Source of the DNA: an uncultured Chloroflexia bacterium
GTDB taxonomy: Bacteria > Chloroflexota > Limnocylindria > Limnocylindrales > CSP1-4
Length of the DNA: 64,000 nucleotides
Direction: 5' to 3'
Assembly: GCA_963768655.1 (NCBI GenBank)
Contig: CAVYIM010000003.1
Span: forward strand, 704,001 to 768,000
Shown: in pieces, positions 1 to 64,000 of the stretch
Position numbering within the stretch: position 1 is the stretch's first letter
How the letters are laid out: each line of letters opens with the position of its first letter
Notes under the pieces: model-generated
The model's database searches: none
The model's input: the letters and a program-made list of their open reading frames with translations, nothing else
What the model was told of the DNA's origin: nothing
Program-made: the position numbers and the translations under genes

Positions 1-1092
1 GCCGACGTCGTCCGTGCCCACGGCCTGACCTTCATCGGCCCGCCCGCCGAGGTGCTCGAGCGTTTCGCCTCCAAGGAGGCGACCCGGCGCCTGCTCGAGG
101 CCCACGGCCTGCGCACCATTCCGGGCTCCGGCATGCTGCGCGACGAGGCCCATGCTCTCGATGAGGCCGAACGCATCGGGTTCCCGGTGCTGATCAAGCC
201 CTCCGCGGGCGGCGGCGGCAAGGGAATGCGCCTGGTCAGGTCCCCGCGCGAACTCGAGACCTCGTTCAAGGTCAGCCGCTCCGAGGCCAAGGCCGGGTTC
301 GGCGACGACTCGCTCTACCTGGAGAAGTACCTCGACGACAACCGCCACGTGGAGATCCAGGTGGCGGTCGACCGTTTCGGACACGCCGTCCACATGGGCG
401 AGCGGGACTGCTCCGTGCAGCGCCGCCACCAGAAGATCCTCGAGGAGACGCCCAGCCCGGCCCTGACCGAGGCGGCCCGGCAGGAGCTCTGCGCGCGGGC
501 CGTTCGGGCGGTCGTCGAGGCCGGCTACGAGAACCTCGGCACGCTGGAATTCCTGATCGACGCCAGGGGCGAGGCCTACTTCATCGAGATCAACTGCCGC
601 GTCCAGGTCGAGCACCCGATCACGGAGATGTGCACCGGCATCGACATGGTCGCGTTGCAGATCAAGATCGCGGCCGGCGAGCCGTTGGGCATGACCCAGG
701 CGGACGTCGTCTCCACCGGCCACGCCATCGAGTTCCGCATCCTGGCCGAGGATCCGAGTCACGACTTCCGGCCGCAGTCCGGCCAGGTGCTCGGCTACCT
801 GGCCCCGGGCGGGCCGGGCGTCCGCATGGATACGCACATCTACCCCGGCTACGAAGTGCCGTCCTACTACGACTCGCTATTGGGCAAGCTCTCCGTCTGG
901 GCGCCCGATCGGGCCGGGGCGATCGCCCGCGGCGACGCCGCGCTGCGCGAGCTGCTCGTGGACGGCCTGACCACCAACATCGACCTCCACCGGGCGATCC
1001 TCGCCAATGAGGTCTTCATCGACGGCAAGGTGACGACGAGCCTGCTCGACCGCGTCGGCAGCGACCCGTTCGTAGCCGCCGGCAACCGCTGA
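1..1092 (+). CDS. accC: Acetyl-CoA carboxylase biotin carboxylase subunit (5' truncated by window edge)
   Basis: Frame is open from base 1 (ADVVRAHGLTFIGPP...). ATP-grasp motifs IKPSAGGGGKGMR, GERDCSVQRRHQK, EINCRVQVEHP and YYDSLLGKL. Lies in a FAS operon. Confidence 0.95.
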   Translation, partial: ADVVRAHGLTFIGPPAEVLERFASKEATRRLLEAHGLRTIPGSGMLRDEAHALDEAERIGFPVLIKPSAGGGGKGMRLVRSPRELETSFKVSRSEAKAGFGDDSLYLEKYLDDNRHVEIQVAVDRFGHAVHMGERDCSVQRRHQKILEETPSPALTEAARQELCARAVRAVVEAGYENLGTLEFLIDARGEAYFIEINCRVQVEHPITEMCTGIDMVALQIKIAAGEPLGMTQADVVSTGHAIEFRILAEDPSHDFRPQSGQVLGYLAPGGPGVRMDTHIYPGYEVPSYYDSLLGKLSVWAPDRAGAIARGDAALRELLVDGLTTNIDLHRAILANEVFIDGKVTTSLLDRVGSDPFVAAGNR

Positions 1093-1114
1093 CCGCCAGC
1101 CCGAGGAGCCGCCC

Positions 1115-1588
1115 GTGCCCGAGAACGCCGCACCGAACGCGCCCATCCTGACCACTCGCCAGATCGAGCAGCTGATCCCGCACCGCTGGCCGTTCCTGCT
1201 CGTCGACCGGATCGTCGAATACGACGCGGCGGCCAAACAAATCGTCGGCCTCAAGTCGGTGACCGCGACCGAGTGGTTCTTCCAGGGTCACTTCCAGGGC
1301 CAGCCGATCATGCCCGGTGTGCTCCAGGTCGAGGCTCTGGCTCAGACCATGGGTGTCTACGTCGCCCAGCAGCCCGGCTTCGGCGATCGGCTCGGGCTCT
1401 TCGCCGCGATCGACGAGTGCCGCTTCAAGCACATCGTCACGCCCGGCGATCAGCTCCGCCTCGAAGTCACGATGGAGCGCCTGGGCAGCAAGTTCGGCCG
1501 CGGCAAGGGCGTCGCCACGGTCAACGGCGAAGTCGCCTGCGAGGCTCTCCTGAGCTTCATCATCGCCCCCGAGAGCGCGCTACGCTGA
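1115..1588 (+). CDS. fabZ: 3-hydroxyacyl-ACP dehydratase
   Basis: IPHRWPFLLVDR and FFQGHFQGQPIMPGVLQVEALAQ hot-dog signature; GTG start. Confidence 0.95.
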   Translation: MPENAAPNAPILTTRQIEQLIPHRWPFLLVDRIVEYDAAAKQIVGLKSVTATEWFFQGHFQGQPIMPGVLQVEALAQTMGVYVAQQPGFGDRLGLFAAIDECRFKHIVTPGDQLRLEVTMERLGSKFGRGKGVATVNGEVACEALLSFIIAPESALR

Positions 1589-2331
1589 TGGTCCGAATCG
1601 CTGCGCTGTCCGACGTTCACGGCAACCTGCCGGCCCTGCAGGAGGTGCGCAAGGCCGTCGATGCGGCTCGCCCGGACTACGTGGCGATCTGCGGCGACCT
1701 GGTCTTCAACGGCCCGGATCCCGCCGGGACGGTGGATCTGGTCCGCGAGCTCGAGCGGGCCGGCGCATTCGTCATCTGCGGCAATACGGATCTGGCCGTA
1801 ACCGACGGCGACTACACGGCCTCGTTCCCGTGGTTCACCGAGGGCGCGCCCGAGTCTTACCGGGTTGCCGCCGAGTGGGCGCGCGATCAGCTCGGCGACG
1901 AGCGGGTCGACTACCTGCGCCACCTGCCCTGGGAGCGCCGGCTGCGGATCGACGACACGCTCGTGCTGTTCTGCCACGCTTCTCCGGGATCGCTGACGGA
2001 TGGCCTGCCGGCCGACCTCGATCCGGTTGTCACGATCGACCGCGTTGGCAGGACCGACGCATCGGTGATCGTCTGCGGCCACACCCACGTGCCCGAGATC
2101 CGCGAGATTGGCTGGCGCACGCTGGTCAACGACGGCAGCGCCGGCTACGTCTTCGATGGCGATCCGGCGGCGAGCTGGGCGCTCATCGAGATCGACGAGG
2201 GCCAGGTCAAGGCCGAGATCCAGCGCACCGGCTACGACGTCATGGCGGCGGCGAACGCGGTTTCCGCGCGCGGCCTCCCGGGCGACGTGTACAGGGCCGC
2301 CACAATTCGCACGGGGAAGCTAGTCCGATGA
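1588..2331 (+). CDS. Calcineurin-like metallophosphoesterase (YfcE/MJ0936-like)
   Basis: Motifs SDVHGN, GDLV, GNTD, CHASPGS, GHTH. ATG 1588 overlaps the fabZ stop (TGATG), so the ORF-track start at 1273 is over-extended. Confidence 0.88.
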   Translation: MVRIAALSDVHGNLPALQEVRKAVDAARPDYVAICGDLVFNGPDPAGTVDLVRELERAGAFVICGNTDLAVTDGDYTASFPWFTEGAPESYRVAAEWARDQLGDERVDYLRHLPWERRLRIDDTLVLFCHASPGSLTDGLPADLDPVVTIDRVGRTDASVIVCGHTHVPEIREIGWRTLVNDGSAGYVFDGDPAASWALIEIDEGQVKAEIQRTGYDVMAAANAVSARGLPGDVYRAATIRTGKLVR

Positions 2332-3590
2332 GTACCTATGCTGCGCCCCGAGTCGTCGTGACGGGCATGGGCGCCATCACTGCGCTGGGCCTCGACGTTG
2401 CCACCGCCTGGGACGGGCTGGTCGCAGGCCGCTCCGGCGTGGCCACGATCACGCAGTTCGATCCCTCGCGCCTGACCACCCGCATCGGCGCCGAGGTCAA
2501 GGGCTTCGATCCCTCCGCCGTCCTCGACCGCAAGGAGCAGCGGCGCAACGATCGCTACGTCCAGTTCGCGCTCGTCGCGGCCCGCCAGGCGATGGATCAG
2601 GCGGGGCTGCCGGCTCGACTCGAAGGCGAAGAGGCGGAGCGGACCGGGGTCGTGATCGGGACCGGCATCGGCGGCATCCAGACCCTCGCCGAGCAGGTGC
2701 TGCTGATGGGCGAGCGCGGGCCCGGCCGCATGTCGCCCTTCCTGATCCCGATGGCCATCAGCAACCTCGCCGCCGGCGTGACGGCCATCACTTTCGGCCC
2801 CAAGGGCCCCAACTTCAGCGTCGTTTCGGCCTGCGCCACCGGCGGACACTCCATTGGCGAGGCCTGGGAGATCATCCGACGAGGCGACGCCGACGTGATG
2901 CTGGCAGGCGGCGCGGAAGCGACGATGCACGAGGCACTGGTCGGTGGCTTCGCGGCGATGCGGGCGCTCTCGACCCGCAACGACGAGCCGGAGCGGGCGT
3001 CGCGGCCCTTCGACCGGCATCGCGACGGATTCGTCATCGGCGAGGGCTGCGGCATCGTCATCCTGGAGGCCCTCGACCACGCTCGAGCTCGTGGCGTCGA
3101 GCCGCTGGCCGAGATGGTGGGTTACGGCGCCACGGCCGACGCCTCTCACATCACGCTCCCGGCTCCCGGCGGGGCGGGCGCTGTGCGGGCCATCCGCCGC
3201 GCGCTCGAGAAGGCCCACCTGAGCGTGGACGACGTGGCGATGGTCAATGCCCACGCCACTTCCACACCCGAGGGCGACCCGCGCGAGCTCGAAGCCATGC
3301 GCACGCTCTTCGGCGACCGAGCCGGTCGGGTGAGCATCACCGCCAACAAGAGCATGATCGGGCACACCCTAGGTGCCGCCGGCGCGATCGAGGCGATCGC
3401 CACGGTCATGAGCGTCCGCACCGGCATCGTGCCGCCGACCATCAACCTCGAAGAGCCCGACGAAGCGGCGGCCGGGCTCGACCTGACTCCGGGCCGGGCG
3501 CGCCGGCGCGAGATCGAGGTCGCCGTCTCCAATTCCTTCGGCTTCGGTGGACAGAACAGCGCCGTCGTCTTCCGGCGCTGGAACGAGTAG
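2328..3590 (+). CDS. fabF: Beta-ketoacyl-ACP synthase II
   Basis: RVVVTGMG N-terminus; Cys-His-His triad (SACATG, NAHATST, IGHTLGAAG); SNSFGFGG. ATGA overlap at 2328-2331. Confidence 0.95.
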   Translation: MSTYAAPRVVVTGMGAITALGLDVATAWDGLVAGRSGVATITQFDPSRLTTRIGAEVKGFDPSAVLDRKEQRRNDRYVQFALVAARQAMDQAGLPARLEGEEAERTGVVIGTGIGGIQTLAEQVLLMGERGPGRMSPFLIPMAISNLAAGVTAITFGPKGPNFSVVSACATGGHSIGEAWEIIRRGDADVMLAGGAEATMHEALVGGFAAMRALSTRNDEPERASRPFDRHRDGFVIGEGCGIVILEALDHARARGVEPLAEMVGYGATADASHITLPAPGGAGAVRAIRRALEKAHLSVDDVAMVNAHATSTPEGDPRELEAMRTLFGDRAGRVSITANKSMIGHTLGAAGAIEAIATVMSVRTGIVPPTINLEEPDEAAAGLDLTPGRARRREIEVAVSNSFGFGGQNSAVVFRRWNE

Positions 3591-3601
3591 AGGGCGCGAC
3601 G

Positions 3602-4162
3602 ATGGCTGAGCAAGGCAAGAAACTGGGGATGCCCGCCGAGTCCGAGCCGTCGACGGGCGCCGAGCCCGAGCAGCCGGCAGCCGAGGATCCCTCCCTGTCG
3701 GCCGAGGCCGCCTCGTTGCTGGGCCTGATCGACAAGCTGAGCTCGCTCCTGGAGAAGAGCGATCTGGTCGAGCTCGAAGTGCAGGCCGGCGAATCCGCCA
3801 TCGTCCTGCGAAAGCCCGCGGCATTGCTGCCAGCCGCCGCCGCCCCGGCCGCCGCCGCCCCCGTCGCCGGACCGGATCCAGCCGGAGCGGCAGCCGCGGC
3901 CGAGCCTGCCGTGCCGGCCTCGGCGGCCAGGGCCGTTCGCGCCCCGCTGACGGGAATCTTCTACGCTGCCTCGTCCCCGAGCGCGCCGCCGTACGTCAAG
4001 GTAGGCCAGCAGGTCGCCGTCGGCCAGATCATCGGCCTCATCGAAGCCATGAAGCTGTTCAACGAGATCAAGTCCGACGCCTCCGGCAGAATCGTGCGCA
4101 TCGTGGCCGAGACCGGCAAGCTGGTGAAGGCAAAGCAGCCGCTGATCGAGGTTGAACCGTAA
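3602..4162 (+). CDS. accB: Biotin carboxyl carrier protein
   Basis: EAMKLFNEI biotinylation motif after an Ala/Pro linker. Confidence 0.93.
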   Translation: MAEQGKKLGMPAESEPSTGAEPEQPAAEDPSLSAEAASLLGLIDKLSSLLEKSDLVELEVQAGESAIVLRKPAALLPAAAAPAAAAPVAGPDPAGAAAAAEPAVPASAARAVRAPLTGIFYAASSPSAPPYVKVGQQVAVGQIIGLIEAMKLFNEIKSDASGRIVRIVAETGKLVKAKQPLIEVEP

Positions 4163-5304
4163 TGGCCGGGTCCGTGCACGGGACTCGCGTCACCGGGTGG
4201 GGAGCCTACGCGCCGAGCCTCGTCCTGACCAACGCCGACATGGAGAAGATGGTCGAGACCTCGGACGAGTGGATCGTCAGCCGCACCGGGATCTGCGAGC
4301 GCCGCATTGCCGGACCGGGCGAGACCACGGCCAGCATGGCGGCCGTGGCCGGTCTGCGAGCGATTGCCGTAGCCGGGCTCCAGCCCGACGACATCGACCT
4401 GATCCTGGTCGGGACGCTCACCGCGGACTATCCGATGCCGTCCGCCGCGGCCCTCGTGAAGGACGCGATCGGCAACAAGCGCGCGGCGGCCATGGATCTC
4501 GCGGCGGCCTGCTCCGGGTTCGTCTACGGCTACGCCACCGCCCACGCCTACATCGCCAGCGGCATGGCGCGACACGTCCTGGTGATCGGCGCGGAGACAC
4601 TCAGCCGCTACACGGATTGGACCGATCGGGGGACGTGCATTCTCTTCGGCGACGGAGCAGGCGCGGCCGTCCTGTCGGCCTCGGACGAGCCAGGTGGAAC
4701 GCTGGGCATCGAGATGACGACCGAACCCGCGGGCGCCTACTTCATCTGGCTGCCGGCCGGCGGGGCGGCTCGACCGGCGAGCAACGCCACGCTCGGGAAT
4801 CGCGAGCACTACATGAGGATGAAGGGCAGCGAGACCTTCAAGATGGCCGTCCGAACTCTCGGATCGACCTCGATCAAGGCTCTCGAGAAGGCGGGCCTCG
4901 GCCTGCCTGACGTTGACCTCGTCATCCCGCATCAGGCCAACATCCGGATCATCGAGGCCCTGGCGAAGTCGCTGGATTTCCCGATGGCGCGAGTCTTCGT
5001 CAACGTCGACCGCTACGGCAACACCTCGGCCGCGTCGGTGCCGCTGGCCCTTTCGGAGGCCGTCGCCTCCGGCAGGGTCAAGAAGGGCGATCACATCCTG
5101 CTCGTGGCCTTCGGCGCTGGGCTCACATCCGGGGCTATAGCGCTGGAGTGGACGGCCGATCCGGCCGCCTCGGCCAGGGCCGACGCCATCGATCCCGGCG
5201 AAGTCACCATCCTGCCCGGTTACCTCGGGCCGGTCGACCCGTTCCCACCCGCCCTGGAGTGGCTCCGCGCCGGCTCCGGCTCGGTCACCCCGGGCAAGAG
5301 TTGA
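4162..5304 (+). CDS. fabH: Beta-ketoacyl-ACP synthase III
   Basis: Cys-His-Asn triad (AACSGF, PHQAN, YGNTSAAS) and LFGDGAGA. About 50 aa of C-terminal extension. Confidence 0.95.
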   Translation: MAGSVHGTRVTGWGAYAPSLVLTNADMEKMVETSDEWIVSRTGICERRIAGPGETTASMAAVAGLRAIAVAGLQPDDIDLILVGTLTADYPMPSAAALVKDAIGNKRAAAMDLAAACSGFVYGYATAHAYIASGMARHVLVIGAETLSRYTDWTDRGTCILFGDGAGAAVLSASDEPGGTLGIEMTTEPAGAYFIWLPAGGAARPASNATLGNREHYMRMKGSETFKMAVRTLGSTSIKALEKAGLGLPDVDLVIPHQANIRIIEALAKSLDFPMARVFVNVDRYGNTSAASVPLALSEAVASGRVKKGDHILLVAFGAGLTSGAIALEWTADPAASARADAIDPGEVTILPGYLGPVDPFPPALEWLRAGSGSVTPGKS

Positions 5305-5389
5305 TCCAGGCGGCTCATCAACGACGCAATCGGCGCTCCGCCGAACGGGGCGCCGGCCACGCAGGCACGCGAATGCGAGGAGGAAGACC

Positions 5390-6139
5390 ATGATCGATCT
5401 GTCCGGCAAGACCGCCCTTGTCACCGGCGGCGCACGTGGCATCGGCAAGGCTATCTGCCTGAACCTGGCCAGGCAGGGCGCCGACGTCGCCTTCGTGGAC
5501 GTCGGCCGGCCCGAGGTCGCCGAGGCCACCGTGGCCGAGATCGAGGCCCTCGGGCGCAAGGCGCTCTACATCCCGGCGGACGTCACGGACCCGGAGGCCT
5601 GCGTCAAGGCCGTCGCGGCGACGGTCGAGGCCTTCGGCAAGATCGACATCCTGGTCAACAACGCCGGCATCACCCGCGACGACCTGATCATGAGAATGCC
5701 CATCGACGACTGGAAGAAGGTCCTCGAGGTCAATCTCTTCGGCGCCTTCTACATGATCAAAGCCGCCATCCGTCCGATGCTCAAGGCCCATGCCGGTCGG
5801 ATCATCAACATGTCGAGCGTCTCGGGCCAGGCCGGCCAGATGGGCCAGGCCAACTACTCGTCGTCAAAGGCAGGTCTGATCGGGCTCACGAAGGCGACCG
5901 CCCGTGAGGTCGCGTCGCGTGGCATAACCTGCAATGCCGTCGCACCGGGGTTCGTCGTCACCGAGCTCACCAGGGACCTGCCGGCCAGCCTGACCGACCA
6001 GATCAAGGCTCAGACGCCGCTGGGCCGTTTCGGCACGGTCGAAGAGATCGCGTCGGCGGTGACGTTCCTCGCGTCCGACGAAGCCGGGTACATCACCGGC
6101 CAGGTCCTCGCCGTGGACGGCGGCCTGGTGATGCAGTAA
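5390..6139 (+). CDS. fabG: 3-oxoacyl-ACP reductase
   Basis: TGGARGIG, NNAGITRD, YSSSK, NAVAPGF; AGGAGG RBS upstream. Confidence 0.95.
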   Translation: MIDLSGKTALVTGGARGIGKAICLNLARQGADVAFVDVGRPEVAEATVAEIEALGRKALYIPADVTDPEACVKAVAATVEAFGKIDILVNNAGITRDDLIMRMPIDDWKKVLEVNLFGAFYMIKAAIRPMLKAHAGRIINMSSVSGQAGQMGQANYSSSKAGLIGLTKATAREVASRGITCNAVAPGFVVTELTRDLPASLTDQIKAQTPLGRFGTVEEIASAVTFLASDEAGYITGQVLAVDGGLVMQ

Positions 6140-6308
6140 CCGTCGCGGACCCTCGTGTCGCCCGGTCCGACGGCCGGACGGCATCGATGGCGGTCCGGCC
6201 GGCAAGCTCGGCCGGCCGGCGACGGTGAGTCGGGGAGCTTGGGGGTAGGATCAGCGCCACAATCGGTCAGAGCGTCACCGCAGTCACAGAAGGGGCGGTT
6301 GGGGTCGG

Positions 6309-7925
6309 ATGAGCGAACCCGGAAGTATCGAGCCCGTCATGCCTGAGGTCGAGCCGCCATCCGGACAGGAGGGCGCGACCGCCGCAGGAACTTCCGACGC
6401 GTCCGCCGGCTCCGCGCCGAGATCGAGCCGCCTGCGCGCGACCCGCTCACGGTTGGTCGCGGCCCTGGTCTCGATCCCCGGGATGTCCAGGCTGCTCGCC
6501 GGCTCGTCCGCCGAACCGGAGGCCGCAGCGAGCGGCCGCTCGCGGCTCGCGGCGGCGCTGCTGTCGTTCGTGTGGCCGGGGCTGGGCCAGCTCTATGCGC
6601 GCCGGTTCATCACGGCCGCGATCTTCGCCGTCCCGGTCGTGCTTGCCGCCGTCTGGCTGGTCATGCAGGTCCTCAACGGCGTCCTGTACTTCGGGGCCAG
6701 CTTCCTCGACGACTCATTCGCCCTGACCTTCGTGATCGGCGGCGCGTTCCTCGGTGTCTGGCGGATCGTGTCCATGATCCACGCCTATGCCACCACCGGG
6801 CCCCGCCGCCGGCCGCGCCGGCTGGACGCGGGTGTGCTCGCGGTTCTGCTGATCGTCGTGCTGGCCGTGCATGGTGAGGTCGTCTACTACGCCTGGTCCG
6901 CCTACAGCTTCGACGTCGATCTCACGAACAACGTCCTGGTGAACAACCAGCCGACGGCCGCGCCGAGCTCCCAGCCGTCCGCGACGCTGGTGCCGACCCC
7001 GGCGTGGCAGCCCAGCGGCTCGAATGCGCCGTCCAGCCCGACGCCCGGGGTTTCCCCGTCGCCCGCGCCCTCGGACCGGGTAACGATCCTGCTGACCGGC
7101 ATGGACTGGATGCCCGGCCGTACGACCGCCATGAACGACGCCATCATGCTGGTCAGCCTCGACACGGAAACGAACAAGGTAACGATGGTCAGCATTCCGC
7201 GGGATACGGCCGATTTCGACTATTACTGGGGCGGGTCGACGGGTGTGAACACCAAGATCAACAACTTCGCCAACCTGATCGGCAAGGGCTTGATCCACGC
7301 GCCGGATCCGCCCCTGACCGCATTCGCCAACGAGGTCGGCTACCTGGTGGGCGTGAAGGTCGACTACTACGCGGAGATCGACATGAGCGGCTTCGGCAGC
7401 ATGGTGAACCTGCTGCCGGGCCACGATGTGTGCGTCTACAACCCCAAGGCGATAGACGACCCGTCAACGCAGACGCACATTGCGGCCGGCAACGTGTGCC
7501 TGGACGGCGTCCAGGCCATCAAGTACGTCCGATCGCGCCACAACGGTGGCAGCGACTATGTTCGCGCCGGTCGGCAGCAGCAGATTCTCCTGGCGGCGGC
7601 GCACAAGATCGCCACGCCTTCGGGCATCGCCGCCCTGCCCAGCCTCCTGTCGTTGGGGGCCAAGCTGATCCAGACCAACTTCCCGCTCAAGACTGCCAAG
7701 AACTACGTCTCCGTCGTCCAGCACCTCGGGGCCGGGGACGTCACGCAGTGCGTGCTCGGGCCGCCGTACGACTACCACCCGGCCACCGCGCTGACCAAGG
7801 GAGACTGGACGAGTCGGCTCGAACTGTCCCTGGTATCCGGCCTATCTGTTTACCTGTTCGGCTCGGACAGCCGCTACTACGGCATGGAAGGCGTCACACC
7901 CGCACCCTGCTCGTCGCAGAGCTGA
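6309..7925 (+). CDS. LCP (LytR-CpsA-Psr) family glycopolymer transferase with N-terminal TM helices and Pro/Ser/Thr linker
   Basis: TILLTGMD, NDAIMLVS, MVSIPRD, KINN, YVRSRH, SDYVRAGRQQ motifs. Confidence 0.9.
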   Translation: MSEPGSIEPVMPEVEPPSGQEGATAAGTSDASAGSAPRSSRLRATRSRLVAALVSIPGMSRLLAGSSAEPEAAASGRSRLAAALLSFVWPGLGQLYARRFITAAIFAVPVVLAAVWLVMQVLNGVLYFGASFLDDSFALTFVIGGAFLGVWRIVSMIHAYATTGPRRRPRRLDAGVLAVLLIVVLAVHGEVVYYAWSAYSFDVDLTNNVLVNNQPTAAPSSQPSATLVPTPAWQPSGSNAPSSPTPGVSPSPAPSDRVTILLTGMDWMPGRTTAMNDAIMLVSLDTETNKVTMVSIPRDTADFDYYWGGSTGVNTKINNFANLIGKGLIHAPDPPLTAFANEVGYLVGVKVDYYAEIDMSGFGSMVNLLPGHDVCVYNPKAIDDPSTQTHIAAGNVCLDGVQAIKYVRSRHNGGSDYVRAGRQQQILLAAAHKIATPSGIAALPSLLSLGAKLIQTNFPLKTAKNYVSVVQHLGAGDVTQCVLGPPYDYHPATALTKGDWTSRLELSLVSGLSVYLFGSDSRYYGMEGVTPAPCSSQS

Positions 7926-7991
7926 CCGCTCGGCCCGAACTGACCGACGGCTGCCGGAGCCCTGCGCAGCCGGCGCTCCGGCTCGCGCCTC

Positions 7992-9209
7992 CTACTTGTA
8001 GGCCACGGCCGTCCCCGTCGGCACGCTCTGGATGAATATCTCGCCTCGCACGAGCGGTATTTCATTGCCCGATGAGTCGTAGAAGCGTGTGAGCGCAGTG
8101 TCCGAGGCCTTCTTCCAGGTGCCGACGATCGCCTGACCCTCAAGGAATACGATCGCCTTGCCCGAGCCGACGTTGGCCACCACCGGGCGCTTGTGACCGG
8201 GATCGGAAACCGAGTCGTATGACAGCGCCTGGAACATGACGATCACATTGCGGGCCGTCACCTGCTGGCCGTTGGCAGGGTCGGTCTGGAGGTGGCCGCC
8301 CACGTAGCGGAGATACGAGTCGGTCGCCGGATCGAACGTGTAGCCGACCAGGCCGGTGCGGTAAGGGATGGAAATGGATTGCGTCGCGGGCAGCTGCGAG
8401 CGGGGCGAGTCGTCCCTGAAAGTGCGAACGGGCAGCCCTTGATACGTCGCCGGATAGCTCATCCTGGCCAGGCATCTGATGAGCACGGCCGAGTTGGTGT
8501 AGGCGTTGTGCGGCGACGCCCGGGTGGCAATGCGATGGTAGGGGCAGGAGCCTCCCCGGAGGTCGTCCATGTTGTAGATGTTCCTGGCGTTGGCCGGGAT
8601 GACCTTGTCCAGCGACACGGCATCGCCGCCAAAGTGCCCGAATACGGCCTTGTACTCGGCCGCCCAGTAGACGAAGTACGGACGGGCGCTTCGGACCGGC
8701 CCGATGTCTGTCGCGGTGCCCTCCTGGAACACCATCATGTAGCGGTCCTCGCCACCGTCGGCCGGGGCCTGGTAGACGATCGAGGCGGAGGAGAAACCCG
8801 ACTGCGGCCGGGCCACGATGTTGTCGTCGACCATGATCGCCATCGGCAGGCGATGGGCGAGATCGGCGGAAGTGAGCACTCCGTCGAGGTCGGCGTAGGC
8901 AAGGCCTGTGGGCGACGCCGCCGGCGAGCTCGTGGGCGTACCGGACGGTGAGGCCGGCGGCGTTGGCACTTCCGATGGCGATGGAGAAGGCGAGACGAGG
9001 GCCACCGCCGTGGCGCTCGGGCCGGCGCTGGCCTGGGCCGTTCCGCCCGATCCGACCGCGACCAGGAGGCTCGCGGCCAGGACGATCACGAGAGCGATCG
9101 CGACGAGCGCGACCACCACCGATCGATGGCTGGCCCAGGAGCGCTCGATCAGGTGTCGCAGTCGGGCTGCCAACGGTCGAAGACGTGCAATCACAGTCGA
9201 AGTCTCCAA
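7992..9209 (-). CDS. DUF3048 (YerB-like) membrane-anchored exported protein
   Basis: PMAIMVDDN..ARPQSG, IGPVRSARPY, PHNAY motifs; N-terminal TM and SP-rich linker. Start uncertain. Confidence 0.8.
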   Translation of the reverse strand: METSTVIARLRPLAARLRHLIERSWASHRSVVVALVAIALVIVLAASLLVAVGSGGTAQASAGPSATAVALVSPSPSPSEVPTPPASPSGTPTSSPAASPTGLAYADLDGVLTSADLAHRLPMAIMVDDNIVARPQSGFSSASIVYQAPADGGEDRYMMVFQEGTATDIGPVRSARPYFVYWAAEYKAVFGHFGGDAVSLDKVIPANARNIYNMDDLRGGSCPYHRIATRASPHNAYTNSAVLIRCLARMSYPATYQGLPVRTFRDDSPRSQLPATQSISIPYRTGLVGYTFDPATDSYLRYVGGHLQTDPANGQQVTARNVIVMFQALSYDSVSDPGHKRPVVANVGSGKAIVFLEGQAIVGTWKKASDTALTRFYDSSGNEIPLVRGEIFIQSVPTGTAVAYK

Positions 9210-9358
9210 GAGCGAAACCAGCGCACAGGATAGCGAGGAACGCGCGGTGGGGCGGCCGGCCCAGAGGAGCCACGCCGCGGAGACCTGGACGTCAAGTTCC
9301 TACCTGCCTCCCTTGCCGCGGCCCGGCATCCCTCACGCTCATCCGGTAGTATCTGGCG

Positions 9359-10489
9359 ATGGCTCAGTACCAGGATGCCCTACACCCGGATCGAGTGGAT
9401 CGCGGCGAGCGAGATTGTCTGCCGCGATGGGAACTCATCCGGCCCCACGTGCCTCCAAGCGGGATGATCCTCGACGTAGGCAGCAACCTTGGCTACTACG
9501 GCCTGAAGGCAACCGGCGAGAAGGCTGGGGTCGCGGTCGTGTCCCTGGAGCCGGAGCGATCGAATGTCGAGGGGCAACGGCAGCTTCTCCAGGAATACGA
9601 CACCAATCGGATCTGCCTGATCCAGGGCTCGGTCAACGCGGCGCTGGCCACAAAGTGGGCAGAGACCTGCGATTGGTTCGAACTCACCCTGCTCCTGGCC
9701 GTGCTGCACTGGACCGACGATCCGGGACGGATCGTTCGCGCTCTGTCGTCGATGAGCGGGGTACTGATCGCCGAAGTGCCGGACAGCGGGGACCGTGGCG
9801 CCGGCGGGCAGTCTCGACTGCGGCAGTGGGCCGATCCAATCGAGTGGTTCCGTGAACACACCGGCCGGACCGTGACGCTGCTGGGCAGGGTTCCGCGGCA
9901 TACCTCGAACGTGCCGTCGCACTTGATCATGGTCAGCGGGCCGGTCTCCCGGGAACCGACGGTGCCTTATTGGAACTACGATCCTGGGTACGGCCCGCAG
10001 CGCGAGTCGCGGGCGGGTGCCGACGCGGCGCAATACCAGATGCGGTATGACGGCGATCGCGTTCACTTCGCCATACGGGGAGAAGAGGTAGCCTACCGTC
10101 CAGGCGTAAACCTCGTCAGCCTGATGTACCTTGGCCGCCTCATCCGCCCCGAGCCCGCCTATTGGATCCAGGGCGCCGCCGCGGCCGTGGTGTCGTGGCC
10201 GGAGCACGGGGACCCGATGCCGCACAACATGCTGTGGACCCCGACCGGTCTGTCACTCATAGACGGCGACGACCAGCGCCTGCCGGCCGCGATACTGGCG
10301 TCGCAGCGCTCAATGGAGCACCACGTGACGGCCTGGGCAACGACCAAACCGCCTTCGTCGCGTCCGTATCTTGGCGCGTGGCTGAGCCCCTACCGACGGC
10401 TTCGCCGCGGAACGGGGCGGGTCCTCCGGCGGCGCGTGGGCAGGGAGGGCGTTGCGCGCATCAAGAGGCTAATGGGGCCGCTCGGCTAG
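9359..10489 (+). CDS. Class I SAM methyltransferase with C-terminal kinase-like motifs (WbdD-like glycan chain terminator candidate)
   Basis: ILDVGSNLGYYG SAM motif; HGDPMPHN...LIDGDD kinase-like loop; basic C-terminus. TAGTAT (9347-9352) lies 6 nt before the ATG. Confidence 0.75.
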   Translation: MAQYQDALHPDRVDRGERDCLPRWELIRPHVPPSGMILDVGSNLGYYGLKATGEKAGVAVVSLEPERSNVEGQRQLLQEYDTNRICLIQGSVNAALATKWAETCDWFELTLLLAVLHWTDDPGRIVRALSSMSGVLIAEVPDSGDRGAGGQSRLRQWADPIEWFREHTGRTVTLLGRVPRHTSNVPSHLIMVSGPVSREPTVPYWNYDPGYGPQRESRAGADAAQYQMRYDGDRVHFAIRGEEVAYRPGVNLVSLMYLGRLIRPEPAYWIQGAAAAVVSWPEHGDPMPHNMLWTPTGLSLIDGDDQRLPAAILASQRSMEHHVTAWATTKPPSSRPYLGAWLSPYRRLRRGTGRVLRRRVGREGVARIKRLMGPLG

Positions 10490-10831
10490 ACCGGGCGAGG
10501 CGTCGCTCCGGGGTTCGGCGTGGCAATGGCCGTGCCGCAAACCATGGCCCGCGGCCCCCATCACACGCTGAGAGGCAACCGTTTACTATGGTGCCCGGGT
10601 GAGCAACGCGACGTCGGCATGCGAATCGGCTGTCGTGGCCGGGGTCCTGTGTTCCTCGGAGTCAATGTGGCTGGACCCGCGCCGCGGCGAGCCGGCCTTC
10701 CGGTCGGCACAAGCGGGTCGCGGCCACCAGCTGGTGCGGGAGGATATGGGCATCCACCGAGTGCCTGAGAGCGGCGCGCTCACACGCCGCTCGACATCCA
10801 GATCCCGAACCCGACTGAGAAACCTCAGCCA

Positions 10832-12235
10832 GTGATAGACTCCGCAACCCTCCCAATCTGGCTCACGGCACTTGCCGCTGTCTTGCTGGGCGCGGCCGGA
10901 TTGTGGCTCGCACGCGTGGTTTCTGCGAAGGCGGAGTGGCCACCAGCGGGCGGCTTGCTGCTCCTGGCAGTGGCGGCGGTCGTGCCGAACGTGCCCGTGA
11001 CATTCGGGCTCAGCCTCGACGACATCCTGCCCCTCGTGGGAGTCGCCCTGCTCGCCCTCGGCGTTCTCCGGGATCGGGCCGCGGTGCGCGAGGCGTGGCG
11101 CTCGATTGAGTCGCGTACAGTCCGCGGGCTGGTGGTTCTCGCGGCCGAGGCGATCGTCTTCATCGTCGTGGCGGCCGCCGTCTCCAGCGTCGTCAACGCG
11201 TCGGGTCCCGTGGACGCGGCTCGTCTGTTTGCTCGGAGCGGCGTTCGCTTCCTGCTGATCGCGGCAATCGTCGTACTGGCCGTGCTTGCCAACCCGCCCC
11301 GGCGACGCGCGGCCCTTCTCACTCACGCGATCGCGCTGGTGGGCACCGCAGAAGCCGCGTTCGGAGTCGTTGCCTATCTTCTGCCACTGCCAGGTCACAT
11401 GGGCCTCGAACTGGCTCGGGAGAATTCGGTTCTGTACGAGAACGTTCCCGGGAGGGTTGCGGGGACGATCGGCCTATCGCCGGACTTCCTGGGGGCGCTG
11501 TTCCTCTTCACCATGCCCCTTTCAGTCGCGCTGGCGCTCGAGTCGGAAAGTCGCGACCATCGCCTCTTCTGGTGGGCCGCCGCCGCGGTCCAGGCGCTCG
11601 CTCTTGGTCTTTCCTTCACGCGCGTGTCGCTGGCGCTGGCGGCAGTTGAGGTCGTGGTTCTGATTCTGTGGCGTGGCCGCATGCGCTACATCATTCCCTT
11701 GGGCGCGAGCCTGCTGCCCGTTGCGATATTCACGCCGGCGATTCGGCGCGTTACTGATGACGTACCCGATCGGTTGGCCCTCTGGACTTCAGGGTTTCGG
11801 ATGATGATCGATCACCCGTTCTTCGGAGTTGGGTCGGGCAACATGGTCGCCGTTCAGCTGGCGCAACCACTTCGCTACGGCTATACGACCTTCGGAGCGG
11901 CCGATGTGAATGCGCACAACACGCTCTTGCTCGCGGGTGCCGAGCTTGGAACTCTGGGTTTCGTCGCGGCGGTGCTTCTCAATGTGGCGCTCGCGGTGCT
12001 CGCCGCGCGCATGCTCTGGCTCTGCTTCCGAGATAGACGTCGGCAGCTTGCCCCGGCGGCTGCGTCTCTAGCGGTGTTGGCCTTTCTCGTTCAGGGGATG
12101 GTGAACGATCTCTTCACAGTCCCTGTGGTCAGCACCATGGCGGCCCTGGTAATAGGCGGCTTCCTGGTGGTCGCTCCCGAGGAAGCGCCTGTGGCGGCGG
12201 TCCAGGGTGCGGGCGTACGCCAGACCGAGGGATGA
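10832..12235 (+). CDS. O-antigen ligase/polymerase (Wzy_C/WaaL) family membrane protein
   Basis: Many TM segments; RLALW...DHPFFGVG and AHNTLL motifs. Confidence 0.85.
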   Translation: MIDSATLPIWLTALAAVLLGAAGLWLARVVSAKAEWPPAGGLLLLAVAAVVPNVPVTFGLSLDDILPLVGVALLALGVLRDRAAVREAWRSIESRTVRGLVVLAAEAIVFIVVAAAVSSVVNASGPVDAARLFARSGVRFLLIAAIVVLAVLANPPRRRAALLTHAIALVGTAEAAFGVVAYLLPLPGHMGLELARENSVLYENVPGRVAGTIGLSPDFLGALFLFTMPLSVALALESESRDHRLFWWAAAAVQALALGLSFTRVSLALAAVEVVVLILWRGRMRYIIPLGASLLPVAIFTPAIRRVTDDVPDRLALWTSGFRMMIDHPFFGVGSGNMVAVQLAQPLRYGYTTFGAADVNAHNTLLLAGAELGTLGFVAAVLLNVALAVLAARMLWLCFRDRRRQLAPAAASLAVLAFLVQGMVNDLFTVPVVSTMAALVIGGFLVVAPEEAPVAAVQGAGVRQTEG

Positions 12236-12459
12236 CCAGAAGGTCGCGTGCGGCCGTCGCCCGACACCTGGCGGGATCGGCGGAGGCGGCTCGTCCTGTA
12301 GCTTCAGCGCCGCGCCGGTGGCAGCGCGCCGACGTCCGAACATCGCCCGCTGAGTTGGGGCCGAGGCTTCCCAGGATCAGGACTCGCCAACGCGCAGGGC
12401 GCCGGGTCGGAGCGTACAATCCTTTTCCCGTGTTCGGGTCGCCATGAGTGGAGGGTAGT

Positions 12460-13932
12460 TTGACGTCCGTTTCCCCGAGTCCCGCTGCCGCGCCGGAGAC
12501 GCCGACTGCGCCGTCAAGAAACGCGACCGAGACTCGTATCGTCACGTGGCTTCTTGTGGCGTTCCTTGTCTGGGTGCCGCTCCAGACGCCGGTCGACGTC
12601 CTCGCGTACCAGTACCTGCATATCCCGATTCGGTTCGCCCAGGGCATCTTGCTGGTCAAGGATGTCTGGGCCGCGGGACTCTTCGCGGTGCTTTTCCTCA
12701 GACACTACCGCGAGGTCCGGTTCCGCTGGTTCGACTGGTTCGCGGTTCTGTATGGAATCCTCGTGGCCATCTACAGTGTCGTGCCGCTCGCGCTCGGGTC
12801 CAACCTCCCACCCCTTGCCGTGTTTGCGTCGGCACGGGAAATGCTGGTGCCGATCGAGCTATACGGCCTCGGCCGATTGGCCGGCTACGCCGGAGTATCG
12901 CCTTTGGGCCTTGCGCGGGCCTTTCTCTGGGTGGCGGCCGGCGCGGCCGTCTTTTCGGTCGTGACCTTTGTGCTGTTCCCACAGTCCTTCTGGGATACCG
13001 GCTACAACCTGCTCGGCTTCATGCGCAACGTTCAGGCCATAGCCACTGACAAGTCGCTTCGGGATGCCAGCATCATCGCCCGGTACGGCCCGACAGGGTG
13101 GTCGCTTCGGGCGGTCGGCCCGTTCACCCATCCGGTCGGAGCTGCGGTCTACTTTGCCCTGCCGCTGACGCTGGCTCTGTGTGCCGCCTGGACGAGGGAT
13201 CTGCGGCGGAGGGTGGCATTGGCTGGAGCGGCGCTCGCAGTGGTCTTGTTCGGGCTGGCCGTGATCACTCCGATTTCTCGAGGGATTTGGATCGGCCTCA
13301 TCGGCTCGCTCGTTGTCAGCGGCGTCGTGCTGCACAAGTATCGCCTGGCCGCTCTGTCGATCGTCGTGTTCGTTGCCTTCATCGGGTTGGTCCCCCCCTT
13401 CAGCTACTCGATAACTTCCGCCGCCACTGCCACCGACTCATCGACGACCGCTCACTCCGGAGCTCTCGCGCACGGTGCGAATGTAGTGGTCACAAATCCG
13501 CTTGGAATGGGCGTCGGCCAGGCCGACTCCTTCGGGAAGAACTATTCGGCGTCTGCCGGTGTCGATTCGTCCGGTGTCGGCGAGAACATGTACCTCACGA
13601 CATACACCAGCGTTGGGCCTCTGGGTTTGCTGGCGCTGCTGGTTTGGATGGCGGCCTTGCTCGTGGAGCTCTTTGGCCGATTGCGCAGCTCGTTGCCCGC
13701 GTGGGTCCCAGTCGGCATTGGGGCAGGGCTCCTTGCCGAACTGGCAGCTGGGATGTCGGCCTCGACGCTTATGCGGTTCACCACGGCGGCCAGCATCTGC
13801 CTTCTTGTGGGTCTCGTCATTGCAGTGCCGGGCCCGGAATTCAGGTGGCCAATCTTGTCCGTCATCCAGCACCCACGTACATGGCTCGCCTCTCGCGGCC
13901 CGAAGCGGCGGCCTCGGGGCGAACAGGCCTAG
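12460..13932 (+). CDS. Wzy/O-antigen-ligase-like polytopic membrane protein
   Basis: RAVGPFTHP, SRGIW, NPLGMGVG, ENMYL pattern. TTG 12460 follows GGAGGG (alternative GTG 12448); TACAAT at 12415-12420. Confidence 0.75.
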   Translation: MTSVSPSPAAAPETPTAPSRNATETRIVTWLLVAFLVWVPLQTPVDVLAYQYLHIPIRFAQGILLVKDVWAAGLFAVLFLRHYREVRFRWFDWFAVLYGILVAIYSVVPLALGSNLPPLAVFASAREMLVPIELYGLGRLAGYAGVSPLGLARAFLWVAAGAAVFSVVTFVLFPQSFWDTGYNLLGFMRNVQAIATDKSLRDASIIARYGPTGWSLRAVGPFTHPVGAAVYFALPLTLALCAAWTRDLRRRVALAGAALAVVLFGLAVITPISRGIWIGLIGSLVVSGVVLHKYRLAALSIVVFVAFIGLVPPFSYSITSAATATDSSTTAHSGALAHGANVVVTNPLGMGVGQADSFGKNYSASAGVDSSGVGENMYLTTYTSVGPLGLLALLVWMAALLVELFGRLRSSLPAWVPVGIGAGLLAELAAGMSASTLMRFTTAASICLLVGLVIAVPGPEFRWPILSVIQHPRTWLASRGPKRRPRGEQA

Positions 13933-14413
13933 CGCGGGTGCATAGGAGACTTGACTGGATCGTCCGTTCAGCCCCTATGATGCTCATCTGGTGGCTTGCG
14001 CGACTCAGTCGGAGACCCTGATCTCTGCGAATTGAAGCGTCGATGCGGACGAGGGAGCGTCGTCCGCGAGGAACTTCACTTCGGGGCGGAATTGCCCGCA
14101 GCAAGGACGGAGGAAGTCCGCACTCTCTGTTCGACGGTTCCATGGAGGGCAAAGGAGTTACGGTGGAGAACTGGCTCCCGTGTAGGCGCAGTTGACGACG
14201 TAGATGCGACACGACGTCGTCCACCTCGACCGGATTGGCATTGGCCATCGACTTCGGACCCGGTCTGTCCGCGCCATCCCAACGTCCACGCCTTCGCTAC
14301 GCTCCGTCGGGGAACCATACGAAGGAACCGTCGCAAGCTCGGTCGTCGAGGCACCCGAAGGGGTCGCGTCTTCACCGATCGAGAATCACGCCCGACCGGT
14401 GGAGGAGCGCTAG

Positions 14414-15184
14414 ATGGGCCCACCGACCATGCCTGCAGTTGTGCCCATCGCAGATCTCCTCATCCATGACGTCGATCCAGATGAAACCAATTCCTTGCTC
14501 TTGAGCTGGCTGTCCAATCCTGGCCCTGGCGCCTACTACGTGTGCACGCCGAACGTGGACTATGTCGTGAGGTCGCGTCGCAATGAGCGTTTTCGCGACG
14601 CGATCAACGCGGCCGACTTGCGTGTACCCGACGGGATGTGGATCGTCTACGCGTCTCGACTCGCCGGGCGACCTCTACGCGCGAGTGTCACCGGCCGTAT
14701 GTTGCTGCCCCGTCTCGCCGCCCACTGTCGCGACGATAGCCGCAGCGTTGGGATAGTCGGGGCGGCCGAAGGGGTCGCAGCCAGGGCCGCGGCGCGGCTT
14801 GTCGCCCAGTACCCTGGGCTGGTCGTTCGCCATGCCATATCTCCGCCGATGGGCTTCCAAGTGGGGTCCACTGCGGACAGCGAGATCCTGGCCGCGCTGA
14901 AGAAAGACCCTGTCGACCTGCTATTCGTTGCTCTGGGGGCCCCGAAGCAGGAGATCTGGATGCAGGAGCACCGGGACGACCTGCCCGGGACCGTACTGAT
15001 CGGGGTGGGCGCAGGCGTCGACATCTTTGCCGGCCGGTTCCGTGAGGCTCCGCGCTGGATGACCAGGGTCGGGCTCGAATGGCTGTTCCGTCTCGCCCAG
15101 GAGCCCCGTCGCCTCGGGCGGCGGTATCTGGTCGACGACCCGTGGATCCTGCTCTGGGCTGTGAGGACGCGTTTCTCCAGGTAG
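14414..15184 (+). CDS. WecG/TagA/CpsF family glycosyltransferase (GT26)
   Basis: TPNVD, VPDG, ALGAPKQE, GVGA, GLEWLFRLAQEPRRL.RRYL; GGAGG RBS. Confidence 0.92.
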   Translation: MGPPTMPAVVPIADLLIHDVDPDETNSLLLSWLSNPGPGAYYVCTPNVDYVVRSRRNERFRDAINAADLRVPDGMWIVYASRLAGRPLRASVTGRMLLPRLAAHCRDDSRSVGIVGAAEGVAARAAARLVAQYPGLVVRHAISPPMGFQVGSTADSEILAALKKDPVDLLFVALGAPKQEIWMQEHRDDLPGTVLIGVGAGVDIFAGRFREAPRWMTRVGLEWLFRLAQEPRRLGRRYLVDDPWILLWAVRTRFSR

Positions 15185-15345
15185 TGGGCAATCCGGCGGA
15201 TGGGCTATCGCCCCGTTCCCCTGACCTTCGGCGGCATGGCATGGCGTGGCGTGGCGGGGCGGGGCGCGGTGCGGCGATGACTCGGCGGCACCGCCAGGGC
15301 GCCCCTCGACGTGTGGCGACAGGCGGGTTCCTGCGGATCGACGCC

Positions 15346-16558
15346 CTACGCCGGCAGCTTATCCATCGGCTCGCGCAGTTTCGCGCGCGGCCTGACCCGC
15401 AGCTGGGAATATAGCTCGTCGATCTGGCCTCGGAGGCGCTCGATGTCGTAGTCGGCTGCCCGAGCGCGAAGCTTCGCGGTCAGTGCGTCGAGATCGCCTT
15501 TTCCAGCCTCGAGCAGTGCGCGGATTGAACCCGCCGCCGCATTCGCGTCGCCGAAGTCGACGAGCTGGCCGCTCAGGCCGCTGCCCAGCAGGAGCTCATG
15601 GGCCGGAATCCGGTTGGCAACGAGCGGCACGCCAGCGGCCATCGCCTCCAGAAGTGCCAGCCCGAAGCCTTCGCCCTTGCTCGGAAATGCCGCAACGGAG
15701 GCGGACTTCAGCAGATCCGGCAATTGCTTCTCTGGAAAGCTGAGGAGATACGTCATGCGATCCGGCACTCCCAGGTCGTCGACAAAGGACTTGATCCGGG
15801 CCAACTCCTCGGAATCGGGCTCGCCCGCAAGCACGAGCGACCATTCCAGGTCGCAGAATCCGACTCAAAGCCCGAACCAGGTCAGTCAGGGCCTTGTTGG
15901 GAACCAACCTGCCGATGGACACGACTCGGCCCGGGATCGGGGTTCGCTCGAGGCTCAGCAGGTTCTTCAGCGGGAGGGCGTTCGGGTACGTTACGGTCAG
16001 GCCGGCAAGGTAGGGTGCGTCCCGCAGCAACAGAACGCGATCGGCGTCACTGCTGGCTACCGTCCGAACACGCCCCAGGCGCAACAGCGGCCCGAAGTAG
16101 AAGCGCATCGCCAGTCGCTTCCACCGGAGGCCGCCGCCCGAATGGAATATCAGGCCACGGGTATGGAAAATGCGCGGCCGGCGCGCCACGCTGGCGCCAA
16201 TCGTGGTACTGGCTATGGCGAAGCGAAGATCGTGCATGTGCACGACATCGTTGCGCACTATCTCTCTCCATATTCGATCCGGCCGGAAGGTGAAAGCGAA
16301 CTGCGTTGCGCCCCGGCCCGGGAGGCGAATGACCTCAAGACCATCCACGGTTTCGTGCCCTGGGAGGCCCCTGGTTGGTCCTGTGACATCCCGATCCAGC
16401 GTCACGATCGTCACACGACAACCCGCCTCGGCCTGCGCGACTGCCAGGTCGTGGACAGATTTCTCCGTCCCCCCAATCAAAGGGCGGAACCGCCGGCAGA
16501 CGTGGAGGACGCGGAGTGGTACCTCGGATTTCGTGGACGGGCCCACAGGCGACGTCAC
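15346..16558 (-). pseudogene. GT4 glycosyltransferase split by a single-base frameshift near 15855 (pseudogene or read error)
   Basis: N-half (LRVLHVCRRF...GGTE...IGRLVPNKAL) and C-half (DLEWSLVLAG...EGFGLALLEAMAAG) are in different frames and join at ATT CTG C GAC CTG GAA TGG. GTG start at 16558 is inferred. Confidence 0.8.
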
Positions 16559-16771
16559 GATTCCGAACCACCCGGGCTCGCTGCCGCCCGGCAGCGCGTC
16601 CGAGCTGTGACTGTGGCTGCCATCGACCGGAAGACTGGATCGTGACAGGGGCAACGGGACGCCCAACCGAGATCGTGCATCCACGTAGTGTATCGATTGA
16701 CCTGCTCAGGGTGTCGGGCTGAGCTGTTCAACCGGCCACCGACAAGCCAGCGGCTTTGGTAGCATCCCGGG

Positions 16772-18025
16772 GTGCTGATAGGAGAGCCCATGGATTCCCA
16801 AGCGCCCGCGCTGCCCGCTATCGATATGCCTGCCGACCCCCTCGATCTCGCGGTTGTCGGGGGCGGAGGGCACGTCGGGCTTCCGTTGAGCCTGGCATTT
16901 GCCCAAGCAGGGCTTCGAGTCGGCATCTACGACACGTCCCAGCCAACACTGGACACCATCGCCCAGGGGACGATGCCGTTTCGCGAGGTCGGCGCGCCCG
17001 AGCTGCTCGTGCAGATGCTTGCCGCGGGCCGGTTGGACCTGAGCTCGTCGCCGGCGATGTTGCAGCGAACAGCGAACGTGATCCTCGTGGTTGGCACGCC
17101 AATCGACGAGTTCATGCATCCTTCCCTGGCCGTCTTCGACAAGGTGGCCGATCAGATTGCACCGCATCTCAACCCGGGGACCCTGGTGATCCTTCGAAGC
17201 ACCGTCTACCCCGGCACTTCACAGTACCTGAGCCAGGCCCTCGCGGTCCGCGGCGCGAAGGTGAGCGTGGCCTTCTGCCCGGAGAGGATTGCCGAGGGAA
17301 ACGCCCTCGAAGAGCTGCGCCAGCTTCCGAACATCGTCGGTGCTGACGAAGTTGAGGCCGGCGACCGCACCGAGGCCCTGTTCGCGCATCTGGCGAGTGC
17401 GGTAATCAGAACCACAACTCAGGAAGCGGAGCTAGCCAAGCTGCTCACCAACGCCTGGCGCTATCTGAAGTTCGCCATCGCGAACCAGTTTCTCGTCATG
17501 TCGCACACTGCCGGCATCGACTATGGGCACGTCCTGGAGGCGATGAAGACAGGTTACCCACGCGCCGCCGACGTGCCGGCTCCTGGCTTCGCCGCAGGTC
17601 CGTGCCTTCTCAAGGACACCATGCAACTGGCCGCGCTCGCGACCGACCACTTCGCCCTTGGCCACGCCGCCGTTCAGGCCAACGAGGGTCTGCCCGCGTT
17701 CGTCGTCGGTGCGCTCAAGAAGCGATACGGCGACCTTCAGGGAAGAACCGTAGGCGTCCTGGGGATGTCGTTCAAGCCGGAGTCGGACGATGTTCGATCG
17801 TCGCTCAGCTACAAGCTTCGCAAGCTCCTGATTTGGACGGGCGCCACCGTCCTCTGCACCGACCCATACGTCCACGACGTGCGGCTGGTGTCTTTGGAGC
17901 GAGTGATGGCAGAGGCCGAGATTCTCGTCCTGGGCGTTCCTCACCGCGCCTACCGAGAGCTCGACCTCACCGGGCGCGAGGTCGTGGACATCTGGGGGGC
18001 GCTGGGACAGGGCGTGCGAGTCTGA
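16772..18025 (+). CDS. NDP-sugar dehydrogenase (UDP-ManNAc dehydrogenase WecC-like)
   Basis: VGGGGHVGLP, LRSTVYPG, FCPERIAEG, AELAKL, AGPCLLKD. Start is either leaderless GTG 16772 (TAGCAT 6 nt upstream) or ATG 16790 with GGAGAG. Confidence 0.88.
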   Translation: MLIGEPMDSQAPALPAIDMPADPLDLAVVGGGGHVGLPLSLAFAQAGLRVGIYDTSQPTLDTIAQGTMPFREVGAPELLVQMLAAGRLDLSSSPAMLQRTANVILVVGTPIDEFMHPSLAVFDKVADQIAPHLNPGTLVILRSTVYPGTSQYLSQALAVRGAKVSVAFCPERIAEGNALEELRQLPNIVGADEVEAGDRTEALFAHLASAVIRTTTQEAELAKLLTNAWRYLKFAIANQFLVMSHTAGIDYGHVLEAMKTGYPRAADVPAPGFAAGPCLLKDTMQLAALATDHFALGHAAVQANEGLPAFVVGALKKRYGDLQGRTVGVLGMSFKPESDDVRSSLSYKLRKLLIWTGATVLCTDPYVHDVRLVSLERVMAEAEILVLGVPHRAYRELDLTGREVVDIWGALGQGVRV

Positions 18026-18087
18026 CGCTCGCGACCGAGCTCTCGGGCTGTCCCGCTACATCGACCCATCGCAGCACGGCAGGCGGT

Positions 18088-19542
18088 TCACGACGGAGTG
18101 TCGGCGATCTCCCGTAGCCGGCTCCGGGCAGCGAGGGCATTGAGCAGATACGCGCCCTCGAGAATGAAATACACGACCCCGAAGACCGCGAGGGCGCCCG
18201 GGGCGGCAGCGGAGACGGGCAGAGCGGAGCGGGCGAAGAGCGCGGGCACAGTGGCAACGCCGGCCAGGAGCAGGGGCCTGACAAGCAGTCGCCCCCTATC
18301 GACGTGGCCGATCGCGCGGCGCATGGCTCGCTCGTACAGCAGGAACAAGGCCAAGGAGCTACACAGGAGGCCAGCCACCGCGCCACCGATGCCCAGCGTC
18401 GGCAATGTGACGACATCGATGAGAATCAGGACGATGAGTGAGGCCACGAGCGCGACGAGCCTCGGCATCTGGGCATCGCCGCCCGTGAGCAGCGTCCCGT
18501 ACAGATACCCAACAAACCGGAATGGCAACGCCAGCGCGATCCAGGCCATGATCCAGCCGAAGGATGTGACGTCGGGGCCGTAGGTAACCTGCAGCAGCCA
18601 GCTACCGCCCAGCATCATGGCAAACGGTACCGGCACGGACAGAGTGAGCAGGATCTCGATCGCAGGCGCCGTAACCCGCTGATTCACGCTGGGGTCCCGG
18701 CTCCCTAAGGCCTTCGACACGTCCGGCAGAACGGCTCGGCCGACGGTTGAAGGGAAATACTCGAAGGCGGTGACGAGCCGGGTCGCGGCGTAGTAGGCGC
18801 CGGCGGCAGCCACCGCGCCCGTGGGCAGCAGGACGCCGATCAAGATGGTATCGATCCGTTGGGAAGCGGCCGATGCCATGCTGAATGCCTCGAAGACCGG
18901 CAGCTCGCGGAGTATGGCGCGCACGTCGTCTCGGCGGAACATTCGGAGCGGCCAGCCGAACGCCCACGCCAGCGCAACGATGCCGGCCGAGGATATGCAC
19001 ATCACGGCCAGGCCGAGGTCGAACGCAACCGTCGTCGAGACGCCGCGATCGAGAGCGATCCAGATGACGGCGAGCCAAACAAGGTTCTCCACGGTGCCGT
19101 GGATGCCCGCGACCATCATTCGGTTGAACGCGATGAAGACACCGCGCCCCGTGTCGGCCACCTGTTGGACGGCTATGTTCAGGGCCACGATCATGATCTC
19201 CAGCCCTTGCCCCGGAAACGCGTAGGCGACGAAGAGAGCGGCCAACGCGGTCGTCAGGGGAAGCAGGATTGCGCGCAGAGCCAGCAGCGCTGCGAGGTAG
19301 CGGCCCGAACAGTCGGGAGCCCGAGCGATCTCCCGGACCAGCAAAAGGCCCATCGAGGCCTCTGACGCCGCCCCGAGGAGGGTGCCGACAGTAAGTCCGA
19401 TCGCTACGGCGCCGAGCTCTTCTGCGCCCCTTTGACGCGCCACGACCGCGAGGACGACCAGGGTGGTGCCCGCGCCGGCGAGGCGAGCCACGAGAAGCGG
19501 CACCGTCTTGCGCGCGACGCCTGCACGCCCCGCGCTAGCCAA
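18088..19542 (-). CDS. Wzx-like oligosaccharide flippase
   Basis: 12-14 TM pattern, RIDTILIG, AGAYYAATRL, LPTLGIGGA. Confidence 0.82.
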   Translation of the reverse strand: MASAGRAGVARKTVPLLVARLAGAGTTLVVLAVVARQRGAEELGAVAIGLTVGTLLGAASEASMGLLLVREIARAPDCSGRYLAALLALRAILLPLTTALAALFVAYAFPGQGLEIMIVALNIAVQQVADTGRGVFIAFNRMMVAGIHGTVENLVWLAVIWIALDRGVSTTVAFDLGLAVMCISSAGIVALAWAFGWPLRMFRRDDVRAILRELPVFEAFSMASAASQRIDTILIGVLLPTGAVAAAGAYYAATRLVTAFEYFPSTVGRAVLPDVSKALGSRDPSVNQRVTAPAIEILLTLSVPVPFAMMLGGSWLLQVTYGPDVTSFGWIMAWIALALPFRFVGYLYGTLLTGGDAQMPRLVALVASLIVLILIDVVTLPTLGIGGAVAGLLCSSLALFLLYERAMRRAIGHVDRGRLLVRPLLLAGVATVPALFARSALPVSAAAPGALAVFGVVYFILEGAYLLNALAARSRLREIADTPS

Positions 19543-19809
19543 GGCTGATGTACCCGACCTTCGCGTTGCCTCTTCGTACTAACACGGGCGACATGGTATC
19601 TCAGCTCGGCGAGGCGGATGTGCCTGCCGAGGTACCGGGCGGGTCGGCCAGGTTCGTGCCGACTGAAGCCGGCCGCCGGACCGCCGGCCGGCAGCCACGA
19701 TCGACCAGCTGACCTGGATGTGGCCTACGTCTTCGAGGGTCTTCAGGCTAGCCAGTCCCGGACTAAGGTGCCATTCCTCAGGAAGGGGCGTGGGGCGTAG
19801 ATTCGGGTT

Positions 19810-22692
19810 ATGTCCCACATACACACTCGCCTGATTTCCCCCCTGGGTCTATTCGCCGCTCTGGCTCTGGCCGTCGCCTTCGGCGTGTCCGGTCCTCCCG
19901 CCCGGGCCGCAACCACCACCGGCCCAGTGATCTACGTCGACGGCAAACACGGCTCGGACTCCAACAGCGGCACGAGCCTGAGCAGCGCCCTCAAGACGGT
20001 CAGCGCCGGCATGGCTGCGATCCGGCATTCGGGCACGCTCGAGGTCGTCGGCTACACCGACTACGTCTACTACGAGAAGGCAACCGCCTCGTATTGGGTA
20101 GGCGCGAGCGCGGCCGACCCCGCCGTGATCGAAGGCTATGGCTATGGCACGTCGGGCTATGTGCGTCCCATCATCAGCGGCGCCACGGTCGTGAATGGCC
20201 CTGGTTCCACACGTTGGTATCGCCCGAACCCGACGAGCTACCCGGACGTCTGGGCGACTGCCTGGTCCACGGCCATCGAAGGCTATGAGAGCTCAGTCAA
20301 CGGGTACATGCAGGAACGGATCTACATGGACACAAGCCAGCCGCTGGGGCGGCCGGCCGTGACGCCCACGCTGGCCCAGCTGCAGGCCACGCCTGCCTCG
20401 GAGTACTGGACCGGGCACATCCTGTACGTGCACCTTGGGCTCTGGGGCGCGACCCTCGCCGACACCAACCCCAATCACCACACCATTGAGATCCCGACCT
20501 ACAACGGGCTCCTGATCGGGTCTGGCTCCTCTTATGTGACGATCCAGGGTATCGACGTACGCCACGCCCACATCGGGATGGGGGTAACTGGCACGGCCGA
20601 CCACGTTACGTTCCAGGACGTCGACGCCAGCTACAACTATCCCATGGGCTTCTTCTCGGCGAGCGGCTACAACGATTTCATCGACGTCAGCGGAACCCGC
20701 AACACGCTCCAGCTCATCAAGCTCGACGATGGCGCCAATCACAACCTCGTGAACGGCGCCAACGCGACCGAGAACATGGGTCAGGGGATAAAGCTGACCG
20801 GCGCATCGGACGCATACAACACCGTCGAGAACTCAGTCTTCTCGAACGGTCTCTCGATTCCAACCTGGACGCAAGCCTACGGCGGGAACGCTCAAGGCAT
20901 TGACGTTGAAGACGGGGCGCATGACAACGTCATTACAAGCAATGTCATCGCGAACAACGAACGCGGTCTGATGCTCTACCAGACCGCGTCCTCTGAGAAA
21001 CCGCTGAACAACAACACCATTTCCAGCAACAGGTTCACTGACAATCACTACGCCGTCCTGATATGGGATGGACGCGTGTCGGCAAGCAGTTCCACCGGAC
21101 ACGTGACTTTCGACAAGAATGTCTACTATGGAAACGTAGAAGCGGTGGAGTGCAATTCTGTAACCAGCTACAAGCTCTTCGACCACGAGACGATCTACGA
21201 CACCGGGCCCGCCAAGACCGTCGACGATAGCGCGTTCCATCTGAAGGCGGGCAGTCTGACTGTCACCAACTCCATCATCTCGGGGGTCGGCGGCTACGCT
21301 TTCTACGCAATCCCACCGGCCAGCGTGCAGGTTTCGACCACGACGGTGGTCGGGACGGGGCTCGGGATTCTGTCGGGCGACGTCTCCTGGATCACTCCGC
21401 CGGTGAAGACGACTTATGTTCCTTTCGGGCCCGTCCGAGTCCTGGATACTCGATCGGATCTGGGCCTTGCGGGGCCGCTGTGGAACCGAAATCCGCAGTC
21501 GTTCAAGGTGGCCGGCGTGCTGGGTATCCCCTCAAACGCGTTGGCCGTAACAGGCAACCTCACGATAACTGGACCATCGCGGGGCGGGTACGTCTCGCTC
21601 ACGGTTGGCAAGACCGCCAGCCCAACGACCTCGACGATCAACTTCCCGGCGGGGGACACCAGGGCGATTGGAGTGACCGTCCCGCTCGCTAGCAACGGCT
21701 CCATCTCCATCGTTTTCGTGAGTTCGACGGGCGCCCGTGTGGAGGCGGTCTTCGACGTCACTGGCTACTTCGTGACTGGATCCGGCGCAACGTACCTGCC
21801 CGTACCACCGAGCCGCATCCTGGATACGCGAGTTGCGAACAGTCCGATCGGCCGGTTGACGAGCAAGACGCCCGAGACATTCCAGGTGACCGGTATGGGT
21901 GGCGTGCCCGCCGGCGCAGTCGCCGTGACGGGCAACGTGACGGTGACTGATCAGACCAAGGCCGGTTACCTGTCCCTGACGACGACACCGGTGCAGACGC
22001 CTGGCACTTCGACCATCAACTTCCCTGTCGGCGATGCCCGGGCCAATGGTGTGACTATGCCGCTCGGGCCCGGCGGCACGCTGTCGGCGACCTACGTGTC
22101 CTCGCCGGGGGCGACCGTTGACCTCATCTTCGACGTCAACGGCTACTACACAGCTGGCGCCGGTGGCAACGACTACGTGCCGATTCCTCCGGGACGGTTG
22201 GTCGATACACGGATCGGGGTCGGCATCTCCGGAGCGCTCTCGAGCCGAAGCCCCGAGACTGCCACCATTGCGGGCCGCTATCTGTTGCCGACGTCGGCCG
22301 GCGCCATCACGGGCAACGTCACCATCGTCGGCCAGACTTCCGGCGGCTACGTCTCGCTCACGGACGTACCCACGGCCAACCCGACGACTTCGACGATCAA
22401 CTTCCCGAAGGGGGACATTCGGGCGAATGGTTTCTGTTCGCCACTCGCGAGCGGGACGGGGAAGCTCTCCGCGACGTTTGTCGGGGCCAAAGGATCGACC
22501 ACGGCGGTGATCGTCGATGTCACCGGCTACTTCGTTGCGCCCGACGGCAGTCTCGGCCCATCGGACTACACACTCGACCCGGAGTTCCTGTCCACGGATC
22601 CCAATTCGAGCCAGTTCCTTGTGGTTGGGCCAAACTCGCCCGTCTACAACCTTGGCTCCAACGGCAGGGCAATAGGGGCGCTCTGGATCTAG
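19810..22692 (+). CDS. Secreted right-handed parallel beta-helix protein with three ~126-aa P.R..DTR repeats
   Basis: Signal peptide (PARAA); IYVDG..GSDSNSG N-terminus; Asn-ladder beta-helix; three repeated modules. TAGATT lies 6 nt before the ATG. Confidence 0.85.
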   Translation: MSHIHTRLISPLGLFAALALAVAFGVSGPPARAATTTGPVIYVDGKHGSDSNSGTSLSSALKTVSAGMAAIRHSGTLEVVGYTDYVYYEKATASYWVGASAADPAVIEGYGYGTSGYVRPIISGATVVNGPGSTRWYRPNPTSYPDVWATAWSTAIEGYESSVNGYMQERIYMDTSQPLGRPAVTPTLAQLQATPASEYWTGHILYVHLGLWGATLADTNPNHHTIEIPTYNGLLIGSGSSYVTIQGIDVRHAHIGMGVTGTADHVTFQDVDASYNYPMGFFSASGYNDFIDVSGTRNTLQLIKLDDGANHNLVNGANATENMGQGIKLTGASDAYNTVENSVFSNGLSIPTWTQAYGGNAQGIDVEDGAHDNVITSNVIANNERGLMLYQTASSEKPLNNNTISSNRFTDNHYAVLIWDGRVSASSSTGHVTFDKNVYYGNVEAVECNSVTSYKLFDHETIYDTGPAKTVDDSAFHLKAGSLTVTNSIISGVGGYAFYAIPPASVQVSTTTVVGTGLGILSGDVSWITPPVKTTYVPFGPVRVLDTRSDLGLAGPLWNRNPQSFKVAGVLGIPSNALAVTGNLTITGPSRGGYVSLTVGKTASPTTSTINFPAGDTRAIGVTVPLASNGSISIVFVSSTGARVEAVFDVTGYFVTGSGATYLPVPPSRILDTRVANSPIGRLTSKTPETFQVTGMGGVPAGAVAVTGNVTVTDQTKAGYLSLTTTPVQTPGTSTINFPVGDARANGVTMPLGPGGTLSATYVSSPGATVDLIFDVNGYYTAGAGGNDYVPIPPGRLVDTRIGVGISGALSSRSPETATIAGRYLLPTSAGAITGNVTIVGQTSGGYVSLTDVPTANPTTSTINFPKGDIRANGFCSPLASGTGKLSATFVGAKGSTTAVIVDVTGYFVAPDGSLGPSDYTLDPEFLSTDPNSSQFLVVGPNSPVYNLGSNGRAIGALWI
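21409..22536 (+). repeat. Three tandem protein-level repeats (~126 aa each)
   Basis: YVPFGPVRVLDTR / YLPVPPSRILDTR / YVPIPPGRLVDTR, each followed by A.TGN.T, STINFP.GD.RA and DV.GY. Boundaries approximate. Confidence 0.85.
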
Positions 22693-22710
22693 CTCGGGGC
22701 ATGCTCGGCC

Positions 22711-22747
22711 GGCGCGCTCGCCCTGTGCATCGCACAGGCAGCGCGCC
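22711..22747 (+). terminator. GC-rich stem-loop after the beta-helix gene (no U-tract)
   Basis: GGCGCGCT..CCTGTGC ATC GCACAGG.AGCGCGCC inverted repeat. Confidence 0.3.
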
Positions 22748-22964
22748 ATCTCGAGCAAGCCTTCGAGCGCCAAGGCCACATATCGGCTTGGGCGAACAAC
22801 CCCAGCCAGACGAGTGATCCGCGAGCCCCGGTGCGTTCACGCAGGGCTCGCGGTTGGCCGACCGCATCGAGCCTATACTACGGACCGGCCGGTCGGCCAG
22901 TTCGCCGGCGCGGCATCCCGTGTCAGGGACACGGTCCGCGTACCGGAAGCGCTGAGGAATCGTC

Positions 22965-24979
<2,015 letters not shown>

Positions 24980-25230
24980 GTAGAGCGGCGCCAGCCGCCC
25001 CACCGAACGGCGCCAACGGACAAGAGCTGCACCCGAGCCTCAGCGGCGAGATCCTGGAGTTGGTCTGCCGGCGTCCTTGCGACCCTGAGAGGGCGAGCAA
25101 CCTGCGAGATCGGCTCGGGGCGACTCGCCATCGTGCCCGGCGCGGCCGTATGGTTGCGGGCCGTCGCACATGTTGTCGCTGCCCCAATCCGTTCTCGAAC
25201 CCGCACTTCCGCGTCGCGGCGTGAGATGAG

Positions 25231-26694
25231 ATGGTCGTAGTCCGCTCCTGGGCGCTCAGCTTGGTCCGCCTGATACGCCATGGAGGCGAAGACGCTGCCG
25301 GTGTCCAGGATCGGTCCATGGACAGGTATCGACGGAGTGTCCTCACGTCGATCGTTGCGTTCGGAAGCCGTGGGATAACCATCGTCACGACCCTCATCAC
25401 CGTGCCCCTGGCCCTCAGGTACCTGGGGGCCGAACGCTACGGGATGTGGATGACGATCAGCTCCCTGCTGGCTCTGCTCAGTTTCAGCGACCTGGGGATC
25501 GGCAATGGTCTGCTGAACGCTGTCGCGGAAGCAAACGGCCGCGACGACGAAGCCGCCGCGGCGCGCTTCGTATCCAGTGCACTGGTCATGCTGACCGCGC
25601 TGGCCGCCGCGTTGGGGATCGGGTTCATCATTCTGTACAGCCAGGTTTCCTGGGACAAGGTCTTCAACGTCCACTCCCCGCAAGCGGTCGCGGAAGCCGG
25701 TCCGGCCCTCGCGGTCTTCGCCGTATGCTTCATCGCGGCAATGCCTCTTGCCGTGGTCTCGCAGGTTCGGATTGGGTACCAGCAGGGGTACGCGAACAAC
25801 TTCTTCCTGGGGATCGGCAACCTCATCGGCTTGATCCTGGTGCTGGTGGGGATCTGGGCGCGGGTGCCGCTGCCGCTCCTGGTGCTGGCCATGGCGGGCC
25901 CGCCGGTAGCTACCGCGGCGGTCCATTCCGTGGTGCTGTTCGGCTTCGAGCGGCCAAAGCTACGGCCGCGCCTCCATCTCGTGGACGTTCGGGATGCGCT
26001 CCAGGTGCTGAGAGTAGGTCTCTCGTTCCTGGTGCTCCAGATGGCCGGGGCCCTTGGTTACTGGTCCAACAGCATCATTGCCGCCCAGATCGTCGGCGCC
26101 ACGAAGGTCACCGACTACTACATCGCCACGAAGCTTTTCTTGATCCCGACGATGATGGGATCGTTGTTGCTTGGACCTCTGTGGCCCGCATATCGCGAAG
26201 CCATAACGCGCGGTGACGCGCCGTGGGTTCGGGCCACTCTTCGCCGTTCATTTGCGCTGATCATCTTCGGGGTCTTGCCGGTCTCCGCAGTACTCACGGT
26301 GGCTGGCCCGTGGCTCATCAAAATCTGGGTTGGAACGTCTGTCGTGCCATCTATGTCACTGATCCTGGCGTGCGGCATCTGGAGCGTGCTCGCAGGCCTC
26401 GGAGTAGCGCTCGCGATGTTCCTGAACGGCGCCCAGATCCTCCGCTTTCAGGTCATCGTCGCCGTCGTGATGACGACAGTCAATCTCCTGCTGAGCATCT
26501 ACCTGACGATCAACATCGGTGTCGCCGGCGTAATCTGGGGCAGCGTAATCGCGTACTCGATCTTCCTGCTTGTTCCGACGGGCCTGTACCTCCCTGTGGC
26601 GATCAGGCACGTGGAAGCCCGCGCCGCCGCGGCACGATCGGAGGCGGAGAGCGGTCTGGTCTACTCCGACCCACTGGCCGGTGCAGAGCTGTAG
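25231..26694 (+). CDS. Wzx-like flippase
   Basis: VPLALRYLGAERYGMW...SDLGIGNGL and LWPAYREA pattern; many TMs. Alternative ATG at 25318. Confidence 0.85.
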   Translation: MVVVRSWALSLVRLIRHGGEDAAGVQDRSMDRYRRSVLTSIVAFGSRGITIVTTLITVPLALRYLGAERYGMWMTISSLLALLSFSDLGIGNGLLNAVAEANGRDDEAAAARFVSSALVMLTALAAALGIGFIILYSQVSWDKVFNVHSPQAVAEAGPALAVFAVCFIAAMPLAVVSQVRIGYQQGYANNFFLGIGNLIGLILVLVGIWARVPLPLLVLAMAGPPVATAAVHSVVLFGFERPKLRPRLHLVDVRDALQVLRVGLSFLVLQMAGALGYWSNSIIAAQIVGATKVTDYYIATKLFLIPTMMGSLLLGPLWPAYREAITRGDAPWVRATLRRSFALIIFGVLPVSAVLTVAGPWLIKIWVGTSVVPSMSLILACGIWSVLAGLGVALAMFLNGAQILRFQVIVAVVMTTVNLLLSIYLTINIGVAGVIWGSVIAYSIFLLVPTGLYLPVAIRHVEARAAAARSEAESGLVYSDPLAGAEL

Positions 26695-26769
26695 CTGGTG
26701 AAGGGCGTCGCGACCCGCCACAGCTGCACGGAGAACCGAGTCGGGTCTGGGGCGCGGACGAGAGAGCCT

Positions 26770-27636
26770 CTAGGAGTGCGGCCGCTGGAATACCCGTTTG
26801 GGCCTGAGCGCGGCCACGATGCGCCGGATCGGTCCGGGCAGCAGGTGATAGATGCGCGACTGGACCGGCTGAATGCGAACGTAGAGATGTTCCAGACCAT
26901 GTGCGTGCTGCCGCTCCACCCTGTTCCGCTCGTCACCCATTGGCCAGCGGTCCTTGACTGTCTTGGCGTCCGGGTGGACGGTCTGGGCGGACAGCACTCG
27001 AGGGACGTACACAGGCGTTGAGTGCTCGGCAATTCGTAGGAACAAGTCCAGATCCATGACGTACCGAAGCTTCTCGTCCAGCTCTCCGACTCGTTCGATT
27101 GCCGCGCGCCGAATGAACGAGCTCGGCTGAGGGATCATGTCCCGAGACGTGATCATCGTTCGCCGCCGGAAGGGCTCTCCGGTGTACCCGAGAAGCTGCC
27201 CGGCTGCATCGACCAGCTGCATGCCCCCATACATCACCCATACCTCGGAGTGATCTCGCAGGTACTCGCCTGCGAACCTCAACGTTCCGGGCAGGTAGAA
27301 GTCGTCGGAGTTGAGCCAGGCCAGGACCTCGCCCTGTCCCTTGCGCCAGCCGGCGTTGATGGCAGCGGTTTGTCCGTCATCCGGCTGGCTCTGCCAGTAG
27401 AAGAGCCGGTCGGCATAGCGCCTGATGATCTCGACGCTCCCGTCCGTGGAGCCTCCGTCCATCACGATGTATTCGAGCCGCGGGTACTGCTGGTCCAGCA
27501 CCGAACGGATGGTTCGCTCCAGGAATGGCGCCTGCTGGAAGGACGGCGTCACGACCGTGATCGACGGCAGGCCAACGTCGCCCGCGTCGGCACTCTCCGT
27601 GTCCTGGGATGGCGGCCGAGGCTGTCCATCGGTCAT
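26770..27636 (-). CDS. GT2 glycosyltransferase
   Basis: ITVVTPSFQQ, MDGGSTDGS, WLNSDD, VMDLDLFLR. Confidence 0.92.
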   Translation of the reverse strand: MTDGQPRPPSQDTESADAGDVGLPSITVVTPSFQQAPFLERTIRSVLDQQYPRLEYIVMDGGSTDGSVEIIRRYADRLFYWQSQPDDGQTAAINAGWRKGQGEVLAWLNSDDFYLPGTLRFAGEYLRDHSEVWVMYGGMQLVDAAGQLLGYTGEPFRRRTMITSRDMIPQPSSFIRRAAIERVGELDEKLRYVMDLDLFLRIAEHSTPVYVPRVLSAQTVHPDAKTVKDRWPMGDERNRVERQHAHGLEHLYVRIQPVQSRIYHLLPGPIRRIVAALRPKRVFQRPHS

Positions 27637-27665
27637 TGGCCGGTCCCTCTGGCAACCGCCAGCAT

Positions 27666-28745
27666 CTAGCGGAGCCCTTCGTACAGGTCCAACGAGACGC
27701 GGGCCACGACGTCCACATCGTGCGCCCGGGCGGCGTTCGATGCGGCGGTACGCATCTCAGCTGATGCCTTCGGGTCGGCGAGGACGGCGAGAGCCCGCTG
27801 GATTCCTTCCGCCAGCGAGGCCGCGTCTCCCGGCGTGGTCTGGAAGCCGGTCGAGCCCTCGGTGACTACGAACTCCAGACCGCCGGCTCGAGAGGCGACG
27901 ACCAGCGCCCCCGAAGCCATTGCCTCGAGCGCCACCAACCCGAGACCCTCCTGGCATACCGACGGCACGACGACGATGGCCGCTCGTCGCATCAGCTCAG
28001 CCACCTGCGCCGGCGTCTGGGGACCGGTGAACGTGGCGGAGATGCCAAGATCACGGGCCTCGGACTCGAGGGCGCTGGCAATCCGGCCTGCGCCCACGAC
28101 CGTCAGAGTCGGCTCCCAGGCAGGCGGCGTGGTCATCTGCGAGAGAGCTTTGAGGAGGACGCTGACGCCCTTCTCCGGTACGAGCCGGCCGACGAACAGG
28201 ATCCCCCGGCGCTCGCCGGAATCGACCTCTCCGGCGGCGAACAGGTCGTAGTCGATCCCAGGCGAGACCACGTGCAGTCGCGTCGGGTCCGGGCTGAACC
28301 GACGGCTGATCTCGTCCGCCAGGAACGGGCTGTTGGCGAGGATGATGTCGGCCGCCCCAAAGACTCGCCGGGCAAGCGCGGCAGATGCGCGGCTCCGCCA
28401 GGGGATGACTATCACGTCTGAGCCGTGCGCGAAGAGCGCCAGAGGGCATCCCAGGATGCGCGCGATCGGCGCGGCGATGAGGCCTGTCGGGAAGGCTATG
28501 TGAGCCTCGACCACGTCGATCTTGCCGGTCCTGCGTGCGCGTGCAGACACGGCCGCGGCTGACGCTCGAAGAGCCAGGCCGACGTACTTTCGGCCGCGAT
28601 CCTTGTGGACGTTGGGACGCGTGATTGCCACGACCCGAACCTCAGCCCCGGCTCGCCTCATGGCCTCCACGCGGGCCGCGATGAACGTGCCGAACTCGGG
28701 GTGCCTCTCGCTCGGGTACAGGTTGGAAATCACCAGGATGCGCAA
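27666..28745 (-). CDS. GT4 glycosyltransferase
   Basis: ILVISNLYP, HGSDV, FVGRLVPEKG, EGLGLVALEAMASG; TTG start after GAGAGG. Confidence 0.92.
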   Translation of the reverse strand: MRILVISNLYPSERHPEFGTFIAARVEAMRRAGAEVRVVAITRPNVHKDRGRKYVGLALRASAAAVSARARRTGKIDVVEAHIAFPTGLIAAPIARILGCPLALFAHGSDVIVIPWRSRASAALARRVFGAADIILANSPFLADEISRRFSPDPTRLHVVSPGIDYDLFAAGEVDSGERRGILFVGRLVPEKGVSVLLKALSQMTTPPAWEPTLTVVGAGRIASALESEARDLGISATFTGPQTPAQVAELMRRAAIVVVPSVCQEGLGLVALEAMASGALVVASRAGGLEFVVTEGSTGFQTTPGDAASLAEGIQRALAVLADPKASAEMRTAASNAARAHDVDVVARVSLDLYEGLR

Positions 28746-29024
28746 CTTCAGCCTCTCACCGGTGGCACGTGCCGGCGGGTACGAACAGGGGCGGGGTGCA
28801 TCGGCGAATGATAGCGTCTGGTGCCGGCCTGCCGGTGCCCTCGTCTCGTAGCTGTCAGGCGTCGTACACGGGCGCCGACCTCAGCCAGCCGAGGCTGCAT
28901 CCGCCTGTTGACGGCGCCGGTTCGTCGCCGAAGGCGCCCGGGACCAGTGACCGTCGACACTCGCGAGCCGATCCAGCTCGCCCAGGTCTCGCAACCTTCC
29001 GGACCGTGTCGGTACCCCCGCAGT

Positions 29025-29936
29025 CTAGAGAGTGGCCAGGAGATCCAGCAGCGTCTGGCCGAGTGGGATCCGGGGTTGCCAGCCCACGAGCTTGCGGATG
29101 AGACTGGCATCGCCTCTGATTTCGGCGGGATCCCCCGTCCGGACGAGCGATTGGTCGATCTCGATCACCGGCGTCACGCCGACCATGGCGCACAGGCGCT
29201 CAATCACGGAGCGGACGGTGACGACCTTACCGGATGCGACGTTGACGATCGTGCAGCGATCGGAGAGGTCGCCGCGCGCCGCGGCCTCCAGCAGCAACCT
29301 GTAGGCCACGACGACGTCACGGACGTCCGTAAGGTCGCGGCGAACGTCGACGTTTCCCGCCGGGATCGAGGTAGTCAGCCCTCGCTTGACCGCCATCACA
29401 CGTTGGGCCATGGCGGGAACCACGAAGACCGGCCGCTGACCGGGCCCCGTGTGATTGAACGACCGGGTGACGACGACCGTGAAACCATGTCTGGCAGAGG
29501 CCTCTACCGCCACGGCCTCCTGTGCGACCTTCGACAGGGCGTACGGATGACTTGGGGCGAGCGGCGCATCCTCGCGGAGCGGCAGATCCTGGGGCCGAGG
29601 CGTGCCGTATGCATCGGCGGAGCCGCTGACGAGGACGGGCGGCCGGATGCCAAGTTCGCGCAAGGCCTCGAAGAGCGCCACGGTGCCACCGACGTTGACA
29701 CGAAAGGCCTCGCCCGGATCCTGTCCGGCATCCGGCGCGAATGCCATCCCGGCCAGGTGGACGACCGTGTCGGGGCGTCCACCCCGGTCATCCAGCCATC
29801 GGACGACAGACGGCCGATCCGCGATGTCGAGCACGTCCGGGCCCGGTGTCGCCATGACCTCGTGGCCGTGGTCGCTCAGCTCCCGTTCCAGCCACTGGCC
29901 GACAAAGCCATTTGCGCCAGTGATGAAGACCCTCAT
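29025..29936 (-). CDS. rmd: GDP-4-keto-6-deoxy-D-mannose reductase (GDP-D-rhamnose forming), SDR family
   Basis: TGANGFVG, PYALSK, RSFNHTGPGQ..FVVP, GNVDVRRDLTDVRDVV.AY are typical of Rmd. Directly follows a gmd tail. Confidence 0.75.
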   Translation of the reverse strand: MRVFITGANGFVGQWLERELSDHGHEVMATPGPDVLDIADRPSVVRWLDDRGGRPDTVVHLAGMAFAPDAGQDPGEAFRVNVGGTVALFEALRELGIRPPVLVSGSADAYGTPRPQDLPLREDAPLAPSHPYALSKVAQEAVAVEASARHGFTVVVTRSFNHTGPGQRPVFVVPAMAQRVMAVKRGLTTSIPAGNVDVRRDLTDVRDVVVAYRLLLEAAARGDLSDRCTIVNVASGKVVTVRSVIERLCAMVGVTPVIEIDQSLVRTGDPAEIRGDASLIRKLVGWQPRIPLGQTLLDLLATL

Positions 29937-29941
29937 CGCAG

Positions 29942-30046
29942 TCAGCCGCAGCCTGTGGCCGGGGAAATGTCGAACTCCGGCCTGGAGTGCTCTTCGAGGC
30001 GCGCGACATCGGCATCCAACATCATCTGCACCAGTTCCTCGAAGAT
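29942..30046 (-). pseudogene. 3' remnant of a second GDP-mannose 4,6-dehydratase gene
   Basis: IFEELVQMMLDADVARL...stop matches the Gmd C-terminal helix ([14 protein letters not shown] in the intact gmd). The stop is 5 nt before the rmd ATG. Confidence 0.7.
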
Positions 30047-30221
30047 CGAGTCGCCGCGCAGCCCTGCCGACCCGCGATTCCAGTTATCCATGCCGTCTGA
30101 GACATGTGCCTGAGTATAGGGAGGTCCAGATGGGCCAGCGAGGCGACAGCGCGGGCAACTTCGTGCCACTCGCGTCGATTGCGCTCGGATCGCCGCCAGA
30201 GGGCACTGGAGAGAACCTCGC

Positions 30222-31436
30222 TCAGTAGACGAGGCGGGAGTATGCGTCGATGAGTTTCTGGCCGGACGATTCCCACGAGTAGTCCAACTCACCCAGGCGG
30301 CTCGCGGCGGCGACAGTCAGCTCATTCAGCAGAGATCGATCGCCGGCAATGCGAGCCATTGTCCGAGCCAGGCCCTCGGCGCTTGGATCCTCCACGACCA
30401 GTCCGGCCGGGCCCAGGACTCTCCTTGTCTCGGCCAGGTCGAATATGAGCGCGGGACGGCCGATGGCAAGGTACTCAACGACCTTCGTCATCGTCGACAC
30501 GTTGTTGAACGGCGTGGGCGGGTCGGGGCACACGCAGACATGCGACGCGGCCAGCAAGGGCACGAACCGCTCCGCCTGCTGGTAGCCGTGGAAGACGAGT
30601 CGATCGGCGATGCCCAGCTCGGCGGCGAGCCGCACCAGTCGAGGCCGGGCTTCGCCGTCGCCGACGAGGTCGACGACAAACTGCAGGTCCGGTTGTATCT
30701 GGCGCAGGATCGCGGCGGCCTCGACGAGTATCTCGACTCCGTCCTGGGAACCCATCACGCCGAGGTATCCAAATCTGAAGGGCGAGTCGCTCTCGGGGCC
30801 GTGACCTTCAGCCATCGTGCGGAAGTGAGCGGTCCGTGGGGCGTTGTGGACGACGACGAGCCGATCCGGCGGAACCTTGCCGCGCTCGGCGGCTATTCGA
30901 GCATACGTTTCGTTGGGCACGATGACCAGATCGGCCGTGCGGAAAGAGGCTTCCTCGAGCTTCTCGGTGAGCCACCGGAGCGGCCGACCGATGCGCCGGT
31001 CTCCCCACTTGGCGGCGCTTAGTTCCGGGTTTGCGTCGTGTTGGTCGAAGACGTAGCGGGCACCAAGGGCCCGCCCGCCAAGACCGAACAGGAAGAACAG
31101 ATCCGGTGGGTTGCAGCCGTGCAGCGCGTCGATGCGGCGATGGCTGCGGAGCCACAGCAGCCACGCGGCCGTGAAGAGCATCGATGGGGCGTACTCGACG
31201 AGATAGCCTCCCAATCCGGAGGCGGCACGCTGCGGATAGCGGAGGATCCTTACTCGATCCCGTGTCTCCCGCGTCGCGGTCATGCCGTCGCGACCCTTCG
31301 GAGCGATCACAGTCACGTCGTAGCCCGCTTCCACCAGCGCCTGCGCCTCGAGCCAGACACGTCGATCGAGCGGAACCGGCAGGTTCTCGTCCAGGATCAC
31401 GATGTGTCGCTGGCGCGACCTGGTGCGGGCCGGCAT
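30222..31436 (-). CDS. GT4 glycosyltransferase
   Basis: ENLPVPLDRRVWLEA, HGCNPPDL, YLGVMGSQDG, TMTKVVEY; ATG 31436 after GGAG. Confidence 0.9.
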   Translation of the reverse strand: MPARTRSRQRHIVILDENLPVPLDRRVWLEAQALVEAGYDVTVIAPKGRDGMTATRETRDRVRILRYPQRAASGLGGYLVEYAPSMLFTAAWLLWLRSHRRIDALHGCNPPDLFFLFGLGGRALGARYVFDQHDANPELSAAKWGDRRIGRPLRWLTEKLEEASFRTADLVIVPNETYARIAAERGKVPPDRLVVVHNAPRTAHFRTMAEGHGPESDSPFRFGYLGVMGSQDGVEILVEAAAILRQIQPDLQFVVDLVGDGEARPRLVRLAAELGIADRLVFHGYQQAERFVPLLAASHVCVCPDPPTPFNNVSTMTKVVEYLAIGRPALIFDLAETRRVLGPAGLVVEDPSAEGLARTMARIAGDRSLLNELTVAAASRLGELDYSWESSGQKLIDAYSRLVY

Positions 31437-31799
31437 TCTAGTCTCCAAGGGCTGGCGGCCGTCCGCGCTCGCGTACGTCCAGCGAGCGACGACCGCGGGA
31501 GCTGGTCGATGACCACCGGGGCTCGGACGAAGACCTCATGACTACGTGGACCCCGACCCGCCACCGGCTCCGGAGCTGACGAACTGGTCAGGACAGTATC
31601 GTCGGAGCCCAAGACCTCTGCAAACGCCGCGGCTCCAGGCCTCCGCGGCGCTGCCGGCCCGGATGGCTGGCGGATCGGAATCCTGAGGAGTGGCCCGGGC
31701 GGCGGCGTCATTGGGAGGTCTCTGCGGATGACGACGTCGCCCAGGTCCGACGTCCGTACCCTTGCCCGCGGTGGCCGCCGACATATCCGGCTGCCGGTG

Positions 31800-33205
31800 C
31801 TACTTCTTGGCAAGCACGAAGCGCCGGGCAACGAGATGTGGGACCGAGACGGATGGTCCGTCGAGCACATAGCCGTGCCGCTTCAGGGTCGCGAGGAAAG
31901 ATACGATGCTGGCATCTCCCGACGGATTACCGATGATCCACACCGCCGGCGGCCACGTCCGCTCTATCTGCGACTCGTTCATCCTGGCGGGTGCGTTCCC
32001 GGCTAGTCCGAGCCGCTCTACGTAGTAATCATAGACGGGGTACACATATTCGGGATTGAACACGACCATGTCGCCCGCCTGTGCCCTCGACGTCAACGCA
32101 ACAGTGGCGTCGCGCCAGTCCCCATTCGGGAGCAGCGCATACGACGAGGCCCCGGTCGTTGCAGAGATTGCCACCAGCCAGACGGCGGCCAACACCGCTA
32201 GCCTGCGAGGCTTCACCGAGAATGCCGTGATCACGCAGACGGCGGCGAGGCCCGGCACCGCAAACAACAAGTAGCGCTCTATGAGCATCGGGTGGAAGAG
32301 TGAGACCGCGATCGTGGCGGCGATAGGCACGACCCCTATCAGGAGGGGCAAGGAGTAGTCACGCCGACCACTTGCAACGAGCCAGGCGACGAAGAGGAGG
32401 GCCTCGCCGGCGACCACGAACAGTGGCCAGCTTGCGCCTGCCAGCGCGAACAACGTGGAGATGATCTGGCTTTGGCTGAGGGGGGGATCCAGGCAACCAG
32501 CCCCGAATGAAGCGTTGCAAACACGGCTATCGGCGTTGACAGCGCAGCCACGACGATGCCGGCGGCGACGGCGCGGCGAAGATGGTCGCGCTCGTAGGTC
32601 ACCAGCCATATCGCATGGGCCAACAGAACGAACGCCGTCCACAGGTGCGCGTAAATAGCCAGGACGGCCATCGCTGCGTAAAGCCACCACCAGCGCATCG
32701 ATCGACGCTCCACCGCGATCTGCAGCGCCAGCGTTGCCGCGAGCACCAAGAACAGCGCCAAACTGTACATCCGCGCCTGCTGCGCATAGGTGATGAACAT
32801 CTGCGACGTCGCGAACATCAGGCTGACGGCTATCGCCCCAACTGGATCCAGCCAGCGACGAGCGATCAGATACAGCAGCGGGACCGAGCCGGCGGCAAGG
32901 ATGGCAGAGAAGGCGCGAACAGGGCCCTCATGTATCCCGACCAAGCCGACCCACCAATGCAGCAGAAAGTAGTAGAGCGCACCGTTGGCGTCGCGCGAGA
33001 CGTAATGGACGAGCCCAGGCAAGTCGGCCCGGGCGTACTGGATGCTCACGGCTTCATCGAACCAGACGCTCTTCGATCCGATCCGATACAGCCCGAGCGC
33101 AAGCGCTACGCCGAACAGCCCCGCCAAGAGCAGCCAACGCGAGAAGACGACTCCAGGGACACGGTTCTTGACGGAGACAACAACGGACAAGCCGGTTCCT
33201 TTCAT
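31800..33205 (-). pseudogene. GT39/PMT-like (GT-C) membrane glycosyltransferase frameshifted in a C7 run
   Basis: KSVWFDEA, LYYFLLHWW, VRAFSA, QQARMY motifs. The frames join as WIPP|LSQSQII if the C7 tract (G7 at 32480-32486 on +) were C8. Confidence 0.82.
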
Positions 33206-33643
33206 TCCGTCTCTGACGGGTCGACCCACTCCCGCTGAGTGAGGCCTCCCGCGGTTCTGGCTCCTCGAGCAGTTCGACAACAGACTCAAACTGCTGAACG
33301 TCCTCCGCAATTCTCCAACAACTCCGCCCGCGGAAAGCGGCGCTTTCGCGGCCCCGACATCTTGACCCGATCAGCGGCGGCGTACCCGAGGTCGTGTAGG
33401 TCCCTGTTCGGCGAGAGTCGAATGAGGGCCTTCGTTTCCGCGCCTATTCCCAGCAACCCTGACGTCGAGAGACAGGGTCTTGGGCAAGCCCGATGAGTCG
33501 CCCAGATGGACGCTCCCGAACCGAGGGCCGCGTTACGCCCCTGACCCTGTAGGGCGAGTAGGAGGCGGCGTCGAGCCAGAAACGCGAGCGGGACGGCGCC
33601 GCGACCGCAACTGCCGCTGTCGTGCTCCTGTATCGTTGCGGCC

Positions 33644-34981
33644 ATGTCTGACACTTACCACCTCACTGTCGTCGGGGCCGGCTACGTCGGCCTGGCCACC
33701 GCAATCGGACTCGCCTCGCGCGGGCACACCGTGGACCTCGTGGAAACCCGCCGGGACCGCCTGGAAGCCCTGGTCGGGGGCGAACTTCCAATCCACGAGC
33801 CGGGCATGGACGCGGCCTTTGCGGATCCGGCCGTGCGAGGCCGCATCAGTTCGGTGGGGCGGATCCCCGAGGGGCCTTCCGACCTCGTCCTGATCTGCGT
33901 CGGGACGCCGCTTGACGAGAACGGGCGGAGCGATTTGCAGCAGCTCCGGAGCGCCCTGGAAGCGTCGCGTCAGCTGGTCCAATCCGGCGTGCCCCTCGTC
34001 ATCCGCAGCACTCTGCCGGTTGGTTCCAACGACCAGGTCATTCGCTGGGCTGGCGGCGACCGAACTCGGATCTTTACCAACCCCGAGTTCCTGGCCCAGG
34101 GCAGGGCCCTGGAGGATTTCCTCGCGCCGAGCCGGGTGGTGATCGGCAGGTTTCCCGACGCAGACCCCAAGGCCCTGGCCGTTGTCGAAGCCGTCCTCGG
34201 AGTCGAAACGTGCCCGGTCATGGTCGTGAGCGTGGCCGAAGCCGACCTCATCAAGAACGGGGCCAACGCGTTCCTGGCCCTGAAGCTCTCCTATGCCAAC
34301 GAGCTGGCGGTCTTGTGCGAGGAACTCGGCGCCGACGTCGTGACGGTTATCGACGGGATCGGGTTGGACCCACGCCTGGGCAAGAAGTACATGCAGCCCA
34401 GCTTCGGCTTCGGCGGCAGTTGTCTGCCCAAGGATCTCCGCTCGCTCACCAACGTGGGGCGCGACCTGGGGCTGGAGATGCACGTCACGTCGGCGGCTTC
34501 CGAAGCCAACGAGTCGCACCAGCGGCGGTTCGCCCGACGCATATTGGGGTCACTCGAGCCGGGCGCCAGACGGGTTGCCATGCTGGGCCTGGCCTTCAAG
34601 GCGGGCACGGACGACGTTCGGTCGTCGCCGGCGCTCCGTGTCGCGGAGTTGCTGATGGCGCGTGGCGTGGAAGTCGTGGGCTACGATCCTCACGCCGCTC
34701 TGAACGCGGCCGCGGTCCTGCCCGGTCTGCACCTGGCCGCCACGGCCGAAGAAGCGCTGGTGGGCGCCGGCGCCGCCGTGATCGGCACTGAGTGGCCGGA
34801 GTTCCGCGACCTCGACTGGCGCGCGATAGCGCCGACGATGGCCGCTCCGGTCGTGATCGACGGCAGACGCCTGCTGGATGGGCCGGCGTTGCGGGCCATG
34901 GGATTCCGCTACGAGGCCGTGGGTGCCCCGGCATCGACCCAGCCCCCTCGAGTGCGGGACAAGGCAAGAGCCGCCGGCTAG
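33644..34981 (+). CDS. ugd: UDP-glucose 6-dehydrogenase family
   Basis: GAGYVGL, CVGTP, NPEFL, GFGGSCLPKD, GLAFKAGTDDVRSSP. TATCGT lies 7 nt before the ATG. Confidence 0.88.
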   Translation: MSDTYHLTVVGAGYVGLATAIGLASRGHTVDLVETRRDRLEALVGGELPIHEPGMDAAFADPAVRGRISSVGRIPEGPSDLVLICVGTPLDENGRSDLQQLRSALEASRQLVQSGVPLVIRSTLPVGSNDQVIRWAGGDRTRIFTNPEFLAQGRALEDFLAPSRVVIGRFPDADPKALAVVEAVLGVETCPVMVVSVAEADLIKNGANAFLALKLSYANELAVLCEELGADVVTVIDGIGLDPRLGKKYMQPSFGFGGSCLPKDLRSLTNVGRDLGLEMHVTSAASEANESHQRRFARRILGSLEPGARRVAMLGLAFKAGTDDVRSSPALRVAELLMARGVEVVGYDPHAALNAAAVLPGLHLAATAEEALVGAGAAVIGTEWPEFRDLDWRAIAPTMAAPVVIDGRRLLDGPALRAMGFRYEAVGAPASTQPPRVRDKARAAG

Positions 34982-35054
34982 AAGGCCAAGTGCAGCCGGC
35001 CGGCGCCGAGCCTTGTCAGGCGCCCACTCCTGTGTCCCGGCCGACAGCGATCTA

Positions 35055-36464
35055 TCAGCGCCCCGTCAGCATCGCCGGCATGGTGCGGGCCATGATCTTG
35101 ACGTCCAGCCAGAGGGACCAGCTGTCGATGTACTCGAGGTCCTTCTCGACCCACTGATCGAACTCGGGGCATCGGCGAGCGTCTATCTGCCACAGGCCCG
35201 TCATGCCGGGCTTCATCGACAGCCGCCGGCGGTGCCAGACGTCGTACTGCGCGACCTCGCTCGCGAGCGGCGGACGAGGTCCGACCAGGCTCATCTCGCC
35301 TCGCAAGACATTCCACAGCTGGGGCAACTCGTCCAGCGATGTCCGACGCAGGAACTGGCCCATGCGCGTGACCCTGGGGTCGCGCTCCAGCTTGAAAGCA
35401 TGCCCCTGGATTTCGTTGCGGTCGCTCAACTCGGCGAGCCGTTGCTCGGCGTCGCTGCACATGCTGCGGAACTTGACCATTGTGAAGGTCCGGCCGTGGA
35501 GGCCGACTCGTTCCTGGCGGAACAGGACGGGTCCGCTGGAGTCGAGCTTGACCAGCACCGCAAGCAGTGCCATGACCGGCGACAGGACCACCATGAGGAC
35601 TACCGAAGCCACGATGTCCACGATGCGCTTGGCAACCAGTGCGAGGGCCCGGTCGGGACCGTTCGCAAGCGAGTAGACGCCCACTCCGTCGATGTTCTCC
35701 AGGCGACCGAGCGTCAACACCCGTTCTATTGGAGCCGCCGGCACCCGCACGACCTTGCCCTCCTGCTGGCACAGGTGGGCGGCCTGCTCGATGATGTCCT
35801 CCATGGCGAAGGGCAGGCAGATGGCCACCTCATCCACTATCCGACTGTGTAGCACTTTCTCGAGGTCTTCGACAGAACCGAGCAGCGGTCGACCCAGGTA
35901 GACGCCGTTGTCGGATGCTCCCGCCTTCAGGTGCCCGATGACCACCAAACCCAGCTCGGGATGGCCTTCGACCATGTTGGCGAACGCCTTTGCCCTCGCG
36001 TTGGCGCCCAGCACGAGCATGTGGCGGACGTTGCGGCCTTTATTGCGAAGATAGAAGAGCGCATACCGCATCCCCACTCGCAAGCCGAAGGCGGCCGCCA
36101 CCAGCGACGGAAAGACGACCAACAGGAGAAGGCGGCTCACATCCGGGAGCTTGAAGAGGAACAGGGCGCTCAGCGTTATGGCCACCAGGGCGATCGCTGC
36201 CCCCAGAACCTCGCTGAACTCACCCCGCAGCGTCCAGTGCCAGCGACTCTGGTAGAGGCCGCGCATCCACAGCAGCCCTATCCATGTGACGACGAACAGC
36301 CCCACAGCGAGTCTGGCGTCCGGGAGCGAGGCGTCGAGGGCCGTGTCCCACTCTGCAGCCGGCCCGAACCTGAGGCTGGCTGCGACGACGACGACCGCAA
36401 CGGCAACCAGCGCATCAGCCATCATCAGGATGAGCTGGAACACGGTGGCGTGGCGACGGATCAT
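35055..36464 (-). CDS. Priming polyprenyl-phosphate sugar transferase (WbaP/WcaJ type)
   Basis: KRIVDI, FRQERVG, KFRSM, DPRVT, SLDELPQLWNVLRGEMSLVGPRP, KPGMTGLWQ; AGGAGG RBS. Confidence 0.95.
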   Translation of the reverse strand: MIRRHATVFQLILMMADALVAVAVVVVAASLRFGPAAEWDTALDASLPDARLAVGLFVVTWIGLLWMRGLYQSRWHWTLRGEFSEVLGAAIALVAITLSALFLFKLPDVSRLLLLVVFPSLVAAAFGLRVGMRYALFYLRNKGRNVRHMLVLGANARAKAFANMVEGHPELGLVVIGHLKAGASDNGVYLGRPLLGSVEDLEKVLHSRIVDEVAICLPFAMEDIIEQAAHLCQQEGKVVRVPAAPIERVLTLGRLENIDGVGVYSLANGPDRALALVAKRIVDIVASVVLMVVLSPVMALLAVLVKLDSSGPVLFRQERVGLHGRTFTMVKFRSMCSDAEQRLAELSDRNEIQGHAFKLERDPRVTRMGQFLRRTSLDELPQLWNVLRGEMSLVGPRPPLASEVAQYDVWHRRRLSMKPGMTGLWQIDARRCPEFDQWVEKDLEYIDSWSLWLDVKIMARTMPAMLTGR

Positions 36465-36774
36465 GTGCCGGTGCGCCTCCTACCCGCCCAGGTCGAAACT
36501 CGCCGACGCTGGGTGACGTTGCGCATTGTACCCGGTCACCCTTGGGCGCGATACCTGCCGGCAAGGGCAGCACCGGAGCGCCCATCGGACGAAGGCGGCG
36601 GGATCGGGCGTCCGGCCGTCCGCGCGGCCGGGCACCGCGGGCCGCAAACGGGACCCCGCCTGGTGTGGGATACTCGACCCAACTCCGCGAGTCACCGCGG
36701 ACTCCACGTCGCGGCCTTCCGCTCCGGCACACGGCCTGAGCGGCCCGCCCCGCCAGGACGGCTTGTCGAGAAAC

Positions 36775-38094
36775 ATGTTGGTGGACTCTAAGAGCGAGCG
36801 TAAGGCCGTGAGCCCCGCTCCTGCGAAGCGTGTCTGCGTGATCGGGCTTGGCTTCGCCGGGCTCCCCACGGCAACCGCAATCGCCGCCGCCGGGCACCGG
36901 ACCACCGGCCTGGACATCGATGCCGCGAAAGTCGCCAGCATCAACGGCGGCCATGCCACGAGCGGCATCCCTGCCGCGGCGATCGCCCCGCTCATCGAGG
37001 ATGGGTCTCTCACCGCCACGACCGACGCCGCCGCCATTGCGCGGGCCGAGGTCGTGCTCATCACCGTGCCGACGCCGATCGACAGCGAGGGTCGGCCGAA
37101 CGAGGTCCCCGTCGAGCGGGCCTGCGAAACGGTTCTCGAACATGTCTCGGACGGGGCGCTGATCGTGATGCAGTGCACGGTCATCCCCGGGACCACCCGG
37201 CGCCTGCTGGTCGACCCGCTCAACGCCGCGGGCCGCAAGGTCGGAGAGGACATCTTCGTCGCCTTCAGCCCCGAGCGGATCAACCCGGGCGACCCGGTCT
37301 TCAACGTCAGCAACACCACCAAGCTCGTGGCCGGGGCCACGGATGCCTGCCTCGAGCGCGGACGCGAGTTCGTCGCCTCGTTCGTGTCCTCCGCGATGCC
37401 GGTGGCTTCACTCGAGACGGCGGAGCTGGCCAAGCTCGTCGAGAATACGTTCCGCTTCATCAACATCAGCTTCGTCAACGAGCTGGCCGTTCTGTGCGAC
37501 CGTTTCGGGGTCAACGCCTGGGACGTGATCGCGGCCGCGGCCACGAAGCCGTTCGCGTTCATGGCTCATTTCCCCGGGCCCGGCATCGGCGGCGATTGCA
37601 TCCCCGTCTCGCCGCGATACCTTCAGGCCGCGGCTGAGCGCAAAGGGCTCGTCTCCGACGTGATCGCGGCCTCGTTCCGCGCCACCGGCCGCATGCCCGG
37701 GCACGTCGCCGATCGCCTGGCGGCTCTCCTTGCCGAGCGCGGTCGGGTCATGACCGGCGCGCGGGTGATCGTCGTGGGGCTGGCGTACAAGCCGGATATC
37801 GCCGACGCCCGCCACTCCCCGGCAGTTGGCGTGATCCGCGAGCTCGAGTCTCGGGGGGCTGAGGTTCTGGTCCACGATCCGCTGGCTACCGGGATCATCG
37901 TCGACGGCGTGCTGCGACCTTCCGTCCCGCTCGATCGGGTCTGGCCGGCGGGTGCCGTCGGTGCCGACGCAGCTGTCGTGGTCACGCCCCATTCGAGCAT
38001 CGACTATGCGGCTCTGGCCGGCCGGGTCGGAGTCGTTCTCGACACCCGCAATGCGCTCGGACGGGTCGGCTCCGAGCGGATAGTCTCTCTCTGA
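36775..38094 (+). CDS. NDP-sugar dehydrogenase (UDP-HexNAc dehydrogenase WbpA/WecC-like)
   Basis: VIGLGFAGLP, FSPERINPG, AELAKLVENTFRFINI, GIGGDCIP, YKPDIADAR.SP. Start is ATG 36775 or GTG 36808. Confidence 0.88.
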   Translation: MLVDSKSERKAVSPAPAKRVCVIGLGFAGLPTATAIAAAGHRTTGLDIDAAKVASINGGHATSGIPAAAIAPLIEDGSLTATTDAAAIARAEVVLITVPTPIDSEGRPNEVPVERACETVLEHVSDGALIVMQCTVIPGTTRRLLVDPLNAAGRKVGEDIFVAFSPERINPGDPVFNVSNTTKLVAGATDACLERGREFVASFVSSAMPVASLETAELAKLVENTFRFINISFVNELAVLCDRFGVNAWDVIAAAATKPFAFMAHFPGPGIGGDCIPVSPRYLQAAAERKGLVSDVIAASFRATGRMPGHVADRLAALLAERGRVMTGARVIVVGLAYKPDIADARHSPAVGVIRELESRGAEVLVHDPLATGIIVDGVLRPSVPLDRVWPAGAVGADAAVVVTPHSSIDYAALAGRVGVVLDTRNALGRVGSERIVSL

Positions 38095-38308
38095 GCCCGA
38101 TCGGTCCCGGACAGGTCCCGCGAAGGCCGCCCCGGCGGCCGCCAATCAGCTGAACTCTAGAACCACACCCGGCCTCAACCCGCACGGACGCGCGGCGGGG
38201 GCCGCCCCGGCGGGCGGACCGCGCAGCCGGCCGGCCGCGTCAGAGCGGATGGCGGACGACCTCGATAGCCTGGTATCGTCACCTGCTAGCAGAACGAGGT
38301 GAGAAGTT

Positions 38309-39406
38309 GTGATCTTCGGTCCGCTGGCTGTTGGCGCGGCCGCCTTCGTGGTCGCGGTCCTGATGGTTCCGCTGACGAACAGGCTGGCCTTCCGCTTTGG
38401 AGCAGTCGTTCATCCCAGGGAGGATCGCTGGTCCCGTCAGGTCGTGCCGATCCTCGGCGGTCTGGCGGTGGCGATTGCCGTCGCGGCCGTGGCGTGGATG
38501 GCGGTCGACGAAGGAACGACGTTCTTCGCCTGGCTGGCGGGCCTGATCGGCCTGACCGTGCTTGGCCTGATGGACGACCTCTGGGACGTTCATCCACGCT
38601 ACCGCCTAATCGCCGAGGCGCTGCTCGGCGCCGGCTTCCTGGTGGTCGTGTTCGACGATCTCGACACTCTGCCGCGGCTGGCGGTCGGCCTAGCCGGTGC
38701 GATCGCGATACCGATGATGACCAACGCCACGAACCTGGTCGATAACTCGGATGGGCTGGCGAGCTCTCTTTCTGCCGAGACGGCGCTGACAATTGCCCTG
38801 ACCGCGATCGTGGCCGGGATGAAGGGCAACGAGGTGGGCCTCGGTCTCGTAGTCACGGGCGCGTGCCTGGGCTTCCTGGTCCACAACCGCCCGCCGGCGC
38901 GGGTCTTCATGGGCGACGCGGGCAGCCTTGGCCTCGGCTTCGCGCTTGCCGGCGCCGGCGTGCTGCTGATCCACGATGCTGAGATACACCCCAGTGCCCA
39001 GGCGACGGCGGCAGCCCTGGCCATTCCGCTGGCGGCCTTCGTCCAGTTCGGGGACGTGGCGATGGTCTCGGTGACCCGCATCCGGCGCGGCGTGTCGCCG
39101 TTCAAAGGCGGCACGGATCACACTTCTCACCGGCTTGTTCGGGCCGGGCTTCGCCCGTGGGAGATGCTGGGCGTCGTGGGGCTGGCCAGCGGCGTGTGCG
39201 GCGGCCTGGCGATGCTCCTGGCCTGGCTCGCCCCCGCCCCTCTCTTCGAAATCGTCGTGGTGGTGGTGGCCGGCATCCTGGTGCTCGGTTTCGAGACCGT
39301 CGTTGCCCTGCAGGTTCCATTCGAATCCCCGGTGCCGACCGCGGGCTCGGCCGCGCCGGTGGCGGGCGTGGTGGCTGCCCCGAAGACGGCGGGCGGATCC
39401 CGGTGA
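38309..39406 (+). CDS. MraY/WecA/TagO family polyprenyl-phosphate HexNAc-1-phosphate transferase
   Basis: PILGGL, LMDD, NLVDNSDGL, FMGDAGS, DHTSHRL. Confidence 0.9.
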   Translation: MIFGPLAVGAAAFVVAVLMVPLTNRLAFRFGAVVHPREDRWSRQVVPILGGLAVAIAVAAVAWMAVDEGTTFFAWLAGLIGLTVLGLMDDLWDVHPRYRLIAEALLGAGFLVVVFDDLDTLPRLAVGLAGAIAIPMMTNATNLVDNSDGLASSLSAETALTIALTAIVAGMKGNEVGLGLVVTGACLGFLVHNRPPARVFMGDAGSLGLGFALAGAGVLLIHDAEIHPSAQATAAALAIPLAAFVQFGDVAMVSVTRIRRGVSPFKGGTDHTSHRLVRAGLRPWEMLGVVGLASGVCGGLAMLLAWLAPAPLFEIVVVVVAGILVLGFETVVALQVPFESPVPTAGSAAPVAGVVAAPKTAGGSR

Positions 39407-40368
39407 GGGTCCTGGTCACCGGCGGGGCCGGCTTCGTCGGCTCTCATCTGGTCGACGCGCACGTGGCCAGCGGCGATGACGTCGTCGTCGTGGACGATCT
39501 CTCGACCGGCCGCCGCGAGAACGTCGCGGCCCACGTCGCCGCGGGCCGGGTCCGCTTCCTGGAGGGCAAGGCGGAGGATTCGGCCATCATCGAGCCCGCC
39601 TTCGACGGCGTCGAGCTGGTCTACCACCTGGCCGCCGCGGTAGGCGTGTTCCAGATCCTGGCCCACCCCCTGGCGTCGATCCGGACGAACCTGGAGGCCT
39701 CTGCTGCCGTATTCGAGCGGGCTGCGGCTCGAGGAGTCCGGACGATCTTCACCTCGACCAGCGAGGTCTACGGCAAGAACGTTTCGCACGCCCTGAACGA
39801 GGACGACGACACGATCTACGGCGCCACCAAGGTCCACCGCTGGCTGTACGCGGTGTCGAAGGCCACCGACGAGTTCCTGGCCCTCGCTTACCAGCAGGAG
39901 CGCGGGCTGCCAGTCACGGTCGTGCGCCTCTTCAACACGACCGGTCCGCGCCAGACCGGCGCCTACGGAATGGTCGTGCCGCGTTTCGTCCGCCAGGCGA
40001 TCGAAGGCCAGCCGCTGACCGTCTACGGCGACGGCAGCCAGCTGCGCTGCTTCACCAACGTCCACGACGTGGTGGCGGCGCTGATGACCCTGGCCGCGAC
40101 GCCGGCCGCGATCGGCGAGGTGGTCAACGTCGGCAACCCGCGCGAGATCTCGATCCGCGACCTTGCCGCTCTCGTGTGCGAGATCGTCGGTTCGAGCTCG
40201 CCCGTCGAGCTGGTCGACTACGAGTCGGCGTACGGCCGGGGATTCGAGGACATGCGCCGCCGCGTCCCGGACGTGAGCCGGCTGCGGGGCCTGATCGGCT
40301 TCGTGCCCACGACCCCGCTCGAAGAGACGATCAGGGAAATCGCCCGCGACCTGGCTCCCGACCGATAA
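39403..40368 (+). CDS. NAD-dependent NDP-sugar epimerase/dehydratase
   Basis: TGGAGFVGSHL, STSEVYG, YAVSK, RLFNTTGPRQ; GTGA overlap with the upstream gene. Confidence 0.92.
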   Translation: MRVLVTGGAGFVGSHLVDAHVASGDDVVVVDDLSTGRRENVAAHVAAGRVRFLEGKAEDSAIIEPAFDGVELVYHLAAAVGVFQILAHPLASIRTNLEASAAVFERAAARGVRTIFTSTSEVYGKNVSHALNEDDDTIYGATKVHRWLYAVSKATDEFLALAYQQERGLPVTVVRLFNTTGPRQTGAYGMVVPRFVRQAIEGQPLTVYGDGSQLRCFTNVHDVVAALMTLAATPAAIGEVVNVGNPREISIRDLAALVCEIVGSSSPVELVDYESAYGRGFEDMRRRVPDVSRLRGLIGFVPTTPLEETIREIARDLAPDR

Positions 40369-40495
40369 GCCGCCCGCTCGGGATCCGGCGCCCGTCGCCC
40401 AACCCCCGGCGCACGTCGCCCGACCGCCGGCGGCCGCCGGGTATGATCGCGGCTGCGCAACCGTGGGTCTGCGCCGAGCTGGCAGGAGGAGCGGT

Positions 40496-42169
40496 GTGAG
40501 CGAACGCGCCGGGGTTCCGACGGTCGATTCGGTCGGGGCGGGGGGACGCGGAACCTTCCGGCGGGCGGCAGGGTTCGTGCAGGATCCGGCGGGTCTGTCG
40601 GCGCTCGCCGCGGTGATCGCCGCGGTCGTCCTCTGGCTGGTGGTCCAACCGCTCACTCGCGCCACCGCCGACACTGATGCCGCTGCCTCGGTTATGTACT
40701 TCGAACGGATCGTCCAGGGCCACCGCCTCGAGGCCTTCTTTCCGACCACCCCCAAGCCTCTGCTGACGCTCGTCTACGGCGTGGCCTGGTCCCTGACACA
40801 CGACTGGCACTCCCTCGCGGTCATGACTCTCCTCGTGGCCGCGCTGGCAGTGGGCATGGCGACGCGGCTGGCGGCCCGGCTGGGCGGCATCCCGGCCGCC
40901 GCATTCGTGGCCATCGCGCTGATCGTCTGGCCCAGCTTCTGGCTCGAGGTGGCCGATGCCAATTCGTTCGTGTGGGGCCTGGCCCTGTGGCTGCTGGCGG
41001 CACTGCTCATCACCGCGGATCGCCCGAGGCCCTGGCTGGCCGGTTTCGTGCTGGTGCTGGCCGGTCTTGCCCGAACCGAGACGATCTGGTTGGTCGTTAC
41101 GGCCGCCGGCTGCGCCGCGGTCGTTCTGATTCGAGCCAGGCGAACCGGCGATCGAAGCCAGCTGCGCCTGGCGCTGCCGCCGATTCTGGGTGCCCTGGCC
41201 GTGCCTCTGGCCTGTCTCCACGACTTCCTGCTGACTGGGAGGCCCTTCTACTGGCTGAACGTGCCCGCCGGCTATACGGCCCTGGCCTACCCGGGCCTGG
41301 CCCCGGCTTCGCCGCTGGCTACGCTCCACCGGGAGATGTATCACTACGTTCCGCTGGGGGCGCTGGCATTCCTCGCCGTGGTCGGCGTCGCCTGGCTGGC
41401 TCTGACCCGATGGCGGGCCGTTGCCTTCGCCCTGGTGGTGCTCGCCGGTGGCGTCCTGGGGACGCTCATCGTCCTGGCGTGGCGGGCCGTCTTCATCTCG
41501 GACCGCTACTACGAAGAGGCCGACGCGGCGATCCTGCTGGCCGCGGCCGTCGGTGGTGGCCTCCTCGTGGACAGGGCCGCGGCCTGGCTGGGCAAGCGAC
41601 GTGCCGGCCGCGGCGCGCCGGGCACGGCGACCGCGCGCCCCTGGCCGCGCCAGGCCGCCCTCGGCGGAGTTGCCGCCCTGCTGGCCCTGGGCCTGGCCTG
41701 GGTGTCTTTCCCGCAGGGAGGCGTCCAGCCCGAGATTGCGCGGGCGGACCAGGAGGCCGCCGAGATCAAGGAGGCCGAGCCGCAACTTGCCGCGATCGTC
41801 GCCGGCGCGAACGGCGCCACGATGACCGTGAGCGGCGTCGCCTACCCGGTGGCCGATCCCAAGGGCTGTCGCGTATTCGTGCCACGCTGGGGGCTGCCGC
41901 TCATCTCCGTGGACACCGGCATTCCTATCACGGTGCTCGGCGATTCGTGGCTCGCCTTCCGGAACGGGGACTACTCGGTGCTCAGCCCCGGCCAGTGGAT
42001 CCTGCACGTCGCCGCGGACGACGACGGATCCGGCGGCGTCTACGCTCCCTTCGAGCACTCGGTGCCGACGACCCTGACCCTGAAGAGCGGCGTGGCGCTG
42101 ACGATCGTCCCGGTCTTCATCGACGAGCAGGCCGGGGTCTGGCTGCTTCGAGTCGACGCGGCGGGCTGA
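40496..42169 (+). CDS. Polytopic membrane protein, possible GT-C glycosyltransferase
   Basis: About 11-12 TMs, acidic DTD loop after TM1, soluble C-terminal domain; AGGAGG RBS. Confidence 0.6.
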   Translation: MSERAGVPTVDSVGAGGRGTFRRAAGFVQDPAGLSALAAVIAAVVLWLVVQPLTRATADTDAAASVMYFERIVQGHRLEAFFPTTPKPLLTLVYGVAWSLTHDWHSLAVMTLLVAALAVGMATRLAARLGGIPAAAFVAIALIVWPSFWLEVADANSFVWGLALWLLAALLITADRPRPWLAGFVLVLAGLARTETIWLVVTAAGCAAVVLIRARRTGDRSQLRLALPPILGALAVPLACLHDFLLTGRPFYWLNVPAGYTALAYPGLAPASPLATLHREMYHYVPLGALAFLAVVGVAWLALTRWRAVAFALVVLAGGVLGTLIVLAWRAVFISDRYYEEADAAILLAAAVGGGLLVDRAAAWLGKRRAGRGAPGTATARPWPRQAALGGVAALLALGLAWVSFPQGGVQPEIARADQEAAEIKEAEPQLAAIVAGANGATMTVSGVAYPVADPKGCRVFVPRWGLPLISVDTGIPITVLGDSWLAFRNGDYSVLSPGQWILHVAADDDGSGGVYAPFEHSVPTTLTLKSGVALTIVPVFIDEQAGVWLLRVDAAG

Positions 42170-42261
42170 CCGTCCTGTCGGCCAGCGCCGCCGATGCGCG
42201 ACGCGGCGGCCCACTCCGCCGCGGCCGGGCCGCGCATCGCTTCCACTACAATCGCCGGGCC

Positions 42262-43401
42262 ATGCCCACCGAAGAGCCCCTCGACCTGGCCTTCCTCGGC
42301 GACCCGAACAGCGTGCACGTACGCCGCTGGATGGGATTCTTCTCGGACCGGGGTCATCGCGTGACGCTCATCGTGGCGGCCGACAAGGTCGTCGACCCGG
42401 GCATTCCGCCGGCCATCGTCGTGGAGCGGCTTCCACCTTTCGCGTCGAGTCGAGTCCGGCCCATGAGCGCCCTCGCGACCCGTCGATCGCTCGCCCGGCA
42501 GCTTCGCCGGCTCGACCCCGACGTGCTGCACGCTCACTACGTCACGGGCAATGCCTGGCGCGCCTGGCTATCCGCTTTCCACCCCTACGTGGTGACGGTG
42601 TGGGGCTCCGACGTCCTGGGCATCGGCCGCCAGGGCTGGCGCCGTCGCCTCTACGCCAGGCTTGCGTTGCGCGCCGCCGACATCGTCACGGGCAGTTCGG
42701 CGGACCTGGTCCGGGCCGCAGTGGCCGCCGGGTCGCGGGCGGAGCGAACGCGATACATCCATTTCGGCGTGGATACCGAGCGCTTCTCGCCCGGGCCCGA
42801 CCCGGCGGGCCTCCGGGCCCGCTTCGGCCTCGTCGGTTGCCGTGTTCTACTCTCGAACCGGATCATCGCGCCGCTGTATCGCCAGGACGTAGTGGTACGG
42901 GTCCTGGCGCAGCTCCCGTCCGACGTGGTGGCCGTGATGACGGCCTACCGGGCCCAGCCGGACGAGGTGGCGAAGATCCGGGAGCTGGCCGACCGGCTTG
43001 GCGTCGCGCCTCGCCTGCGCGTCGTCGACACTCTCGACGAGTCGGAGCTGCCCGACCTGTACCGCCTGGCCGATGTCGTCGTTTCGATCCCCGCCAGCGA
43101 CGGTGGGCCCATAACCGTCGCCGAAGCTCTGGCAGTTGGTCGCCCGGTCGTCGCGACCGATTTGCCGAGCCTCCGGGAGTGGCTCGCCGATCTCGACCCG
43201 GCGGCGCTCGTCCCCGTCGACGACGTGGCGGCGACTGTGACGGCGGTCGAGACGGTGCTGTCCAGAGGTCCGGAGGAGCGGCAGGAGCGGGCGGCCCGAG
43301 GTCGGGCTGCGGTGACGGAGCGGGCCGACTGGCGGACGAACATGGAGCGCATGGAAACGCTCTATCGGGAGCTTGCGGCGGGCCGGCGCGGGACGGCCTG
43401 A
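42262..43401 (+). CDS. GT4 glycosyltransferase (paralog A)
   Basis: AFLGDPNSVH.RRW, TVWGSDV, FGVDT.RF, EALAVG. TACAAT at 42247-42252. Confidence 0.9.
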   Translation: MPTEEPLDLAFLGDPNSVHVRRWMGFFSDRGHRVTLIVAADKVVDPGIPPAIVVERLPPFASSRVRPMSALATRRSLARQLRRLDPDVLHAHYVTGNAWRAWLSAFHPYVVTVWGSDVLGIGRQGWRRRLYARLALRAADIVTGSSADLVRAAVAAGSRAERTRYIHFGVDTERFSPGPDPAGLRARFGLVGCRVLLSNRIIAPLYRQDVVVRVLAQLPSDVVAVMTAYRAQPDEVAKIRELADRLGVAPRLRVVDTLDESELPDLYRLADVVVSIPASDGGPITVAEALAVGRPVVATDLPSLREWLADLDPAALVPVDDVAATVTAVETVLSRGPEERQERAARGRAAVTERADWRTNMERMETLYRELAAGRRGTA

Positions 43402-43502
43402 CCGCCGAGGTCCGAGGGGGGCCGCCGCACGGCCACGACCCGGCGGCCGGTTCCTGCGCCGCGCCGGCGGTTCTACGGACCGCGGTTTCGCGCCCGCCGC
43501 GC

Positions 43503-44417
43503 TCAGCGGCCGGCTGTCATCAGCTCGACGCTGGACCGGAGATCGTGGACCGACTGCCAGCCGAGGACCTTCCGGGCCAGCGAGACATCGGCGACCTGCC
43601 ACGGGACGTCGGACGATCGGGGCGACCCCGCCGCCGTCTCCGCGATCTCGCCCTCGAAACTGACCGCCCGAGCCAGCGCGTCGACCAACTCGCGGGCGGT
43701 GTGGCCGGTTCCCGAAGCCACGTTGACGAGGGGAGCGTCGAGGCTCGGTACGCGACAGGCGGCTACGACGGCGGCGGCTATGTCCCGGACGTCGACGAAG
43801 TCCCGGACCGACCCGAGAGGCCCGAGCTCGATACGTTGCGTGCCCGTCGCAACGGCCTCGGCCAGGCGTCGCTGAGCCGCGCCGGGGAGGGAGTTCTCCG
43901 GCATCGAGGGCCCCAGGGCATTGAAGACCCGCAGGACGACCGCCTCGCGGCCCTGGTCCGCCGCCGCCAAAACGATCTGGGTGGCGGCCAGCTTGGCGAT
44001 GCCGTACGGGCTGACCGGTCTGGCGCAGGCGGACTCGGTCACCGGCCGGCCGGCCGGCCCCGGTCCGTATTCGGCGGCTGAGCCGAAATGGACCAACCTC
44101 GTCCCAAGGTTGGATCGGGCCAGGGCCTCCACGACGCGCGCCGTTACCAGGACGTTGAGACGGACCAGGTCCGACGTCGAGCCGACGCTGGCCCCGGTGC
44201 AATTGACGACGGCGTCCGGCTTCAGGCCCCGCAGCTCGGCCTCGAGGCGAGTGTCGTCGCCGGCCAGCAGATCGAGGTCGAGCCAGCCACGTTCGAGGCC
44301 CGGCAGGGGAGTGCCCAGGCCCGCGCCCACGACTTCGACGTCCGGCTGGCTGGTCAGTGCAGTCGAAACGTGGCTCCCGATGAAGCCATTGGCGCCCAGC
44401 ACCAGGACGAGCGCCAC
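43503..44417 (-). CDS. NAD-dependent epimerase/reductase (SDR)
   Basis: LGANGFIG, GSAAEYG, YGIAK, RDFVDVRD. Confidence 0.88.
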   Translation of the reverse strand: MALVLVLGANGFIGSHVSTALTSQPDVEVVGAGLGTPLPGLERGWLDLDLLAGDDTRLEAELRGLKPDAVVNCTGASVGSTSDLVRLNVLVTARVVEALARSNLGTRLVHFGSAAEYGPGPAGRPVTESACARPVSPYGIAKLAATQIVLAAADQGREAVVLRVFNALGPSMPENSLPGAAQRRLAEAVATGTQRIELGPLGSVRDFVDVRDIAAAVVAACRVPSLDAPLVNVASGTGHTARELVDALARAVSFEGEIAETAAGSPRSSDVPWQVADVSLARKVLGWQSVHDLRSSVELMTAGR

Positions 44418-45140
44418 TCAAGACCCCGGCAACAGGTGAGATCTGAGTCGAAGGAACTCGGAGTTGGCGCGGTCGTAGTCCTCCGGGCGTCCGATGTCGA
44501 GCCAGTAGCCTCCGAACGCATACGAGGCCGGGTTCCGCCCGGCGGCGAGGAGGTCGATCACGAGGCGATCGAAGCCGAGCGGCTCGCCGGCCCGATAGCC
44601 TGATAGGGCCGAACGGGAGACTGCGTACACGCCCATGCTGACCTCGTAGTCGAGCTTGGGCTTCTCGACGAACCCGACCACATGACCCGCCTCGACGGTC
44701 AGAACCCCGAAGTCGATGTCGACCTGGCGGTGGTACGTGGCTATGGTCAGCGGCGCATCGCCGGCGGCGTGGGCCTCCAGGAGCGAGGAGAAGCTGAGGT
44801 CGGTGAGGATGTCGCCGTTCAGCACCAGGAACTGCTCCGGGAGCTTGTCGAGAAGCGCGACCACCGGTCCCATGGTGCTGAGCGGCCTGTCCTCGGTGGC
44901 GTAGTCCACTTCGAGGCCCCACTGCTCGCCGGTGCCGACGTACGCCCTGATCAGCTCACCCAGGTGGCCGATCGCGATTGTGACCCGCCGGAAGTCGTCT
45001 CGGGCGAGCTGGCGCAGGACGATCTCGATGATGGCGCACTCGTCTCCGATCGGCACGAGAGGCTTGGGAATGCTGGTCGTGTACGGGCGCAGGCGGGTGC
45101 CTTTTCCGCCTGCCAGCAGGACGGCGTGTCGCGCGCTCAT
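44418..45140 (-). CDS. Sugar-1-phosphate nucleotidyltransferase
   Basis: [36 protein letters not shown]. Confidence 0.92.
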
Positions 45141-45147
45141 CGGGCGC

Positions 45148-46143
45148 TCATACCGTGTACGCGTTCCACTTGTAGCGGGCCAGGTTGTCCGGCTGCGAGA
45201 ACCAGGCGGCGGTCCTGGCCAGCCCCTCGGCGAGGTCCACGGTCGGCTTCCAGCCGGTCGCCGCCGTCAGCCGGGAGCTGTCGCACACGAGGCGCATCAC
45301 CTCGGACCCGCTCGGCCTCAGACGCTCGGCTTCTTCGGTGACCGTGACCTCGCGGCCGGCTGCGGCGGCGATCGTCTTCACGAGATCGCCGATTGAGATC
45401 TCGACGCCGGTGCCGGCATTCAGGGTTCGGCCGACGACGGAGTCGGCCGGCGCGTCGGCGACCGCCATGAATGCCCGAGCCGTGTCCTCGACGTAGGTGA
45501 AGTCGCGCGTCGGCCGCAGATCGCCGAGTCGGATCTCGCGCTGCCCCGCGGCCAGTTGAGACAGGATCGTCGGAATGACAGCGCGGCTGGACTGGCGCGG
45601 ACCGTATGTGTTGAACGGCCGCAGAGTTGCCACAGGCACGCCGAACGAGAGGTGGTAGCTCTCCGTCATTTTGTCCGCGCCGATCTTGGATGCCGAGTAT
45701 GGCGACTGTCCCTGGAGCGGGTGATCCTCAGATATGGGAACGCTCCGCGCCGTGCCGTAGACCTCGCTCGTGGAGGTGTGGACGACACGCGGCGTCGCCA
45801 GCTGGCGGGCTGCCTCCAGCACGTTGAGCGTGCCGAGAACGTTCGTCTCGACGTAGGAGCGGGGCGAGCGATACGAGTACGGGATCGCGATCAGGGCGGC
45901 CAGGTGGTAGATGACGTCCGCGCCCTCGACCACCTCGCGCACCGAGGCGATGTCGCGGACGTCCCCCAGGTGAACCTCAACCGAACCGAGGACGTCGGGC
46001 GGCAGCGACTCCAGCCAGCCCCAGGAGTTGAATGAGTTGTAGAGGACCATGGCCCGGACGCGAGTGCCTCGCCTGACGAGCGCCTCGACCAGGTGGGACC
46101 CGATGAAGCCTTCGCTTCCGGTGACGGCCGCGACCGCTGACAG
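45148..46143 (-). CDS. NDP-sugar 4,6-dehydratase (LegB-like)
   Basis: [12 protein letters not shown] lies upstream of the ORF-track ATG 46050; [37 protein letters not shown]. Start placed at CTG 46143 after AAGGAG. Confidence 0.85.
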
Positions 46144-46430
46144 CGTCTGGCTCCTTCCTGCTCATCGAAAGACGCCCCGAATGGTACCTGATTGGAGACG
46201 GCGGCTGGCTCGGCCGCAGGACGGCCGGACCGCGCCGTCGCCTCGTCGACGCCATGGGCGGGGGCGCTGCGCATCCTGGAGATGAGGCCCGCGCGGGGCG
46301 TGGCCGGAGTTGATCTTCTGTACAATCGCCCGCGATGCCCGTCCCAGATCGAGGCCGCCGAGCGTGATGGCCCGAGCCCGAGTCGTCCGCGCCCGGCGGT
46401 GCGGACCGCCAGCTGCGTGAGGTCGAGCCG

Positions 46431-47612
46431 ATGAGCGCCGTCACTGCCTCGGCTGCGACGACCACCGAGCCGCTGAGCCTCGCCTTCCTCGGCGATCCCA
46501 ACAGCGTTCACCTGCGGCGCTGGGTGAGCTACTTCGCCGCTCGCGGCCACACGGTGACCATGCTCGTCCGGGAGGAGAAGGACGTTGAGCCGGGCCTGCC
46601 GCCGGACGTCTCCGTCGAGCGGTTCAGTCATTTCGCCGCCCGAGGCCGCGTGACTCCCGCCGGCCTGCTCAAGGGCCGCCGATCCCTGCGACGCGCCGTG
46701 GCGCGGATCGAGCCCGACGTCCTCAACGCCCACTTCCTGACGGTCCACGGCTGGAACGCCTGGATGTCCGGGTTCCATCCGTATGTCGTGACGCTGTGGG
46801 GATCCGACGTCTTCATCCACCCGCGGCAGTCGCGTGCCGGTGCCCTCCTGGCACGGCTGGCGCTCCGGTCGGCCGACATGGTGATGGTCAACTCCGCGAC
46901 GTTGATGCAGGGGGCGCTCGCGGTGGGGGCGCCGCCCGCAAGGACCAGGATGGTTCAGTTCGGAGTGGACCTCACGAGATTCACGCCCGGCCCGGCCCCG
47001 GCCGCTCTCCGGGCCCGCCTTGGATTGGACGGCCGGAGAGTCATCCTCTCCCCGCGTGCCATCACACCCCTGTATCGCCATGGGATCATCGTGGAGGCCC
47101 TGACCCGGCTACCCTCCGACGTGGTCGTTCTGATGTCGCGCTATCGCGCCCAGGCCGACGAGGTGGAGAAGCTGGAACGCCTGGCCCGGGGCCTGGGCCT
47201 GGCCGATCGTGTCGTGCTGATGCCGGAGTTCGAGGAATCCGACATACCCGACCTGTACCGCATGTCCGACGTGGTCGCCTCCCTCCCCGCGTCCGACTCG
47301 ACCGCGGCGACGATCCTCGAGGCCCTTGCCTGTGAGAAGCAGATCGTGGCCGGCGATCTGCCAAGCGTGCGCGAATGGCTGTGGGAGCTGGACAGCTCGG
47401 CCCTGGTCCCGATCGACGACGTTCCCGCCACCGCCGCCGCCCTGGCCCGCGCCCTGGACCGCGATCCCTCCGAGCGGGCGGATCTCGGCCGTCGAGCTCG
47501 GGCAATCGTCGAAGCCCGGGCCGACCAGGCCGCAAGTCTCGCCAGAGTCGAGTCGCTCTACCGCGAACTGGCCCGGGCCGGCCGCGGCGGCGCCGCCGGG
47601 AGCCGACCCTGA
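46431..47612 (+). CDS. GT4 glycosyltransferase (paralog B)
   Basis: AFLGDPNSVHLRRW, TLWGSDV; collinear with 42262-43401. Confidence 0.9.
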   Translation: MSAVTASAATTTEPLSLAFLGDPNSVHLRRWVSYFAARGHTVTMLVREEKDVEPGLPPDVSVERFSHFAARGRVTPAGLLKGRRSLRRAVARIEPDVLNAHFLTVHGWNAWMSGFHPYVVTLWGSDVFIHPRQSRAGALLARLALRSADMVMVNSATLMQGALAVGAPPARTRMVQFGVDLTRFTPGPAPAALRARLGLDGRRVILSPRAITPLYRHGIIVEALTRLPSDVVVLMSRYRAQADEVEKLERLARGLGLADRVVLMPEFEESDIPDLYRMSDVVASLPASDSTAATILEALACEKQIVAGDLPSVREWLWELDSSALVPIDDVPATAAALARALDRDPSERADLGRRARAIVEARADQAASLARVESLYRELARAGRGGAAGSRP

Positions 47613-47667
47613 GCAGCTTCGCCGCGCTGGTATCGTCTGCCGTGTCAATCACCTGGCCGGAGGCTAG

Positions 47668-49113
47668 ATGACAGCGTCGTCCGCGAGGAGCGGCTCTTTC
47701 ACCCGGCGAGTGAGCGCCGTCTTCTCGACCAAGGTCGTCGCCTTCGCGATCTCGCTGGCGACGACGCTGGTGATCTCGCGCGTCCTGGGCCCCGCGGGCA
47801 AGGGCGAGTACGTCGCGGTTCTCGCCGTGCCCGGCTTGCTCGGTGCCATCGGCGTCTTCGGCCTTCCGAGCGCGGTCAACTACTTCAGCGCCCGGGGCAC
47901 GTCCGTGCGGGGGCTCCTCGAGGTCGGCCTGATCCTCACCGCGATCCTGTCGGCAATCCTGATCGCCCTGGTCTGGATCTCGATGCCGTGGCTCGAACAG
48001 GTCCTGCACTGGGTCTACCCGACCGCGATCCACGTCTGGTATGTGCCCGGCGGGGGCAAGGTCATCGGCTCCACCCTGGATCGGTCGACGGCGGACATGG
48101 TGGAGGTCGTCCTGATCGTGATTCCCGCCGCGCTTCTGACCACCTTTGCCGCGTCCGTGCTCTACGGGCGACAGCAGGTCAGGACGTACAGCGCCATCCT
48201 GATCGGCCAGGGCGCGATCACGCTCGTCCTCTCCACTTTGCTGGTCGCGGTCTTCCGGTTCGGCGTCCCCGGCGCCGTCGCCTCGAGCATCGTCGTCACA
48301 TGGCTGGCGGCCGCCGCCGACGTCGTCGCCGTCGGCCTCCTGGCGCGGCGAATGCCCCCCGGCTCGCGCGTTTCCTACCGTGGCCTGGCCGGCTACGGCT
48401 TCAAGGTCTACCCGGCCAGCATCACCAGCTACTTCAACTACCGGATCGACACCTACATCATCCAGGCAGTCATGCTCTCGCCGGAAGCTCCTCTGGGGCT
48501 CTACAGCATGGCCGTGACGATGGCGGAGTTGATCTTCTACGTCCCGGACTCGGTGACGATGATCTTCCTGCCCCGTGTCGCCGGTCTGCCGCAGGCGGAA
48601 GCCGACGCGCTGCTCCCGCGCGTGTCGAGGCTCACCGTTCTGATGACCGTCCTCGCGGCGCTGGCGCTGGTCCCGACGGCGTGGCTCGGGATCCATCTGG
48701 TCCTGCCCAGATTCAACGACTGTCTCCCCGCGTTCTACGTGCTGCTTCCGGCCGTGATCTCGCTGAGCGTGTCCAAGGTGATGTCGTCCTACGTCGCCGG
48801 CCGCGGCCGGCCCGGGCCCATCTCGGTCGGGTCGGTCATCGCGGTCTGCGTCAACATCGCGGCCAACCTGATTCTCATCCCCATCTACGGCATAGTCGGC
48901 GCGTCCCTGGCGTCGCTGATCTCGTACACGGCGTCGGCCGCGATCCTGCTCGCCGTGGCGTGCCGTCTTTCGCGTCATTCGCTCTGGCAGCTGATCGTGC
49001 CGCGCGGAGAGGAAGTCCGGATCCTGGTGGCGGGCGCCCGCCGTGGCCTCGCTCGGGCACGGCAGGTGGCCGGCGGCCTCCGGGCCGGCACCAGCACAGG
49101 CGGCGCGTCGTGA
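47668..49113 (+). CDS. Wzx-like flippase
   Basis: SRVLGPAGKGEY, NYRIDT, LGLYSMAV..AE, LIPIYGIVGA; GGAGG RBS. Confidence 0.88.
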   Translation: MTASSARSGSFTRRVSAVFSTKVVAFAISLATTLVISRVLGPAGKGEYVAVLAVPGLLGAIGVFGLPSAVNYFSARGTSVRGLLEVGLILTAILSAILIALVWISMPWLEQVLHWVYPTAIHVWYVPGGGKVIGSTLDRSTADMVEVVLIVIPAALLTTFAASVLYGRQQVRTYSAILIGQGAITLVLSTLLVAVFRFGVPGAVASSIVVTWLAAAADVVAVGLLARRMPPGSRVSYRGLAGYGFKVYPASITSYFNYRIDTYIIQAVMLSPEAPLGLYSMAVTMAELIFYVPDSVTMIFLPRVAGLPQAEADALLPRVSRLTVLMTVLAALALVPTAWLGIHLVLPRFNDCLPAFYVLLPAVISLSVSKVMSSYVAGRGRPGPISVGSVIAVCVNIAANLILIPIYGIVGASLASLISYTASAAILLAVACRLSRHSLWQLIVPRGEEVRILVAGARRGLARARQVAGGLRAGTSTGGAS

Positions 49114-50468
49114 GTGGTCGCGTCCTGGTGGTCACCTACTTCTTTCCGCCCGTCGGCGGCGTGGGCGTGCAGCGGACTCTGAAATACGTCACCTACCTGC
49201 CGCGCTGGGGTTGGGAACCGGTCGTGGTCGCGCCCGGCGACCCCGCCTTCCCGGTCCGCGACCCCTCGCTCGTCCCGACGCTCGCACCGGGTCTCGAGGT
49301 CCACCGAACCACCAGCCTGGAGCCCGGCCGCCTGCCGACCGCGGCCGTCCGCGTGCTGAGCCGCCGATCCAGTTCGGCAGGGGGCGTGTCGGCCGATCTG
49401 ACGGCGAGCTCGGCCCAGGGCAGCCTTCCGCTCAAGGTGCTGCGCAAGATCTCAGTCGTGTGGAACCGGATCTGGGCGGTGCTGCTCTTTCCGGAGGGCG
49501 CGATCGCCTGGGTCCCGTTCGCCGTCCGGGCGGGGCGCAAGGCCAATCGGCGACGTTCGGTCGACGTCATCTACTCGAGCTCATCGCCGATCTCCGCGCA
49601 CGTGGCGGCGGGTCTGTTGAAGGGCCGTATCCACCGGCCCTGGGTGGCCGACTTCCGCGATCCGTGGATCGGCAATCCCTTCGCTGCCCCGATATCGCGT
49701 CCCAAGCGCTGGATGCAGCGACGCATGGAGCGCTGGATCGTTACCCGGGCGGATCGGGTGATCGTGGCTGTGGACGCGATGCGAGTCCAGTTCGAGGAGC
49801 GTTACCCAGGGCTGGCCGGCAAGTTCGTGCACATTCCCAACGGCTACGACCGCGCGGACCTGGCCGGCATCGAGCCCGCGCCGCCCCCGACCCCCGGAGG
49901 CTTCCACCTCCTCTACGCCGGCAGCCTGTACCGACCCGGGGAGCTCGAGGCGTTCCTGCTCGGGGTCGAACGACTGCTTGCGCGCCGGCCCGAGCTCCGC
50001 CACCGCCTGAAGATCGATTTCCTGGGCCGGGTCAACGATCCCAACGCGAAGGCTGCGGCCGAGTTCGACAAGCCGGGACGACTGGCCGGCGTGGTCGGCT
50101 TCGAGGGCTTCGTGCCGCGGCCGACGGCCCTGGCCCGGATGGCCGGCGCCGACGCGCTCCTGCAGCTCATGCCCGACATGCCCGGGGCGGAGATCTTCGT
50201 CGGCGGCAAGCTGGCCGAATACCTCGCCTTCGACCGGCCGATCCTGGCGGTGATGCCGCGCGGCGAGGGGCGGGCTCTGGTCGAAGGGCTCTCGACCGGG
50301 ATCGTCGCGGATGTGGAGCCCGGCAGCGTCGCCGATGCGCTCGAGCGGCTGCTGGACCACACCCCGGCTCCGGCGCCGGCCGACCCGACCGGCCGCTTCG
50401 ATCGGGTCAACCTGGCCGGCGAGCTGGCGCGCGAACTCGATCGAGTGGTCGCCGGCGCGGCGAGCTGA
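49110..50468 (+). CDS. GT4 glycosyltransferase
   Basis: VTYFFPPVGGVGVQR, WVADFRDPW, IPNGYD, GKLAEY; GTGA overlap with the flippase. Confidence 0.9.
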   Translation: MSGRVLVVTYFFPPVGGVGVQRTLKYVTYLPRWGWEPVVVAPGDPAFPVRDPSLVPTLAPGLEVHRTTSLEPGRLPTAAVRVLSRRSSSAGGVSADLTASSAQGSLPLKVLRKISVVWNRIWAVLLFPEGAIAWVPFAVRAGRKANRRRSVDVIYSSSSPISAHVAAGLLKGRIHRPWVADFRDPWIGNPFAAPISRPKRWMQRRMERWIVTRADRVIVAVDAMRVQFEERYPGLAGKFVHIPNGYDRADLAGIEPAPPPTPGGFHLLYAGSLYRPGELEAFLLGVERLLARRPELRHRLKIDFLGRVNDPNAKAAAEFDKPGRLAGVVGFEGFVPRPTALARMAGADALLQLMPDMPGAEIFVGGKLAEYLAFDRPILAVMPRGEGRALVEGLSTGIVADVEPGSVADALERLLDHTPAPAPADPTGRFDRVNLAGELARELDRVVAGAAS

Positions 50469-50521
50469 GCGCCGGGCGACTGGCTCTACGCCGGGGCGCG
50501 GGCCGCGCCGCTCGTCAGCCC

Positions 50522-51805
50522 TCACACCGCGACGAACGACGTCACCAGGAGTACCAGCGACAACACGACGAGCAGGCCGGTGCCGATCCAGCCGATTGCC
50601 GACAGCACTCGCCCGCTCGCGAGCGGTCCCATCAGTTCTCGGTTCGATGCCAGGCGCATGACGAAGACCAGCACGAACGGCAGCAGCAGGCAGTTGATGA
50701 CCTGAGCCGTGAACATCACCTGCACGAGCAGGCGCGGCGGCACGAGCAGGATGAACAGCCCGGCGAAGGCAACGAAGAAGATCATCAGACCGTAGAAGGC
50801 CGGTGCCTCGCGCAGGCGCCAGTCGACGCCGGTCTCCCAGCCGAAGGCCTCGCAGGCGGAGTAGGCGCTCGTCAGCGGCACGGTACCGAGGCCCAGGAAC
50901 GACGCGGCGAGCAGGCCCACGGCAAAGAGGACTGTGGTCTCGCCACCAGCAAGCGGCTGCAGGGCGCGCGCGATCTGCTGGATCGCATCGGGAGAGGTCG
51001 TGTCGATGTGGATGCCAGCCGTGTACACGGCTGCGGCGCAGGCGATGATGATGAATGCGCTGATGAGGTTCGTGAGGAGCGCGCCCAGCCCAACATCCAG
51101 CCGCTCGCCGACGAGATCCTCCGGACCGAGCCGCTTGTCCGCCACGTAGGACTGGATGAACGCCTGGCCCCAGGGCGTGATCGTGGTCCCGACCGTGGCC
51201 ACCACTGTGAGCCAGTACAGGCTCGAAGAGTCCAGGGCAGGTACGACCATGGAGTGAACCGCGTGGCCCCAGTCCGGATGGGCCAGGAGCGCAGAAACGA
51301 AATACGAGAGAGAGACTCCGGCGCCTACGGCAACGAACAGGTATTGGACCTTGATGTAGCTGCCGCGGGTCAGCAGCAGGACTACGACCGTCGCGGCGAG
51401 AAGCGCGCTGATCCAGTTGGGCACGCCGAAGAGGCCGAGAGCCGCGCCGCAGCCGGCAAACTCGGACACGATTGTGCCCACGTTGGCGATGAGCATGGTC
51501 ATGATCAGGAACGCTGCCCAGCGAACGCCGTACTTCTCGCGGACGATGCCGGCCAGGCCCTGGCCCGTAGCCAGTCCGAGCCGGGCGCCCACCTCCTGTG
51601 TGAAGAACAGCACGATCTGGCTGGCGAGAATGACCCACAGCAGCTCGTAGCCATATCGCACACCCGCCACGGAATAGGTGGAGATGCCGCCGGCGTCGTT
51701 GTCGGCGAAGCCGCTCACGAGCCCCGGGCCAAGGACACCCAGGATCGCGGCCAGGCGGACCCGGTTTACCGCGCGAGGGGTCAGAGACAGGACCGGAGCC
51801 CTCAC
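50522..51805 (-). CDS. NRAMP-family transporter, NRMT (Mg2+-type) signature
   Basis: LGPGL..GFADNDAGGISTY (not DPGN) and TVGTTITPWG; GTGA overlap with the upstream gene. Confidence 0.88.
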   Translation of the reverse strand: MRAPVLSLTPRAVNRVRLAAILGVLGPGLVSGFADNDAGGISTYSVAGVRYGYELLWVILASQIVLFFTQEVGARLGLATGQGLAGIVREKYGVRWAAFLIMTMLIANVGTIVSEFAGCGAALGLFGVPNWISALLAATVVVLLLTRGSYIKVQYLFVAVGAGVSLSYFVSALLAHPDWGHAVHSMVVPALDSSSLYWLTVVATVGTTITPWGQAFIQSYVADKRLGPEDLVGERLDVGLGALLTNLISAFIIIACAAAVYTAGIHIDTTSPDAIQQIARALQPLAGGETTVLFAVGLLAASFLGLGTVPLTSAYSACEAFGWETGVDWRLREAPAFYGLMIFFVAFAGLFILLVPPRLLVQVMFTAQVINCLLLPFVLVFVMRLASNRELMGPLASGRVLSAIGWIGTGLLVVLSLVLLVTSFVAV

Positions 51806-53079
51806 CGGTCCGGAGTCCCCGAGGTCCGCCCGAAGATGCGCGGAATCCTGATCCTGGCGGGCCGGGGCAGCAGCGTGTCGATGGCGTCGTCGACGGTCAC
51901 GATGCCTTCGAGGTGGCCATCGTCGTCAACGACCGGCACCGCCAAAAGGTTGTAGCGGGCCACGACCTCGGTGACCTCTTCCTGACCGGCGTCGGTCTTG
52001 ACCGCGACAGGCTCGGCGTACATGAAGGTGGAGATGCGCGTGCTCGGCTTGGCGACGATCAGGTCTCGCAACGACAGGACGCCGACCAGCTTGCCGGCCT
52101 CGTCGGTCACGTACACGTAGTAGATCGTCTCGGCGTTGGGCTCGAGCTCTCGCAGGCGGTCGATCGTCTGGGCCGCCGTCAGGCTGGCCGGCACGGCCAC
52201 GAACTCGGTCGTCATGATGCCGCCGGCCGTGTCCTCCGCGTAGGTCATGAGCTCCTGGACTTCCTGCGCCTCGTCCTTCTCCATCAGGCCGAGGATCTCC
52301 TCGCGGCTCTCGTCCGACAGGTCGGCCACGAGGTCCGCCGCCTCGTCCGGATCCATCTCCTCCAGGATGTCGGCGGCGCGGGCGGGCTCCAGGTCCTCCA
52401 GGATGTCCACCTGAGTCTCGGGTTCCATCTCGCCGATGGCATCGGCTGCCGCCTCGTCGTCCAGGGACGAGATCACGCCGACTCGGTCGTTGCGGCTGAG
52501 CTGGTCGATGATCGTCGCCAGGTCCGCCGGGTGGAGCTCCGCCAGGCCCTTGTGGGGGACTCGCAGCTTGACGCTGGCGATCGTTCGCTCCACCGGATCG
52601 ACGTCCTCCCAGTCGATGTACCGCTCGGGGACTTCGCGGTGTAGACCGCGGGCGAGCGTCCGCCATGGCCCCTCGATGCCGAGCCGGCGAAGCAGGCCGG
52701 ACGCGCCGACGTCCACGGCGACCAGATGCAGCGCGCCTTCGACCTCGTCGAGCCGGAGGTCGTTGACGCGGACTACCTTGCGGCCGTCGATGTCGACGAT
52801 CTGGCGGTCCATCAGATCACGCTTGAGGCGAATCTCGTTGGGCCGCTGGTGGAACTTGCTGATGTCGATCGCGGTCGTCTGCAACGTGGCGCCGGTTGAG
52901 TCCAGCGACGCCACCGACTGCCACGCAAGGAAGATCTCCCGGCCGTTGGTCCTGACGACTATGCCGGTCACGGGCGGATACCGATCGCCGATGGCGACGA
53001 TGAGGTCGGCGACGGTTCCGATCGGCTCGCCCAGCTTGTCACGCACAGGCCGGCCGATCGCCTGGCTCAGATAGAGCAT
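51802..53079 (-). CDS. Cytosolic MgtE-like protein (PRC barrels + MgtE_N + CBS pair), no TM domain
   Basis: DRQIVDIDGRKVVRVND, LHPADLA, TAGGIMTTE, YYVYV..LVGVLSLRDL, GIVTVDDA. ATG 53079 follows GAGGTG. Confidence 0.88.
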   Translation of the reverse strand: MLYLSQAIGRPVRDKLGEPIGTVADLIVAIGDRYPPVTGIVVRTNGREIFLAWQSVASLDSTGATLQTTAIDISKFHQRPNEIRLKRDLMDRQIVDIDGRKVVRVNDLRLDEVEGALHLVAVDVGASGLLRRLGIEGPWRTLARGLHREVPERYIDWEDVDPVERTIASVKLRVPHKGLAELHPADLATIIDQLSRNDRVGVISSLDDEAAADAIGEMEPETQVDILEDLEPARAADILEEMDPDEAADLVADLSDESREEILGLMEKDEAQEVQELMTYAEDTAGGIMTTEFVAVPASLTAAQTIDRLRELEPNAETIYYVYVTDEAGKLVGVLSLRDLIVAKPSTRISTFMYAEPVAVKTDAGQEEVTEVVARYNLLAVPVVDDDGHLEGIVTVDDAIDTLLPRPARIRIPRIFGRTSGTPDR

Positions 53080-53081
53080 GT

Positions 53082-53131
53082 GCCACCTCGACGGCGGGTC
53101 TGCGGACGGGGCCCGACCCGCCCGAGGTGGC
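53082..53131 (-). promoter_or_regulatory. RBS-sequestering hairpin of the mgtE-like gene
   Basis: On the minus strand GCCACCTCG-GGCGGGTC pairs with GACCCGCC-GT-CGAGGTGGC, which contains the SD just before the ATG. Confidence 0.75.
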
Positions 53132-53302
53132 GCGCGCCGCAATGGGCGCGAACCGCTTAGAGGGCGAAGCGGACCAGAGAGCGAATGTCGGCGCCCCGGG
53201 CGCCGCAGGTACTGGGTCCGGTCTCCACTGAGGGAGAGATCCTCCGAAAGCGTGTTGGAACGGGCCGTAAGGCGCGGTTACATGCGCCTTCGACCACGTC
53301 GG

Positions 53303-53332
53303 AGTTTAGCCCCGGGTATGGGCGAGGGTCAA
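53303..53332 (-). promoter_or_regulatory. Sigma70-type promoter for the mgtE-like/NRAMP operon
   Basis: TTGACC-N18-TAAACT on the minus strand. Confidence 0.7.
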
Positions 53333-53384
53333 CGCGAACCGCGTCCGGAGATGGTGAACGTAAGTACGATTGCCGCGGGCCCGG

Positions 53385-54866
53385 ATGTACCCGCACCATG
53401 AGAGGGTGCGAGACGTCCGTTTACGCGACGCTTTCAATGTGGGCTCGTGGCTCCGCTTTCGGGGGGACGGCAGTTCGCCCGGATTCGACACGCAATCGAT
53501 CTCGCTGACGTGGACGTTGCTCTCCGTCGCGATAGCGCTCCTTCTCGGGCAGGCGTTGGTCGGTTTCGTGGTGGGCCGAAACAGCCTCGCCGATCTCGCC
53601 CTGGCGATCGCGACCGCGCTGCTGGTGGCCTCGGCCGTTCTGAATGCCCGCGCCTCGGGCATTCGCGCGGAGAGACGCCACTCCGAGTCCGAGAGCTTCG
53701 GCCGGCTCCTCCAGGCTCTGTCGCGATCCGTGTCGCCGAACGCGGTCATCGAGGCCATCGTGCATGAGCTCGGCACGGCGACGCGGGCGGACCACGTGGC
53801 GGTCGTGCAGAAGCGGCCCGGCGGCACCGTCCTCGACGTGAGTTTCGTGTCGATGCTGCCGGGATCGCCGGCCTCGAACACCGTCATGCCCGTTGGGCAG
53901 CTGGCGCCCGTCGAGACGCGAAAGCTGCGCATCGCGCCGCGGCCGGCGAGCGGTTCGGCTCCCGACGCCGGCGGATCGGGCGGTTGGAACGAAGAGGCGG
54001 ACGACGCGTCGGCGCGCGGGCGCTCTCTGCACTGGCAGTCCCAGGCCGAGCGGCGTCCGACCGACGACGGCCTCCGGAGACGCGGCTGGCGGCCGCCGGA
54101 GTTCATCGCTCCCGTCCAGGAGGATGGAGTGAACGCCCGCGACGTGGCCAACCAGATCGCCCACCGATTGCGGGATGCGTACGGCCTTCGGAATACTCTG
54201 GCCGCGCCTCTGCTGGAAGGCGATTCGATCGTCGGGGCGATCGTCCTTTCGCGCCGCACCAGCGAGCCGTGGACGGACTCTTCGGTCCGGCTGCTGAACA
54301 GCGCGGCCGGCGAGACGACGGCGGCGCTGGCCAGGGTCTACTCGCACCAGGCCGCCGAGGCGGAGGCGCGCACCGACCAGCTGACGCAGCTGCCGAACCG
54401 GCGCTACTTCGACGAGTACTGCACGCTCGTAGCCAGCCGCCGGCGGGCCACCGACCGGGTCGCGATTCTGGCCGTCGACGTCGACCACTTCAAGCGCGTC
54501 AACGACATGTACGGGCACCAGATCGGCGACCAGGTCCTGCGAGCCATCGGCGACGCGATTCAGGCGTCGGTCCGCGGCGAGGATCTGCCGGCCCGCTATG
54601 GCGGCGAGGAGTTCATGGTCCTGCTGCGGAACCCGAGCGCCGGCGTGGCCCTGGAGATCGGCGAGCGGATACGCACCACGGTACGGGAGCTGGACCTCGT
54701 CGACGCGGGCGTGACGGATCGCGTAACGGTTTCGCTGGGAGTGGCGTCCGGGCTCGCCAGCGACGAGTCGATCTCGGAGATCGTGGAGCGGGCGGACCGG
54801 GCGCTCTACGCGGCCAAGCGCACGGGCCGCGACCGGGTTGTGGAGGCCTGGCCTTCGGAGGGGTGA
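53385..54866 (+). CDS. Diguanylate cyclase (2 TM + GAF-like + GGDEF)
   Basis: TDQLTQLPNRRY, DVDHFKRVND.YGHQIGD, RGED I-site, RYGGEEF. Start uncertain. Confidence 0.9.
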   Translation: MYPHHERVRDVRLRDAFNVGSWLRFRGDGSSPGFDTQSISLTWTLLSVAIALLLGQALVGFVVGRNSLADLALAIATALLVASAVLNARASGIRAERRHSESESFGRLLQALSRSVSPNAVIEAIVHELGTATRADHVAVVQKRPGGTVLDVSFVSMLPGSPASNTVMPVGQLAPVETRKLRIAPRPASGSAPDAGGSGGWNEEADDASARGRSLHWQSQAERRPTDDGLRRRGWRPPEFIAPVQEDGVNARDVANQIAHRLRDAYGLRNTLAAPLLEGDSIVGAIVLSRRTSEPWTDSSVRLLNSAAGETTAALARVYSHQAAEAEARTDQLTQLPNRRYFDEYCTLVASRRRATDRVAILAVDVDHFKRVNDMYGHQIGDQVLRAIGDAIQASVRGEDLPARYGGEEFMVLLRNPSAGVALEIGERIRTTVRELDLVDAGVTDRVTVSLGVASGLASDESISEIVERADRALYAAKRTGRDRVVEAWPSEG

Positions 54867-54894
54867 CGCCGCCGGCTGGGGCTACCATTCGGGC

Positions 54895-56788
54895 GTGGAG
54901 CCTTCGCCCTCAGCCGAGCCTTCGCCCTCAGCCGAGCCTTCGGCCAGGGTCGAGCTTTCGCCGGCCGCCCTTTCGAACGGCGAGCTGGCGCGCATCTTCC
55001 ATGAGATCGGCGACATGCTCGAAGTCAAGGGCGAGCTCGTCTTCAAGACCGTGGCCTACCACAAGGCAGCCGACGCGATCGCGCATTCGCCCGTGGAGGT
55101 TTCGCGCGCCTACCTGGACGGCCGGCCGCCGCGGATCCCGGGCGTCGGTGAGGCGATCGCGAAGAAGATCGAAGAGCTGGCCCGAACCGGCCACCTGGCT
55201 TTCTACGAGCGGTTGCGCGAGGAGGTGCCGCCCAGTCTGGTGGCGTTGCTGGAGATCCCCGGTGTCGGGCCGCGGACGGTCAAGCAGCTGCACGAGGAGC
55301 TGGCCGTCGAGACGCTGGACGATCTCCGGCGGGCGGCGGAGGCAGGCGCCCTGCGGTCGCTCAAGGGCATGTCGGCCAAGACGGAGGAACAGATCCTGGC
55401 CGGCATCGCGGCCCTGGAGACGCGCCAGGAACGGATGCGTCTGGGCCAGGCCGAGGCAATAGTCGAGACTCTTCTGGCCGAGCTCTCCGATGTACCGGGG
55501 TTGCGCTCGCTGACGCCGGCGGGGTCCTTCCGCCGCCGCCGCGAGACGATCGGCGACCTCGACCTACTGGCGGAGACCGATCGACCGGCCGAGCTGGTGG
55601 AGCGGTTCACCACTCTCGGATCGGTCGAGTCGGTGCTGGCCAAGGGGCCGCACAAGGCCGCCGTTCGTCTGCTGCGTGGGCCCCAGGTGGATCTGATGAT
55701 CATGCCGCCCGGGGAGGCGGGCACGTACCTGATCCACTTCACCGGGTCGAAGGAACACAACGTCCGGCTGCGCGGGATGGCCCGCGACCGCGGCTGGAGC
55801 CTCTCAGAGAAAGGCTATCTGCGGCTCAATGAGGAGGGCGAGCCGGCGCTGGGGGAGTCCGGCGAGGCGGCCGAGCTCCGAACCTTCCCGACCGAGGCGG
55901 ACGCCTACGGCTTCCTCGGCCTGCCTTTCATCGAGCCCGAACTGCGCGAGGATCGAGGCGAGATCGAGGCGGCGATCGCGGGGACGCTGCCCGTGCTCGT
56001 GGCCCGTACCGACCTGCGCGGCGATTGCCACAGCCACTCCGACTGGTCGGACGGAGTGCACTCGATAGAGCAGATGGCGCTGGCGGCGCGGCGGCGCGGC
56101 TACTCCTACCTGGCCCTCACCGACCACACCGTCAGCCTGGCGATCGCCCGCGGGCTGGATCTCGAGCGGGTGGAGCGGCAGCGCCGGATCGTGGCGGCCC
56201 TGAACGAGCGGTTCGCCCGCGAGGAGGCCGACGGCACGGCTCCACCGGAGACGTCGACTGAGGGCTTCCGGCTGCTGCACGGCTGCGAGCTCGAGGTCCG
56301 CGCCGACGCCACGCTCGACTACCCGGACGAGCTGCTGGCTCGCTACGACCTGGTCGTCGCCTCGGTCCACGTCGCCCGGCGTCAGACGCGCCAGCAACTG
56401 ACGGCTCGAACCCTCGCCGCCATCGGCAACCCCAACGTCGACATCATCGCCCACCCGGCCGGGCGCTACATCGGCAGCCGCGACGACCTCGATCTCGACT
56501 GGGACGCCGTCTTCGCCGAGGCCGCCCGGACCGGCACCGCACTCGAGCTGAACGGCTCGGACGAACGGCTGGATCTCTCGGACGTTCGAGCCCGGCGAGC
56601 TGCCGAGTTCGGGTGCGTCTTCGTGGTCGAATTCAGACGCTCACCGCACCGAGGAGCTGGACAACCTTCGTTGGGGCACCGCCATGGCCCGCCGAGCCTG
56701 GCTCGGGCCCGATCGGGTGATGAACACCCGCTCCCGCGCTGAGCTTCTGGACTGGGCCGCCGCGAAGCCGGGGCGGCTGCATCCATGA
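54895..56788 (+). CDS. polX: DNA polymerase X / PHP exonuclease, with a +1 frameshift at ~56630
   Basis: IPGVG HhH, GSFRRRRETIGDLD, HFTGSKEHN, HSHSDWSDG, TDH. The shifted frame restores (D/N)SDAH...VMNT and ends at the ATGA overlap 56785-56788. GTG 54895 is 6 nt after TACCAT. Confidence 0.9.
54898..54942 (+). repeat. 18-bp tandem repeat (2.5 copies) encoding EPSPSA at the PolX N-terminus
   Basis: GAGCCTTCGCCCTCAGCC x2 + GAGCCTTCG. Confidence 0.85.
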
Positions 56789-57675
56789 CCGCGGCGACGG
56801 CCCGTCCTGGGCTCGGCTCGGAGACCCGCTCCGCGCCGCTGATCCAGTCGGTCACGTACCATGCCCAGATGCAGCAACGCAACGGAGCCCGCGAGCTCGG
56901 GCTGGTCGTGGCCATGCTGGCGGCCTTCAGCCGGTTCGTCACGGATGCGCCGCTGTGGCTGGCGACCGGTCTGGTGGCGCTCGCGGCAGCCGCCGGTACT
57001 GCGAGCCTCCTCGGCGAGGTGCGGCCGTGGCGCTGGCCGCTGGATCGCATCTCGCTCCCGGCCACGGCAGCGTTCGTGTCGGTGGGGGCGGCCCGCCTCG
57101 GCGACCCTGTGCCGTGGCTGGCCGTCGCCTTCGCCGGCTCGTGGGCGCTCACGTGGTGGGTCGTCTCGATCGAGACGGCATCGGGCACGGCAGGCGGAGA
57201 GCCCGGTTCGGTCGCGCCCGACGGCACTCACGCTCGGCCGACTGCCGCGCGTCTCGGTGCCTTCGGGCTGGCGTTTCTTGGTTACGCCGCCATCGGCGGC
57301 ATCGTCCCTGGGGCCGTAGCCGAGCACGGACACCCGCTCTCGATCGCTGCGTTCCTGGCCACCATCGTGCTGGACGTGGCGATCGGAGGTCTCGCCGGCT
57401 ACCGTATCGCGGCCGTGCGGCCCCACACGCCGGGCGAAGTCGCCGTGGCCTTCTACCAGTACTCGATGGTCGTGGCTCCGGTCGGCGTCCTGGTCCGGGT
57501 GCTCGCGCTGCCGCGGCTCTTCGGCCCCGCGGTGCTGACGCTGGCCACGTATGTCGTGACGTCGCTGCGCGAGTCGGACGAGCCCGTCCGCTTCAATGCC
57601 CGACTCCTCGAGGAGACGGGAGTGCTCATCCTCGCCGGCGCGGCGGTGGTGGCCCTCGGCCTGCTCGTGAAGTAG
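56785..57675 (+). CDS. Hypothetical polytopic membrane protein coupled to polX
   Basis: About 9 hydrophobic segments; ATGA overlap with the restored polX stop. Confidence 0.75.
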   Translation: MTAATARPGLGSETRSAPLIQSVTYHAQMQQRNGARELGLVVAMLAAFSRFVTDAPLWLATGLVALAAAAGTASLLGEVRPWRWPLDRISLPATAAFVSVGAARLGDPVPWLAVAFAGSWALTWWVVSIETASGTAGGEPGSVAPDGTHARPTAARLGAFGLAFLGYAAIGGIVPGAVAEHGHPLSIAAFLATIVLDVAIGGLAGYRIAAVRPHTPGEVAVAFYQYSMVVAPVGVLVRVLALPRLFGPAVLTLATYVVTSLRESDEPVRFNARLLEETGVLILAGAAVVALGLLVK

Positions 57676-57775
57676 GAGCGCGGGCAGGCGGGCGAGTGGC
57701 CGCCGGGGGCGGACGGTGTATCGGCGACCCGGCCGGCAACGTCACGCCAGGGGACGGCGAGCAGAGTGTCGGAAC

Positions 57776-59041
57776 CTACGGCTGGAAGATCTCGGCGGAG
57801 GCAACTGCCCAGGGGTCCTCGTTGGGGCCACCTCCGGCGATCAGGATCCGGCCATCGGCCAGAGTGGTGGCAGTGTGGCCCTGGCGGGCTGTGAACATTG
57901 GGCCAATGGCCGCAAAGGTTCCCGTGGCCGGGCTGAACAGCTCGGCCGAGCTGAGCGCCGCAGATGCGTCCATTCCACCCGCAACGAGGACCAGGCCGGT
58001 GGCCAGGAGGTTGGCCGTGTGGCCGATGCGGGCGCTCGTCATCGCACCTGTGGGGCTGAAAGTACCAGTGCGTGGGTCGTACAACTCCGCGCTGGAGAAT
58101 GGATTACCAAAATCCGAGCCGCCGGCAATCAGAACGCGGCCGTCGGCGAGCAGAGTTGCCGTATGGGCGTAGCGACCCCTGCTCATCGAGCCGGTCGGAG
58201 AGAACCTGCCAGTTCGAGGGTCGTACAACTCGGCAGTAGACGTGACCGACAGCCCGCCCTCGTCGCCTCCAGCAATCAGGACGCGGCTGTCGGCCAGAAG
58301 AGTGGCGGTTTGACCCTCGCGCGCCAGATTCATTGATCCCGTGCGGGTGAACCTGCCGCTCGTCGGGTCATAGATCTCGGCGGAGGCGACTGGAACCCCG
58401 CCATTCTGGCCACCCGTTATGAGGACGCGGCCGTCTGCAAGCAGAGTGGCCGTTTGGTTGTCTCGAGACTCGTGCATAGATCCGGTCCTGGTGAACCTGC
58501 CGGTCTGGGGGTCATACAGTTCAGCCGTGGCGATCTCCGCCAGACCCGTGCAGACGCCGCAGCTCCCAGAGTAGGTCGCGAAGCCAACTCCGCCTGTGAC
58601 GAGCACGCGACCGTCGAGGAGCAGGGTCGCTGTGTGGTTCTCGCGAGCGTCGTGGAGCGAACCGGTCGAGGTGAAGGTGCCTGTCTTTGGGTCGTACAGC
58701 TCGGCGGAGGCGAGGGGCTGCGGGTAACTGTCACCTCCTGCGCCGCCGCCGACTATGAGCACGCGGCCGTCGGACAGCAGTGTGGCGGTTTGCTCGACCC
58801 TGGCCGTCGTCATCGAGCCTGTCGCCGTGAATGTGGGTGGCGGAGTCTGTATGGCGCTCGGAGAGGGCGTCAGGGTCGGGGCGGGCGTCGGACTCGAACT
58901 CGGACGCGGCGATTGAATAGGAGTGGCGCTCTGTGTCGGCGATCCAGTGGCTGAGCCTGCTGAACAGCCGGCCATCAGGAGGATCAGTAGCACGGCTAGC
59001 CCCGAACCGACACGTGGCCTACCCTGCACCACCGAGGTCAT
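57776..59041 (-). CDS. Kelch-repeat beta-propeller lipoprotein
   Basis: Six R..HTATLL.DGRVL..GG...AELYDP repeats; lipobox MAGC; S/T/P linker. ATG 59041 follows GGGGAG. Confidence 0.9.
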   Translation of the reverse strand: MTSVVQGRPRVGSGLAVLLILLMAGCSAGSATGSPTQSATPIQSPRPSSSPTPAPTLTPSPSAIQTPPPTFTATGSMTTARVEQTATLLSDGRVLIVGGGAGGDSYPQPLASAELYDPKTGTFTSTGSLHDARENHTATLLLDGRVLVTGGVGFATYSGSCGVCTGLAEIATAELYDPQTGRFTRTGSMHESRDNQTATLLADGRVLITGGQNGGVPVASAEIYDPTSGRFTRTGSMNLAREGQTATLLADSRVLIAGGDEGGLSVTSTAELYDPRTGRFSPTGSMSRGRYAHTATLLADGRVLIAGGSDFGNPFSSAELYDPRTGTFSPTGAMTSARIGHTANLLATGLVLVAGGMDASAALSSAELFSPATGTFAAIGPMFTARQGHTATTLADGRILIAGGGPNEDPWAVASAEIFQP

Positions 59042-59237
59042 CCGCGACTCCCCGTCAGATGCGACGGCGCCAAGCGTCGCCCTGGCGCTCAGTATGGCCC
59101 TTGCTCGCAATGCGACTGTGGCGCCAAACGTACGGAGATCGCGGCCGACCGGCTGGCAGTATCGGCGGTGGCGGGGGCGTCACTCCCCTGCGCTACTCCC
59201 CGTGCGGGGCGGGCCCGCGGCGTCGATACTGCTCGCC

Positions 59238-60023
59238 ATGATCCGACGCGTGACCGCCACCCGCTACGTGACGCCGCTGCGCGAGGGTGGCTCTCTGCCC
59301 GCGATCGTCGAGGCCGACGACGACGGCCTGTACGTGGCCAAGTTCCGTGGCGCCGGCCATGGTGAGAAGGCGCTCGTCGCGGAGCTGGTCGCGGGCGAGA
59401 TCGGACGCGCCTTGGGCCTGCTCGTGCCGGAGATCGTGCTCGTGGACTTTGACGCCCGCCTGGCGGCCGCCGAGCCCGACGCGGAGATCCGGGAACTGCT
59501 CCAGCGGAGCAGCGGCCTCAACGTAGGGTTGGACTTCCTCCCGGGCGCGCTGGGGTTCGATCCGGCCGCCGGCTTCCGGCCCCCGCCCGACCTTTCCGCA
59601 GACGTCGTCTGGTTCGACGCTTTCGTAACCAACGTCGACCGCGACGCCCGGAACACGAACATGCTCGTGTGGCACAAGCGGCTGTGGTTGATCGACCATG
59701 GCTCGGCGCTGTACATCCACCACAGCTGGCGCGATCCGGCCGGCCACGCCCGCCGGCCGATGGCCGAGATCGCGAGGAACGTGCTCCTGCCGTATTCGAG
59801 CTCGATCCTCGAGGCAGACGAACGGCTGGCGTCGAAGCTCACGCCCGAGCTTCTGGCCGAGATAGTCGCGGCGGTGCCCGACGACTGGCTGCCGCCCGAT
59901 CCCGCCAGGCCCGAGCTGGCCACCGCGGCGGCACATCGGGCCGCGTACCGAGACTATCTGGAGCGTCGGATCGCCGCGCCGCGGGCGTTCGCGCAGGAGG
60001 CGGAACGTGCCCGCGTCGCGTAG
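59238..60023 (+). CDS. HipA-like kinase
   Basis: RYVTPLREGGSLP, YVAKFRGAG, WFDAFVTNVDR..RNTNML, LIDHG. ATG 59238 is 7 nt after GATACT; the ORF-track start at 58923 is over-extended. Confidence 0.85.
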   Translation: MIRRVTATRYVTPLREGGSLPAIVEADDDGLYVAKFRGAGHGEKALVAELVAGEIGRALGLLVPEIVLVDFDARLAAAEPDAEIRELLQRSSGLNVGLDFLPGALGFDPAAGFRPPPDLSADVVWFDAFVTNVDRDARNTNMLVWHKRLWLIDHGSALYIHHSWRDPAGHARRPMAEIARNVLLPYSSSILEADERLASKLTPELLAEIVAAVPDDWLPPDPARPELATAAAHRAAYRDYLERRIAAPRAFAQEAERARVA

Positions 60024-60408
60024 TCCCTTCGCGTACACCGTGCTTCGGGCCGTGCCGCACGTGGACCGGGGCGAGTTCATCAACGTCGGCGTCGTCCTGT
60101 TCTGTCGAGAGAAGAGGTTCCTGGGGGCGCGGATCGGGCTGGATCAGGCGCGCCTCGCGGCGCTCGAGCCCGACTGCGACGCGGCCGCGATCCGGACCCA
60201 GCTCGAAGCCGTCGTTCGAGTGGCCGAAGGCGACGCGGACGCCGGCCCGATCGCCCGCCTCTCCCAGTCCCAGCGATTCCACTGGATCTCCTCACCGCAC
60301 AGTACGGTCGTCCAGCGTTCGGAAGCCCACACGGGCTTGACCGACGATCCGGCGGCCACGCTCGAACACCTCTTCCGGACCCTGGTCGCTGCACCGGGAT
60401 CGACCTGA
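60007..60408 (+). CDS. DUF3037 domain protein
   Basis: FAYTVLRAVP.VDRGEFINVGV, RFHWI.SP.STVVQ.S..HTG; overlaps the kinase stop by 17 nt. Confidence 0.88.
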   Translation: MPASRSPFAYTVLRAVPHVDRGEFINVGVVLFCREKRFLGARIGLDQARLAALEPDCDAAAIRTQLEAVVRVAEGDADAGPIARLSQSQRFHWISSPHSTVVQRSEAHTGLTDDPAATLEHLFRTLVAAPGST

Positions 60409-60592
60409 TCGCGGGCGCCCCCGGCCGGGGCCTGGCGCACCGCGCCGCTTCTTGCCGATTTCACATCACGACGACATCGGGCCGCCGACCACGGCCTTGC
60501 CGCATGTCGCCCTGGAGCTTGAATCAGGGAACCCTCGACGCGAACCCTGCCGCCGCGAACCTGCCCCGCCTCACGTTCGCGCTCGCCCCGCG

Positions 60593-60621
60593 TTGACAGT
60601 GTTCGCGGGGGATGCTAGAAA
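60593..60621 (+). promoter_or_regulatory. Sigma70-type promoter
   Basis: TTGACA-N17-TAGAAA with TG extended -10. Confidence 0.7.
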
Positions 60622-60758
60622 GCATGGTCCGGGCGGGTTCGCTCCCGTCGGAATTGGCGTGCCTCCAGCGAGGCGGCAACCCGTCGTCTCGCAGCCCATC
60701 GCAGCACGGCTCATCGCCGCGCGTCGGTCCGGCGCAGTTGACGAAAGGAACCTCATCC

Positions 60759-61610
60759 TTGGTTTTCCCCGAGATCGAAAAGGGCACCGGCGGCAACGCC
60801 GTTCGGATCAAGCGTCAGCTGTCTGAATTGGCGATAGCTCATGCCTCGGACGGGCACTGGGCGGAGGCCGCGGACACCAACCGCAAGATCCTGGAGATGG
60901 GACCCGACGCCGAGGCCGAGAACCGCCTGGCCAAATCCCTGTGGGAGCTGGGCGAGCTGGGCGAAGCGCGCGAGCACTACCAGATCGCACTCGCCCTGGA
61001 TCCGACGAATCGCATCGCCGAGCGCAACATCGAGCGCCTGAGGGTGCTGATGAGCGAGGCCGGCGACAAGACCGTGGCCGCGGAGAAGGCCGGCAAGGCG
61101 CCCGTCGCCATCTTCGTCGAAGAGACCGGCAAGACCGGCTTCGCGATGCTCACGGACCTGGCCGCGCCCCGAACCCTCGCCCACGTCAACCCGGGCGACG
61201 CGGTCGAGTTGCTTCCCGAAGGCAATCGGCTCTTCGCCGTGGCCAACGGAACTCGCATCGGGATCGTCGAGCCACGCGTCGCGGCCCGGCTGCTCAAGCT
61301 GGTAGCCGACGGCAACAAGTACTCGGCCGGGATCACCTCGCTGGGCGACCGCGATGTCCGCATCGTGATCCGCGAGATCTTCCAGGACCCCCGCAACTAC
61401 GGCAAGGTCAGCTTCCCCACCGCCGCCCGATCGTCGGACCTGCGCCCCTACACGAAGGGCACGCTCCTGCGCGAGGAGGAGCTGATGGAGGAGGAGCTCG
61501 AGGACGACGAGGAAGACGAGGAGATCGAGGACCTCGACCGCGTCCTTCCGGCCGAAGTCACCGGCGACGAGGCCTTCGAAGAGGAGCCCGACGAGCTCGA
61601 GGAGCCATAG
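60759..61610 (+). CDS. TPR protein with HIRAN-like central domain and highly acidic tail
   Basis: TPR helices (AENRLAKSLWELGELGEAREHYQIALALDPTN); E/D-rich C-terminus. TTG 60759 follows GAAAGGA. Confidence 0.8.
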   Translation: MVFPEIEKGTGGNAVRIKRQLSELAIAHASDGHWAEAADTNRKILEMGPDAEAENRLAKSLWELGELGEAREHYQIALALDPTNRIAERNIERLRVLMSEAGDKTVAAEKAGKAPVAIFVEETGKTGFAMLTDLAAPRTLAHVNPGDAVELLPEGNRLFAVANGTRIGIVEPRVAARLLKLVADGNKYSAGITSLGDRDVRIVIREIFQDPRNYGKVSFPTAARSSDLRPYTKGTLLREEELMEEELEDDEEDEEIEDLDRVLPAEVTGDEAFEEEPDELEEP

Positions 61611-61714
61611 GCCGGACTTCGCCCCGTAGAAGGTGCGGGTCGGCCGTAGCACCGACCGCCGAAAGGGCGTCGGCCCGCGTTGGATCGACCGCCCGCGATT
61701 GTCGTGGCCGCCAA

Positions 61715-61787
61715 CGCGCGCTCGCGTCTCGCGCGTCGCTGATGATCGCGCGCTCGCGTCTCACGCGCTCGCGTCGCGCGCGCTCGC
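61715..61787. repeat. Cluster of CGCGC(GC)TCGCGTC direct repeats
   Basis: CGCGCGCTCGCGTCTC at 61715-61730 and 61747-61762, with partial copies at 61764-61775 and 61776-61787. Confidence 0.7.
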
Positions 61788-61870
61788 CGGGCGGGCCGCT
61801 CGACATCCATCGACGCCATGACTTCGCGCGCGGCCGATCCGGCCCGGCACGCGTCTGTCACAATTGGCGC

Positions 61871-64000
61871 ATGGTCGGGCGCGCCGTCACCAACCGCGCC
61901 GAACGGCGCAGCGAAGGCAGCTCTTTGCTGCCCATCTTCGATCGACTCGCTCCGCCGGCTCCGATCGCGGACATCACCGCCCAGATCGAGGCGTGGACCA
62001 AGCCGGGCGAGGTCGTCCTCGACCTGAGCGGCCGTGGCGGCTGGGTCGCTCGGGCTGCGATAGCCGGCCAGCGTCGTGCCGCGGACCTCGAATCCCTGTC
62101 GCTGACGCGCCTCCTGGCCGATGTGGTGGTGCGCTCGCCCGACGTCCGCCATCTCGAAGCTGCGGCCCAGGCCATCTCGATCAGGCCGCTCCTGGACGCC
62201 ACGGTCAAGAAGACCATCGAGCAACTCTTCGCCAGCACGTGCCCGGTCTGCGGACGATCCGTCGTCCTCGAGTCCCTCGTTTGGGGGCCCGGCGATGGGC
62301 GCGGCGGGACCGGCGCCGGGCGCGGCACCGCAAAGTCGGGCGGCGCGGCGAAGCCGGGCACGACGGCGTCGGTCGCGGCCAGGCCGGGCGGCGCGGCCGC
62401 TGCGGGCAAAGCCCGGGAACGTGCCACCCGGCGTGAGTTCCGGTGCGCAACCTGCCAGCAGCCAGACGGCGGGGAGTTGCGTCACGCCGAACCCACTCCG
62501 GACGACCTGACTCGCGCGGCCTTTGTGGACCTTCCGGATACGGTGCGCGAAAGCCTGCGCAAACGGTTCCCGGCGCCGCCCGGGCCGCCGGACGTTGGTC
62601 TCCCCGACCAGCTCGTGGACCTGCATACGGCGCGGCAGCTGCTCGGCCTCAACGCGATCCTCGAGGGCATCGAGCTCGAGACGCGTTCGGCACCGATGAC
62701 GGCCGCCCTGCGGCTGGCATTCCTTCACGCCGTGGCGTCCGCCAGCAGGCTCAACTCGTACCGTGGCCGCCCCCAGGCGCTTCGAATCTCGAGGGGCGCG
62801 GTCCGCCTGCCGGCGGCTCACGCCTGGCGCGAGAGGAACCCGTGGCTCGCGTTCGAGGAAGGGCTGGCGATGGTGCGAAGCTTCGTCGTGCGCCTGGAAT
62901 CGGACGAGAAACGGTCGGTGGCGGCCCGCCTCGCCTCGGATCTGATGGAGCTCCAGGAGGGGACTTCCAACGTGGTGCTGGGCGAGGCGACGCCGGGATC
63001 GCTGAGGCGGATCGGTCTTGCGGGCGAGCGCATCGCGCACTCCGGCACGCCCTCGCGGGTCCGGCTCGTCGTCGGCCAGGTCCCGCTGCGACTGACCCAC
63101 GGCCGGCTCGCGGAGGCATACCACGAGACGGCCTGGGCCCTGGGGGCCGGCGCGGCCTCGCTGCTGCCCTTCGAGGAGCTGTTCCGGCCGGTGCCGCGCG
63201 CCGGCCGCCGGAGCGCGGCCGAGGATCTGGCCCGCTCGCTGGGGCGGTCGCTCGCAATCGCCACTCCGGCGCTCGCCCAGAACGGCCGCGCCGTGGTGCT
63301 CCTCGACGATGCCGAGCCGCGAACATTGGTCGCGGCGGCAATCGGCGGAGCGGCGGCTGGATGCCGCCTGATCGACGCTCGCCTGCACCGCAGCGACGAA
63401 GACAGCCCGGCCGTGGCCGTCTTCGTGCCGTCAACCGGAGTCGTCGCGCCGGGGCCTCGCACCCGTGCCAATCGGCCACTCCCGCCGCTCGAAGGAGGCG
63501 CGGGCGATCCGGGCACGGTCACCGGGCCAGGCGTCTTCGCCGCTCCGGAGAAGCTCGGCGAGGGGCCGTTTCGCCATCCGGCTGCGGCGCAGGCCGTCAA
63601 CGACACAGCCATCGAGCTGCTCAAGGCCCGGGGCGAGCCGGCCTGCTTCGAACACATGCTGGGCGATCTGCTGGTTGGGCTGGATCGCTCGGGGCAGCTG
63701 GCCCGCTTCGCCCGCCAGTTCCGGCCGCCCCGCGCCGACCAGGGCTGGGACGCGTGGGTCGACATCGATGGCGATCCGTCGGCGGCCCCCGGCGCGTCGG
63801 CCGCCCCAGGCGCGTCGGCCGCTCCCGGCGCGTCGGCCGCCCCAGGCGCGTCGGCCGCTCCCGGCGCGTCGGCCGCCCCAGGCGCGTCGGCCGCTCCCGG
63901 CGCGTCGGCCACAACCGGGTCGGCCGCCGGGCAGCCGCCGGCCGGCGCGGCATCAGCCGTTCCCGGCAGGTCGGCCGCCTCGAAGGAACCCGCCGGTGAC
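61871..64000 (+). CDS. Large DNA-methyltransferase-like protein with Zn ribbon and degenerate catalytic motifs (3' truncated; absent from the ORF track)
   Basis: Hand-translated frame, no stop seen: IEAWTKPGEVVLDLSGRGG, CPVC...CATC, ERNPW..F, VRLVVGQVP, ALAQNGRAVVLL. CACAAT lies 6 nt before the ATG. Confidence 0.75.
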   Translation, partial: MVGRAVTNRAERRSEGSSLLPIFDRLAPPAPIADITAQIEAWTKPGEVVLDLSGRGGWVARAAIAGQRRAADLESLSLTRLLADVVVRSPDVRHLEAAAQAISIRPLLDATVKKTIEQLFASTCPVCGRSVVLESLVWGPGDGRGGTGAGRGTAKSGGAAKPGTTASVAARPGGAAAAGKARERATRREFRCATCQQPDGGELRHAEPTPDDLTRAAFVDLPDTVRESLRKRFPAPPGPPDVGLPDQLVDLHTARQLLGLNAILEGIELETRSAPMTAALRLAFLHAVASASRLNSYRGRPQALRISRGAVRLPAAHAWRERNPWLAFEEGLAMVRSFVVRLESDEKRSVAARLASDLMELQEGTSNVVLGEATPGSLRRIGLAGERIAHSGTPSRVRLVVGQVPLRLTHGRLAEAYHETAWALGAGAASLLPFEELFRPVPRAGRRSAAEDLARSLGRSLAIATPALAQNGRAVVLLDDAEPRTLVAAAIGGAAAGCRLIDARLHRSDEDSPAVAVFVPSTGVVAPGPRTRANRPLPPLEGGAGDPGTVTGPGVFAAPEKLGEGPFRHPAAAQAVNDTAIELLKARGEPACFEHMLGDLLVGLDRSGQLARFARQFRPPRADQGWDAWVDIDGDPSAAPGASAAPGASAAPGASAAPGASAAPGASAAPGASAAPGASATTGSAAGQPPAGAASAVPGRSAASKEPAGD
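63779..63910 (+). repeat. 18-bp tandem repeat x7 encoding SAAPGA, with alternating variants (36-bp higher-order unit)
   Basis: TCGGCCGCCCCAGGCGCG alternates with TCGGCCGCTCCCGGCGCG. Confidence 0.92.

Follow-up and report, generated by a model that had tools for sequence, protein, structure and literature searches.

Upstream of an operon of magnesium transporter type in the Limnocylindria genome studied here, we found an mRNA leader that is almost certainly a real, conserved and hitherto undescribed regulatory element. It extends for about 225 nt on the minus strand, from its promoter to the ATG at 53079 of the first gene, within the window (the whole stretch of DNA analysed, 64 kb long). Its conserved part encloses a short upstream reading frame (uORF) that, judging from how the sequence varies among relatives, is very probably translated and kept under selection. 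A first-pass annotation of this DNA had proposed either an undescribed riboswitch or a ribosome-mediated attenuator; the second is the best-supported reading and the first is its rival. By analogy with MgtL and ermC, the leader may well act as a ribosome-dependent translational attenuator, a reading to which we give about as much credence as doubt.

The first gene of the operon codes for a protein that, by Pfam domain assignment, is devoid of a membrane part, and its stop codon overlaps the GTG start of the NRAMP gene that follows (GTGA). At the sites of the NRMT signature, the NRAMP translation reads DAGG and TTIT (residues aligned by eye). This signature, DxxG on helix 1 and TxxA/T on helix 6, characterizes a Mg2+-transporting clade (Ramanadane et al., PMC8806188). 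According to Shin et al. (PMC4072509), most NrmT genes adjoin a gene for the MgtE cytosolic domain, and many of these operons are regulated by the M-box; the same source mentions one NrmT relative with an MgtE-like neighbor that apparently carried Mn2+, not Mg2+. Both traits of NrmT/NRMT operons were found here, namely DAGG/TTIT in the NRAMP protein and an MgtE_N/CBS gene directly upstream. Since the NRMT signature is combined with an MgtE-domain neighbor as in Shin et al., the premise of a Mg2+ transporter operon, already advanced in the first-pass annotation, holds by homology, and the operon is by homology of Mg2+-transporter type.

The coordinates of the leader and of the operon are collected in Table 1. 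The proposed promoter, TTGACC-N18-TAAACT, is present and is the sole promoter-like site within 52950-53500, where shuffled sequences average 0.1. It is also kept in relatives, with TTGACCC-N17-CTAmACT retained in 21 of 22 congeneric leaders and a -10-like word lying upstream in 103 of the 109 unique leaders described below. A GAF-GGDEF gene is oriented divergently, from about 53370.

Table 1. Features of the leader and the operon (window coordinates; SD, Shine-Dalgarno sequence; MFE, minimum free energy)
Feature	Position	Strand	Sequence, basis or remark
Promoter-like site	53303..53332	minus	TTGACC (53332-53327), 18-nt spacer, TAAACT (53308-53303)
P0, 5' hairpin just after the predicted transcription start	53263..53295	minus	MFE fold
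GGAGGA, SD-like word of the uORF and P1 5' strand	53240..53245	minus	Pairs with CCUCU at 53163-53159
uORF, GUG + 22 codons + TAA (VETGPSTCGARGADIRSLVRFAL*)	53157..53228	minus	Frame, start and stop conserved
Near-invariant core GUGGAGACCGGACCCAGUACC	53208..53228	minus	Start codon, P2 3' strand and region 1
P3a, variable-length hairpin CGGCGCC/GGCGCCG within the uORF	53189..53205	minus	4 of 6 pairs change on both sides
Region 2 GGUCCGCUUCGCC, P3 3' strand followed by a conserved C-rich stretch	53163..53175	minus	Complementary to region 3
P4 hairpin CGCGCC...GGCGCG, between uORF stop and anti-SD	53133..53150	minus	MFE fold; RNAalifold
SD-sequestering hairpin	53082..53131	minus	Anti-SD GCCACCUCG 53131-53123; SD CGAGGUGGC 53090-53082
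Inner arms of the SD hairpin	53122-53110; 53100-53093	minus	Region 3 GGCGGGUCGGGCC (53122-53110); GACCCGCC (53100-53093)
First gene, soluble PRC-barrel + MgtE_N + 2 CBS protein, 425 aa	51802..53079	minus	Pfam; ATG at 53079
Second gene, NRAMP of NRMT/NrmT type	50522..51805	minus	Pfam Nramp 1.4e-83

All 41 related genomes examined have an ortholog of the first gene. Among the 22 congeneric loci with sufficient upstream DNA, the promoter, the core CGCUUUCGGAGGAunUCUCCCUCAGUGGAGACCGGACCCAGUACC and the SD stem are conserved, and the hairpins between these conserved blocks differ by paired changes and by length. Comparison of leaders at orthologous operons had been suggested as a check by the first-pass annotation, and conservation was indeed found. 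The 23-mer core (allowing up to 3 mismatches) occurs in 64 of the 401 genomes of the order, covering 17 of 44 genera and practically always in single copy; the reversed core pattern, used as a control, gave no match in the same 401 genomes. All 30 fetched loci had the ortholog 137-177 nt downstream. A pattern scan limited to a single genome for each species yielded 102 loci, of which nearly all are in MAGs titled Chloroflexi/Chloroflexota, Ca. Limnocylindrales or Limnocylindria; five matches outside the phylum (L064, L090, L115, L150, L159) are chance hits, not significant with the covariance model R1. Altogether, the ortholog lies downstream in 148 of 149 core-bearing loci, the remaining one being cut by the contig end. 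These loci correspond to 109 distinct leaders, which make up the set of family f1.

The covariance model R1 recovered a single copy in the source genome (93.8 bits). Across a class-wide sample, it matched 21 of 44 f1 genomes, 0 of 6 f2, 0 of 49 f3 and 2 of 50 f4; of the two f4 matches, one immediately precedes the ortholog and the second is spurious. A match in genome G412, far from the operon, is also false. Genome G043 has neither the gene nor the RNA, and G060 has the gene behind a short leader of about 50 nt. Among the f2 leaders there was no significant match to R1. Family f4 has the ortholog in 27 of its 61 genomes, a tally that counts two unpublished genomes whose loci were left out.

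A search of the whole 64-kb window with Rfam 15 gave no match at the gathering score. At E<=10, there were two weak matches within 52950-53500, both on the plus strand (rpfG, 14.8 bits; P10, 12.3 bits), and none on the minus strand of the leader. None of the 4,227 Rfam families, including yybP-ykoY and NiCo/czcD, reached its threshold in the window or in 12 related loci, so that the earlier statement that no M-box, yybP-ykoY or NiCo consensus could be recognized is borne out by covariance models. None of the 31 genomes searched had an M-box (RF00380), and the controls in Bacillus subtilis and Lactococcus lactis were detected. A search of the literature outside subscription journals and preprint supplements found no link between Limnocylindria and riboswitches or between NrmT and leader peptides. 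Attenuation of a Mg2+ importer by a leader peptide is already known as a kind of device; what is new is the family, the phylum and the architecture, in which the uORF extends across a three-way junction and SD occlusion is the apparent output.

The leader is strongly structured. Its 243-nt sequence has an MFE of -125.4 kcal/mol versus -103.8 +/- 5.0 kcal/mol for 200 shuffles, none of which was as good (z -4.33). The core is best fitted by a three-way junction made up of P1, P2 (CUCC/GGAG) and P3 (CGGACC/GGUCCG), with P3a inside P3. Within the core, GGAGA forms the 3' strand of P2, its partner being UCUCC at 53237-53233, and CGGACC (53220-53215) is region 1, which provides the 5' strand of P3. 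In a model-guided alignment of 73 sequences, 89.5% of the cells are paired versus 38 to 52% when the partners are slid. Eight core pairs of this alignment changed on both sides, a count reached by 1 of 500 shuffles, and its 29 double-changed cells and covariation score were reached by 0 of 500. Most of the covariation comes from P3a, which is missing in the f4 member L189; P3 is 94% paired yet invariant. P1 (GGAGG/CCUCU) is paired in 84% of the cells, with two pairs showing double changes and a register that shifts between genera, and P4 has two pairs with 1 and 3 double changes (RNAalifold). P0 holds AAGGCGC/GCGCCTT, and its arms covary among congeners (alignments judged by eye, with no formal count). 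This hairpin and the others listed by the first-pass annotation (TCTCC/GGAGA, CGGCGCC/GGCGCCG and CCGCTT/AAGCGG) are all present. RNAalifold also proposed, from the 22 congeneric leaders, that the P2 loop (CAGUGGAG) forms a long-range helix with codons 2 to 5 of the main gene; this helix was dropped because other genera lack the complement (by eye).

Overlapping this fold is the uORF, whose start GTG is invariant in all 109 unique leaders. All of them carry a GGAG/GAGG word whose end is 9-13 nt away from the GUG, the gap being 12 nt in 94 of the 109. Frame 0 closes in every leader after 21 to 35 codons, by TAA, TAG or TGA, and frames 1 and 2 run without a stop into the main gene in 43 and 49 of the 109, respectively. 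The stop is mostly located at the foot of P1 and, where it has been lost, a replacement is found a few codons on. Measured from the GUG, the 3' strand of P3 lies at a distance of 2 mod 3 in 70 of 73 sequences, distributed over 10 length classes (26, 47, 50, ... 71 nt); in L022, an exception to the rule, a -1/+1 pair of changes restores the frame (by eye). No frame preference appears in the two control distances, either between the -10 box and the GUG (29 classes, residues mod 3 of 40/34/29) or between the uORF stop and the main ATG (35 classes, split 43/37/29). GC content by codon position is 0.78/0.67/0.85 in the uORF and flat in the spacer (0.80/0.81/0.81); the two genes of the operon have 0.71/0.41/0.90 and 0.67/0.46/0.86.

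This uORF corresponds to the second half of the peptide noted previously. The first-pass annotation had read a leaderless 46-aa product from a GTG just after the -10 box, and this GTG (53297), which falls next to P0, does open a frame down to the TAA at 53159-53157. Its 5' half is not above chance, and the leaderless start itself is not conserved: congeners have CGG, CTG, ACG or GCG at the position, only about 2 of 109 leaders have a start codon in frame at 23 codons ahead of the core GTG, and the first of the control distances given above speaks against the longer product as well. The part that stands is the last 23 codons (53228-53157), with a conserved frame that begins at an internal invariant GUG provided with its own GGAGG.

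The peptide itself seems to matter less than the act of translation. The uORF columns show no excess of entropy at third positions (0.73/0.93/0.79) and hence no sign of amino acid selection, and the C-terminal two thirds of the peptide are free to vary in sequence and length. Taken together, these two results indicate selection on in-frame translation and stopping, not on the product. The rare codons GGA and AGU are invariant in the core, which, with the lack of third-position excess, indicates that the core is constrained at the RNA level, something that would also fit an aptamer. The N terminus is the exception, as M-E-T-G-P-S-T/P is nearly invariant in f1, with E or D at residue 2 and P at residue 5 in 109 of 109 leaders. 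This conservation, together with that of frame, start and stop, would be expected if the uORF coded for a functional micro-protein of 21-35 aa coexpressed with the transporter, the RNA structure merely stabilizing the mRNA without any switch. Besides the missing third-position excess, the N-terminal conservation coincides with RNA pairing and the peptide is not hydrophobic; given its free C terminus, such a functional micro-protein is unlikely, and we consider this explanation very improbable.

Related uORFs were found in other families. In f4, a sister family, 20 of 25 leaders have a closely related core, GUGGACGCCGGAyCCwGUAg, with a frame-0 uORF of 14-30 codons that follows the pattern VDAG[PS]...A* and mostly ends in GCC UAG (peptide M-D-A-G-P/S). 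In f2, 4 of 16 leaders carry GGAGG-N12-14-GUG GAC (G/A)AC at the head of ten-codon uORFs (M-D-D/N), the rest being leaders of about 45 nt. What f1, f4 and f2 have most widely in common is GGAGG-N12-17-GUG GAn, thus an initiation region with an acidic codon after it. A spacing of 12 nt between GGAGG and GUG is long, and both elements are base paired (in P1 and P2) in the folded leader.

The translation start of the first gene is also buried. The stem that the first-pass annotation described as hiding the SD was confirmed as a 9+8-bp stem over CGAGGUGGC, conserved in relatives. The SD word GAGGTGG occurs in 99 of 109 f1 and 25 of 25 f4 leaders, and CCACC, the conserved stretch with which it pairs, is found 18-75 nt upstream of it in 79 of 109 f1 and 22 of 25 f4 leaders, versus 301 of 2,180 shuffles. 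The mean pairing probability of the word is 0.79 in f1 and 0.85 in f4, and the hairpin, in which regions 3 and 4 pair (3:4), has 86.6% of its cells paired, without covariation. The occluded word is GAGGUGG; when occlusion was measured only on the four nucleotides GAGG, or by the length of uninterrupted complementarity, the signal was weak (49 of 106 leaders, with runs barely above shuffles). With the main SD occluded in nearly all leaders, some opening mechanism is called for, which is one more point against a micro-protein carried by a leader with no switch.

A candidate for such a mechanism is the pairing of region 2 with region 3. For 72 of 108 leaders, this site, located 15-19 nt ahead of the ATG, is where region 2 forms its best duplex, and the 2:3 duplex has a mean energy of -21.2 kcal/mol versus -17.4 kcal/mol with shuffled region 2. 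In a 47-sequence alignment, 79.2% of the 2:3 cells are paired versus 35-62% when slid. Covariation of this pairing is marginal, its score being reached by 19 of 500 shuffles, and its count of double-changed pairs does not stand out from shuffles (303 of 500).

In the attenuator proposed here, the uORF would cross both region 1 (CGGACC, codons 3 to 5) and region 2 (GGUCCG and its C-rich tail, last codons), P1 would pair the uORF SD with the nucleotides directly preceding the uORF stop, the start codon would lie at the edge of P2, and region 4 would hold the main SD. Two partners would compete for region 2: region 1, with which it forms P3, and region 3 (GGCGGGnCGGACC), which makes up the inner 5' arm of the SD hairpin. 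As long as the uORF carries no ribosome, or one that has reached its stop, 1:2 and 3:4 would form and the SD would be shut. A ribosome pausing or aborting early on the M-E/D-x-G-P codons would cover region 1; region 2 would then capture the nascent region 3, leaving the SD open. Low cytosolic Mg2+ would in this way turn the operon on.

In the classical ermC/cat and four-segment trp attenuators, the leader peptide lies over segment 1 and the ground state is 1:2 plus 3:4; in the translational attenuation of ermC/cat, the downstream SD is in 3:4 and a ribosome stalled on segment 1 allows 2:3. The present leader is similar in that the peptide overlaps segment 1, the SD falls within 3:4 and, as proposed, a ribosome stalled early would permit 2:3. 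Unlike in those systems, the uORF also covers segment 2, it has no run of antibiotic-related or amino acid codons, and masking segment 1 opens no SD at equilibrium. With a ribosome-sized mask on codon 5, codon 9 or the stop codon, the equilibrium partition function freed the SD (increase in unpaired probability above 0.3) in 0 of 108 leaders. Any switch must therefore be kinetic; 3:4 is much more stable than 2:3. The uORF stop is 45-106 nt away from the main ATG, which makes a direct coupling between the uORF and the main gene unlikely.

The enterobacterial mgtA leader is the other obvious relative in function. Its output is Rho-dependent termination, and in Salmonella a riboswitch and a uORF coexist in it, the uORF being auxiliary. 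Like MgtL of Salmonella and E. coli, ours is a short uORF carried by the long, structured leader of a gene for a (here predicted) Mg2+ importer, with an acidic/proline N terminus (M-E-P-D-P-T in MgtL; M-E-T-G-P-S-T/P, M-D-A-G-P/S and M-D-D here) and, as proposed, alternative stems set by the progress of the ribosome. The two differ in that there is no sequence relation, the phylum is another, the uORF is longer here (21-35 codons) and extends over most of what is structurally conserved, the content of D, E and P is lower, and the output is apparently SD occlusion. Residues 2-7 contain two to three D, E or P in f1, and only two in most leaders, which is weaker than the EPDP of MgtL. The EPDP N terminus of MgtL aborts translation, more so at low Mg2+, and small neighboring residues favor abortion (bioRxiv 10.1101/2021.02.02.429294); residues 3 to 7 in f1 are otherwise small (T/N, G, S/R, T/P).

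Since the operon is predicted to import Mg2+ and short acidic/proline N termini such as that of MgtL abort more at low Mg2+, low cytosolic Mg2+ is the likeliest on-signal. That Mg2+ is what the leader reads is a tentative proposal based on gene context (the NRMT signature and the MgtE-like sensor gene) and on the resemblance of the N terminus to that of MgtL, held with slightly more doubt than conviction. A more far-reaching and doubtful version is that Limnocylindria possess a Mg2+ sensor in which the ribosome would be the detector, independent of MgtL and replacing the M-box. An acidic/proline-headed uORF set in a three-way junction would, through pausing or abortion at low Mg2+, reroute cotranscriptional folding and open the SD, and the RNA core might also bind Mg2+, giving a two-input device.

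The same structural evidence could be read as a ligand riboswitch for Mg2+, Mn2+ or a metabolite, with the three-way junction as aptamer. The aptamer would consist of P1, P2 and P3 with the internal loop CnAGUACC and the junction CCCGCC, and the uORF would be auxiliary or incidental. The ligand would fix P3 and P1 so that the SD hairpin forms; without it, the 3' strand of P3 would pair with the inner arm, leaving the SD free. The near invariance of the core at the RNA level, synonymous positions included, fits this explanation, as do the variable-length P3a with its four covarying pairs, the folding z-score, and the conservation of both the occluded SD and a complementary switching stretch. 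Operons of the same type are controlled elsewhere by the M-box (PMC4072509), which was absent from the 31 genomes searched, and one M-box of Mycobacterium acts through a translational platform with a uORF (PMC12810186). However, a riboswitch leaves unexplained why frame conservation is confined to the uORF, why 109 of 109 leaders have an in-frame stop and why GC content has a codon-like periodicity. The piece shared most widely among f1, f4 and f2 is an initiation region and no junction, P3a is dispensable, the 3' part is unlike between f1 and f4, and no known aptamer was matched in Rfam with the window and the 12 related loci. We therefore regard a riboswitch as somewhat unlikely. The two readings would not be mutually exclusive, as suggested by the Salmonella mgtA leader and the M-box/uORF leader of Mycobacterium tuberculosis (PMC12810186).

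The M-box (ykoK, RF00380) and our leader have in common that they front the same operon type, NrmT with a gene for the MgtE cytosolic domain (PMC4072509), and that the expected logic is off at high Mg2+. They differ in size, core sequence and architecture, and the M-box aptamer contains no reading frame. The M. tuberculosis pe20 leader, described as an M-box with a small conserved uORF and a translational expression platform (PMC12810186), is likewise a Mg2+-related structured RNA with a conserved uORF from a high-GC bacterium. That leader has, in the description given there (PMC12810186), a bona fide M-box with the uORF downstream of the aptamer, whereas here the uORF is inside the conserved structure and there is no known aptamer.

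Repeated GGA words in the leader (GGAGGA, GUGGAGA and CGGACC twice) raise the alternative of a protein-operated leader, in which a repressor, either CsrA or the PRC/MgtE_N/CBS protein of the operon in feedback, would bind them. The second copy of CGGACC sits in and beside the 5-nt loop of the SD hairpin (region 3, GGCGGGnCGGACC), the source genome has a CsrA gene (74.8 bits), and the product of the first gene has CBS and MgtE_N domains, which sense ligands. Nevertheless, CsrA was found in no more than 15 of the 31 genomes from the genus, and just 3 of the 13 that are at least 90% complete have it, several complete leader-bearing genomes being devoid of it, and this patchy presence weakens CsrA as the operator. 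Pfam recognized no RNA-binding domain in the PRC/MgtE_N/CBS protein. Since the frame signal of the uORF is also left unexplained, a protein-operated leader appears improbable.

NrmT-type NRAMP genes with MgtE-like partners are controlled by the M-box in Firmicutes, and the leader described here is a candidate for their control where the M-box is absent. It is widely conserved, with more than 100 distinct sequences in two, possibly three, families of a little-studied class of Chloroflexota abundant in soil and freshwater. If the uORF reading is true, Mg2+ sensing through the performance of the ribosome on a leader peptide would have arisen more than once and would not be only enterobacterial, and the many natural variants would help to define which features of the peptide and the RNA count. 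The case is also a caution for motif searches, as a conserved "structured RNA" may conceal a reading frame that is visible only by mod-3 bookkeeping.

Both the core and the junction between the SD and the coding sequence are covered by wetland metatranscriptome contigs from relatives. Contigs of this kind carry no information on where a transcript begins or ends, on its strand or on whether it is translated, and the stretch 53282-53343 that they leave uncovered has no significance. Two such contig pieces (X4) cover 53042-53174 and 53145-53227.

The conserved leader of approximately 225 nt that precedes the first gene of the operon differs in length among the relatives, and so does the uORF, the short conserved frame opened by the invariant GUG with which the near-invariant core begins. 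Some leaders (L019, L114, L138, and L023) carry an additional hairpin, GCCCGG...CCGGGC, at the junction of helix P1, between CCUCU and AGCGG. In the first three, the uORF continues in frame across this hairpin and stops immediately 5' of AGCGG, with the C-terminal ends …EPGLPG*, …APGLPG*, and …EPGQPG*; in L023 the stop is still at the earlier position. L189 (genome G442), from the sister family f4, lacks any P3a hairpin, the variable element inside helix P3, so that P3 closes a 12-nt loop, and has a uORF of 14 codons. It retains the core, the uORF stop at GCC UAG, and the hairpin pairing the main Shine-Dalgarno of the first gene, making it a natural minimal version of the leader.

In 12 of the 16 small-genome relatives (ca. 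1.1 Mb) of family f2, there is only a leader of ca. 45 nt after a conserved GCGTAGACT -10 box, and neither uORF nor core was found in these 12 (L026, L028-L030, L217-L220, and L222-L225). Hence, the long leader seems to have been either lost or never acquired there.

Within the operon, the stop codon of the PRC/MgtE_N/CBS gene overlaps the GTG start of the NRAMP gene, which suggests that the sensor-like protein and the transporter are translationally coupled. Matches to the PRC/MgtE_N/CBS gene were split into four pieces in G008 (contig C24) and into two in both G003 (C2) and G015 (C6), and the ortholog in G060 (C7) contains one in-frame TGA, with frameshifts, misassembly, or gene copies in decay as possible causes.

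The genome studied here encodes a CsrA homolog; of the genomes sampled from the genus, only 15 of 31, roughly one in two, do so. As for the surroundings of the leader, the plus-strand ORF that starts at 54838 opens with a short peptide repeat in tandem (two copies of PSPSAE followed by PS) and, beyond it, looks like a DNA-polymerase-X/PHP-type protein.

Coordinates of the features discussed (window positions unless a contig is given)
Feature	Position	Strand	Remark
GTGA overlap	51802-51805	-	
GAF + GGDEF diguanylate cyclase gene	53370-54866	+	divergent from the operon; common intergenic region of ~290 nt
Putative DNA-polymerase-X/PHP-type ORF	starts 54838	+	ORF translation only
N-terminal repeat of this ORF	54880-54930	+	ORF translation
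CsrA homolog (L216)	G000:C4:593667-593819	+	74.8 bits
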